A DNA stretch of 64,000 nucleotides. It comes from Haliotis rubra. Its lineage: Eukaryota. Shown here piece after piece: positions 1 to 64,000 of this stretch (the first letter of the stretch is position 1; the number at the start of each line of letters is the position of its first letter). The translations under genes were made by a program, and so were the position numbers. The notes below the pieces were generated by a model that saw nothing but the letters and a program-made list of their open reading frames with translations, made no database searches and was not told where the DNA came from. Location: NCBI RefSeq assembly GCF_003918875.1, contig NW_025767501.1:1302001-1366000 (forward strand), written 5' to 3'.

Positions 1-2229
1 ATTAATCTGATACCCCACAAGGCTATGGTGTTTAATGCCAAGTCTTGCTGTCTCTTACAAGATATTACTTCAATATCATTGAAAGTTGTGTACAATATTC
101 CGTGATGTATTTTTGCCATATGTAGAGCCATATCATAGTTAACATCTCTTTTCTTTACATTTTACCATTTTGATCTAGTTTGTCTGAATTGATTAATACA
201 TTAACAATCAATACATATCTCCTATAATATTTGATATTTATGTACCAACTTTAAAGATGAAAGATAACCTATTCTGCTTCATTATTACATTGAAGTGAGG
301 TCACGGTCAGTTTAACTTCATGTTTGACTGATTTTTGCAGTCACGATGACAAAGGATGTAAAATGAAAATGAGAAAAAAATAGTTGCATTGAGATAAATT
401 TTCTGAAATAAATGTTGAATTTAATTGTCAAACAACTGCCATTGATAAAAAGCATAATCTTTCAAAATTTCATTCCTATGATCTACTTTTGCTGGTTTTA
501 AAGCATGGTTGTTCATGAACCATGGGATTGCATACTAGAGAGAGTGTCATGTCAAATATGGTACACACATTTCATGGTTAGCGGCTACTAATGTTCTTTT
601 TGTTTTGCATGTTAAGATTTCATCAAAGATTTATTGTCTATTTGAGTAATTACACAAGAATTTATCATAAACCAAGAACCTGTCACCATAATCTCCATCA
701 GGAATGTCCCAGAGTGGTCAAATCAGGACTGATAGCGATGGATGTGACCTTTTACCTCCCTGACCGATAGTGCCCATCTCACTGAACACAGGCCTTGAGG
801 TCAAACCCTTGATGGCCAGACATCACACACCGAGTCACCCATTGTGTTCAATGGACAGTCTATTTGCTTTTCAATTTTGTCCTAGTGTTAGGTTATTAGT
901 GTTTGTAAATTTAGCTCTTAATCAGTTTGATGCAAGGGTAGCACTGTCTATCCCAGACTTGGAGTAACTGATGAACATTCCAACATGGCCATGTTCTCTG
1001 TCAGAGAACATACAGTTATTTTCATCTGGGTTACATTTCAGAATCTGATGCATTAAAAGGCAAAAATCATGTTTGATGCAACTCCCTTACATTGATTTGT
1101 AATATACATTCAGTAATGGTTTCTACTGAAAAATTGACTAGCCGTTGGATATGTTTATGATGGGTATCATTGGTGGGACAGGATATGCTCACCATTTTTC
1201 AAACACTTTGTATTATCACTATTTGGTAGTGATTCATAAACACATGCTTATGATATAGTCAGATAAACTGAGCTCTTGGCATAGATGTTTTGTGCTTGTT
1301 GGGTTTGTCACTTTTTTATGTCCTCTAAGAATGTAAATGTTTAAAGAAGTTCTAGAGACTTCTGATTCTAGAGACCATCATTTCTTGTGGTATTTTTCTG
1401 TGTAATGGCACACATGGTTGGTTATCACATCATGGTGCTTGTGAGGAATTGGTTGCAACATTATGACAGTCTTTGCAGCAATCCAAATGACACCAAAATG
1501 ATAACAAGGGCAATTTAAGCCTTCAAGAGTGTGATAAAATAAAATATCTCCTTTTATAGAACAATTTTGAAGAACTAGAAATAATTTGGCTTAAGACAAT
1601 GTCTAACCAGACTAATATGTTACCATTACACCAAATCACCTTCTGTCCATCTTGGCAAGACTACTGGTCACTCTAGCTTGACCTGTAGTATCGAATCAAG
1701 TAATTTCTCAACGACTACAACTGTAATTTGACAGATAAATATCCCTTAAAGCACCTGCAGTTGCCTGAAGGTCAGTCAGTTGGAATTGTCTGTTAAGCAC
1801 ATAATGCAGACCTCCAGTAGAATCACTTAATGGATGTGATAGAATTGGCTCTCTGTTGTCAGTGTAATGCTACAACCTAGTGATTGGTGTTTTGCTCACA
1901 TGAGTGTTTTATACCCCGGTACATGTTATGGCTACTTCCTATGGACTGGGGTTTTTTTTGCTCACTGGAGTTATGCTGTCCTAGCATTCACCCACTTCCA
2001 AAAACGACAGTCAAGATTCAAGGATCCAGTTTATCATTTATTGGTAATCTTCATTTGTAGATATGGAAGATATAGGGTAAGATTTGTGGATTTGTAGCCC
2101 AAAATAGGGAGAGAGTCCTGGCCAAGCAGCTTTCCATATTGAAAGTTCGAAAACAAGAGGCACGAGAAAGGTGCTTCCACAAAGAAAGTACCCGTGACAA
2201 ACGGTGCAAGTGAAAAAGTGAAATACAGC

Positions 2230-2950
2230 ACAGGAGTAATATAAACATGTTGTGTCTACCTCCTATTGACTGTCTGTTGCCTTACAGGAGTAATATAAAC
2301 ATGTTGTGTCTACTTCCTATTGACTGTCTGTTGCCTTACAGGAGTAATATAAAGATGTTGTGTCTACTTCTATTAACTGTCTATTGCCTTACAGGAGTAA
2401 TATAAAGATGTTGTGTCTACTTCCTGTTGACTGTCTGTTGCCTCACAGGAGTAATATAAAGATGTTGTGTCTACTTCCTGTTGACTGTCTGTTGCCTTAC
2501 ACAGGAGTAAAACATGTTGTTGTCTTCCTGTTGCAAGATGTTCCCTCACCTACAGAGTAATGTAAAGATGTTGTGTCTACTTGCTGTCTGTTGCTCACAG
2601 AGTGTTGTGTCTACTTCCTGTTGACTGTCTGTTGCCTTACAGAAGTAATATAAAGATGTTGTGTCTACTTCCTGTTGACTGTCTGTTGCCTTACATGAGT
2701 AATATAAACATGTTGTGTCTACTTCCTGTTGACTGTCTGTTGCCTCACAGGAGTAATATAAAGATGTTGTGTCTACTTCTTATTGACTGTCTGTTGCCTT
2801 ACAGGAGTAATATAAAGATGTTGTGTCTACTTCCTGTTGACTGTCTGTTGCCTTACAGGAGTAATATAAAGATGTTGTGTCTACTTCCTGTTGACTGTCT
2901 GTTGCCTTACAGGAGTAATATAAACATGTTGTGTCTACTTCATATTGATT
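2230..2950. repeat. Minisatellite, 54-bp unit, about 13 copies
   Basis: Unit ACAGGAGTAATATAAAGATGTTGTGTCTACTTCCTGTTGACTGTCTGTTGCCTT recurs (e.g. 2801, 2855). It explains the 18-aa periodic ORFs at 2360 and 2581. Confidence 0.95.
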
Positions 2951-3651
2951 GTGTTTTGGACCCAATTAGTAGTGCTGTTTCTTGTTGATATATAGATGTA
3001 TAGATAATGAAGTTCCAATGTTCACATTAAAATGCTCAGAATTCTGTTTTCCTACAAAACCATCCCGTACAAAATCCAAGATTGGTCGATCTTTTGCCAC
3101 CAATATTTTATTTCAGAACAGTTACCATATTTGACACATCAATCACCCAGGGGGCTTGAAAGGTTTCTAAGGGTTGGCACTAACTTAACACTACCCATTA
3201 TTCTAGGGGTTAACTGCTTTAAGCTCCTGAAACCATTCATAAAAACTATTGAAATCTCATTGTGTTGTCGTGATAAAGGATACTTGAAAGTGTTTTCTGA
3301 AACAAACATTCATAATATCCTGAATATGGATAATGAATACATATTAAATCCATTTTAGAGCAGACAAATGTTTTTTTTCATATTTTATAAATTCTGTTAA
3401 CCAAATTGGCTGGTCTAAAGAGGGTGAAAAGACCTGATATATAGAAAATGTTGATATGGTTTTATAGAGCTAAATGGACAATGTATGCTTTGCTTGACTC
3501 TTTGGTGTAAGGAACTTATTTTCTTGTGTATAGTGCAAACTGTAAAACAAAATACAGCTGCCTAGAGTGGGTGGCGTACATATTACTCATGTTCGAACAG
3601 CTTTGCAGATGATACATTACACCAGTTCACTGTTATTTACATCAGCCATGA

Positions 3652-3892
3652 ACCCGTGAGAGCTGGGCTAGAAGTGGCCTTCAGTAACCCATACTTGTCA
3701 TAAGAGGTGACTAACGCGATCGGTTGGTCAGGCTCACCAACTTGGTTCACACATGACATCGTATACCAATTGCGTATATCGATGCTCATGCTGTTGATCT
3801 CTGGATTGTCTGTTCTAGACTTGATTATGTACAGACCTTCGCCATATTGATGGAATATTGCTGAGTGTGGCGTAAAACAACAAGCAACCTGC
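3652..3892 (+). mobile_element. SINE-like retroposon family A, full length
   Basis: Homologous to copies at 8236, 30703, 41568(-), 51311 and 55678. Perfect 14-bp TSD TACATCAGCCATGA at 3638-3651 and 3893-3906. Short AAC-type tail. Confidence 0.9.
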
Positions 3893-5027
3893 TACATCAG
3901 CCATGATCAGATTACCATTACTGATACTTGACAGAGACTGGATCTATATATCATGAATGACAAACTCTGACTTGTTAAAAGTCCTGCTGTTTGCAGTTTG
4001 ACTTATATATATCAACATATTTTTTGGTGATGAAAGTCTGTTGAAAACATCAAACAGTGACTCATCAGACTGTTCTACATGTAAAATATATCTGTCAGTT
4101 TACCAAAGTGCTACAAGTATATTTATTATTTTTGGTCTATCTTTAGAATTAGGCACTGCAAAGTTTACAACACATCATCATACCCTATGATGTCATGTGT
4201 GAAAATTTGATACAAGATAGTGAAAATCAGCTACCAGTACATAATATTCTGTGACGAAGGCACAGCAATAAGGTGTTTAGTTTCATTGAGTGTTCAACAG
4301 CTAGTCTTAGTACCATCCACACACACACTGTCATTGAATGCCCCAGTAATTTGAGCATTTTCAATATTTTATACTGAAAATATTGTGAGCAGCAGCACAT
4401 TTTATTTGATGGATGCATTTTCATTTTCAGCTTGATATACCTGGTTTACACAACCTTCTCATGCATTTTAAAGCATGGAAGCATCTTAATTGCCATTTAT
4501 ACTTGTCTATTTTGATATTTTCAAATTTTCAGTTGTATGTATTCTTCAAACAAAAATGTAGAAAGCACGATGAAGTGGTATGGAATATACTTTGTCCCCA
4601 GACAACCATCATGGCACTTCCACCAAAGCCACTGTCACATGTTATATTTGTAATGATTTGAAAGCTGACCTTGTCATGTCAGTAGCCATGCCTTTGCATG
4701 CCTAGCTCCATACTTATATCCAGATTATCATGACAGTGTTCCCTCCCTCACTGTTCTGTCACATGGCCATTCAAGAATAATTCAAATACTAATTCCTATG
4801 TACTCCTGAATAAAATGTTGGACACCTAGACTCATTCTACACTTTCATAACTGTCTGTCCCAATTCTCACCTTTCTGTTCCATACCTGTTAAGGCATTGC
4901 AAGGTAAATATTAACATATTTTATCAGTGTGGATGTGGCTCAGAGAGTAAATTGTTACAATCCAAAAGTCATAACTTTGAATCCAATAGATTCTCACTAA
5001 AAAAGAAAGTCTCAACATATGACATCA

Positions 5028-5232
5028 CCTCAGAAATATTCTCCTGAGACTGAGCTGAAGGTGTTTATGGCCTCAGAAATATTCTTCTGAAACTGGGCAA
5101 AAGGTGCTGTGACCTCAGAAATACTCTCCTGAAACTGAGCTGAAGGTGCTTATGGCCTCAGAAATATTCTTCTGAAACTGGGCTAAAGGTGCTATGACCT
5201 CAGATATATTGTTCTGAAACTGAGCTGAAGGT
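5028..5232. repeat. Tandem repeat of alternating 43/42-bp units (85-bp dimer), 5 units
   Basis: CCTCAGA(A/T)ATA starts at 5028, 5071, 5113, 5156, 5198. Variants CTGAGCTGAAGG and CTGGGC(A/T)AAAGG alternate. Confidence 0.85.
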
Positions 5233-6264
5233 ACTTCTATGATAATTTCAGATTCAATTTCAACAGATCATTGCACAAAATTGAGAGTTATGTTGTTTGG
5301 TATCATTTCACTGAATAACTGTTAGATCTTGGAAGTAATGTCTGCATTTACAAGACAACTACACACTGTAATCTTAATCTCTGTTACACGGTTCCAAGCA
5401 GAACCGGAGATACAACTGAATTGGTAAATCATTGGATCTAGTGATGAGGAATCATAAATTTCACATTTTCATTGACCAATGTTTTTACTGCTTGTCACAT
5501 TATATGGAACAGCAATTTCCTCAAAATATATACCCAAGAATGACGTATGCGTAACAAACACAAGCATGCATTATGCATAAGAAAATATGATACTCAGAAA
5601 CCAACGTCTGCAGCACCAAGCAGAACTTCTTGAAGCCGTAACTCCGACCTGGCATATGGCAGTGACATGACTAATCACCAACAGTGCCACTAAGTTAATT
5701 TCTCATTTCTGTTGTGTGGCCTTCAGGCTACAGCAGTTTGTTGACTTTGTGCAAAACTGTATTTGGCCAAAAAGCCTTATTCACAAACTACAATCGGTCT
5801 CGATTAGTGCTATTTTTGCATCGCAAAAATGAAAATACAGCAAGAAGTGATTTGATTGGCAGAGACACAGCAGGCATCCAATGAAATTACTTACCCTCCT
5901 GCTGATGGCATATGACTATTGCGAATGAGTCACTTCCCTTTCATTTAAAAATTGATTGAAACTTTTGTGTTGGTGAATTGGTTACAAAAACAAGTTCATT
6001 ATTATTCAAATGTTTTTAAAATCAAGGGAAAATAGGTCTGGCAGGTTATATAAAACAAGAGATAAACTGGTATTGCCTAATGCTGAAGACCAATGTCAGG
6101 AAACACTTTTCTTTCAAGACTGGTTTCGGTGTCATGGTTGTGGATCTGCTTGGCCAGGATTTTGTTTATGGTACTGTGTAACATGGAACATTATGGATCC
6201 GGCTTTAAAACATTTTCTAATTGAAACAAATGTGGTGTCATACAAACAGTTAAAAGAGAGTTAA

Positions 6265-6535
6265 GGGACCGAGCACGTGTTAAGGTTTTTGTTTTTGTAT
6301 GCTGTTTAGGTGCTTGGGTTCAGAAATGTTTGATGTGCAGTCATTCATTTTCTGCATGACCCCTCTCCACATCTTTGTGTCATTATTCCCCTGAAAAAAA
6401 TGCAATGATAGCTTTCTGTGTTTCTTTCAGTCCTCTTTTTCCACTTCTAATATGCTGTCATACTTTTTCATGGCCCACCCCCTAATCCTGACTCATTTTG
6501 CTCCGCCCTCTTCCTTGCAACAAATGACTGGTCCC
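6265..6535. mobile_element. PIF/Harbinger-like MITE
   Basis: Imperfect TIRs GGGACCGAGCACGTGTT / AACAAATGACTGGTCCC, with TAA on both sides (6262-6264, 6536-6538), the typical Harbinger 3-bp TSD. Confidence 0.65.
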
Positions 6536-7773
6536 TAATGCAGTATAGAACTAATGGTCTTGCATTTCAGAATTGTGCCATTCATACAAGAAAGCCACAA
6601 TTCACTCACCTCTATGACATGATATATACATTATTTAGGGGGACTGATTAACTTGCGTGGGAATGTAATCCATCCTATTATAACTGCACCTTAGTGGTTT
6701 CAATGTGCCAGACATATTTTTCTAGTACAAGCTTGATAAACAGTTTTTCGAGTTATGAAAACCATTTGCATTAATTTCAGAAGGAAAACCTGAACCTTGT
6801 TACAAGTTAGCGCCACTACTCATTCGTCTTGACAATGGGTTTTTCTTGTGACCAAGTAATCTTGGGTCCCCCTGGACTTGCAACATGAGCTAGCCAACAG
6901 TTTGAAACACAAATGTTGTCGCACATACTAATGGATATTTCTTGATCCCATTGAAGTCTGCATAACATCCAAGCGTCTCATCATGTCAGCTGACCAAGGG
7001 ATATTGGGCACTCTTTGACCAGGATTCCTCCAGATTTGCTTGAAAGGACATCAGCTTACCATATTGATGAACGTTGACTCCTAAACCAATTGCAGGAATT
7101 GTGGTAACAAGGCATTAACTTGAATTATTGTCTGACCTACAAATGCTTCCATGCGTCCAGGGATGCTTTGGAACCTTTCGGGTTATCGCTGGTGTTTCAA
7201 GTTTACTGATATACTGTGACGAGAGCTTAAGAACATTGGGACTGTTATTGCAGAACATAATTTATGCTATACCAATAATTTGTAACAGTGGTTGAATCCA
7301 ACTCTTAAGTCAGTTTTCCAGATGATGGATGTAAAAAAAACTTTCTAAATGTCAGAAACTTCGACTCCTCCTGTAGATACATTACAATCTTTCTGCTGTG
7401 AACATTTTTTGTGCCAATTTCTATTGCTGTGAAATCATACAATCTTTATTTTCTATATCAGCGTATATATAATCTATATCAATAGTTTGTATAAAAAGTC
7501 ATTTTGTAAAAAGGGATAAAATAAGTAAGCTTGTATTTGGTTGACTTTTTTACATATATTTTGTCAGGTCTGTGAACAAGACATTATCCTTTGTGTTTTT
7601 ATCAGTGTGCAGTCAGTACATCAGGATTGTGCACCATTACAAACAAACTGACCAAACAAATGTGACATTTTGTTAGATAAGGACATAATGCTGATTGTTT
7701 GAATGTTAATTTACCGGGGTGAAGAGTAATTGCTAATTTATTCATTAGTTAGTCATTATTACTGTAGTTTCTC

Positions 7774-8220
7774 AACAAATGGGATTTTTGGTCAGTAGTC
7801 AGATCCCCTGAATGCCAATAACACAGACCACTTGAGTTGGCCATCATGAAGCATTTTACAGATGTGACTCTCTGACCTTGACCTTGACCTTATACCAAAA
7901 CCTGTATCCAGAAGCAGAAAGGTCAAGTGGGATTTGGTGCAGATTTCTTATCATTTCAATATGTTAATTCAGCTATGATATTTGAGGATTTAAGAACAAA
8001 TCCTAGGGGAAATTCGGGTGTATTTTAAAGAACAAATAACTCCTGTGTCAAAACTCATAATTTTGTTTTCTTCAGCATGGACACAGAATGTTATTCAACC
8101 TGCACAGTTTCACAGAAAAATGTTAAGTGTGCAGACCAGTGATGTAACCTCAGACACATAGCAGAAAGCCACTAGACTATAGGCCTTGTTCTTCTCAGAA
8201 GTGAAAGCTTCGTACTATAA
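7774..8220 (-). mobile_element. Degenerate Helentron/HINE-like non-autonomous element
   Basis: AACAA start, TGACCTTGACCTTGACC motif, AAATAACTCC motif and ACTATA...ACTATAA end. These resemble reverse-oriented mollusc HINE-type elements. Boundaries uncertain. Confidence 0.35.
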
Positions 8221-8235
8221 TCCTGTTATAAATAG

Positions 8236-8462
8236 AACCCGTGAATATCTGGGTTGAATTGATCTTCAGTAACCCATGCTTGTCGTAAGAGGCCACTAAG
8301 GTGATCGGGTGGTCAGGCTCGCTGACTTGCTTGACACATGTCATCATATCCCATTTGCTCATGCTGTTGATCACTGGATTGTCTGGTCAGACTCGATTAT
8401 TTACAGGCCACCACCATATATGTGGAATACTGCTGAGTGCCCCGTAAAACTAAACTCACTCA
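8236..8462 (+). mobile_element. SINE-like retroposon family A, full length
   Basis: Family A homology; 13-bp TSD CTGTTATAAATAG at 8223-8235 and 8463-8475; CTAAACTCACTCA tail. Confidence 0.9.
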
Positions 8463-10344
8463 CTGTTATAAATAGTAAATATCCTCATATGATATAGGTG
8501 TTAAATGATTTTTTCCCTGGATGAAATTTAAAAGTTGTATATAAGATACAACTTGAATATGAAATAGTTGGCTCCACTACTTTGTTATTTCACCCATCTT
8601 GTTTGAGAATGAATGAAAACCATGGAGCTAGAGAATGTTGCCTAACTGTTTGACAAGAACCGTTAGCCTGCTACAAGATGAAAGAGGCAGCTTTATGTAG
8701 CCAGAGTCAGGGCAGGGTTGTAATGGGAGCCTGTTTGTGTCTGTGAATACCACTGGAGGGAGCCAAACAGCTTGATGTCTTATGTTGTGATTCATAATCA
8801 TCTTCACAATGAGTGATTGATTCATTGATACTGTTATTATTCACCTTCAGACCAACATGGTTTACAAGACATCATTAGATGATCGGCTGAATTTGTTTAC
8901 AAGAAGCTTTTCATGATTGAATGATCTTCATGACTTAAAACAATTGGAGGAAAATATAAACCTTTTTGATCAATGCAGTTTCTTCAAAGTAAAAATCATT
9001 GTGGTTATAGAACTGCTGACATACATGATCTCTTTCTCATACAGCCAAAAAGGAAGAATTCATTGGAAAGTATTTTTAGCATTGTGCCTGTTCTGTTTAT
9101 TCTGTTAACCCTGTTTACTTACGAATACACATAAGGTTAGTGAGTGGTACATTTACCATTTTTCGTTATCATCTTGTCTGGTACATCTTGTTAAGTTGGC
9201 TCATCTTGTATCATGCTAAAAAAAGTAATCCTCCGTTCTTGTTACTTTAACACGTTCATTTCTAACTTGGCTCATGCTTTCTCTCACACTTGAGCTTGAA
9301 ATTAAATAAAACCAATCTAATGCTTCCTTTAAATACATGTTTGGCATATACCAGCAATTAAAATCATGGTCTACTTGATGTTTTAATCAAATCAGAAGAC
9401 TTGGGGAGTGGGTGGAAGCCTTATAGGAATTGGCCTTCTGAGAAGTGAATGCTTATGTGGTAAAATGTCCTTGTTGACATGGATACATTCATCCTAGAAA
9501 ACCCGATATCACTGCTTCATTCAGTTGTACATTAAAACAAAAATAACATTCCATAATCATGAGAAATATCTATTACAAGCAGAATCCATTGTACTGTTGT
9601 GACAATATGCAATAGGCTTAGAGATGAGGTGTTTGCAAAAAGGTGAGAATATCCTATCTTACCAGTGCCATATATCACAAACACAAGCATGGCAAGTTAA
9701 ATGTTCTTCTGAACAAACACAGCAACATAAGGAAAAAATAGGGAATTGCATCGGACATCTTGTTTAGGCACAGATGCATCAACGTTTGAAATGCACTCCA
9801 CATGTCTACAATAAAAGAATTGAAAGTATACTAAGGCTTTAAATTCTTACCTGATCAGATAACATTTGAGCAAGCGTTGTATGACTCTTTTGAAAAAAAG
9901 AGCCTGCTTGATTGGCCCTTAAAGCTTTGAAATATGGACACCATAGGCTGTAGTTTCTGGAATATAGATCAGCATAAAGGGAAATTAACTGCTGGAAAGT
10001 TTCAGTTTGAAAAAATTCAGTGTAACTTAAAGGGATGTCTATTTTAAACATTGTGTCATTTGAATCAGAAGCTATGTTGGTAAATGGGCCCTGACTATTC
10101 TTCACAACAGAATGATGGTATGCTGCCGTAGACAGTTGTCGATGTAAACTTGTTGGCATCACATAGTAATCAAAACTCTCCGCAGTGTTAGTGGTGAAAT
10201 CCCTGCAAGTCACAATATAGATATAGAGGTGAATCCTCAAACTGATCATGGGATTTTAGCCAGGACTCACTCAGAATATTTTCAGCACCAAACATGCTCA
10301 TAAGTTTCACCACAGCAGGTCTTGTTCCCACATCAAGCTGCTAT

Positions 10345-10731
10345 ATAGAAAATCTCACTCTTGTGTCTACTGATATCAATTATATCAACACAAGTTGATA
10401 AAGTTACAAATATCCCAGGCTTGCCGAGGATATTTTTACTTTTATCGAGCATTGATATAATTGATATCAGTAGACATGAGGGTGAGATTCTATTTATCAT
10501 TACAAATCACTCTTCATTACTTTTCAATGAAAAATGTAAATCTCTGAACATGGTACTACCATTAGACTTGCAGTGCAGAGAACACATAGCATTGTGACAT
10601 CATCAAGTTCATGATGTCATAGCATTGTCAGGGCATTGTACAAAATCTACTGTCAAAACGATATCTCGTAGCAGATATCATTCGATCTCACACAAGCAAT
10701 ATCTCCTGTGGAACACAGTTTTGGGTGATAA
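10345..10731. mobile_element. Hairpin-headed non-autonomous element (possibly tyrosine-recombinase type)
   Basis: About 150-bp imperfect palindrome 10345-10493 with perfect 25-bp arms (10364-10388 / 10452-10476) and a central CCAGGCTTGCCGAGG. It is followed by TTATCA (10494-10499), which is complementary to the putative terminus TGATAA (10726-10731). Confidence 0.55.
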
Positions 10732-12021
10732 AATGCTATGCACTATGAAACTTTAATACTGTTCAAAGTGACCGTAAGATCCTTATATGCTCACATATTC
10801 AACTTAATATAACTTTTGAAAATGTACTTTTCAATGTCACTATTTCATATGCGCAGATCATTTTAATAGTTATTGATGCATAAAAGAATAAAGAGGTGTA
10901 TGACTTTTTTAACCACTCCTCACACACCACCAGCCTATCGGTCCAGATTGTAAACTGTCTGCCCAAATAACAGAAGCACCACTATTGACCCGAGTCACTT
11001 GCTGTTGAGTAACATTTCATGTAAGCGCTCCTAATGCAGGGGGCCCGGCCAGCATATTATCGGACTTCATTGTGTAAATCCTTTTTGTATTTTAGGCCGT
11101 ATTGTAACCCTACGTAAACTCGGAAATCAGGTCAGATTGAGGTATAGAGATTTTTGCTTAATGTTTCTCTCTGGAATCAAAGACATAAATCAAGTTCAAA
11201 CAGTCCAATATTTTTAAGTGCTTATATTTGTTAGGGATTATTTTGTTAACTTTGATAATTGTGGATCAATTCAGGGCCTGACCAATCTTATTTGAGATTT
11301 ACAGAAACGCCTGCTTTCAATTTGGCAAAAGTAAGGGAAAAGAGAATATGTGCTGAAAATATAATATATTGCTTTTTTAATCATTTTCTTTTGAGGAAGG
11401 TTATTTTGGAGATTATGTTTTACATATAATTATATCTTAAGTATATTTATATTTTGCCTGTTACCTCTTGGCGTTCTGATCCTGAGAATCAGTAAAACAT
11501 CTAAGAGAATTGGTGTGGCCTTAATGTGTTCAGAAGAACAGCTTGGTTGCTGAAATGGTCAGCCATTCGTCAGTGCAATGATTCCAAGAAGGTATAATTA
11601 GTTTTATTCAGACACTTAACCACATCATATGGTCAGTTGGTCAATAAATGCACACACTATGACAAGGTATATTTGTAAAATGGCAACCTATTCAAGCTTA
11701 ATTTAGAGTCATATATGCATATTAACCCAAGCAGCTTTCACATCAAACATTGCTGGACTCACAGTCACCTCCGTCCACTTTCAATAATCGCTACAGTCAT
11801 CAAGCAGAAACTTTGTTTAAGATGTAAAGGAAAATTGATTCAGTCGCCAATCTTGGTCATTTACCAATTGGTTCTGTTTGATTCTCCGAAAAGAGCCGGA
11901 AATCAGATTTAGGCAACATTTCTGGTGCTACAGCATATTTATTGTCATGGAGCTGTCAATTTGAAATTATTCAAAAGCCAGAATGCCATTTTGCTGAAGT
12001 ATAGTACTGGGGCCAAGAGCA

Positions 12022-13272
12022 GGTAGCAGGTCAAAAGGGCCGCAAGAAAGTCAAAAGGGCCACAAACCCCTAGTCAAAAGGGCCACATCAAAAAGTCAAA
12101 AAGTCAAAAGGGCCTCAGACCCCAAGTCAAAAGGGCCCCATATAAAAAAAAAATAATTATAACATTTTTTTTATACCCGGTAAGTATTATAGTAAAAGGT
12201 TATACATCTATACAATGTATATTTTATGCATACTAGTCCTGTTTTTAATAGATATTTTTTTCAATATTAGAAATGATGACAAACAATAGATAGACAAATA
12301 GACAAATGCACACTGAAGTCTCCAACATTAGAGAGAAATGACCGACTTTCTATACTGACAGATACAGCAGCATCTTGAGTGGTCTGACACATGTGACAGC
12401 TAAAAGGAAAACGATCCCCACTGTCCACAAGCTGTGAAAACTAGCACTGGTCTCTTGATACTCCTGTGTCGCATGTCCTGTTGGACCGTCTCGTGCAACA
12501 ATCACACTTGATGGCATGCTGGTTCTTCCTCACTGTTTTCAAACACTTCACACACTTTACTGCCATAGTAGAGGGAAGCGATATCAAAAACAAGTCTGTC
12601 CATGATTTTATTGTCACACATTGACACAGAGTCAGCACAGTGAGGTTAAACCTGTCAGTTGTAAGGTTTAATAACAAAGAAAACAATACTCTAAAATATT
12701 CTGACAGTATTCACTGAAGAGCAGAGCAAACAAGACATCTAAGGGATTAGCGACAGCTTACATGATTGTCAAAACACAAATATGGCATGAAAGGAATATA
12801 TTGTGTATAAGTGTTTTTGTGTAATTTTGTAGTTTCTTACTGGCATGTGGTACTTTTGTTAAATGCATTTCTCTGCCAAAGTATTTGTCATAATCATAAA
12901 TGACAAGTGTTTTTATACTGAAATGAAATAAATAACCATTACATTCATCTATTGTTTGTCATTATTTTCTTTCTAATATTGAAAAAAATATCTATTAAAA
13001 ACAGGATTAGTATGCATAAAATATACATTGTATAGATGTATAACCTTTTACTATAATACTTACCGGGTATAAAAAAATTGTTATAATTATTATTTTTTTT
13101 ATGGGGCCCTTTTGACTAGGGGTCTGAGGCCCTTTTGACTTTTTGATGCGGCCCTTTTGACTTTTTGATGTGGCCCTTTTGACTAGGGGTTTGTGGCCCT
13201 TTTGACTTTCTTGCGGCTCTTTTGACTTTGTTTTGTGGCCCTTTTGTCATGCGGCCCTTTTGACTAGGACCC
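12022..13272. mobile_element. Mutator-like (MULE) non-autonomous DNA transposon
   Basis: Long TIRs (about 12022-12291 and 12947-13272) containing GTCAAAAGGGCC sub-repeats; G-starting termini; perfect 9-bp TSD CCAAGAGCA at 12013-12021 and 13273-13281. Confidence 0.85.
12384..12566 (-). pseudogene. Decayed PHD-finger coding fragment inside the MULE
   Basis: Read-through translation MAVKCVKCLKTVRKNQHAIKCDCCTRRSNRTCDTGVSRDQC*FSQLVDSGDRFPFSCHMCQ has C4HC3 spacing, with the His replaced by Asn and one in-frame stop. Confidence 0.7.
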
Positions 13273-13942
13273 CCAAGAGCATACAGAGTGTAATTATTAT
13301 CTATAGTGTACTTTACGCAATCCAGGTTACTCTTGCTTATTTGAACAGTCGGTGTTATCAGCTTTGCTGTTTGACTGGAGTGAAAAATTAGACTGTGATA
13401 ATATTTACTGTATGTCTAAGTTGGGAGTGTATATTGGTGGCTTTATGCTTCCATTGCTGGCAGTAATGAAGGAGAACCTGTCTTCTTGTGTGCCTGTTCT
13501 TGATCAATCTGTCAGGATTTCCGACAATTTGATTTTAATGCTCTTATTTGACATTGGATTAAAGGAATAAATTGCAGGATTGATAGTTGAGGGTTTAATT
13601 AATTCTTGTTTTGTTAAATAAATTCCATTAAAGGTTATGTTTGCTCTGAGGTATTCTAATTAACAGAAAACATTTTGACAGCATCTTTGTCTTTGCTGGC
13701 TAGGTTTAACAGATTAGTGCTGAAAAAAGAACTGAATCGTTCCTTAGGTAAATAGCTTTTCAGTAACATCAGGCTTCTAATGCAGTAATGTTAGTTTTTT
13801 TATATGAAACTTTACTTTGAACAGACATTGATATTATTAATGAGCTAATAAGGTCCATTTGTTTGTTTTGGGATGAAATATTAACATTTCTTGTTGATGT
13901 CAGTGAGTGTGTTAAAGATAAAAACATTCCTATCCTCATCTC

Positions 13943-16001
13943 CTCCTCCACCCTCTTCTCCACAACCCTGATTCTCCTCTACCCTCATCTCCACAACCCT
14001 GATTCTCCTCCACCCTCATCTCCACAACTCTGATTCTCCTCCACCTTCATCTCAAAAACCCTGATTCTCCTCTACCCTCATCTCAACAACCCCTATTCTC
14101 TTCCACCCTCATCTCCACAACTCTGATTCTCCTCCACCCTCATCTCCACAACCCAGATTCTCCTCCACCCTCATCTCTACTACTCTGATTCTCCTCCACC
14201 CTCATCTCCACAACCCCTATTCTCTTCCACCCTCATTTCCACAACCCAGATTCTCCTCCACCCTCATCTCCACTACTCTGATTCTCCTCCACCCTCATCT
14301 CCACAACCCCTATTCTCTTCCACCCTCATCTCCACAACTCTGATTCTCCTCCACCCTCATCTCCACAACTCTGATTCTCCTCCACCCTCATTTCCACAAC
14401 CCAGATTCTCCTCCACCCTCATCTCCACTACTCTGATTCTCCCCCACCCTCATTTCCACAACCCAGATTCTCCTCCACCCTCATCTCCACTACTCTGATT
14501 CTCCTTCACCCTCATCTCCACAACCCTGATTCTCCTTCACCCTCATCTCCACAACTCTGATTCTCCTCCACCCTTATCTCCACAACCCTGATTCTCCTCC
14601 ACCCTCATCTCTACAACCCCATTTCTCCTCCACCGTCATCTCCACAACCCCAATTCTCCTCCACCCTCATCTCCACAACTCTGATTCTCCTCCACCCTCA
14701 TTTTCACAACCCTGATTCTCCTCCACCCTCATTTTCACAACCCTGATTCTCCTCCACCCTCAGCTCCACAACCCTGATTCTCCTCCACTCTCATCTCCAC
14801 AACCTAGATTCTCCTCCACCCTCATCTCTACAACCCAGATTCTCCTCCACCCTCATCTCCACAACTCTGATTCTCCTTCACCCTCATCTCCACAACTCTG
14901 ATTCTCCTCCACCCTCATCTCCACAACCCTGATTTTCCTCCACCCTCATCTCCACAACCCCGATTCTCCTCCGGCCTCATCTCCACAACTCTGATTCTCC
15001 TCCACCCTCATCTCCACAACCTCAATTCTCCTCCACTCTCATCTCCACAACCCCAATTCTCCTCCACCCTCATCTCCACAACTCTGATTCTCCTTCACCC
15101 TCATCTCCACAACCCAGATTCTCCTTCACCCTCATCTCCACAACTCTGATTCTCCTCCACCCTCATTTTCACAACCCTGATTCTCCTCCAGCCTCATCTC
15201 CACAACCCAGATTCTCCTCCACCCTCATCTCAACAACTCAGATTCTGCTCCACTCTCATCTCTACAACCCAGATTCTCCTCCACCCTCATCTCCACAACT
15301 CTGATTCTCCTCCACCCTCATCTCCACAACCCTGATTCTCCTCCACCCTCATCTCCACTACTCTGATTCTCTTCCACCCTCATCTCCACAACCCCTATTC
15401 TCTTCCACCCTCATTTCCACAACTCTGATTCTCATCCACCCTCATCTCCACAACCTGATTCTCCTCCACCCTCATCTCAACAACTCAGATTCTGCTCCAC
15501 CCTCATCTCCACAACTCTGAATCTCCTTCACCCTCATCTCCACAACTCTGATTCTCCTCCACCCTCATCTCAACAACTCTGATTCCCTTCCACCTTCATA
15601 TCCACAACCCTGATTCTCCTCCACCCTCATCTCACAACCCTGATTCTCCTTCATCCACATCTCCACAACCTAGATTCTCCTCCACCCTCATCTCCACAAC
15701 CCTGATTCTCCTCCACTCTCATCTCCACAACCCAGATTCTCCTCCACCCTCATCTCCACAAATCTGATTCTCCTCCACCCTCATCTCAACAACTCTGATT
15801 CCCCTCCACCTTCATATCCAAACCCTGATTTTCCTCCACCCTCATCTCCACAACCCTGATTCTCTTCCACCTTCATCTCCACAACCCCAATTCTCTTCCA
15901 CCCACATCTCACAACCCTGATTCTCCTTCATCCACATCTCCACAACCTAGATTCTCCTCCACCCTCATCTCCACAAATCTGATTCTCCTCCACCCTCATC
16001 T
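13943..16001. repeat. C-rich minisatellite, 31-bp unit, about 66 copies
   Basis: Unit CCACCCTCATCTCCACAACCCTGATTCTCCT (e.g. 13981, 14012); strong C/G strand asymmetry. Confidence 0.95.
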
Positions 16002-16205
16002 TCAGATTCTGTTTCTACCTTATTTCCACAATGATTTCCCTACTCCCAAAACACTGTGTCTACCCCCATCTCCATGACTTTGCTTCTACCCCAATGAATT
16101 TCTCCTACTCTTCTCCACACCCCTATCAGTCATATGTCCACCTGTTTTGAATGTACAGAGACTGATTCATCTTCAATTCATTTAAATGAACCTGTCCATG
16201 TTGAC

Positions 16206-16370
16206 TGACTCACTGAGTTTGGTTTTTTATGCCGCTTTAAGCAATATTCCAGCAACATCACGGGGGGACACCAGAAATAGGCTTCACACATTGTACCCAA
16301 GTGGGGATTCGAACCCGGGTCTTCGGCGCGATGAGCCAACGCTTTAACCACTAAGCTACCCCACAGCCCC
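16206..16370 (-). mobile_element. tRNA-derived SINE family B, full length
   Basis: Minus strand shows A box (TAGCTTAGTGG), B box (GGTTCGAATCC), the shared GCTGGAATATTGCT tail and a TCAG/TCAC end. 10-bp TSD CCATGTTGAC at 16196-16205 and 16371-16380. Confidence 0.9.
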
Positions 16371-19023
16371 CCATGTTGACAATCCTCTTTGGTAACACAC
16401 ATTGTCTTCTCACAGGTTTTTCACATCATATTTAGGTTTTGTTTTTCGCATCAATTTTATAGAAACAACACTGGTACGAATAAAGCAGTAATGTGTAATT
16501 TTTCAACAAGAGCAAAAACTATGTTATGTGCCCTTAAAGCACCAACAACATTTAGTTATTACTAGGATCATACATAAGCAATCATTGTCTCAATGGTCCG
16601 TTCTAAGTAACTACATATATTACACAAATGGTTTTCTTTTCAACCCAAATCCTCTTTAGTGAGGTAAATACATTTCTTTTCATGAAGGTTGAAAAAAAGT
16701 TCCATCTAGCAATGACTTTCAGTGATATTTTTGGCTGACAATGATACATGATATATATAGATGTACAAATCTTTGACATAGATGTATGGTGGGAGTCTTA
16801 ATTCTTACCATGAAATAAGTTTGGTGAAAACAAGAATCTTCCTGTCCACGTTCCTTCACAGGTCAGGTCATCATATTTATTCTCTCTTTTGAGATCAGCA
16901 GCTTGAAATTTCCTTTTTCATCATAATTAGTCAACACAAATTGCCCTGGAATGTCATGGTTTAGTCAATATATGTTCGATCTCCTGCTCCCCAAGTGGTG
17001 TTTGTCTACAGTACTTAACAACCAGATATAGGAAATGACATACTTGTCACAATAGCACTGGTCAGATGACATCCAGCTCTGATTGTATATTTCAAAGGAT
17101 TGTCTATGATTAAGGTCATATTGCGTCTTTACTTATCATATTTACCATGCCTCTGAGGACTGTAGGATGTGGTTGCGAAATCGACAATTGTACATTTCAC
17201 TTAATGAGTAGTGTGTGTCTGCGAGCAACGAGCGAGCACTAAAGGTCACCTTTGTAGAGGAAGGTCACACTCTGGCTGTTGGCGGCCTCTAATTTCCTGT
17301 ATTTTGACATATTATATGTTTTTCAGCAGTGACGACTCTCATTGGCCATAATGGCGGAAACAGAGGAAAATATTCAGCTAATATTGCCGTTAGTCATCCA
17401 GGGTTCGTAGCCATTGAGATGGATATAATGCTGTCTGGTTTCAGCCATAACAAGGAAGATGTTTATGAATAAAACCAAATTCTTGTTACTTGAACTGATT
17501 GTTTTACATACAATCTACAAAAAAAGTGATTTTATACACAAAACAAAATTATTGACTCTAGTGAATTTGTTAGCTGTTAAGTGTTTAATAATGTTATTGA
17601 TCCTATTCATTTTCAACATATTCTTACTCCCATCCCACAGATTTATTGGGTATTTTAACTAACAATAGCCAATATTAAAAATGATTCCGCTGAAAATAAA
17701 TGTTTTGGGTCAATGAGGATATTCAGATCTGTTTTTGTGTGTAGCTCATCTGGAACTTCGTATAGTTATTGTCTCACACTGAAAAACAACAACAGTAGAT
17801 GCAGAGGGAGGTTGTGTCACATATGCTCAGATAACTGATATGACGAGCAGTTATTGAAAGCAACATTCAATTTAAAACTGTGACATGTAATGGAATTATT
17901 GTGTACAATTTGAAATAAAGTTACATGAATGGTGTCATCAATAGATCCATATTGTAATCCTGTGTTAACCTTTGTGGAATAAAACCCCATGGTTTCAGTA
18001 CTCATATCTTTATCCAAGCTAAAGTCAAACATGGAGGAATAATATGTAGGAATGAATAAAACATCATGGCTTGTAAGGCATTTACTGATTTTCACAAATA
18101 AAAATCAATAAAGCAAAATAGACTATCATCAGTTAAAAAAATGTTTAATGCCATTAAGTCTTGGAACCCCATTAAGCATTAAATTACATCACAAAGTATT
18201 TTCATGACAAAGGATAAACTCCCCATCACCTTCTATCTTCAAAAGAACATGTCTTATTCAGCACACCATTTCTATTTAGACTCTTAGCAGTGTGTGAGTT
18301 ATTTCCAAAAATGTACAGCTGTGAGGAGTTTATGCAAGCAAATTCCACTGTGATGAAAAGCCAAGCTGGACATGCAATTTAAAAATAATACAGATTGGTT
18401 TGCGTATCATGTGCAGGAATAAACTACATCAATGAAGAGGATATATGTGAAATTTATGCTGAACAATATCTGGACAAGATGATTTACTATTGAAATTGTT
18501 CTGCAAGGCATAGTTTTATGTGCAGAGATTAAGATTACCTTTTGTAATTTCTCATAAACCTTGCTGGAAATAGAAATCAGCACTCCACACATTTCCTCCC
18601 CGATCTCCTGACAATGATGTAACCTAAAGGATCTTGCTGCAGTTATGTCAAGAAATGGGGTCTGAAACTATTGTTTTACCTGAAGTAGAGGCTTTGCTTT
18701 GTTGGATTGAAAAGACAGTGCTTGCTGACAGATGCTAATCAAACTGCTACAACTGTCTTTTATGATAAAATGTATGGAGTTTGTGATATATGCATCTATT
18801 CTTCACATCAGCAAAGTTTCTTCTCAAGGCATCTGTAGTGGCAATGATCATTGTTGCTGAAAATACTGTCAATGGTGAGCTCCAGATCAGTTTACATATG
18901 ATTTCTCTGAAATCAATGTGAACAGTATTGAAATTTTAAAAATGTTACAATGAGCACTGTTTATTGCCAGATAATGTAACAACAGGTTTAACTAGATGAC
19001 TCCAGTACAGAGCTGTTAACATG

Positions 19024-19394
19024 TTATTATCCCCCGCCATGAAATGGGAGGGGGATATAGGTTTGAGATCTGTCTGTCCGTCCATCTGAGATGATGGGGA
19101 CAGATTTTCTCAGAAACCATTATAGATAGGGAAACAAACTTTGATAGGTGTTTTCAGGACAATGAATGCCTTGATGGAGTTCGAAATCTGAAACCATGTT
19201 ACAATTTGTTACAGAGTTATGGCCCTTGTTATGCATTTCTTGACTTAGTTCATGTTCCCATTTAACCCATTTAAGATTCCCAGATTTTCCCATTTAACAG
19301 CTTATGTATCGCTATGTGTAGGAAGAATTAATAGTTGTCAAAATAGGAACAGAACACTGTGGCGGTGGATATTGATGACCATGTCTTCTTGTTT
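19024..19394 (+). mobile_element. Helentron-associated (HINE/DINE-1-like) element
   Basis: 5' TTATTATCCCCCGCCA with inverted copies (GGGGGATA nearby, TGGCGGTGGATA near the 3' end); (GTCT/GTCC) microsatellite; AGTTATGGCCCTTG motif; CTTGTTT terminus in T-rich context. Confidence 0.7.
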
Positions 19395-20130
19395 CCAGTG
19401 TTACCTGCTCACACTGATGTCTGCATTGTTAAAAATAACTCAATGGTGGCATGTTTGATGTCATTCCCCTCTACACAGTGTTAATTTGGGAGAAAATAGT
19501 GTACACTGTACACAAAACAACTTTCTGTTTCAAGTATGGGAAGTGAACACATATATTGATATGGTTCTAAGACACATAGAGACTACAGGAGATGCTCTTC
19601 TCCCCTACTGGATGATGATGCTATCATGTCATGTGCTGCAAGTGTGGCATTTCCAGTGGGAAGCACAATGGCATTCATCACCAATAAATGACAGTTCCAG
19701 TTTCTGTCCTGTCAGTTTGGTACCAAATGTATATTATTATCAGTTCCAATGCAGCAAATGTTTCCAGCAAAGAAAAAACTAACACATTGAAAATGCTTTG
19801 TTTATTTATGTTTATGTTTAAAAAATCCTTACAATCCATATAACAACTAATAAAAATGCCTAACTGGAATATTTTTGCATTCTGGGGCTAGTGTTTTATG
19901 ATATGAATGATTTCTAAAAGTTATTGAAAAGTAGTTTCTTTATATTTTGGTCTAGTCCATAAATGTAAGGGATAATGACTTCAACATGCCAATCCATCTG
20001 AACATTTTGGGTCATATAAATATCACTGCTGTCCAAAACATTCTGTGAGATGGGTCAAACTTGCATGTAATGATAACATTCTAAATCATTCTTCGATTTC
20101 ACTATCACTATTTAAAATGCTAACAAACAA

Positions 20131-22536
20131 TGCCAGCCCTTGTGTTGACCTCACCTGTCATACATTGTCTGTAGTGCTATGCCAGTCTCTGTGTGGGCCT
20201 CACCTGTCATACATTGTCTGTAGTGGTATGCCAGTCTCTGTGTGGGCCTCACCTGTCATACATTGTCTGTAGTGGTATGCCAGTCTCTGTGTGGGGTTCA
20301 CCTGTCATACATTGTCATTAGTGGTATGCCAACCCCTGTGTGGGGTTCACCTGTCATACATTGTCTGTAGTGGTATGTCTGTCTGTAGTGGTATGCCAGT
20401 CCTTGTGTGGGCCTCACCTGTCATACATTGTCTGTAGTGGTATGCCAGTCCTTGTGTGGGCCTCACCCATCATACATTGTCTATAGTTGTATGCCTGTCT
20501 GTAGTGGTATGCCAGTCCTTGTGTGGGCCTCACCTGTCATACATTGTCTGTAGGGTATGCCAGTCCTTGTGTGGGCCTCACCTGTCATACATTGTCTGTA
20601 GTGGTATGCCAGTCTCTGTGTGGGCCTCACCTGTCATACATTGTCTGTAGGGTATGCCAGTCCTTGTGTGAGCCTCACCTGTCATACATTGTCTGTAGTG
20701 GTATGTCTGTCCTTGTGTGGGCCTCACCTGTCATACATTGTCTGTAGTGGTATGCCAGCCCTTGTGTGAGCCTCACCTGTCATACATTGTCTGTAGTGGT
20801 ATGTCTGTCCTTGTGTGGGCCTCACCTGTCATACATTGTCTGTAGTGGTATGTCATGTATTGTCTTGTGGTATGCGGAGCCTCACCTGTCATACATTGTC
20901 TGTAGTGGTATGTCTGTCCATGTGTGGGCCTCACCTGTCATACATTGTCTGTAGGGTATGCCAGTCCTTGTGTGGGCCTCACCTATCATACATTGTCTGT
21001 AGTGGTATGCCAGTCCTTGTGTGGGCCTCACCTGTCATACATTGTCTGTAGTGGTATGCCAGTCCTTGTGTGAGCCTCACCTATCATACATTGTCTGTAG
21101 TAGTATGCCAGCCCTTGTGTGGACCTCACCTGTCATACATTGTCTGTAGTGGTATGCCAGTCCTTGTGTGAGCCTGCCAGTCCTTGTGTGAGCCTCACCT
21201 ATCATACATTGTCTGTAGTGGTATGCCAGTCCTTGTGTGAGCCTCACCTATCATACATTGTCTGTAGTAGTATGCCAGTCCTCTGTGTTGACCTCACCTG
21301 TCATACATTGTCTGTAGTGGTATGCCAGTCCTTGTGTGGGCCTCACCCATCATACATTGTCTATAGTTGTATGCCTGTCTGTAGTGGTATGCCAGTCCTT
21401 GTGTGAGCCTCACCTATCATACATTGTCTGTAGTGGTATGCCAGTCCTTGTGTGAGCCTCACCTATCATACATTGTCTGTAGTAGTATGCCAGCCCTTGT
21501 GTGGGCCTCACCCATCATACATTGTCTATAGTTGTATGCCTGTCTGTAGTGGTATGCCAGTCCTTGTGTGAGCCTCACCTATCATACATTGTCTGTAGTG
21601 GTATGCCAGTCCTTGTGTGAGCCTCACCTATCATACATTGTCTGTAGTAGTATGCCAGCCCTTGTGTTGACCTCACCTGTCATACATTGTCTGTAGTGGT
21701 ATGCCAGCCCTTGTGTGAGCCTCACCTATCATATATTGTCTATAGTGGTATGTCTGTCCATGTGTGGGCCTCACCTGTCATACATTGTCTGTAGTGGTAT
21801 GCCAGTCTCTGTGTTGACCTCACCTGTCATACATTGTCTGTAGTAGTATGTCTGTCCTTGTGTGGGCCTCACCTGTCATATATTGTCTGTAGTGGTATGC
21901 CAGTCCTTGTGTGGGCCTCACCTGTCATACATTGTCTGTAGTGGTATGTCTGTCCTTGTGTGGGCCTCACCTGTCATATATTGTCTGTAGTTGTATGCCA
22001 GTCCTTGTGTGGGCCTCACCTGTCATACATTGTCTGTAGTAGTATGTCTGTCCTTGTGTGGGCCTCACCTATCATATATTGTCTGTAGTGGTATGCCAGC
22101 CCTTGTGTGAGCCTCACCTATCATACATTGTCTGTAGTAGTATGTCTGTCCTTGTGGGCCTCTCCTGTCATATATTGTCTGTAGTGGTATGCCAGTCTCT
22201 GTGTGGACCTCACCTGTCATACATTGTCTGTAGTGGTATGTCTGTCCTTGTGTGGGCCTCACCTGTCATATATTGTCTGTAGTGGTATGCCAGTCTCTGT
22301 GTGGGCCTCACCTGTCATACATTGTGTGTAGTGGTATGCCAGTCTCTGTGTGGGCCTCACCTGTCATACATTGTCTATAGTGGTATGCCAGTCTCTGTGT
22401 GGACCTCACCTGTCATACATTGTCTGTAGTGGTATGTCTGTCCTTGTGTGGGCCTCACCTGTCATACATTGTCTATTGTGGTATGCCAGTCTCTGTGTGG
22501 ACCTCACCTATCATACATTGTCTGTAGTGGTATGCC
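20131..22536. repeat. 49-bp satellite, left arm (about 49 units)
   Basis: Unit GCCAGTCTCTGTGTGGGCCTCACCTGTCATACATTGTCTGTAGTGGTAT (20181, 20230, ...). Confidence 0.95.
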
Positions 22537-22537
22537 G

Positions 22538-25500
22538 CCCAGCTGAAATGAGCAGGCAAAAGACCATGGTATACCATGGTATACCATGGTAGACCATGGT
22601 TCACAGACCATGGTTGACCATGGTGTATCATGGCTTACCACGTCCGGTAAATGGCACCACAGTTTACCATGGTCAAAAGAGACCATGGTCTACTATGGTG
22701 AAAAAAAGACCATGGTGTACCATGGTCAAAAGAGACCATGGTATACCATGGTCTACCATGGATTACCATGGTAAAAAAAGACCATGGTCTATCATGGTTT
22801 AACCACGTGCGGTAAATGGCACCACAGTTTACCATGGTAAGATAAGACCATGGTCTACCATGGTCAACCATGGTAAAAAGAGACCATGGTATACCATGGT
22901 CTACCATGGATTACCATGGTAAAAAAAGACCATGGTGAATCATGGATTTATAAACCACACGGTAAATGGCACCACGGTTTACCATGGAAAAATGAGACCA
23001 TGGTGTGCCATGATCTACCATGGTAAAAAGAAACCATGGTGTACCATGGATTACTACTGAAAAACTGAGACCATGGTCAGTATACCTGTTCGGTAGATGG
23101 CACAACAGTTTACCATTAGAATACCATTATTTAGACTATGGTAAGAAACCAACCGCGCCATACCACAATATATACATTGTAGTCACATACACCATGGCAG
23201 AGAGATCAATTAGAATATTGGGTATTGAAAAATTAACATTAAACAAATTCACGCACTGAAAACAAACTGTTCAAATTATGAAGACACATTTTATTGCTGA
23301 CACTGACAGATTTAAATGAAAGACAACTTGAGGACAGTTGTTGGGAAACCCACAGGGATTGAGGGATATGCTGTGCAACAAGTACAAGTCTAAAGCAAAC
23401 TAGAATTACATATCCAGTAATGCTGCTAGGGACAAATGGCATGTGGACATGTTCATCATTTTTCAGAGGATATTCTTATCTGTTATTTTAGTCTAAAACA
23501 TCTTTAGGGCAGCTTGGATGTCAGTCTATATCCAGGAAAATTAACCAATTCAGAACACCATTTCATGCAGTAATATACAATTTCAGAAAGAGTAATCACT
23601 TTAGTCTATATGGTTTAGAAGTAGACATAATAAATGAGAGTCACAACCAACAGAGAAATTACAACAGGGCCTTAAAAAAATCTACCTGGAAGTTGTACAA
23701 GGGGCATCACAATTTCTCTCAGAAGAAACAGGATGCACACAAGTCTGAAGAACCTTCAGGAAGAGCAGTGGTGACATCACCGAAGATGTCTATATTGGTT
23801 CAGGGATATTGAGTGAGTGAGTTTAGATTTACACCACTTTTAGCAATGTTCCAGCAATATCACGGTGAGGGACACCAGAAAGGGGCTACACACATTGTAC
23901 CCATGTGAGAAATCGAACCCAAGTCTTCAGTGTGAAGAGCAAACGCTCTGGCTCAGGAATAAACTCATCTTGCAGAACTTTATCTTCAGTGTTTCAACAT
24001 TAGGACCATTTCTTCAGAATCGTCCAGTGGAAATCTGAAAAACACACCAACATTTAATCACAATCATTCTATTTCAAACAGTCTTAAGCAAATATCAAAA
24101 AAGTGTTGTTGTTGTTTTTTAAATATATATTTACAGTTGCTCAAAATGTTATATATTTTTAACATATTGCAAATATTTTTTCACCAGACTCTAATTATAT
24201 TATTCAAAATAATTTCTTTACACTGATGGCAGATTACTTTAAATTATTTTTGTAATATGAAGTGTCTATGCCAAGTAACACAATATGTATTAGAAATTAA
24301 AACACAAAATTGGCTTCTAAATAACCATTCATAACCAAATATAATATTCTGAAATGTTTACATTTCCCATTACTTATAATAATCAACATATCATAACATA
24401 GAAAAACGTATCTTACTGTAAGTGAAGCTATTTCCACGTTAGGTGAATAGCTAAACGTTTTGGCACAGTCATTTTTGGTTTACAATCAGTAGTTATTCCA
24501 AAACTGAATACAAATACGATAGAAAGAAAATGAAATATCCATAAACGTGCCTGTAGCAATTATCTCCCTTTTTATGACCCTTTGAATATATTTTGCTGTC
24601 TGTGTAATCTAAGCAAACAAACTGAATCTTTCAGGCTGACCTTTACAAGCCCCGTGAACTTTGACACCATTCCATCACTGATAACTTAACTACAAAAAAG
24701 TCATAACGGTCGTTGTTGTTTTTAAAGTACCGTTAGATATTGGTCGTGTGTTAACATAGATATGTAGAACATATTGCACAAAACCCAAATTAACACTGAC
24801 TTTCCGTTTGAGAGATGTACATTGTATATAAAATGAACACTGCTATATCTTATATCGCCTTTCCGCCATTCTCCTTAAAACTGTTGCTTACCACGCCACC
24901 TATGTTCGTATTAAGCGATTCCCGAACATCAAAACAATTTCAATATATCTTCACTCAAAACAGTTTCAATCTTGCTGTTATTTACTTACCGCCATGCTTA
25001 TGTCCACTGGAATTCAACTTGAGATGTATCCATCGGCACTAAATCTTGTCTATTCCTTTATCATGAGTTCTTGACATATCCATCGCGGGATTATCCTCGA
25101 AATCCGTCCATTGCTAATATATTAGGATATTCTTCGCTTGATCGTTGTAGTCTATTGCCAGTGTTGACAAAGTTGTGTTTCGCCTATCACTGGTTTTGGC
25201 GCTACCACATATGTCTACGGACAAGTAGCAGCTATGGCATCGGTCGCGCCTCGGGAAACGGTCGCGGTGTCCTCAGATCGCATCATTTACATTCGGCTGG
25301 TCCCGAATGGCGCGAGTTGGAAGTTGAAACATACTTTTTAGAAAAGAAAAATTAATTAGTACGACTAGGGATGTATTGTAATTATGTATGTAAAAGGCTG
25401 TGTGATTAGTGCTATCCGCTCTTGAAGTCGCAATAAGATTACGTAAGCACGGATGGGCGCAATGGTTTTGCAATCACGCCGATCGAAGTACTTCATAACA

Positions 25501-27097
25501 ACACTACGCAGTCAACAGTGGATAATTTCTCATCTTATTAACAAATAAAGGCAAGAATTACAATATCTAGGCATCACATCAAAATTAGAATTCATAAACA
25601 GTAATATTGTCAACGACGGAATCGCTAAAAATATATTCAGCGCATACGCCTTCTTCGTCGATCATAACGCGGAAGAATAGTTTTGCACATATCCCCGCAA
25701 TAATTTAAATTTCATTAATCTACTTTGATGTAATCTCTTCCGGTCATATTGCACGCTGAACAGGAAGTGACAGTGAAATGTGTTCTGAAATCGGGAGCTT
25801 CACCATTAACATTGGCGAAAGACGACTTATGACAAGTATGGGCATGTTTGCCGATCGTGATCACTCACGGGAGAAATTCAATGAAATAAGACGATTTTGA
25901 CATTGTACTTCCAAATTTTATTTTATGGAGTAAAGATGAAAAAGAAAGAGAATTAAAAATCTTCCACAGCACTAATTGGTTACGCTGTTATTGACAGAAG
26001 GTAAGTTTTACGCAGAACTGTCTATGTTTCTAAGACGGATCGTGTTAGGCACAGAATATTGTTTCGCCTTCTGTCGCATGCATTGTTTTGTTGTTGCTGT
26101 TTTTTTGGAAAAAAACAACAACTAAAGGCAACCAGGCTGAAAACTAGTAAGACCACGAGAGACGGGTTTACACAGTTCGATGGACAACTTTAGCAAAGGG
26201 GACGAGCAAAATTATTTTATTTTCAGATGTACGGAGGGTTAATTTTGTTTTGATTTTCAAGTGTATAAGACGTCCTTTGTACCTTAAATGTTTGTGTGTT
26301 TCTGTAGCAACAATGAGAAAGTTAAATTGCGTGAACTGTTCCCGTTGATAATTGTTTTTTATGACATTGTGTTCTTGTATTTTTCATTAAAACACGCGCC
26401 ATTTTAACATGTCTCTCACCGACGGAAGTGTTCAATTTTAGTTGTTTAATGCACACAGACGTAAGAACAAGGATCTGTAAGATATCTGTCATGAATATTC
26501 ATTAAAGGCAAACTGTCACTTAGATGTTTTACACACGTCCTTTGTAATGCTATTAGTATAATGCTTTTGTAACACTTCATTGAATGCTCCCGTTATTTTG
26601 TTATTCATAAATGAAACACAATGTCATGAAACAGTCAGGATTTTAATTTTAATTTTTTTATTTATCACAGTTTGAAATGTAAAATTGGTCTGTCATGACC
26701 ATGGTCTACCATAGATTTGTATGTGATGACCATGGTCAACCATTACTTTGTATGAGAACAACACCATGATCTATCATAGTTTTGTCTAAGATGACCATGG
26801 TCTACCCTGGTTTCTGGTGACCATGGTCTATAATGACCATGGACTGCTGTGGTATACCATGGTCACCATGGTCTACCATGGGGAGAAATGTTGGTGACCA
26901 TGGTCTACCATGGTTTCTGGTGACCATGGTCTGCTGTGGTATACCATGGTGACCATGGTCTACCATGGTCTACCATGGTCTACCATGGGGAGAAATGTTA
27001 GTGACCACGGTTTAGCATGGTGAACCATGGTAATACCATGGTTTACCGTGGTAAGCCGTGGTTGACCATGGTCAACCATGGTGCCTTTTCAGCTGGG
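22538..27097. mobile_element. CACTA/EnSpm (CMC)-like non-autonomous DNA transposon, 4.56 kb, inserted in the satellite
   Basis: Perfect 11-bp TIRs CCCAGCTGAAA / TTTCAGCTGGG. Dense ACCATGGT palindromic subterminal arrays at about 22562-23200 and 26697-27082. The satellite resumes in register on the other side. No intact transposase ORF. Confidence 0.8.
23810..23948 (-). mobile_element. tRNA-derived SINE family B, 5'-truncated, nested in the CACTA-like element
   Basis: Family B homology; degenerate TSD TGGTTCAGGGATA (23796-23808) / TGGCTCAGGAATA (23949-23961). Confidence 0.85.
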
Positions 27098-27099
27098 TA

Positions 27100-28172
27100 A
27101 GTCTCTGTGTGGGCCTCACCTGTCATACATTGTCTATAGTGGTATGTCAGTCTCTGTGTGGACCTCACCTATCATACATTGTCTGTAGTGGTATGTCTGT
27201 CCTTGTGTGGGCCTCACCTGTCATATATTGTCTGTAGTGGTATGCCAGTCTCTGTGTTGACCTCACCTGTCATACATTGTCTGTAGTGGTATGCCAGTCT
27301 CTGTGTGTGGACCTCACCTATCATACATTGTCTGTAGTGGTATGTCTGTCCTTGTGTGGGCCTCACCTGTCATATATTGTCTGTAGTGGTATGCCAGTCT
27401 CTGTGTTGACCTCACCTGTCATACATTGTCTGTAGTGGTATGCCAGTCTCTGTGTGGACCTCACCTGTCATACATTGTCTGTAGTGGTATGTCTGTCCTT
27501 GTGTGGGCCTCACCTGTCATATATTGTCTATAGTGGTATGCCAGTCCTTGTGTGGGGTTCACCTGTCATACATTGTCTGTAGTGGTATGTCTGTCCTTGT
27601 GTGGGCCTCACCTGTCAGATATTGTCTGTAGTGGTATGCCAGTCCTTGTGTGGGCCTCACCTGTCATACATTGTCTGTAGTGGTATGCCAGTCTCTGTGT
27701 TGACCTCACCTGTCATACATTGTCTGTAGTGGTATGCCAGTCTCTGTGTGGACCTCACCTGTCATACATTGTCTGTAGTGGTATGTCTGTCCTTGTGTGG
27801 GCCTCACCTGTCATATATTGTGTGTAGTGGTATGCCAGTCCTTGTGTGGGCCTCACCTGTCATACATTGTCTGTAGTGGTATGCCAGTCTCTGTGTGGAC
27901 CTCACCTGTCATACATTGTCTGTAGTGGTATGCCAGTCTCTGTGTGGGCCTCACCTGTCATACATTGTCTGTAGTGGTATGCCAGTCTCTGTGTGGGCCT
28001 CACCCATCATACATTGTCTGTAGTGGTATGCCAGTCTCTGTGTGGACCTCACCTGTCATACATTGTCTGTAGTGGTATGTCTGTCTTGTGTGGGCCTCAC
28101 CTGTCATACATTGTCTGTAGTGGTATGCCAGTCTCTGTGTGGACCTCACCTGTCATATATTGTCTGTAGTGA
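27100..28172. repeat. 49-bp satellite, right arm (about 22 units)
   Basis: Same unit and orientation as 20131-22536. Confidence 0.95.
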
Positions 28173-29334
28173 TGGGGAACACTTGTCATACCCCTATTCC
28201 GTATGTGGGAGCACCTGTCAGACAGTGGTCATTCTGCAGTTTGTTCACTCATGGTGGACAGTTGGAGGATAGATTAGTCTTCTTGTGAGAAATGACATGT
28301 GTATGTACTTGAAGAGATTCTTCATATTGACCCTTATAAATGGTGGTCGCTGATCTATGCCCATGGCATTTTGTAGTTAGTTGAGAGAAGAACTTTATCA
28401 ATTAGATCTCACTATGATTGTACTTTAGCTCACTTAGTCCATGCATGTTTCAGTCAATCATCATTTTGTGTCTGGCAAATTTCACCCCTGAAACCACTGG
28501 ATATCTAATTGAGCACAACTCAAATGTTTGTTCAAATGGTTTTAATGATGTTTTTGTCAGTTGAGAAAATGATGAAACAAAGTTTTGAAAGCAAAAAAAA
28601 AAATAAGCTGGCTCTTGTCAGTAAGCACATAGCCAAGAGAGACACTATTTCTCATCCCTGATTCCTTCTGATAATGGTCTGATAACAAGGTAAGTATGTA
28701 TGCATGTGGGTTTCAGCAAGGTGGCAAACATTTAAGATCAGCATGATTGCAGGTTTTCCTCACAGGAGCTGTCGTGCCGTTATTTGACTGCGGTACATCT
28801 CCAAGTTTCCACATTATAGCTTTCATAGGAACTTGTCATATGGCTCATCACACTGAATGTTTGATTGCCACCCACCTATAACTGGACATGTCACCATTAG
28901 TAAGAACAGAAACATGCCTCATTGTTTGGTTTGTGAACCTATACAGGATTGTATTGCCCATTCCAGTGTCTTGGATTCAGAAAAGTATTAAAATTTTAGT
29001 TATGTCAGATAAGGCTTCATTCCTTCAAGCTGAATAAACTCTTTCTGTTGATTGAGTCATATGGCTTTTTTTATCTCATGCAGCTTTGAATAACTTATTA
29101 ATTTTGACATTTTTCAGCTGCTACATCATTTAGAAATCATATTTATAGCATTTACATCTTATGAAATGCACTTCCTACTTCCTGGTTATCTATTTGAAAA
29201 CGGAATTCCATTATTTACTAGTTTCAACTTTACTTTAATTATTAGTGATTTTTTCATTTTCCTCTTTTTGAAAGCTATTTCCACTAGGATTTTTCAAAAT
29301 ATTTTGGAACATACGACTAGGGTAATTACTACCA

Positions 29335-29491
29335 CTGGAAAAAAAATCCATCTTTCCAAGCTTGGAAATGTCTTGGAAAGATGATGTTTCCAAGACATTT
29401 CCAATTTTGGAAAGATGATGTTTCCAAGACTTTCCAATTTTGGAAAGATGATGTTTCCAAAAATTTCCAATCTTGGAAATATCCGCAAGGG
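29335..29491 (-). mobile_element. Orphan CCC-type (CACTA-like) terminus with subterminal repeats
   Basis: Minus strand begins CCCTTGCGGATATTTCCAAG, followed by three ~34-bp TTGGAAAGATGATGTTTCCAA units rich in TTGGAA/TTCCAA inverted motifs. Partner end not found. Confidence 0.5.
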
Positions 29492-29774
29492 GAGATAACT
29501 GGTGGGTGATGGTAAATTATTGTTGTGCATGGGCTAATTGCAATAGTGGCATGGGGCGGCATGAGTGTTTCATGGGGTCGTTAAAGCGACTGGCGGTAGT
29601 CTTTGATGTTTGGTGTTGTTTTAGTAATGATTGTTTAAGGGGTTAACGAAAGGATTATCGACTTGACTAGTTGAAATTGCAGTGGTGAACACATTTTAAA
29701 TGTTCAATGTTTTGGGTGAAAAGTGAATTTTGTCACGTTTAGTTTAGGTATGTGTCATCGTAAGCTTATATCTA

Positions 29775-30180
29775 GTGAGTGAGAGTTAATTTCGTTACAA
29801 GGGCCACCGACCCGTTATACAATTTTGAAGATAACAATACAATCCAGCCATATATAATATTAAGCTGTATGCTAACATGTACAATGTCTCATTTAACCTT
29901 ATACTCTATATTCGACAACTTTGCTCTTTTTGTCAATGCAAAAAATATAAACTTAGCAAGATTGTTAACAGTTGTAGAATTGCAAGACAATAATAAGTTG
30001 ATAAATTTAGTTTCACATGGATTATTTATGTAGTATTGTTGTAGCAGGCTGTTTCTCAGATCACAGTAAAATGAACATTCAATAAAGACTTGGTACTCTG
30101 ATTCAATGGTAAGTACAATACACAGAGGGCAGAATCGCTCATGTTGTTTTATATTTACTTTTCGCCCATATTCAAACATT
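29775..30180 (-). mobile_element. 3' end of a non-LTR retrotransposon (RTE-X-like ORF2 C-terminus plus 3' UTR)
   Basis: ORF 29889-30179 EYGRKVNIKQHERFCPLC...IESEYQVFIECSFYCDLR...KFINLL...NLAKFI resembles the degenerate C-terminal CCHC region of LINE ORF2 (ETGR..ERxCxxC..EDEYHF..C..Y.DLR). The UTR has a GGGTCGGTGGCCC hairpin and ends in CTCTCACTCACT. Confidence 0.75.
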
Positions 30181-30273
30181 AAAGGATGGTCTGAACAACA
30201 AACTTACTCGAGGCAAAACGAATCGTTAGCGTTGCCATCAATCGTTATGTTGCCCTCCTTAGGGGGGTCGAGT

Positions 30274-30399
30274 GATGGTGTCACCATGCACTAATTTCAA
30301 CCGGACCCTGTAGTTCGTGCTAAATGGGTTATGTTTGTGAGTGCGAAGCGAGCGTTGTGGAAGCTTGTAACGATATCTTAAATGTGTTCAGATAAACTT
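30274..30399 (+). pseudogene. Decayed THAP zinc-finger fragment
   Basis: DGVTMH*FQPDPVVRAKWVMFVSAKRALWKLVTIS*MCSDKL follows the THAP pattern HxFPxD..R..W...R..W......CSxHF, with two stops and lost ligands. Confidence 0.6.
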
Positions 30400-30405
30400 C
30401 GCGGA

Positions 30406-30687
30406 AGTTAAAGAATCAAAACTACTTACTAGTTGTAGTACAATAAATATATGATTGATGACCAAAAAGATTTCCCATGACACAACTTGAAGCATAACGA
30501 TTTCTTTCTCGGAAGCGAGGTTGTGGTGGAAGTGGCAATAATATTGTAAGTAGTATTATATTGACACCCACCTCGCTTCCACGAGAGAAATTGTTATGTT
30601 ATAAGATATATGTCATGCAAAATCCTATTTGACATCAATCAAATACAGATTTTACTACCAGTAGAAAGTAGTTTTGATTTTGTAACT
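30406..30687. mobile_element. Foldback/MITE-like element with ~115-bp imperfect inverted arms
   Basis: AGTTAAAGAATCAAAACTACTT...GGAAGCGAGGT is mirrored by ACCTCGCTTCC...AAGTAGTTTTGATTTTGTAACT. Confidence 0.7.
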
Positions 30688-30702
30688 CGGTAACAAACTG
30701 AC

Positions 30703-30922
30703 CACCCTTGAAGATTCAGTTTAGAATTGGTCTTCAGAAACCCATGCGATTAACTAAGTCAGGTGGTCAAACTTGCTGGCTTGGTTCATGTATGTCAGTG
30801 TGTCCTTGTGCTCATGCTCATGATGTCAGTCACTAGTTTGTCTGGTCCAGACTTGATTATTTACAGACTGCAATCATGTATCTGGAAATTTTCGGAGTGC
30901 TGTGTTAAACAACAAACAAATA
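30703..30922 (+). mobile_element. SINE-like family A, diverged copy
   Basis: Family A homology; TSD TAACAAACTGAC (30691-30702) / TAACAAGCTGAC (30923-30934). Confidence 0.8.
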
Positions 30923-32029
30923 TAACAAGCTGACAAATACTCTATACCCGAGGATCCATCAACTTCTCACTTAACCCCAATTTGAAAGATATGGTGAAAT
31001 TGTTTGGGGAAAGTCATATGTGATTCAATTCTCAAACTTAAGGATCATAACTATGACAAGATCTGAAATATGAACCCATAACCATGAAATCCTGGCAATT
31101 CTAAGGGAAATAACTCTGAACAGCAACTTACATCACTGGGACATTCCCCTAGCTCTGCCTTCTCAGAGTCCCAGTGTCCATCAGCATTGGTAGGTCATAA
31201 TATATATACCATATGCTAAAGACAAACACATAACTAAAAATTCCTTTTTGTTAAATTTAATCATGCACTGTTGTTGCATATTTTGACAAAGATGGACCGC
31301 ATTGACTTTATAAAGTGTCTGTGTTTTTATAATCAAAATCCAACACTTCTCCCTTGACATTCTCATACATCTGTCAGTTTAGCAGTCAATATCATAATAG
31401 TTGTAAACCTATTTAGTGACACTTACTTTTGCCTTGGGTCCATGTGTGGCACAACCGAGCCATCCTACACAGACAGACATCAGGAATCCTTGCAACACTG
31501 ATGTACCATACAGACAGGGTTTAAATCTAGTTAGTGCCTTAGTTAGAGGGGCTATTTGAGTCCTGAAGGTGATGACTGCCCTCACAATGTGCTATATATA
31601 CACAAACAAGAGAGGAGGTTTATGCGTGCATGATGTTACAATGGTGAGCCACAGGTCATATAGTCTGATGCTGGCTTCTTGTTCTTATTTACTGATGTTA
31701 TGTTTGCTTTGGCTTCAGGTACTAAACTGATGAGTAAATTTGTCATAAAATCAAGCCCTGAAGTTCTTTTTTATTGGAATTAAATTTCTGATATGTAATC
31801 ATTTTTGGTTTGTGGTATTTTCATTTTTCACTTTCTAATATTTCATATATTCTTTACCTTAAAACATATCCAAGAATATGGTCAGCAACCTTTCAGAGAG
31901 ATGTATTTGCAAAAATTCTTTAGATGTGGTCAGTGTAAAAGAGTCTGAATACTATTATAGAATGGCCGTCTTTGAAATACCCGAAACAGTTGTGTATGTG
32001 TGTATCATCCATTGAATTCCCGGTCAGCC

Positions 32030-33453
32030 TGGGCAGTGCAAGAAGTTCATGGTTCATGTAAGCTTTGGACAGTGTGAGAAGTTTATGGTCCATGTAAACC
32101 TTGGACAGTGTGGGAAGTTTATGGTCCATGTAAACCTTGGACAGTGTGAGAAGTTCATGGTTCATTTATGCCTGGGGAGTGCAAGAAGTTCCCAGATATT
32201 CTGGGAGTAACATGGTTCCTGTATGGCTGGACAGTGTGAGAAGTTCATGGTTCATGTAAGCCTGGACAGTGCCAGATATTCTGTGAGTAATATGATTCCT
32301 GTAAGGCTGGACAGTGCCAGACATTCTGTGAGTAATATGGTTCCTGTAAGGCTGAACAGTGCCAGATATTCTGTGAGTAACATGGTTCCTGTAAGGCTGG
32401 ACAGTGCCAGATATTCTGGGAGTAACATGGTTCCTGTATGGCTGGACAGTGCCAGACATTCTGTGAGTAATATGGTTCCTGTAAGGCTGGACAGTACCAG
32501 ATATTCTGGGAGTAACATGGTTCCTGTATGGCTGGACAGTGCCAGATATTCTGGGAGTAACATGGTTCCTGTAAGGCTGGACAGTGCCAGATATTCTGGG
32601 AGTAACATGGTTCCTGTAAGGCTGGACAGTGCCAGACATTCTGGGAGTAATATGGTTCCTGTAAGGCTGGACAGTGCCAGATATTCTGGGAGTAATATGG
32701 TTATTCTGGGAGTGGGTGCAGATATTCTGGGGGTAACATGTAAGATATTCTGGGAGTAACACTGGTTTCCTGTATGGCTGAGACAGTGCCAGATATTCTG
32801 GGAGTATGGTTCCTGTAAGGCTGGACATTGCCAGATATTCTGGGAGTAACATGGTTCCTGTATGGCTGGACAGTGCCAGATATTCTGGGAGTAACATGGT
32901 TCCTGGGAGTAACATGGTTCCTGTATGGCTGAACAGTACCAGATATTCTGGGAGGCTGGGGAGTAATATGGTTCTGTACAGTGCCAGATATTCTGGGAGT
33001 AACATGGTTCCTGTATGGCTGGACAGTGACAGATATTCTGGGAGTAACATGGTTCCTGTATGGCTGGGACAGTACTAGATATTCTGGGAGTAACATGGTT
33101 CCTGTATGGCTGACAGTACCAGATATTCTGGGAGTAACATGGTTCCTGTAAGGCTGGACAGTGACAGATATTCTGGGAGTAACATGGTTCCTGTAAGGCT
33201 GGACAGTACCAGATATTCTGGGAGTAACATGGTTCCTGTAAGGCTGGACAGTACCAGATATTCTGGGAGTAACATGGTTCCTGTAAGGCTGGACAGTGAC
33301 AGATATTCTGGGAGTAACATGGTTCCTGTATGGCTGGACAGTACCAGATATTCTGGGAGTAACATGGTTCCTGTAAGGCTGGACAGTACCAGATATTCTG
33401 GGAGTAACATGGTTCCTGTATGGCTGGACAGTACCAGATATTCTGGGAGTAAC
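32030..33453. repeat. Compound minisatellite: 36-bp units followed by related 45-bp units
   Basis: GGACAGTGTGAGAAGTTTATGGTCCATGTAAACCTT (36 bp), then GGACAGTGCCAGATATTCTGGGAGTAACATGGTTCCTGTAAGGCT (45 bp). These give the 12- and 15-aa periodic ORFs. Confidence 0.95.
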
Positions 33454-35512
33454 CTATGCAGTGACCAGCTGGTACTGCAATATTTTCTCCCATCTGAACT
33501 GACTCAGGTCGATGCGACAGCAACTCCATTCACGATCAGCCCATGGCACGACATTTAGATTTCAGAAGCAATCAAATTTTCTTTGCATAACTGGATGATT
33601 TCTTCAAGGCATAACATTCATGCCACTCACAGGCACTGTATTCACCATGTTAAACTCCTTGCTCAAAAACCTCATCCTAAAAATATCAGTCTATCATTGC
33701 CCATTTTCTACCAGTGCCCTTAAAAAATTAATGGTTCCGTAGAATGTTTTTGAATTTTAATTAGGAAACTTGTAATGGTAAGCATGTCAAATTAAGGATA
33801 TTGGCATGCCATCCCATCTCTCCCCAGTACCACCCTTTGAGTTTTCCTGCTCTCATTACAGTCGACCAGCACTTGTCCCGTAGATCATGAAGCCAGCACC
33901 ACCATGCCTTTGACTGTGGATTTACGCACAGTGTAAAGACTGCATACATTAGGTATCGGAAATATTGTTATTTATAAGTGGCATTAAAGTGAACTCAAAT
34001 AGATTGCATGATATATCAATGTTTAGAATTCAAATAAAATACAGTCAGACAGATGGACCAGCAGTTCTAATAAATTGAACGATCAATTTGTAAATTGACT
34101 AAACTGTTCAGCTAGGATTAGAATGTGGATCATTTTCAATCGACTTTAACAGGTCAATTGGCCTGTGTTGATACCACAGATAGATTCTTCTTGCACTCTG
34201 TTCTGATGAATCTTTTTTGGAAGCCATGTTGATATTTCCCTTTTATTTTCCAACAGGTTTCTCAGCTCCTCTGCAGAAAGGATAATTACTGTTTATTTTT
34301 GTATTGATTTCCTTTCCAAAATACATATACAAATAGAAGTATAAAAATGTCTTTGCACCTTTAATGACTTTCATAAGAATCTCATCAATATTTTAGGTAT
34401 GCTAGATTATATGATGCAGTTAGTGTTGCAAATGAGAAGGAAATCTAATTAACAAATGTCTGAATGAAGCACTGTCAAATGAAGACAAACACCTGGTGTG
34501 TCATCTGTGCTGCGATTATTTCAGTTTGATGTATGTTTCTAAAGCCCGTTACTCTTCCAATTAGGACATCAATTTCAGACAGACTGCCATATACCCTTAA
34601 CCTTAGGAATCAATTAGAGGGACAGTGTGCTAATTTCTGCCTTTGACACTGTCTGTACAGTGTCTTCAGATCAATGAGACTTTTGAACCACTTCGTTGGA
34701 ATCGTGTAACCCTGTGTGAAAACAACCTCAAATTAATCTACTTAGATAGGGGCTTATTTGGCCCAATTGTATTCCCTAAAATCTTGAAATAACAAATCTC
34801 GCTAAATAGCCACACAAAAATCGGTATCTGGTGTGACTTGTATCCATCTCTTCAAGACGAATTCTTTTAAATATATTGATACACTTTTGCTGTTAGCGAG
34901 ATTTTCCATTTGTCACAATGCTCATTTCAGTGGCATGTCTACATAAAGGGGGCACATGCTGTGGAGTCATTTCATGTTGAGGTACAGACTTTATAGAGTC
35001 AGTTGGGTTGTACACCACTTTAGGTGTCTGTACTGGGATTCCTCCTGGTGGAGAGATTTTGGGATATGTCCTCATTTCCCTGTGTCTATTGTAATAGATG
35101 GTTAAAATATGGATGTGTGTGATCTGGATGATTGTGTGTTACCATAGAGTGTTGCTCATGCTATCGACCACTGTTTCTTGGCCTGTACTCAGTTATGTTC
35201 TGTTCATCTGTTTATAGCTTTAATATTTTCTTAGCTAAAACTGCAGGGCGAGTCTATGGTCTGTTTGTTAAAGGGGACAAGTAGAGAAAAGAGTATTTAA
35301 GGATAAATGAATGAAAAGTTGTTCTGGTAATATACAGTGTATATGTTGTTCACACCTCCATCATTTGAACTGATGACAGCTGAAGCAAGGCCACAGAAAA
35401 TATCTTAGACTATGCACGATGCTGTCAACTATCACAGACAATGTCGGAGACATACATGATGTTGTCAATCATTTCATGCAGTTAATCACAAGTTATTGTA
35501 GTTAAAAAAAAG

Positions 35513-35983
35513 TTCATAATATCGATCACGGAGTTGTCTGGTCCTGATGACTTGGATCATTATTCATAATATCAATCACGGAGTTGTCTGGTCCTGATGA
35601 CTTGGATCATTATTCATAATATCAATCACGGAGTTGTCTGGTCCTGATGACTTGGATCATTATTCATAATATCGATCACGGAGTTGTCTGGTCCTGATGA
35701 CTTGGATCATTATTCATAATATCAATCACGGAGTTGTCTGGTCCTGATGACTTGGATCATTCATAATATCAATCACGGAGTTGTCTGGTCCTGATGACTT
35801 GGATCATTATTCATAATATCGATCACGGAGTTGTCTGGTCCTGATGACTTGGATCATTATTCATAATATCAATCACGGAGTTGTCTGGTCCTGATGACTT
35901 GGATCATTATTCATAATATCAATCACGGAGTTGTCTGGTCCTGATGACTTGGATCATTATTCATAATATCAATCACGGAGTTG
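35513..35983. repeat. 50-bp minisatellite, about 9.5 near-identical copies, apparently derived from SINE family A
   Basis: ATC(A/G)ATCACGGAGTTGTCTGGTCCTGATGACTTGGATCATTATTCATAAT at 35521, 35571, 35621, and onward. Confidence 0.95.
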
Positions 35984-37978
35984 TGGTGTCATATAGCTTG
36001 ATGTGGCATTAAACCAAAGGCAGGTGAAATAGGAAAGATCAGTTAATTGATTAAATGTTCAAAATTATTATTTCCTCCTTTTGAAGTGGATGTTGTAGCT
36101 TGGGATCGAAGGTGATGACATCAGTTGATTGTGAAAACCTTCAGCTTTGTCATCTTTAAAGTTTAGTATAAATGTAAGTTGATTATGTAATGGCGGTTTA
36201 AGCTGGGTATGGAAAGTGATGATGACAGGTGTTTGTGAAAACATCTTTGCTGTGTCTCCTTCAACATTTACCATGTAACATGTCATAAATCGATATAATT
36301 CACACAGCAATAACATCATTCTCATCTGAAATAATCCTTACTCAACACATATCACCTGCAGCTTTTTAAGCCAAACTGATCTTTTTGGACATGTTGTAAA
36401 GTCATCGTATATTTACATCCAGATTTTGACAAACGAACAAAGGATTAGTACTGGATAATCTTACAAGCAAATAAACAGGATTAACAACATATTTACTCTT
36501 AAGCTGACATTGCTAATAGGAATCAGCAAACAGTGTTGGTGAGATATTGAGATGTATGTTGATAAGCTGATCATCTGTGGACAAGTGAGTATGGCAATCT
36601 GTCACATGAATGTTTAGATGTGTCTATAGTTATCCAGTCCTTCTTTACATATTATTGTTTGAGAAGTTTGATGTCCCAGCTGGAAAGGAATACAGTTATC
36701 TAGGTCTTTGCTGTAATATTATTGGTTTTGTCAAAGAAATCATTTTGGTGCAAGTGCCCTCAACTATTGCATTATGTTTGGATGCATTCTGTCAGCTGGA
36801 ATGAATATTGGACCAAATTAAGTTTTCAAACAGATATTTGTCAGAAGTCCTGTGTATCATGGGTGTAAGGTCAAATGTCTTTTGATCACTGATGATGCTG
36901 AATTCAGTTCCTTGAGTAAACTGTTCAGCTACTGCACGTTGGCTGAAAGCATGAGCAGTGATGCAAAACACTGGAGCCAGATGCACAATCACAGGTTCTG
37001 CATTTTGTACTCAGCTGACAATCTGTCCTACTTTGGTCGAAGTTGGTTTTGGATCTCTTTATTTGTTTTGTGGACAATTTTGTGAAAGAGTACATTCATA
37101 TATATAAAGTTGGGAGCCAGCCAAGTGGGTTATAAACTAGGTCACAGCTTGGTCACAAAGCCAGTGCAATGTGTGAATGAGATGAAATCATTCAGGTCAA
37201 TAATTTTGACACCTATGGATTGATCTACATCAAATTAATTGTCTTTCCAGTTTTCAATGAGTGGCATGCAGTTTTTTTGTAACTTGATAGTCCTGCAGCT
37301 AAATCTCCCATTTATATGTTATGATATCAAAGGTCAAATGAACAGTTGCCAGACTAGAGTTACATGAATGTTTGGACGATTACTTGAAGAAAAATCAATA
37401 GATTTGGACTAAATTACGTGTGTAGACATGTCCTAGTTTACCCTTAGGTCAAGGTTACTAAAAGTGGATCATTAATAAAATAATCACACAGAGAAGCTCT
37501 GACATTTCTGGCTCAAACTTTCATATGATGTTGATGGAATGCAATCTTATAACGCTATAGATTTTCATATGCTCAAGAGGCCAAGGTTGATAGAGAGCAA
37601 AGTAGGTCAAGGTCACCAATGGGAAGGTCTCTTGACATTATTCTGGAAATGTGATTAAATGAATAACCCTTATATCTATCATAATAATCTCAATATATCT
37701 GAAACCAAATGAAGTAAAGAGATCAAGGAACAGGAAGTGCTGAAATGAAAATGGCCTCTTCCAGCTAAGTTTTCAGTGTGTTTGGTAAAGGGTAGGAGAA
37801 CTGACAAAATGGAATGCGGCATCAGTGACAGCAGTGCCAACTGTTGTATAAACAGTTGGGCTTCCATTGTCACTTATATTCCAATAAAGTTAATTCTTGC
37901 TATTATTGTGTAATTCATTACACTGAAGCCAATTCCTGGTTCAAAGACCTGATATGAGTCTGTTTCATGTATTCTTCA

Positions 37979-38054
37979 CATTTCTGGTGTCCCCCCGCTG
38001 TGATATTGCTGGAATATTGCTAAAAGCGGAGTAAAACTAAACTCACTCACTCAC
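37979..38054 (+). mobile_element. SINE family B, strongly 5'-truncated
   Basis: Only the 3' part and (TCAC)n tail are present. Perfect 14-bp TSD TCATGTATTCTTCA at 37965-37978 and 38055-38068. Confidence 0.9.
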
Positions 38055-39355
38055 TCATGTATTCTTCAAACAACACACATCACACATTTCAAACGTTTAT
38101 AGTTTATCAGTCATCAGAAACTTTTCACAAGGCTGGAACTAATCCACTATGTATTGATACAAACCTATGACGATGTTGAAATAGAAGTAACTATTATGAA
38201 CTAGTCACCTACATCTGTCCAAATGTGTACAAACAGATCTATTGTTGTTTGAACTACTTTCTGTACACTAGGCCAGTCAAGTTAAAATAAAACAGGAGAG
38301 GTGATGAGTGTATTTTCAGAAACCATGTTTTCAAAGAACACTGTCTAAAACTGGACAATGATTTACTTAAGATTTTGGAATCTTTTAAGACTTTACACCA
38401 AAGCCTTGTACATGTCTAGACAGTGTTAGAAATTCTCTTGGAGGTCCTTCGCATAGGAGATGTTGATGATTTGATGGTAGTAAATTGAAACACATCTCAT
38501 GGTCACAATGCTTCATATAAAGACTCTGTGGTTGGTCTTTTACAACATCCGTAGATGGATGCATCGCCAATTTTTGTGACAGAAGACTGTCGCCTGCTAA
38601 TTATGGATATTCTTTGAAGTACTTGTAGGTCAAGGTCGCGGTGATGTGTAAAGGGCTCTGGATCAAGACATCCATTAGCAGCTCTTTAATAATTTCCAAT
38701 TCCAAAACAGCCATTGAGGCAAACATCTACATTCCCTTCATGAACCGAATAGCCCTTGATTACACCTGAGCGAGTCACTGCAGCAAATTACAAGCCATAG
38801 AAACTTTCAAATGTACTTTTTATGTTTCTTCTATTGTAGATGTCATGCCTAAGGTTTTTGTTTGAGATGTGTTATTTTGTTTTCACTGAGTGAAACTACA
38901 GTTCCAAAGAGAAAGATCAAGTTGGCGATAGTGTCAACAAGATATGCTTTGTTATTGTTTCCATATTCAACAACTTTGGTTCCTTTAGGATTTTCATGAA
39001 ACAGCACCACGAAACAATGCTACATTACTTTGGATGTTACAAAATTTTACTCAAATGTGTACATGTACTTATTTGTAAATGTACTTATTTAAGATAAAAT
39101 TTGCTGAGTTTGTGCTAGGTTTTTATGCAGAATGTGCAAAGTTTGTGTTTAAACTGGGAAATATATTTCTCTGTATAGAATTTCTCTAACTTCTGTTGAA
39201 GGAGACAGAATTGTATATTTTTTGTCAGGTGTATTGGCCTTAAATATTTAGCATTTATGCTGGAACCAAGTTAAATGATTGGAAATATCTATTCCTCTGT
39301 AACCACGAGAGCCATTTTCGCCCAGGTGAATCTGTGGCAACAAACGTTTTAGAAG

Positions 39356-39810
39356 CCCCATGTGTAAACAAGTGCATCTGAACATCCTTGGTGTAAACAA
39401 GTGCATGTGAACACCTCATGTGTAAACAGGTGAATGTGAACATCCTGCATGTAAACTTGGAAATGTGAACACCCCATGTGTAAACTTGTGGATGTGAACA
39501 CCTTCATGTAAACTGGTAAATATGAACACCCAAAATGTAAACTTGTGGATGTGAACACCTTCAATGTAAACTGGTAAATGTGAACACCCTTAATGTAAAC
39601 TGGTAAATGTGAACACCCATGTGTAAACTTGTGGATGTGAACACCCTTCATGTAAAATGGTGAATGTGAACACCCCATGTGTAATCTGGTGGAGGTGAAC
39701 ATCCTGCACATAGACTGGTGGATATGAACACCCCATGTGCAACCTGGTAAGTGTGAACACCCAACATGTAAACTGGTGAGTGTGAACACCCCATGTGTAA
39801 ACAGATGTAC
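39356..39810. repeat. Degenerate 28-29-bp minisatellite, about 16 copies
   Basis: Recurring TGTGAACACCCCATGTGTAAACTTGTGGA (e.g. 39464, 39493). Confidence 0.85.
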
Positions 39811-40825
39811 ATGAGTGGGACAGTTGTCACCTAGTTTGTAACTCATTGATAAAGGTACAGTAGACATTTGCTCACTCATGCACAGATTTGACTGGGACAG
39901 CAATTTTGTGTGCAGTATATTTGCTCGCGCATCTAAATGTTCTTTGATTGCCTCCATTGATGTCATTTTATGATCTGCTGCTTCCTTTCATGTCCTTTCT
40001 GTTAATACCTTTTGGCTTGGTCACTTTATTTGTGTGGCTTTGTTATTGAGGAAAAAGGAAGTACAATGTAACAGGCAACATTGGGTAATCAATATGTTTC
40101 TTGGGTTAATTTTATCTCACATATTTCTAAGATGTTGCAGCTGTTTCAGTGTAAGGAGTCCTGTTCTTTTGGTATCTCACTTGGCTTGACCCATTTCATG
40201 TTAGATGTAATTTACTGATCAGAGTTATGTCCCTTGTGTGGCCAGGATCAGTTCAAGGATTTGATCCCCAGGTTCATTCCAGCTCTCTGTCAACACCATA
40301 CCAAATGGTACAATGACCTGTATCACTGATATCTTTCCACCCCCAATTAGCCAACATCTAATATACTCTTATTTTCTCTTGCATAGTGTGCCTTGGTTCT
40401 TTGGGTTTTTTTTATGAGACATACACATAAAGAGTTTTGATTCTATTTTCAACTGACACTTACTTTACCCAGAACATGTGGAACTGGAAACAGCATGTCT
40501 ACCAATCTATACAGAAGTAAACACAATAGTCTTGTTATTACACTATGTGGTTCTAAAGAGTTATCATTGTATATCTGTCTTATGTTTATTAATTTCATTT
40601 AATATTTCATTTGTTGTTGCTTCCCTTACTTTTGATGAAATCATGTACGAACTGATTGCCAGATCTCACCAACTCAGAAACAATGATCAGATAAACACTG
40701 TTTATACCTTGAAAGGAACCTTAGAGAATTGATATATGTGTAAAATATACCATCATTTGTTTTGTTAAAATCATATATTGGTTAGCATGACTGTAATATG
40801 TCAGCATAGTATTTGTCTTACTGAA

Positions 40826-40946
40826 GACTCGGGTTTGACTCCCCACATGGGTACAATGTGTGAAGCCCATTTCTGGTGTCCCCTGCCATGATATTGCTGG
40901 AATATTGCTAAAAGCGATGTAAACCTAAAATCCTTCACTCACTCAC
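40826..40946 (+). mobile_element. SINE family B, 5'-truncated
   Basis: Degenerate B box through the (TCAC)n tail; 10-bp TSD TCTTACTGAA at 40816-40825 and 40947-40956. Confidence 0.9.
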
Positions 40947-41567
40947 TCTTACTGAAATGGCCAGCATCAACAGTGATTTGTTATACTGTTAAATATATAT
41001 ATCATACATTCAGCACTAAATGCTGCAACTTGTTGAATGTTGTAACCGCTGTAAATAAACTAACACCATATATAAGAATATGTTAACAAAATTTCAAAGT
41101 TAATTTCAAAGTTAGTATCATAGTTAGTATCAAAGATAGTTTCAGGTATAATGTATTCCTATCATTGCATCTTCAGTCTGTTAAGTTATTTTTTTTATAC
41201 ATTTTTTAGATCTGAAAGAAAATGTTTGTGCAGCAGATTTTTGAATTAGTTCACAAGACAAATATAGGCATTAATCAGAATATTTACCTGTAAAACAATG
41301 CTCACCATAACTGTAATCACTAAATGATAAAACTCATGAAGTGACAATGGTGGAATATCGTGATGGTTAAAGTGTTCACTTGTTGTACCAAACAGGCATT
41401 CATTTTCTCACTTGGAAGCCCATCGCTGGCTTCCCCAAGAATGATATAGCTGGAATACTTAAATAATCTCCATATAAAATATGGACCAAATCATTAGCCA
41501 GGTTAGTGAGTTACAGGGTCAATTGGCAAAATCAGCCTTTTTCACAATATGATATTGACGATTGTTT

Positions 41568-41744
41568 AGTGAGTGAGTTAAGTTTCACGCCGCACTCAGC
41601 AATATTCAGGCTATGTGGCGGAAGTCTGTAAATAATCGAGTGATCAACAGCATGAGCGATCTGCGCAATTGGGAACTGATGACATGTGTCAACCAAATCA
41701 GCGAGCCTGACCACCCGATCCCATTAATTGCCTCTTACGACAAG
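41568..41744 (-). mobile_element. SINE-like family A, 5'-truncated with an internal deletion
   Basis: Reverse complement reads CTTGTCGTAAGAGGC...GGTCAGGCTCGCTGA...GAATATTGCTGAGTGCGGCGTGAAACTTAACTCACTCACT. Confidence 0.85.
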
Positions 41745-43659
41745 TTAAGATTGATCTAGTTGTTGATATAATGCATCGTCTTCTAGGTGGAACTGTTGGG
41801 AAAATCCTGTGTAATATTGAGGACATGAGTAAACTTTTGAAGAATAAAGATGCTGATGAAGTCAACACTAGCCATTGACCTCATCAGGAATTTACTGATA
41901 TCCTACCCACCAAACCTCATGTGTTAACCCACCTATTCAACCAATGGCTCACTGTCTCAGTGTATTGCAATCACCTAAATCAAATCTTGACATTCACACC
42001 TTGAGAACCCAAGTGTACTGATGATGGAAATTACATAAGATTTCACATCTGTCAAAAAAACTGCTGCAATTCAAGTACAAAGAACATGAAAGATAATTTT
42101 ATTTTTCAAGCATGACATAATTTCTTTCTTCAACCATGCTACAGCATTTTAGTAATGGCTATCAGAATTTTCAAAGACACGCTTTTGTTTTTTATCAAAA
42201 GGAAACAGTGCTTTAATCGAGTATTCAGGGACACACTTTCACTTTTGTGTTCGGATGTCTTGAAACAAGAATCCATGAATCATGGATTCACTTGTAGTTG
42301 TGTGTCATTGGTCATCTCAAAAACTGCCTTGAAACAAAGAGTTGCCATTGTGCTGTAAAAATAAAAACATCAAGCATTCACTTTGTGAGGATGTTCATCC
42401 TTATGCTGAACTAGTAACGCTAATATTAGCAGTTCAAAGTTTTAAATAGGAGTTTCATCTCGATATAAACATGATAATTGTACATTTTTTACTTATTCTT
42501 TTATCAACTTGCTTGCTTCCCAATTGTCTGATGGAAATTCAGGGTAAGAACAGATTCTGTACATGTGTGGCACAAGACTGTTCAGACTGTGATTTGATTG
42601 ATTGTGTGACATCATAGCCTGAGTTGGTGCTCACAATATCGATCTCTGAATAGTCTGGACAAGATATCATTATATACAGAGGCTACAGCAGCATGTCTGT
42701 ATCCTGCAGGTATAAACAAGCAGTGTATTATTCGGATTACTCCATTGAACCCCAGTGATATCGAGGCTATGTGTACCTCTATAGCAGGGCAATTATTATG
42801 ATGATGATAACTGAATAAAGTCCTATTGTCAATTTTCAAATGTCCTAATTGAGGATGTGCCTGATGTTTCTCCAGTGTTTGAGTGGGTGGAGAGCTCATG
42901 CCACACATCTACATTGTGAATAGAATGTCGACAGGGGAAACAAGGGAATATTTTTCCATGTTATAGATCGCTAGGGCTGCCTGCCATTTAGGAAATGAAC
43001 TATTGAAAATAGATACCGGTTGTGTGAAACAAGAAGTGACACAAAGCTGTTCGCAGGAAATGACCAGTTTATGATATATTATGCTTGCTTTTATACTGCA
43101 GAAGAAGATGGTAAATAATATGCTTGATTCGATTCCATTGTGTGGATGTGAATGGTATGGCTTGCAAATCAATACGCACTGTTCAGAATCAAATATTGAA
43201 GTTGAGGAACAAAGTTATTTGGATAGTTTCACAGCGTCATACACATCCCAAGGTTATTGTGGGTACTCAATCTTGAATGTCTGATGCGGAGACTGTGATA
43301 TCGAGATCACCGATGATATCTCATTGAAACATGCACCAAACTGTACTAACAGTAATTGCCTGCTTGCTACATCAGCATCCTGGTGTCTGGAGCTTCAGTG
43401 ACACACTGGCTCACTTGTTTCATGCTGTCATGATGCAATATGGAGAAACATTTATTCCCATGAGGTTTATAGGAAATTGGAGGCTGTAAAGAATATAGCA
43501 GACATATTTTTTTGTTTGATGTCGGTCGTTGTGTCTGTTGATGATATATATGGGATAAAAATAGCTGGATTACTCTCAGGGTTGTGATTTGGTGATTATT
43601 TTTTTAGTGTGTGTGTTTGTTGTTTGATTCTGCACTGGGAATATTTCTGCAATATGGTA

Positions 43660-45714
43660 GCTGTCACTCACTATTACATGCATGCTGTCACTCACTATTA
43701 CATGCATGCTGTGAGTGTACTATTATATGCATGCTGTCACTCACTATTACATGCATGCTGTCACTCACTATTACATGCATGCTGTCACTCACTATTACAT
43801 GCATGCTGTCACTCACTATTACATGCATGCTGTCACTCACTATTACATGCATGCTGTCACTCACTATTACATGCATGCTGTCACTCACTATTACATGCAT
43901 GCTGTCACTCACTATTACATGCATGCTGTCACTACACTATTACATGCATGTTGTCACTCACTATTACATGCATGCTGTCACTCACTATTACATGCATGCT
44001 CTGAGTGTACTATTACATGCATGCTGTCACTCACTATTACATGCATGCTGTCACTCACTATTACATGCATGCTGTCACTACTATTACATGCATGCTGTCA
44101 CTCACTATTACATGCATGCTGTCACTGTACACTATTACATGCATGCTGTCACTCACTATTACATGCATGCTGTCACTCACTATTATATGCATGCTGTCAC
44201 TCACTATTACATGCATGCTGTCACTCACTATTACATGCATGCTGTCACTCACTATTACATGCATGCTGTCACTCACTATTACATGCATGCTGTCACTCAC
44301 TATTACATGCATGCTGTCACTCACTATTACATGCATGCTGTCACTCACTATTACATGCATGCTGTCACTCACTATTACATGCATGCTGTCACTCACTATT
44401 ACATGCATGCTGTCACTCACTATTACATGCATGCTGTCACTCACTATTACATGCATGCTGTCACTCACTATTACATGCATGCTGTCACTCACTATTACAT
44501 GCATGCTGTCACTCACTATTACATGCATGCTGTCACTCACTATTACATGCATGCTGTCACTCACTATTACATGCATGTTGTCACTCACTATTACATGCAT
44601 GCTGTCACTCACTATTACATGCCTACTGTCACTCACTATTACATGCATGCTGTCATTCACTATTACATGCATGTTGTCACTCACTATTACATGCATGCTG
44701 TCACTCACTATTACATGCATGCTGTCACTCACTATTACATGCATGCTGTCACTCACTATTACATGCATGCTGTCACTCACTATTACATGCATGCTGTCAC
44801 TCACTATTACATGCATACTGTCATTCACTCATTATTGCATTACATGCTGTCACTCACTATTACATGCATGCTGTCATTCACTATTACATGCCTACTGTCA
44901 TTCACTATTACATGCCTACTGTCATTCACTATTACATGCCTACTGTCATTCACTATTACATGCATGCTGTCATTCACTATTACATGCATGCTGTCATTCA
45001 CTATTACATGCATGCTGTCACTCACTATTACATGCATGCTGTCACTCACTATTATATGCATGCTGTCACTCACTATTACATGCATGCTGTCACTCACTAT
45101 TACATGCATGCTGCTGTCACTCACTATTACATGCATGCTGTCACTCACTATTACATGCATGCTGTCACTCACTATTACATGCATGCTGTCACTCACTATT
45201 ACATGCATGCTGTCACTCACTATTACATGCATGCTGTCACTCACTATTACATGCATGCTGTCACTCACTATTACATGCATGCTGTCACTCACTATTACAT
45301 GCATGCTGTCACTCACTATTACATGCATGCTGTCATTACATGCATGCTGTCACTCACTATTACATGCATGCTGTCACTCTCTATTACATGCATGCTGTCA
45401 CTCTCACTATTATGCATGCTGTCACTCACTATTACATGCATGCTGTCACTCACTATTACATGCATGCTGTCACTCACTATTACATGCATGCTGTCACTCA
45501 CTATTACATGCATGCTGTCACTCACTATTACATGCATACTGTCACTCACTATTACATGCATGCTGTCACTCACTATTACATGCATGCTGTCACTCACTAT
45601 TACATGCATGCTGCCACTCACTATTACATGCATGCTGTCACTCACTATTACATGCATGCTGCCACTCACTATTACATGCTTGCTGTCACTCACTAAAACA
45701 TGCATGCTGTCACT
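43660..45714. repeat. 24-bp minisatellite, about 85 copies
   Basis: Unit GCTGTCACTCACTATTACATGCAT. It is stop-free in all three plus frames, which produces the 722- and 563-aa ORFs. Confidence 0.97.
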
Positions 45715-47449
45715 TTCACAACTTTCATTGGAAGTTGCTTTTCATGACCAAGTTAATTCTTCCAGAAGCAACAAAGTAGACTTTAGGAGCTTTCAGCGCC
45801 ACACGTCTTCAGCTGGAACCAAAAAACATGGAATCATGTTTGTAGGACCAGAAACAGATGGTAAATGTTGTGTCTCTTGTTGAGTTTCTTGTGTAGTGTC
45901 TGTAAGCTGACTCCAAGTTTGTACTGCCAGAAGTCTTGTGCAGGAAAATAAACCTTGTGTATCAGATTTCACATAAAACTTCACCAGTGTTGTCAGTGGT
46001 TGTAACTACATTAACTGAAAAAAGATTGGTGATTTCTCCATTGTTAAATAAGAAATGAAAAAAGAAATCATGTGTTATATAACACACTAGTCAAAAGAGA
46101 TATTCTAGCTGAATAATAATCAAATTTGATATATTTTCCAATTTTTAAAGCACATCATACAATTTTTATCTCTATGCCTCCTGTTATCATTTGTTTTGCT
46201 CTCCAAGAGATTCATCCTGAGAAACATACAGCTGCACAGTTTGGATGATATAGGAAACTGTATCTTGGTTTCATAAAACTTCCATACGTCCTTGTAGAGA
46301 GCCATGCTTGTCAGGCAAGTGAATTGGTTTAGTCATTGCCTGTGGAGCATCACCTCACTATTTTACTCTGTGTACAAATGCTGCAACTTTTACAGGTTCC
46401 TGTTTCACTATGTGGTAATAGGACTCCAACTGTTACAAGTATTTTTATTTGCACCGTGGAAGAACTACTGTCCAATGGGCAAGATACAGGTAACATTGTT
46501 TACTTTGAAGATCTTGTGGTTCACTGGGTTTCAGATTTGATTTGAAACACGGCAAGGAGGAAATATTGAAACTGTATTGGACATGTTCAACTTTTTCACA
46601 GTGAAACACTCACACTGGCAATTGTGGGAAGTGATGTTTGATGTTTCAACATCATAATGTCAATAAACATTTACACTCAGCTGTTTCAGAAGGAACTGAC
46701 ATGATCACGTTTATGATTCAAATCAAGTTAACACCATTTCGTAATAATACAATGTTAAACATTTTGTCCCTTGATGCGGAAATTATCATTATTTTTTGGT
46801 TTTTAAGTGAATTTCCATGTTTTTACACAGATAATGTGTCACAAGTGTATGATGGTTTTGTACATTTATGTTTACTTGATAGATAGAATGTATCTTTGAG
46901 TGCATTCACTTTAGCAGAATACCTTCCATATTCACATGGGGATTTTTCCACTGAGGATGTTAATCAGTCATTTATTTGTCGGATTAGAAATGGCTTTTTG
47001 ACATGCAAACTGCTTGCAAGATTCAATCCTAAAGCCTTTGATCAAAATGTTGAAAAGAGAAAACTTAATAGGAATTAAGTATTGTGTTGTTTATTTACTT
47101 TATTTTTATGAGGGGTTGGAACATGTTTGTCTGATGTTCTGTAGTGTTTCTTGTTGATTGTTCTGCTTGCACAGCAGATGCTTTGAGGATTAATGACTGA
47201 AGCTGCTTGCACTGAAACTCTAGGTCGATAATGTTCAGGTTGTAACAGTCTCATATGCAGGAAGTCACACATGCAATGCACACATGCGTAAACTTTATTG
47301 ATAAACTGAAGTATCCTCACCCACGCTTATATTTCCAACTGAGTTCATTTCCTTAATGTTGGCATGTTCGTTTGGTAAGGAGGCAATTTGTCTTCGTTTC
47401 TGGATTCTTTCACTTCAAAAAGAGAAGATCCGTGTTGTGTAATTATTTC

Positions 47450-47465
47450 AGAGAGAGAGAGAGAG

Positions 47466-47522
<57 letters not shown>
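47450..47522. repeat. Compound (GA)n(GT)n microsatellite
   Basis: Directly visible. Confidence 0.98.
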
Positions 47523-47526
<4 letters not shown>

Positions 47527-47795
47527 TTGTTCGTGAGTGCGTGTATGTTTGTTCGTAGTAAAGGAAAATGTATTTATTGTGACATGTTTTTACTTGGTTT
47601 TAACTTTTTGTCCTGATCTTCATTGGTATCTGCTGAAGGAAACAACACAGATATTTTAATTTCCTTTTTTCATATTTCATCATTCTTGAAGTACACAGCC
47701 CAACATGTCCTAGATAAGAAACTTTCAAAGGCACAAGCATGACAAGAGGCACCAGTTACAATCTTGATGATGGCATCGGCCTGTTCATGTGTCAA

Positions 47796-48093
47796 ACTTC
47801 ATTTCCAAAACACTACTTAAAATACTTCATTTCCAGAACACTACTTAAAATAGTTCATTTCCAGAACACTACTTAAATACTTCATTTCCAGAACACTACT
47901 TAAATACTTCATTTCCAGAACACTACATAAAATACTTCATTTCCAGAACACTACTTAAGTACTTCATTTCCAGAACACTACTTAAATACTTCATTTCCAG
48001 AACACTACTTAAATACTTCATTTCCAGAACACTACTTAAAATACTTCATTTCCAGAACACTCCTCAATATACCTCATTTCTAGAACACTACTT
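47796..48093. repeat. 27-28-bp minisatellite, about 11 copies
   Basis: Unit TACTTCATTTCCAGAACACTACTTAAA(A). Confidence 0.9.
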
Positions 48094-49328
48094 TAAAAAA
48101 TTCCAAATGAACCCTATCAGCACTTATTTAATGTATGAGGGAAGGTTAATAATGATTTCTTTTAGTCTTTTTCTGAATGAGACGGTGACAATTGAATTTT
48201 CTGTTCCATGGCAACTTTATCCACAGAACATAACCAACAGGTGGTTATATCAGCTGTTCCTAGTTTATTCCAAATGATGTCTTTTAACATTCATGTTGAT
48301 GAAAGCACATCTCTTATGCTTCGTAAAGCATTGAATATACTTGATGTTCTAACTAACCTGCACAATCATTACAGCAGCCATACAGAAAACAATACTACTG
48401 GCAACTCATCCACAGTTTCAGGCAGGTAGTTACTGTGACTGTGGAACTTAGGCCTTGATATATTCTATTTTCTTTTACTGACAGTAAAGGCAAGTACAGT
48501 TTAAACCAGTTCAACTCCAGTCTCCATGAACAAAACAGCAGTGGAAAGTTTCTTTGAAAAGATATGAATTAAATTTTAAGGACATGTTTTCACGGTAGTC
48601 TGAAGCATTTGCCTGACAATGAAGGGGTTCAGTTCATCCAAGACATCAGAATTTAATATTCACGTATAGTTCTATTAGTCTGTGAGGCATTTTGGACACC
48701 TTTTATCATTATTACTTATTTTATAAATATATTTCTCATGATCCATGGTCAAACTAAAAATAGAGAATTTGGTGTAAGTTCCTTAAATGATCACTTAAAA
48801 GTATTTTCAGTATTGTGGAATAAGGAAAAAGTTTATATATTTAAATAACTAAGTTTTACACCTCCATTGACCTTTTTATATTTATTGTCCTTGCTAATTT
48901 GATTGGACTTGGTGTGGCATTAACAAAACAGTTCTGAAAATGTAATTGTGATGTAGTTTCTGCTCACTGTTAACTTGACAATGTATTTCTAAATCAGTAC
49001 TTGCTCTTTTAAAAACCAATTCTTCACTGTCGAATATATTTTAATAAATAATACTGGCCATTAGTATTACAGATATATCTTTGTTGAAGACAAATGTCTG
49101 TGGCCTTTGTGGATGATATTGCGAAGTCACACAGTTTCAACATTTGTCTAAGAACAGTATAATGGATGGGGTTGAAGCCTTTTCAGTGTCATGCATCATT
49201 TATGGATGTAGTGATTGAAACAATTTAGAATTCAAAATTTAATTGTTTTCACTTTCTTTGATATATATTTTTCAATATGTCACTGACTCACTCCCAGCAT
49301 CATAATGTTCCTATCAACGCGTCTTTTT

Positions 49329-50234
49329 AAGAAATACAGTTCGCTCTACCACCATGTATAGTGTAATAAAGCACACTTTCGCCCTGAACTATTATAGTTA
49401 AAGCACGAGGACGCTTGAGTGCTTGAACGTTATAATAGTTCAGGGCGAAAGTGTGCTTTATTACACTATACATGGTGGTAGAGCGAACTGTATTTCTTTT
49501 CTAAGATGCCAAATTTAATGCTTTCTAAGGATAATTACGATTAATCTAAGGCAGAAAACAAACAACGGTTTTGGTGACCTGAATTAAGAATCACCACACA
49601 GGGCTAACTGGTGCGCTGTTCTATTGATGTGTCTGCCCCCCTATGTTAAGACGAACGTTACCAGAAAAAAACAAATGCTAAACAGTTCGATGACGGTTTA
49701 CGTTCGGATTAATATCTTCTTTAAATTATTTTACTTACATCTGTGACTAACGTAAACCATATGGGGCTATATGAACGTCACATTTCTACTACCAACATTA
49801 ATTAAGATCAGTACACCCAGATGAAGCTGAGTAGTCAAGTGGCATTCCACGATTGCATTCTGGGAATGTAAACATTGCGAACGTTTAATGTCGGTGAAAA
49901 CTTGTGAGTCGAATTGAGACATTTTAACTGTTGGAAAACATAAACGTAATGTTTCCACCAGTGATGTTAGTTGCGTGAAGCAACTGCAAATCAAGAAACA
50001 GGATGCAACGGAGTAGTTTACTGTAGGAGGCTGTATGAGGCGATGTCAGCTGACATGCATCGTGACGTCGCTTACATTGTGACGTAATGCAAAAAAGTGT
50101 TCGATTACGAGGGGGCAGACTAGAATGGTGCAGTGACACCAATACGTTGTGACGTAATATATTGCAAAAAGTGCACATTATCGTCTGATAAAGTACTGTT
50201 GGTGCCTTTGATCTTTCACCGAAGCATCTTAGAA
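49329..50234. mobile_element. Young hairpin-headed non-autonomous element with an ICR-like junction
   Basis: Perfect 68-bp inverted arms 49329-49396 / 49431-49498, immediately followed by TTCTAAGATGC (49499-49509). Its exact complement GCATCTTAGAA lies at 50224-50234. The body retains CpGs, unlike the flanks. Confidence 0.7.
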
Positions 50235-50279
50235 TTACAATTATTATTGATTTGCAGTTCCAATGACCAAAACACAGGA

Positions 50280-50474
50280 GAAGGATGAGGACTATTTTTT
50301 ATGGATATACAACTTCTTTATTCTGTATAGGCGACATTTTGACATGGATTCTAACGTCGTCAAGCAAGAATCTATGTCGAAACGTCGCCTATACAGAATA
50401 ATCAAGTTGTATATCCATAAAAAATAGTCCTCATCCTTCATCTTCCCAACTTCTAGAATGCCAATCAAAGAAGT
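50280..50474. mobile_element. Inverted pair of Penelope-like pLTR 3' ends
   Basis: About 73-bp inverted arms 50280-50352 / 50367-50439 carrying GTCGAAACGTCG...AATAA..AAGTTGTATATCC. Flanked by AAAACACAGGAGA (50269-50281) / AAAACATAGGAGA (50475-50487). Confidence 0.6.
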
Positions 50475-51310
50475 AAAACATAGGAGAGTAGGTGAAGAAA
50501 AAATCTCTTTCGAGAGGTTTGTTTGTTACAACAGTGCCTGAAAACCCATTTGGCAATAAAATATGTCATAACTGTTTTCATACATATTCTGATTAATGGT
50601 ATAAAAGTCACTATGACACCATATTTTAATAACTTCCAGGTACATGGAAATTTCTAAATTTTACACATACATGCATGTTGAATTTTTTAAGAGTGCAACT
50701 TTAAGTTTTGAGAAAAACAATCTGTAAGCTTAATCTGTACATACAGTAAAGACATACTGTACTCATTTTACTCATTTATTCATTTTACTTAAGCTTGCAG
50801 ACGTCCTGGCAGGACATGCCTTGTTTTGAGTGACAGGACTTTATGAAATGGGTGAAGCCCTCGTTATGATCCAAGTCCATCAGACATCTGTGATGTGTCT
50901 TATCCATGGGTTATTGTCATGGCGATCACACAGCGATTGAGATACAATCTGATTGGATGTTACTGCCTTGACAGTTGTAATTGACTATGACTAATGGCAG
51001 CGTGTGCAGGATTAGTGGTCTGAAGGTCAGGATAGTCTTGGAATGCAGATTCATAATTTCCGTGATTCTTTTATCAATAATATTGCTGTTCCTTTATAAA
51101 TCTGTCTGTATCAAGATCTTTTGTTTGTTATAAGATCCAGCCACTTGTCAAAATAACAGCTGTCCCCACATCCAGATATTTAATTCACTTCAATTGACCG
51201 AACCATGTTGACAAACCCTGACCCTACCAAATTCACCTATTATGCTACTGTTGACTACACCATATTGACAAAACCCAGATCCTACCAAATTCACCTGTTC
51301 TTCCCTTGAG

Positions 51311-51527
51311 CACCTGAGAAGATCCAGGTTAGAATTGATCTTCAGTAACCCATGGGATTTGGTGGTCAGACTCACTGACTTGGTTGACACGTCATCATAT
51401 CCCAATTGCTTGGATCAGTGCTCATGCTGTTGATCACTGGATTGTCTGGTCCAGACTTGATTTTGTACAGACTGCCATCATATAGCTGGAATATTGCTGA
51501 GTGCAGCTTAAAACTAAACTCACTCAC
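51311..51527 (+). mobile_element. SINE-like family A with an internal deletion of the GTCG hairpin
   Basis: Family A homology; TSD TCTTCCCTTGAG (51299-51310) / TCTTCCCTTTAG (51528-51539). Confidence 0.9.
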
Positions 51528-51688
51528 TCTTCCCTTTAGACATCATGTATGCTTGCTATTTTGTCCTCTCATCAGACACCATTCATTGTAGGCCATTGTA
51601 GGTATTTTCCTTAAACACTTTATCATAGTAGGTCATTGTCCTTCCCGTTACACTTTATTGTTGTAGGACATTATCCCTCCCAAAACCT

Positions 51689-51789
51689 CAGTGGTGGATC
51701 CAGAGGGGAGGGGGAGTTCAGGGGTTCGAAACAACAACAAACACACACACTCACACACACCCTTTTGAAAATTTCTTGATCTGCCTATG
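51689..51789. mobile_element. Small hAT-like MITE
   Basis: Imperfect TIRs CAGTGGTGGATCCAG / CTTGATCTGCCTATG; 5-bp flanking duplication AACCT at 51684-51688 and 51790-51794. Confidence 0.6.
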
Positions 51790-53965
51790 AACCTTTATCA
51801 TTGTAGGCCATTGTCTATCCTTTCTGTCATCATTCATTGCTCACTGCAAGTAGTTCTCACTGATGTAATTTTACTTTTTCTTTGTGTGGTAAAACTCAGT
51901 GTTAAATTGGCAGATGGTCCTTGAGCTGTTGTTCATACTGATTATCCTAGGGATCAGCAAAAGATCACAGGTCATTATCATTGTCAATATCATACCTGTG
52001 AAGCCGGAAGGTGGGCCAATTAGACTTGAAAATGTATTTGAAATAAAAGGGACAATGTGTGCAAATATTACAGGATAATGTATAGAAGCTACCTGCAAGA
52101 TGAAGGAATGGATGAGGTCAGTGGAAGGAGGGATGTATGAGCTGTGTGAAAGATGTGATGTCAGTCTGGTGTCAGCATGGTGAAGTAATACACGAGAATC
52201 ATGAATGAATGGTTATGTCAGTAGAATGAAGAGAGTTACTCATTATCAAAAAGTATATATGTAGGATATAAGTGAGATTGAGTGATACATCGGTAGACTG
52301 AAAGGATATATCAGGAGAATGAAGGGATATATCAGGAAGATGAAAAGGATCAGGAGATATACCGGTAGAATAAATGATATATAAATAGGATGAAGAAATA
52401 TATGTAATATAAAGGGATATATCAGTAGGATACGGGTAGGGTAAAGGATATATCAGAAGGCCAGGCTGTCAAGTGGGATGTGACATCATCAGCAAACAGG
52501 GATGTTGGCAGCAAGTAGGATTATGGAATGCCAGGACTCCAGGCCCGAATTAGTCGAGGCCGATGCTGAAATGAGTAGTGCCTGAAGAGTTAAGTGTTGG
52601 GTGTTAAAGCGCAGCAGGTAATCTGACTTGATAAATGATGCCTTGACTTTGACTGCAGGTCAGGAGATGTGATCCAATTATATGTCAGACGATCTTCAAT
52701 ATCAAGTCAAGCAGACTTAATGTAAATGTGTGAATGAATTTCAATCCTGCAAAAGTCTTGAACTTTTCATTCAGGAAGGAATTAGGTTAAGTGTTGTCGT
52801 GCAATGTTATTTTTGTAGAAAGCAGTATTGAAATTTCTAACAAGAGCAATATGTAGGGTTTTTTAAGGTTAAGTAACCTTTATTTTTGTTAAGGACATTT
52901 TTTTCAACTAAATCCCATGATACAATCTGAAAGGACACACACTCAAGAGTTACCCAAACATTATAGCATGAAAGACTGTAAAAGGAGGAAAGGTTCTTGA
53001 AAAGATTTTTTTTACATTACTGTGTTGTATCCAGGGAAATAGAAGAATAAAGCAATATGTTTTTATTTATCAAGTGAATTGTGTATGTCTGCTATGGTTA
53101 ACCAAAACACTGATGAAGTATTCAAACAACTATTGAGGATTGACAGGGTATGAGGTTTTGCATGACATTAATTTATAATTTTGTAATGCCTTGTAATGAT
53201 TATGAATAGGTCATGGACACAGTGACCCGAACACATTTGTCACTTAGGTGGTAGAAAACCTGGAAAAATAGGATAAAGTTGAAAACAAAATAGAAACGTA
53301 AACAAAACTCCTCCATTCTCACAGAATCACACAACCTACCAAGGTATGAAATAAAACCAAGGACTTCAGTTTGATGGACTTTATGTTACGGCAGAGACCA
53401 TATACTGGTTACAGGAGGCTGTTGTAAGTTTATTGGTAGCAGCAAATGATTGAAGCACTGGTAAAATGTTGAGTTTTAACAGGAAGTGTGATAAGAGTTA
53501 CTGCCCCTGATTGTTTTAAACAAAACAGCAAGCTCAATCATTTGCAATTTTTTTTCGAAGTAACATTTTCTTAAAGGCTCAAGATGTAGCTAGATAAGAG
53601 GGCAGTTCGAGATGATCTGATTTATCAGTGTTACATATTGGATAACTAACTTTAAAAAACCCTGATTTCTGCCATTAAATCTTTTATTTTAAAACATTTG
53701 AAGACCCTTTCCAACTGAATTCTCCATTGGTTTTGGCAGGTGTGTTTTGAATAATTTTAGAATTGGTCCAGATTGTGATGATTTGGTTTGGATTCTTTCT
53801 GAAATGGTTTGGACTGTGTACTCTGTTTTCTGCATTCTGCATATATTGAAATAGAACTAACATGTGCACACATTTTGCAGTCTCATCGGCATCTAGGATG
53901 GCAAAATATAAAGACGTTATTAAGTGAATGTGTTTATCATAATAATTCGTTAAACCCTTTACCTG

Positions 53966-54768
53966 TGTCGCGGGTTCTGGTCTTGAGATGTCCCAAGGAC
54001 AATAATTGATGAGACGGGGAACGTCGCTTACGATATGCACCAGTTTATTGCCTGTGAAATATGAACATTACAACATGAGAAAGATGTTGTATGCGTCCGA
54101 CATGGTCGGATGGTGACATGAAAGTCGTATATATCTTATATGAATACATCAGCAATAAACAATACAATTATAGATATAAGATTGGTATATAATAGGTATG
54201 CTATAATTGTATAATTGATAAAATATATATGACGCGTCGCACGCATAAGCATTTCGTCCGGGATATTTACAATTGATGTGACGTCCACGCATTAGCGATC
54301 AGTCAAAATTATATACAACTGATGATTTAGTATACTGTAGATATAAAATCATAATTATTGATCATTCACACACTGTCTTACATGCAATGCTAGTGCTTTA
54401 AGTTAGTAAGTGATCCACGCGAGAGAAAGTTTACATTCTGCGCGATTACATTAATTACTAACTTAAGATATATGTTATTACTATGTTGATGACAATAATA
54501 TATATACTAGCAATGATATAGATGTAGAAAGAATATATGTAGAGAGGGTGCTTACCTGTGAAATATGAACATTACAACATGAGAAAGATGTTGTATGCGT
54601 CCGACATGGTCGGATGGTGACATGAAAGTGTCACACGTCACAGGCATGAAACGCACGAGATTTGGCGGGTTAGCCAAATACGGGTGGCACGTACAACTCT
54701 CTACATATAGCCAGTGGAGAAGCAGCCCTCTGTTGAAATAAAAGGGAAATAGAAGGCTGTCGGCGACA
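53966..54768 (-). mobile_element. Solo-LTR-like element (BEL/Gypsy type)
   Basis: TGTCGC...GCGACA inverted termini; CpG retention relative to flanks; AATAAA on the minus strand near 54044-54049; internal perfect 75-bp direct repeat. No clean TSD seen. Confidence 0.5.
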
Positions 54769-55677
54769 TATGTAATTTCATAATTTATATATTTTTGCAT
54801 GATAAATATTGCTGTTTTTACAAAATAAACCTGGAAACAATTATTTTTGTATGATAACTGTTTTATTCTTTATGTGTGAATGTCATTTCCAAATCTACAG
54901 TTTCTGCAATAATGTTGATATTTCTGTGCCAAATTTGTATACTTTTTCCTTCAAGACATTACTGCTATTGTTTGACTATACCAGATTGTAGAGTGACAAT
55001 GTTGTATCCTACAGGATGAATATGATTAAATGGTAGGATTTATGCAATATGTGGGGCCAAATAAAAGCTGCATAAAGGACCTATGTTTTTCTAATGTGTA
55101 ATAGCTTTTTATTACTATGAGAAAAGAAATAGTGTATAATCTGCACAAGTGTTGTAATGCATCCACACAGTGATGAACTATGCCACCTTGAGTATCCAAT
55201 CAACACTATCTGTCACCATTGATGTATTGCTGTGTGAGTACAGCTCTTCTCAGTGTGTAGGCAATCCACATGTGTACTTGCCATGATCGGCCAACTTTGA
55301 TATCCTCTGCACTCAGCTCCCTGGGGAACATACAGATTCAACTGCTATTTCTGTGATATCCGTTGTTTATGGTAGATAACCTTGAGGATCCCTGTTCAGG
55401 AAGAGAGTTCAGGGAGAAAGTTCAGGGTTGGTGCAATCAGCTGGATCACTTCCCCCTGTCATGGGCAGCAAGACTGATGGATGTCAGGAGGATTCCACAG
55501 GCAAATGTGGTCCTGATTGCCATCAGAACTGAAGACATGTGGACCATAGTACATATGGTACTTGGTATCAACAACACAGGGTGATACAGTTAGGAGGTAT
55601 AGTATTTGGATAAATGATGTCAGATGGTCTAAGGACCAATGGTGTATGGACAATACATGGTGATGCAGTTGTATCTG

Positions 55678-55915
55678 GACCCATGAAGATCTGGGTTACA
55701 AATGGTCTTCAGCAACCCATGCTGTCGTAAGAGGTGACTAACAGGATCAATTGGTTAGACTCGCTATCTTGGTTGACACATGTCATGGTATCCCAATTGT
55801 GTAGATTGATACTGATGCTGATCACTGGATTGTCTGTATTTCTCGATTATTTACAGACCACTGCCATATAGCTGAAATATTGCTGAGTTTGGCTTTAAAG
55901 AAACAAACAAACAAA
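55678..55915 (+). mobile_element. SINE-like family A, full length
   Basis: Family A homology, (AAAC)n tail, degenerate TSD CAGTTGTATCTG / CAGTCACATCTG. Confidence 0.85.
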
Positions 55916-57667
55916 CAGTCACATCTGATATGAACTTGGACAGTGAATTCTCACAATTTCCACTGCATTGATTCCTGATCCCACTGTTTTTCTGGGTTGT
56001 CCACTGGGTTGCCTGTGGAACACTATTGATTGTTTACACCATCAGATCAAAATCAAGCCGTTTCTTAACCTCACCTACCAACTATATCCTGGAAGCATGA
56101 TGTGTACAGAAACTCTCTGAACACCATTGATGTCCTTTAGTAATGTGATCATCCATCAGATTATGAATCATCTGTCTACTCAGGGTAACATCTGTACCTC
56201 TGTTAACCTCATCTCTAATTTGAGAGGTACTTTTAACATGGTTTATTAAAACAGTCGTTTTTATGAAACAGTCTTGTGTGCCAGTTGTTGTCCTTGGTTA
56301 ACCAGATTGATGTTTGTCATCAGCATTATTTGTCTGCCAATATTGTTATTATAATCTGCTACTAACTGACTGTGAGATGACAAGGGCTCATGCCACTATG
56401 CTCTGTCTTGTTCCCACTTCTAACATGGCTGTTGCATGTAGTCGTTTCTCAGGTTACTGATTCTGCATGTCCAAGAATGTTTAATTGAGTTTAAAACAAT
56501 ATCAAAACAACTTTCAGCCTGGTTCATATCACTTAAATGTACAGCAACACCCTGATATGTTTCAAAGAAAATTTTGAATTTTCCCCAACCCGTATTCAGG
56601 TGCAAATCATTACAAATATTTGCACAAAACAGATGTGTTTCCATGAAATTAATAGAATGTTTTGAATTTAATAGTCATTTTCTAAATCCATGTAAAATCC
56701 TACAACTTGGTTTCCAAATAATATCCTGCCAATATGGAATATTGTCTATATTATGTATGTCTGGCCTTATTAAATCAAATGCATGTTCCTGATCCTAAGT
56801 AAACAGCAGAACTTCTAACTAGTTTTACAGAAACAGCATTTAAAGCCTAAACACTTGGTGAGTCCTTCATGAAGACACTTTTCATCCAACATTTTTCAAT
56901 TGAGAAAAGCGGAAATATTTTCACTGAGCTGTGATCCTACAATTAAGGATATCTACTTTCCCAAGGATAGTATTTTATCCAGGTTTTATTTTGTTAGCTT
57001 AATGTGTCTCCATTCAACTCTACATTTTCAAAGCCAGTTGCATTATTGTCTGTTGGTCTGGATAACCAGGTTAAATCTCGAGTTAAAAACCTCCGTCATC
57101 CAGTCTCAATCAACTGCAAACTTTTGTAATGATACTCTGCACAGACTGTTTAGAAAAACCGATGCCAGTAAGAAAGGTATAATTGTAGCTTTTAAGGAGA
57201 ATTTTCTGACGCCACACAGCTGTGGGTTTTCCTTTGAGAACTTTTTTTGCCATCAAAGACGACAGGCAGTGTTTTGTGTAAAATATAGGAATATTCTCCT
57301 ACATTCCTCATGTACTTTTCCCTGATCCAGGTAAAGTATAGGGAATGAAGTTGTGTTTGTTTTTGATGGTTTCCACAAGATTTGAAGTGATACCATTGCT
57401 AGAAGAAGATCGTCTTTGTGAATGAAATTCCTTATGAAAGCAATCTGTTGACCAGGATTAAAGGCAGTGTGATAATTGCTGAGAGTTGGTATTTTACTCA
57501 TTTCTAGGGTCTGGGTACCTGTTGAGTGTCAGTGGAAAAAAACAGGATTATGTAATCAATGATGTTGCAATTTAGCAATGTAGATGTGTGGCTGAATAGC
57601 CATGTTGTGTAAGTAATGAAATTATCAAATGAATGTGAATATTGACCCCTAGCCTAAAATGTGTTAA

Positions 57668-58370
57668 GTTATCCTTTACCCTGGGGTGATGCTTTATCCT
57701 ATAGGTAACCTTTACTCTGTGGAGATCCTTTATCCCATAGGGAACCTTTACCCTGTGGAGATCCTTTATCCCATAGGGAACCTTTACCCTGTGGTGATCC
57801 TTTATCATAAAGGGAACCTTTATCCTGTGATGATCCTTTATCTTATATGGAACCTTTACTGAGTGATCCTTTATCCAGCTTTTACTCTGTGGTGATCCTT
57901 TATCCTATATGGAACCTTTACCATGTGGTGATCCTTTATCCTGAATGGAACCTTTACCATGAGGTGATCCTTTATCATAAAGGGAACCTTTACTCTGGGT
58001 GATCCTTTATCCAGTCCTTACCATTAGGTGATCCTTTATCCTATGTGGAACATTTACCATTAGGTGATCCTTTATCCTAAAGGGAACCTTTACCATGTTG
58101 TTATCCTTTATCCTAAAGGGAACCTTTACTCTGTGGTGATCCTTTATCTTATAGGGAACCTTTACTCTGAGGTGATCCTTTATCTTATATGGAACCTTTA
58201 CTCTGGGGTGATCCTGAATCTTATAAGGTACCTTTAGTATATAGTTATCCAATAGAGAACGTTTACTATGTAGATATCCTTTATCCTACAGAGAACCTTT
58301 AGCCTGTGGTGATGGTTTATCCAAAAGAAACCTTTTTCTATATAGGTATCCTTTATCCAGTAGAGAACCA
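57668..58370. repeat. Degenerate 36-bp minisatellite, about 19 copies
   Basis: Unit GGTGATCCTTTATCCTATAGGGAACCTTTACTCTGT; gives the 12-aa periodic ORFs IKDHHRVKVPYG. Confidence 0.9.
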
Positions 58371-58419
58371 TGTTGAGTTCAATGGAGATTTCTGTACACA
58401 GAAGGCCTCCACAACTCCA

Positions 58420-59161
58420 TTTTATCGGCATATCCGTCTGTAATCATTTTGCGGAGGGATATAGTCAACAAAAAATTGGTAGATATATCAAACAGAACCT
58501 AAGGTGGTGCCTTTTGTTATTCTGTCATTTTTATTTTTCGGGTCCATGGAAACGATTCGAATCATTTTGTTTCGCTTTCTGGAGCATAACTCAAGAACTG
58601 TTGAATATGTTTCTACAAAACTTGGTAGATATATCAAACATAGCCTTAAGTGGTGCCTTTTGTTATTTGCAGATTTTTTGGGATTTTATTTTTCCTGGTT
58701 TCCATGGAAATGATTCGGACTTAGTCCCAAAAGGGAGGGTCGGGTTTCATTTCCGGAGCACAACTCGAAAACTTCTTAATATCTTTCAGCAAAACTTGGC
58801 AGATGCCAAAGTGGTGCTTTTTGCTATTTGGCAGATTTTTGGCAGATTTATTTTTCCAGGTTTCCATGGAAACGATTCGGACTTATTCCCAAAAGGGAGG
58901 GGTGGGCTTCATTTCCGGAGCACAACTTGAAAAGCGTTCAATATCTTTCCACAGAACTTGGCAGATATATTAGGCAAATTTTGAATGGTGCCTTTGTTAT
59001 TTACAGATTTTTGGCATTTATATTACTCATGATTTCAATGGAAATGATTTGGACTTAGTCTAAAAAAGATCAAGCTGGACTGTAAGTAACTGTCAGATGA
59101 TTTGTTATTTCAAAAAAAATTTTTTGGGGGGGGATATGTCATCTTCTGATGACTCTTGTTT
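58420..59161 (+). mobile_element. Helentron-associated (HINE) element with about 4 internal 145-175-bp tandem repeats
   Basis: Repeats of AAACTTGGTAGATATATC...GGTGCCTTTTG...CCATGGAAA; 3' GGGGGGATAT followed by hairpin GTCATC-TTCT-GATGAC and CTTGTTT end. Confidence 0.75.
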
Positions 59162-60470
59162 ATGGTTGGAGGTCACTGTATAAGTTTAGATAATGTTTGA
59201 CCTGGCTTCAGTTAACCCAAGCATATGTTACAGACCTGGTTGCCTGTCCCACACTTATATGTACTGGTCTCCGGGGTAGAGCTGGAATACTGCTGTTGCT
59301 TGAATAATAATTCACTGACACAGACTTTAAGATGAAGCCAAGTTACCTGATAAATGATTGTTAGCAACCATTCTCCTGTGATAAAATGATCAGTGAATCA
59401 CCTGATGATACATCCCATGATGTCTGAACGATGATACATGGTGGCCTTGTGTACCTATATTACCATATAGATATATCTCTTCACCATTATATGTGGAAAA
59501 TGCATCAGACAATAACTAATATATCTGCTGAATCAGTTTCCTTGCCAGAAATAATGGGAATAGAAATCCCTCAAGACTGAAGTGTTTTGCTGAATAAACA
59601 GCATTTAAGCTATATATGATTATCAGAAACAAAAGCCTGGTGGCTTTTGTGAAAATCCTTCCTGAGATAAGAACAAAGGCTATTCATGTCTCTTCCTACT
59701 AAAATAATCTTTTGCCTGGATTTATCACTTTGCACATGGATAGGCATCTTGTCCACGTTTTGGCTCTAGTAGCCACAGGGTTTTGAAATGTGATTATAAA
59801 AAGCAACATGGTCTCTTTTCCTTGTAAGAAAGTGTTTTTTGTTGTTATTCAACTATACTTCGGAAGAGTGAACAGCCCTTAAAGAACATATACAGATGTG
59901 ATGTGTAGAGAATGAATGATTTGTCGGCTCAAGACAATCCATGGGTGTTGTATATTTGCTTGGTCCAAGCATGGTTCAGATACTGAAACTGATACTGATA
60001 CTTTTCCCCAAATCAAATGATGATGACTGAGGAATAATATGCACAAGGTGGTCTAGAGGATGAATTGTTCACCTGTGCCACTGAAGATCTGGTTTCAGTC
60101 CTCATATGGGTACTATTGATGACACCATTCAATTCTGTTTATCCCACCTGTCTCCCACGATGTTGCTGGAACAACAGCAACTCACTAGTAACAGGTTCTC
60201 TGTTGCCCTGATGCTGAATATGCGACATGTTTTGCTGAAACACACTTACTCACTGACTCACTTTTTCCAAAACTTGTAAAATTTATGGGAATGTGCACCA
60301 GTTTGAGTATGTTGACATACGGTGATCGTCCAGCTTCAATAGATGTGATATTTAGCAGAACAAAATATATTATTCATTTTCTGTCAGCTACACTTCATTT
60401 TGAGGCGTGAGTAGATGCAATATGATTGTGAATTCTGTGAATAATGTGGACTGAAGTTCTAATTATTGGT

Positions 60471-60626
60471 AACTGCCAGTTGTCTGTGGTCTGAGTTGGC
60501 AGCGATTAGGAACCCATTGCTGGGGGTTGGGTTATGTACAAAACATACCATTTTGATACTGATTTTAAGGTTCATGTTAGGGCGTTGGCTTATCTATGAG
60601 GTTGGCTTATCTACTGTAATATACAG
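60471..60626. mobile_element. Tc1/mariner (pogo/Tigger/Tc2-like) MITE right-end fragment, older copy
   Basis: Paired GGCTTAT motifs ending TAATATACAG+TA; paralogous to 60858-61012. Confidence 0.55.
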
Positions 60627-60857
60627 TAATTGAGAAATACAGTAAAATGACATCAAAGGACAGCAAATCTTCATATTTTATAAATTCTTTATGCTTAAAT
60701 AATGTTGTATTTGGTATGGTGACATGAATATCACCTTCATTCTATGTTGGGTAAAATATTAATAAAAACAACTGCAATATAGTTAATGTTTCTGTGCAAT
60801 ACAGAAAGAGTACTAGAATCTGTACTTTACTAAGAAAGTGTAATCCCAAATATAACA

Positions 60858-61012
60858 ACTGCCAGTTGTCTGTGGTCTGTGTTTGCCGCCATTAGGACCC
60901 CATCGTGGGGGATCGACTTATGCACTAAACATACCATTTTGACACTGATTTTAAGGGTCAAGTTTGGGGGTCGTCTTATCCATGGGGTTGTCTTATAGAC
61001 GGTCATATATGG
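60858..61012. mobile_element. Tc1/mariner (pogo/Tigger/Tc2-like) MITE right-end fragment
   Basis: GGGTCGTCTTATCCATGGGGTTGTCTTATAGACGGTCATATATGG+TA, a CCGTATATA-type TIR followed by TA. Confidence 0.6.
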
Positions 61013-61014
61013 TA

Positions 61015-61295
61015 TGTTACATTTGACCACTTTCTAATGCGCTGTGTATTTCATAGTTTTCGGCCGTGGGAGCCGTGCCAATTAACACTACACGAAGTCC
61101 GCAGTCTAGACTACCAGTTGTCCGACTTCCATTTTTGTGGTAGTCACGGTAGCTGAGCGGGTTAGGCGGCTGACTTTGTGTGCTGGCGATTAGGTGCCTG
61201 ACTCTGAGGGTGTGGGTTCAAATCCCGGATGGGACTCAACTCAAAAAGTACTAGAATCTGTACTTTACTAAGAAAGTATAATCCCAAATATAACA
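61015..61295 (+). mobile_element. TG..CA element with 11-bp imperfect TIRs carrying a tRNA-like cassette
   Basis: Termini TGTTACATTTG / CAAATATAACA. tRNA-like 61143-61236 with A box TAGCTGAGCGG (61150-61160) and B box GGTTCAAATCC (61215-61225). The last 53 bp are repeated at 60805-60857. Confidence 0.65.
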
Positions 61296-61345
61296 TATGT
61301 TACAATACAGTTGGGTTGAGTTATCCTGCAACTTCAAAACTTTGT

Positions 61346-61501
61346 GCCTAGTGGTTAAAGCGTTGGCTCGTCACGCCGAAGACCCGGGTTCGATTCCCCA
61401 CATGGGCACAATGTGTTAAGCCCATTTCTGGTGTCCCCCGCCGTGATATTGCTGGAATATTGCTAAAAGCGGCGTAAAACTAAACTCAGTCAGTCAGTCA
61501 G
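61346..61501 (+). mobile_element. tRNA-derived SINE family B, young copy
   Basis: tRNA-Asp-like head (GTCACG...GACCCGGGTTCGATTCCCC), (TCAG)n tail, perfect 12-bp TSD TCAAAACTTTGT at 61334-61345 and 61502-61513. Confidence 0.92.
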
Positions 61502-61585
61502 TCAAAACTTTGTCCATTTCTACCACAGTGTCCAAATTTTGTTATGATAACAAAGTCTAACATGGCTGTCCTTCATGTATTGACA

Positions 61586-61743
61586 GGGTGGTGGGGTAGC
61601 CTAGTGGTTAAGTGATCACTCGTCATGCCGAGAACCTGGGGTTGAATCCCCACATGGGTGCAGTGTGTGAAACTCATTTCTAGTGTCCCCCGCCGTGATA
61701 AGCGCTGGATATTGCTAAAACCTAAACTCACTCAAACTCTCAC
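61586..61743 (+). mobile_element. tRNA-derived SINE family B, diverged full-length copy
   Basis: GGGGTAGCCTAGTGGTTAA head and CTAAACTCACTC tail; weak TSD TCATGT. Confidence 0.85.
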
Positions 61744-63334
61744 TCATGTGATGGCACTATATACTATACCAATTGGTCATTTCAACAACAGATTTATCTC
61801 CAAGGATCCATCAGTAATAGCTGTTGTAGTGAAATGTCCCAGTTGAGGTCCAGAGCAAGGACATACTGACAGGTTAAAGTGGAAACAAGACCATGACACC
61901 TAAAGAGGTTTATAAGATCATCAATTAATACCTCCAGTAGCATATCTTAGATGGATCAAGACCCTGACGCCTAAAGGTCAGATCCAAATAAAGACATGTT
62001 TCAAGACCCTCACTAGGTGGCTGATAGATCATGACCTTGTCATACAATAGGACACTATACATTAGAGTTACACATGAAACCAAGTTTCACATTGAAAATG
62101 TACTGTTCCTGAAATGGAGGTTTTACTCTTTTACCAAACCAGAGGAGGAGTTTTTCACTAATTTTCAAACCTGTCTAAATTAAGGAAATACCAGAAAGAA
62201 TAAGACAACATTTGGATGTTTTGTTGTGCAATATCACAGTGGTAAGAGTTATGGGTAAGTTGAGAGACTGCAGTGAGAGAATGTGCAGCATGGAGACAAC
62301 TGAAGTGATGACGTGAGAGACTGAACACCCTGTCATCACCTGCAGTTGGGGTTCAGTTACAGAACAATAGGTTATAATCCTCAACATTTTTGTGAGTTCA
62401 CAAGTAGAATGCAAGTGATTAAACTTTATTTTGAAACAAATGAAGTCTTTAACAATTCAAGTCAACATAAGATGCATGTTGAAAGAATTTTATACTATTC
62501 ATCTGTAAAACCCAGGTCTTGTAACTCAAATGTAAAACCTCCACACAGGTCTCACTTGAAAGGAGAATCTCTCACAAGGTTACTGGGAAGAAACGTTGCC
62601 TTTTAGATGATAAATATGAAAACTACTTCTTTTATTTCAACCATGTGCAAAAACAATTGCATTGCTTATAGCTACACAATTCAAAACCTACACTTAATGG
62701 GGTTTTTAAAGTGTGGACTTAAATAGTGATGAGACGGATTATGCTGATTGTGGAAAGGGGTTGCCTCCCTTTGCCATTACAGGATCTGTAGATCATTTGT
62801 TCATATCCCAGAGGACCTACTTCAGTTTTGGCTTTCATCCCTCAGTAAATTCACGCACAGTTTCAGAAATACTGGAATGCAGTTAAAGCAAGATTAAAAC
62901 CATCTCTCTTACTCACTTAGTTATGTTTGTCCCAAGATTCACTGTGCAATCTCCAAAGAAGCTTTTTGGCATTAAGGGCAGGATATGCGTACCATCCTTC
63001 ATGATGAAAGATTGATCCCTGTTTCCTGGTTTCTGGCCATTGCTTATTTCTTATTATACACTTAAGTATATAGGTAATGTGTGCTACATTTCCACATGTA
63101 TGGCATTCAACGTTATTCAGGTAAATTAATTAGGTGTGCCATGTTTTTTAACAATGCTTTTAGCCTAATGCACTGTCTAGTCAAGAGAGTATGAGGATTT
63201 GGTGCTGCAATCAGTTGACATTATGGGGGGAAATATGATCCAAAAGGTTACACATCTAGCACATCTAAAACTACTTGATAAATTGTCTCATATTTTTTCT
63301 GTAATAGAATCATGACAATGAAGATGGAGGCTTG

Positions 63335-63584
63335 CAGGTGCAGGTTGGTGCTTATACTGAAACAATACATCATGGTCATTTTAGATTCAAAGGAGCTGAG
63401 GATGTCTCCATATGCATAATAATTAATTCTTTACTCAGAATGAAGAAAATTGATTATGGATACCGCCAGGTGCAGGTTGGTGCTAATACTGGAACAATAC
63501 ATTATGGTTATTTTGGTAAAAACAGATTTTAGTTTCAGAGGAGCAGAGGCTTTCTCCCTATGCAGATAATTAATTCTTTGCTCA
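63335..63584. repeat. Two-copy diverged tandem duplication (period about 132 bp)
   Basis: CAGGTGCAGGTTGGTGCT.ATACTG.AACAATACAT...TAATTAATTCTTT.CTCA occurs twice. Confidence 0.75.
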
Positions 63585-64000
63585 TTTTTTTTTAGAATCT
63601 TTCCTATCTAATTTAACCGTCCATGTATATAAATTGAGCATTTAATAGTACTTTTATATCAAATTCACACATACATATAGAGCCATATTGCCCGACACTC
63701 TGATTTTTGGTTAACAAAATTGTTAAAACCCTTTCTTTCATTTGAATATTGAATATATATATCTCTACATATTAGGGTCTGATATGGGTTTGTGGGATTC
63801 ATACTGGCCGTGATATGAAAACTATCCTAAATAACAACTGAAGATTTATTACTTTTCCTATGACTAAGTTTCTGAATCATATGTTTGACCAAGTTAACGC
63901 CCCATGAGACCAGGGTAACATACATGTCTTGACTGTGGATCAGAAGTTAATCAGTCAGTTGTCCTCTATATCTATAAACATGTCAAACATTCTTGTTCTT

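Follow-up and report, generated by a model that had tools for sequence, protein, structure and literature searches.

What kind of mobile element opens with a long perfect hairpin and carries inside it a string complementary to its own joined ends, and which enzyme moves it? This question is raised by a locus in the window, as we call the whole 64,000-nt stretch of Haliotis rubra DNA analysed here. A sequence-only reading had placed such an element at 49329-50234, with the layout A-loop-A'-B-body-B', and had likened it to DIRS retroelements. The layout was borne out: A (49329-49396) and A' (49431-49498) form a perfect 68-bp pair, and B, which directly adjoins A', forms a perfect 11-bp pair with B' (Table 1). 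In the single-strand fold, the A:A' and B:B' stems stand side by side (z = -18.8; 0/20 shuffles as good). In the family form, the hairpin measures 176 nt and has a loop of 2 nt; from its tip, 6 bp are absent in the window copy. The tip motif resembles the tips of several DUF3504 element hairpins.

Table 1. Coordinates of the element and its parts in the window.
Feature	Position	Strand	Basis or remark
Whole non-autonomous element	49327..50234	.	908 bp, without TSD; shared copy ends, empty sites
Terminal 7-nt spacer, opening with TT	49327..49333	+	copies, empty sites; 7 nt conserved in YR families
Terminal hairpin A-loop-A'	49329..49498	.	arms, folding, copy comparison
Internal mirror of the end junction	49488..49509	+	5-nt spacer at 49494-49498 instead of 7
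B, 11 bp	49499..49509	+	
B', right terminus ending GAA	50224..50234	+	copies; orthologous empty site
223-bp module	49854..50075	+	85-89% to a non-autonomous element with the ends of YR family L168, orientation opposite relative to the hairpin
Two TGACGT-containing motifs near B'	50077..50173	+	second copy subfamily-specific
Right half of host target, 6-nt core then WTA	50235..50243	+	sequence, empty orthologous site, consensus

The left boundary had to be moved from 49329 to 49327. A leading TT was present in 51/51 and 50/51 copies with a scored left end, and it was absent from paralogous empty sites. Contigs broke off 91-100 times at each of positions 49326 and 49327 in three of four runs, and 71 times at 49326 in the fourth. 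The right boundary held at 50234, because in run X7 (organism C) a single contig passes from the left flank straight into 50235, representing an orthologous empty site. The 14 bp at 49313-49326 are absent from that site and may be either filler added at insertion or a deletion in the X7 lineage. An allelic empty site within the assembly was ruled out, as the left flank is single-copy. Paralogous empty sites were found at gap 0 (L023, L029 and L050) and at -1/+1 in T runs (L046 and L047), with a match at L041 left out as spurious; both kinds of empty site agree with the earlier statement that the element has no TSD. As the TT belongs to the element, the spacer of the end junction is 7 nt, against 5 nt in the internal mirror. 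The claim that the internal string is the exact complement of the joined ends therefore stands in part: 49488-49509 is the reverse complement of the joint 50224-50234 plus 49329-49339, but the true ends add TT.

The absence of a coding sequence was upheld. Seven stop-to-stop frames of at least 40 aa overlap the element, the longest being 124 aa, and six-frame translations of five copies gave no match to 94 Crypton ORFs. A body motif recurs as described before (50077-50099 and 50147-50173); roughly half of the aligned copies have other sequence in place of its second occurrence, and a promoter role is possible for these TGACGT-containing motifs. Other repeats were also observed in the window. 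A second, separate palindromic repeat lies at 50280-50474 (73-bp arms, 93%); it is high-copy by depth, has its own right boundary near 50474, reached the gathering score of no Rfam family, and is by our guess of Penelope/hammerhead-like origin. Another hairpin repeat, at 10347-10614, is similar to the left flank of L007, and by eye its sequence is like the L124/L126 Crypton hairpin. Long minisatellite arrays occupy 13943-16001, 20130-22536, 27100-28171, 32246-33453 and 43660-45714, with units of 31, 49/98, 49, 45 and 24 bp, respectively, the 49-bp unit being common to two arrays.

A copy search of the 1.38-Gb assembly gave 3200 first-look candidates, 40 of which were scored, and the genome proved to hold a high-copy family sharing both termini. 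Most scored copies begin to align at ~49327 and run either to 50234 or as far as ~50137, the point from which a second right-end variant differs, although it keeps B'. Read depth over the element was thousands of times the flank depth in runs X1 and X2, a depth that is not a copy number. A hairpin or its remnant precedes B in 28 of 29 other body-only matches; hairpin and body therefore travel together, and the alternative of two adjacent MITEs was rejected in favour of the single non-autonomous element first proposed. The perfect arms had also been taken to imply recent activity, but the best-match identity of the window copy (91.8%) is the lowest of the 42 compared, with other copies reaching 99.8%.

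The arms also record how the ends are maintained. Private left-arm changes were mirrored in only 2 of 34 cases (36 copies), and some one-arm variants were common to several copies. In one subfamily, ten changes are mirrored in 11-14 copies, which equals one inherited event; in the same subfamily, the mirror mismatches the left end beside the spacer. These comparisons indicate that differences between the arms are passed on and not corrected against the mirror, and that the mirror does not rebuild the ends in each cycle, unlike in the DIRS model. Tip orientation was recorded for 83 of 87 loci, comprising 41 full flips, 3 full flops, 17 partial flips, 4 partial flops, 3 symmetrised tips (two of which are one insertion) and 15 unscored. 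Tip flipping was rejected as proof of rolling-hairpin replication: it is not diagnostic, a resident DIRS hairpin flips too, and any long palindrome could produce a flip. In the DIRS1-like elements, the hairpin centre is inverted between L079 and L082.

The same end design was found on elements carrying DUF3504 tyrosine recombinase (YR) genes in this genome. We read 110 of 151 DUF3504 matches and scored 150 of 648 candidates. At first scoring, the hairpin-B...B' geometry appeared in 15 of 23 multi-copy families; the other eight gave none, and elsewhere only some members did. The final set of 15 families leaves out L130, in which B' was misplaced, and includes the singleton L117. All 15 share the layout, the 7-vs-5 spacer and the target bias of the element. 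At their left ends, 35-39 of 40 agree at positions -7 to -1 and 25 of 40 at -8, indicating that conservation extends over 7 nt, with 5 nt in the mirror; the register follows a rule that was revised after it had come out wrong for five families. As in the element, TT opens two families and GAA closes one. The ORFs of L112 and L124 match DUF3504 and Phage_integrase without an RT match, and carry R, HxxR, H and Y motifs that we take to be of the catalytic type. No RT was matched in the six YR ORFs scanned for it. A PDB sequence search returned QRICH1 (E 5e-31) and XerA (E 0.04), and a structure model of one YR ORF, at pLDDT 47, was too poor for structure searching. The CryptonA families (L106-L135, L165-L244) fall into two fixed classes, according to the side of the YR gene, upstream or downstream, on which the hairpin lies. 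In L269:1310-1500, L109 and L120/L122, a mirror on both hairpin sides or long inverted end duplications were observed, forms that hairpin-primed fold-back synthesis would give.

Element and YR families also share a target. In uncurated unique left flanks of the element family, TA stands at -3/-2 in 37 of 61, and in right flanks at +8/+9 in 43 of 75 (other right-flank offsets, 2-11/75), against a background of 7.5%. The target is thus a dyad, TAW^N6WTA, with a 6-bp core at whose left edge the cut falls; this core length is within the 6-8 bp spacing given for YR sites in the text of PMC3212892. YR elements show TA at -3/-2 in 25/44 flanks and at +8/+9 in 19/45. The preference is a bias and not a rule, the left flank of the window copy being TTT. 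The element's own spacer opens 0 of 75 right flanks. Terminal direct repeats of 4-6 bp, a CryptonF/S trait, are absent: right flanks are variable and 0/75 repeat the left terminus.

Two loci link the family to CryptonA directly. At L174, a CryptonA copy is inserted in an arm of the element family, and it has the left context of the site that precedes family copies in L013 and L056; with the flank bias, this matches the target specificity of the family to that of resident CryptonA. At L343, one autonomous L168-family element is arrayed with non-autonomous copies that carry the same ends, and these copies share 223 bp with window positions 49854-50075 at 85-89%. Two head-to-tail joints between the autonomous element and the non-autonomous copies read B'-7 nt-A, and such tandem junctions could come from insertion at a regenerated site. 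The tandem and inverted L168-family Crypton array (L343:156-4769), with its precise joints, recalls cassette arrays.

A search for longer copies with the same ends that encode a tyrosine recombinase, RT or Rep protein had been suggested by the sequence-only reading; an autonomous element with the family's own ends was not found in the 110 DUF3504 loci, nor in 70 further YR loci that partly overlap them, and the 30 Phage_integrase loci compared, out of 101 matches, showed no similarity to the element. L218 was considered as the autonomous partner and rejected, being a CryptonA nested in an older family copy. Searches with the older L218 body and with the right end of the element each gave no YR-coding relative in 29 loci.

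The locus is a gene-less family copy whose ends, mirror and target bias match those of resident DUF3504 YR elements, and we consider it probable, on the whole, that it is moved in trans by such a recombinase, probably as a folded single strand. That the mobiliser was a CryptonA-type recombinase is highly probable; the single-strand route, proposed by analogy, is a fair expectation held with a little less assurance than the reading as a whole. On its sequence features, the element would be classed as non-autonomous CryptonA-type and not as DIRS. In the proposed mechanism, the top strand would fold by pairing A with A' and B with B', and the internal mirror would splint both ends into a recombination site whose central spacer stays unpaired. 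Top strands alone would then be exchanged by the recombinase, at the left edge of the spacer and independently of spacer homology, leaving the resulting junction to be resolved by replication. Such a one-strand exchange would always leave the element spacer on the left and the six host bases on the right. One subfamily tolerates mismatches beside the spacer, which counts against this reading.

The same CryptonA-type recombinase might instead act through a double-stranded circle (the Goodwin model), the spacer being non-homologous and the mirror and hairpin an accessory site for binding, resolution or replication. Tn916-type recombinases tolerate spacer mismatch, which speaks for this route. 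All sequence links to CryptonA suit it equally well. The double-stranded circle is the standing Crypton model, as presented in PMC3212892. However, a circle predicts both spacer arrangements after repair, whereas the element's spacer is found in none of the 75 right flanks, and it leaves the 7-vs-5 offset conserved in 15 families unexplained. It is further disfavoured by the lack of body-flipped copies among the 29 body-only matches, and we judge this route unlikely, though not negligibly so. Body inversion through two equivalent junctions was rejected on the same count (0/29), with the hairpin side fixed within YR families.

The DIRS assignment fared worse. A non-autonomous DIRS-type retroelement, in which an internal complementary region (ICR) rebuilds the cDNA ends, can point to full DIRS elements with RT, YR and the A-loop-A'-B...B' outline in this genome, and to the ICR being essential for DIRS-1 in the account given in PMC7192593. 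The resident DIRS elements nevertheless combine a B of ~40 bp and an ITR of ~64 bp with a junction that is exact and has a short overlap; the element has a 2-nt junction surplus, inherited arm mismatches and no ITR, its only inverted terminal repeats being the 11-bp B/B' pair. There is no sequence similarity between the element and the 30 Phage_integrase loci, and the matching recombinase elements carry DUF3504 and lack RT. A DIRS origin is accordingly very improbable. The loci L092-L105 include several DIRS1-like families, ~5 kb in length, that bear a long terminal hairpin.

Least probable of all, by a shade, is mobilisation by an HUH enzyme, the element being a non-autonomous Helitron2/Helentron whose minus strand reads 5' ATIR, then 3' ATIR and hairpin. 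Asymmetric 11-bp repeats that lead into a hairpin, without TSD, suit the outline in PMC3627910, and RepHel genes are present in the genome, but the inner repeat lies ~175 bp from the end instead of the 20-30 defined in that source, the target is a dyad, the same end design is found on YR genes, and 29 Rep loci read with 1.5-kb flanks, in which the Rep element ends were not reached, showed no similarity. Between the two mobilisers first named, a tyrosine recombinase or an HUH enzyme, the evidence favours the former.

Returning to the CryptonA-type reading, we compared the element with known systems. Published CryptonA and their non-autonomous derivatives, as described in PMC3212892 and, for the salmon Crypton-N/Eulor5-6, in PMC5753468, are alike in a DUF3504 YR-only gene content, the lack of TSD and abundant gene-less derivatives. 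They differ from what is seen here in the terminal hairpin, the 11-bp B/B' pair, the 7-vs-5 mirror junction and the dyad target; terminal repeats in animal Cryptons were not found by Kojima and Jurka 2011, according to the text of PMC3212892. DIRS-1-type elements, in the account of PMC7192593, share an internal segment complementary to both termini, a YR and the lack of a classical TSD, but their ICR is exact and rebuilds the ends after reverse transcription, and they have ITRs and a duplicated trinucleotide. In the element, the mirror is 2 nt short, there is no ITR or RT link, and no trinucleotide is present at both ends. Integron attC cassettes and CTXphi, as outlined in PMC2727003 and PMC3442271, resemble the proposed site in being a folded single strand whose central spacer is unpaired, in the exchange of one strand, in replicative resolution and in tandem arrays. 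Their enzymes are bacterial and their mechanism has been shown, whereas here the mechanism is inferred and both ends would be splinted on an internal mirror. Helitron2/Helentron elements, as characterised in PMC3627910, share short asymmetric inverted repeats, a terminal hairpin and the lack of TSD, and their trait of 8-15 bp asymmetric TIRs, the inner one beside the hairpin, is present in the element; the element differs in its ~170-bp hairpin, its dyad target and an end design common to YR elements. Non-autonomous CryptonA are thus already known, and what seems new is the end design, of which the literature searched, Repbase entries (which may record parts) not included, held no description.

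As far as the text of PMC3212892 goes, the founding paper settled neither the ends of animal Cryptons nor their target or mechanism. The end grammar described here (hairpin, 10-15 bp B/B', 7-vs-5 spacer and dyad target) is conserved; it provides a rule by which many hairpin repeats could be annotated, and names exact substrates for in vitro testing. Through it, RT-less elements are connected with the ICR layout of DIRS, and it is relevant to the ancestry of the DUF3504 host genes (ZMYM, QRICH1 and KCTD1). We lean slightly towards the wider proposal that animal CryptonA are integron-like: a DUF3504 recombinase would recognise a folded strand with a 7-vs-5 bulged site built by the internal mirror and pass one strand into any TAW^N6WTA duplex, spacer homology not being required, with replication finishing the reaction. 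If true, such a chemistry of transposition would be one that the literature searched does not describe for eukaryotes, and it would offer a sequence-relaxed integration tool.
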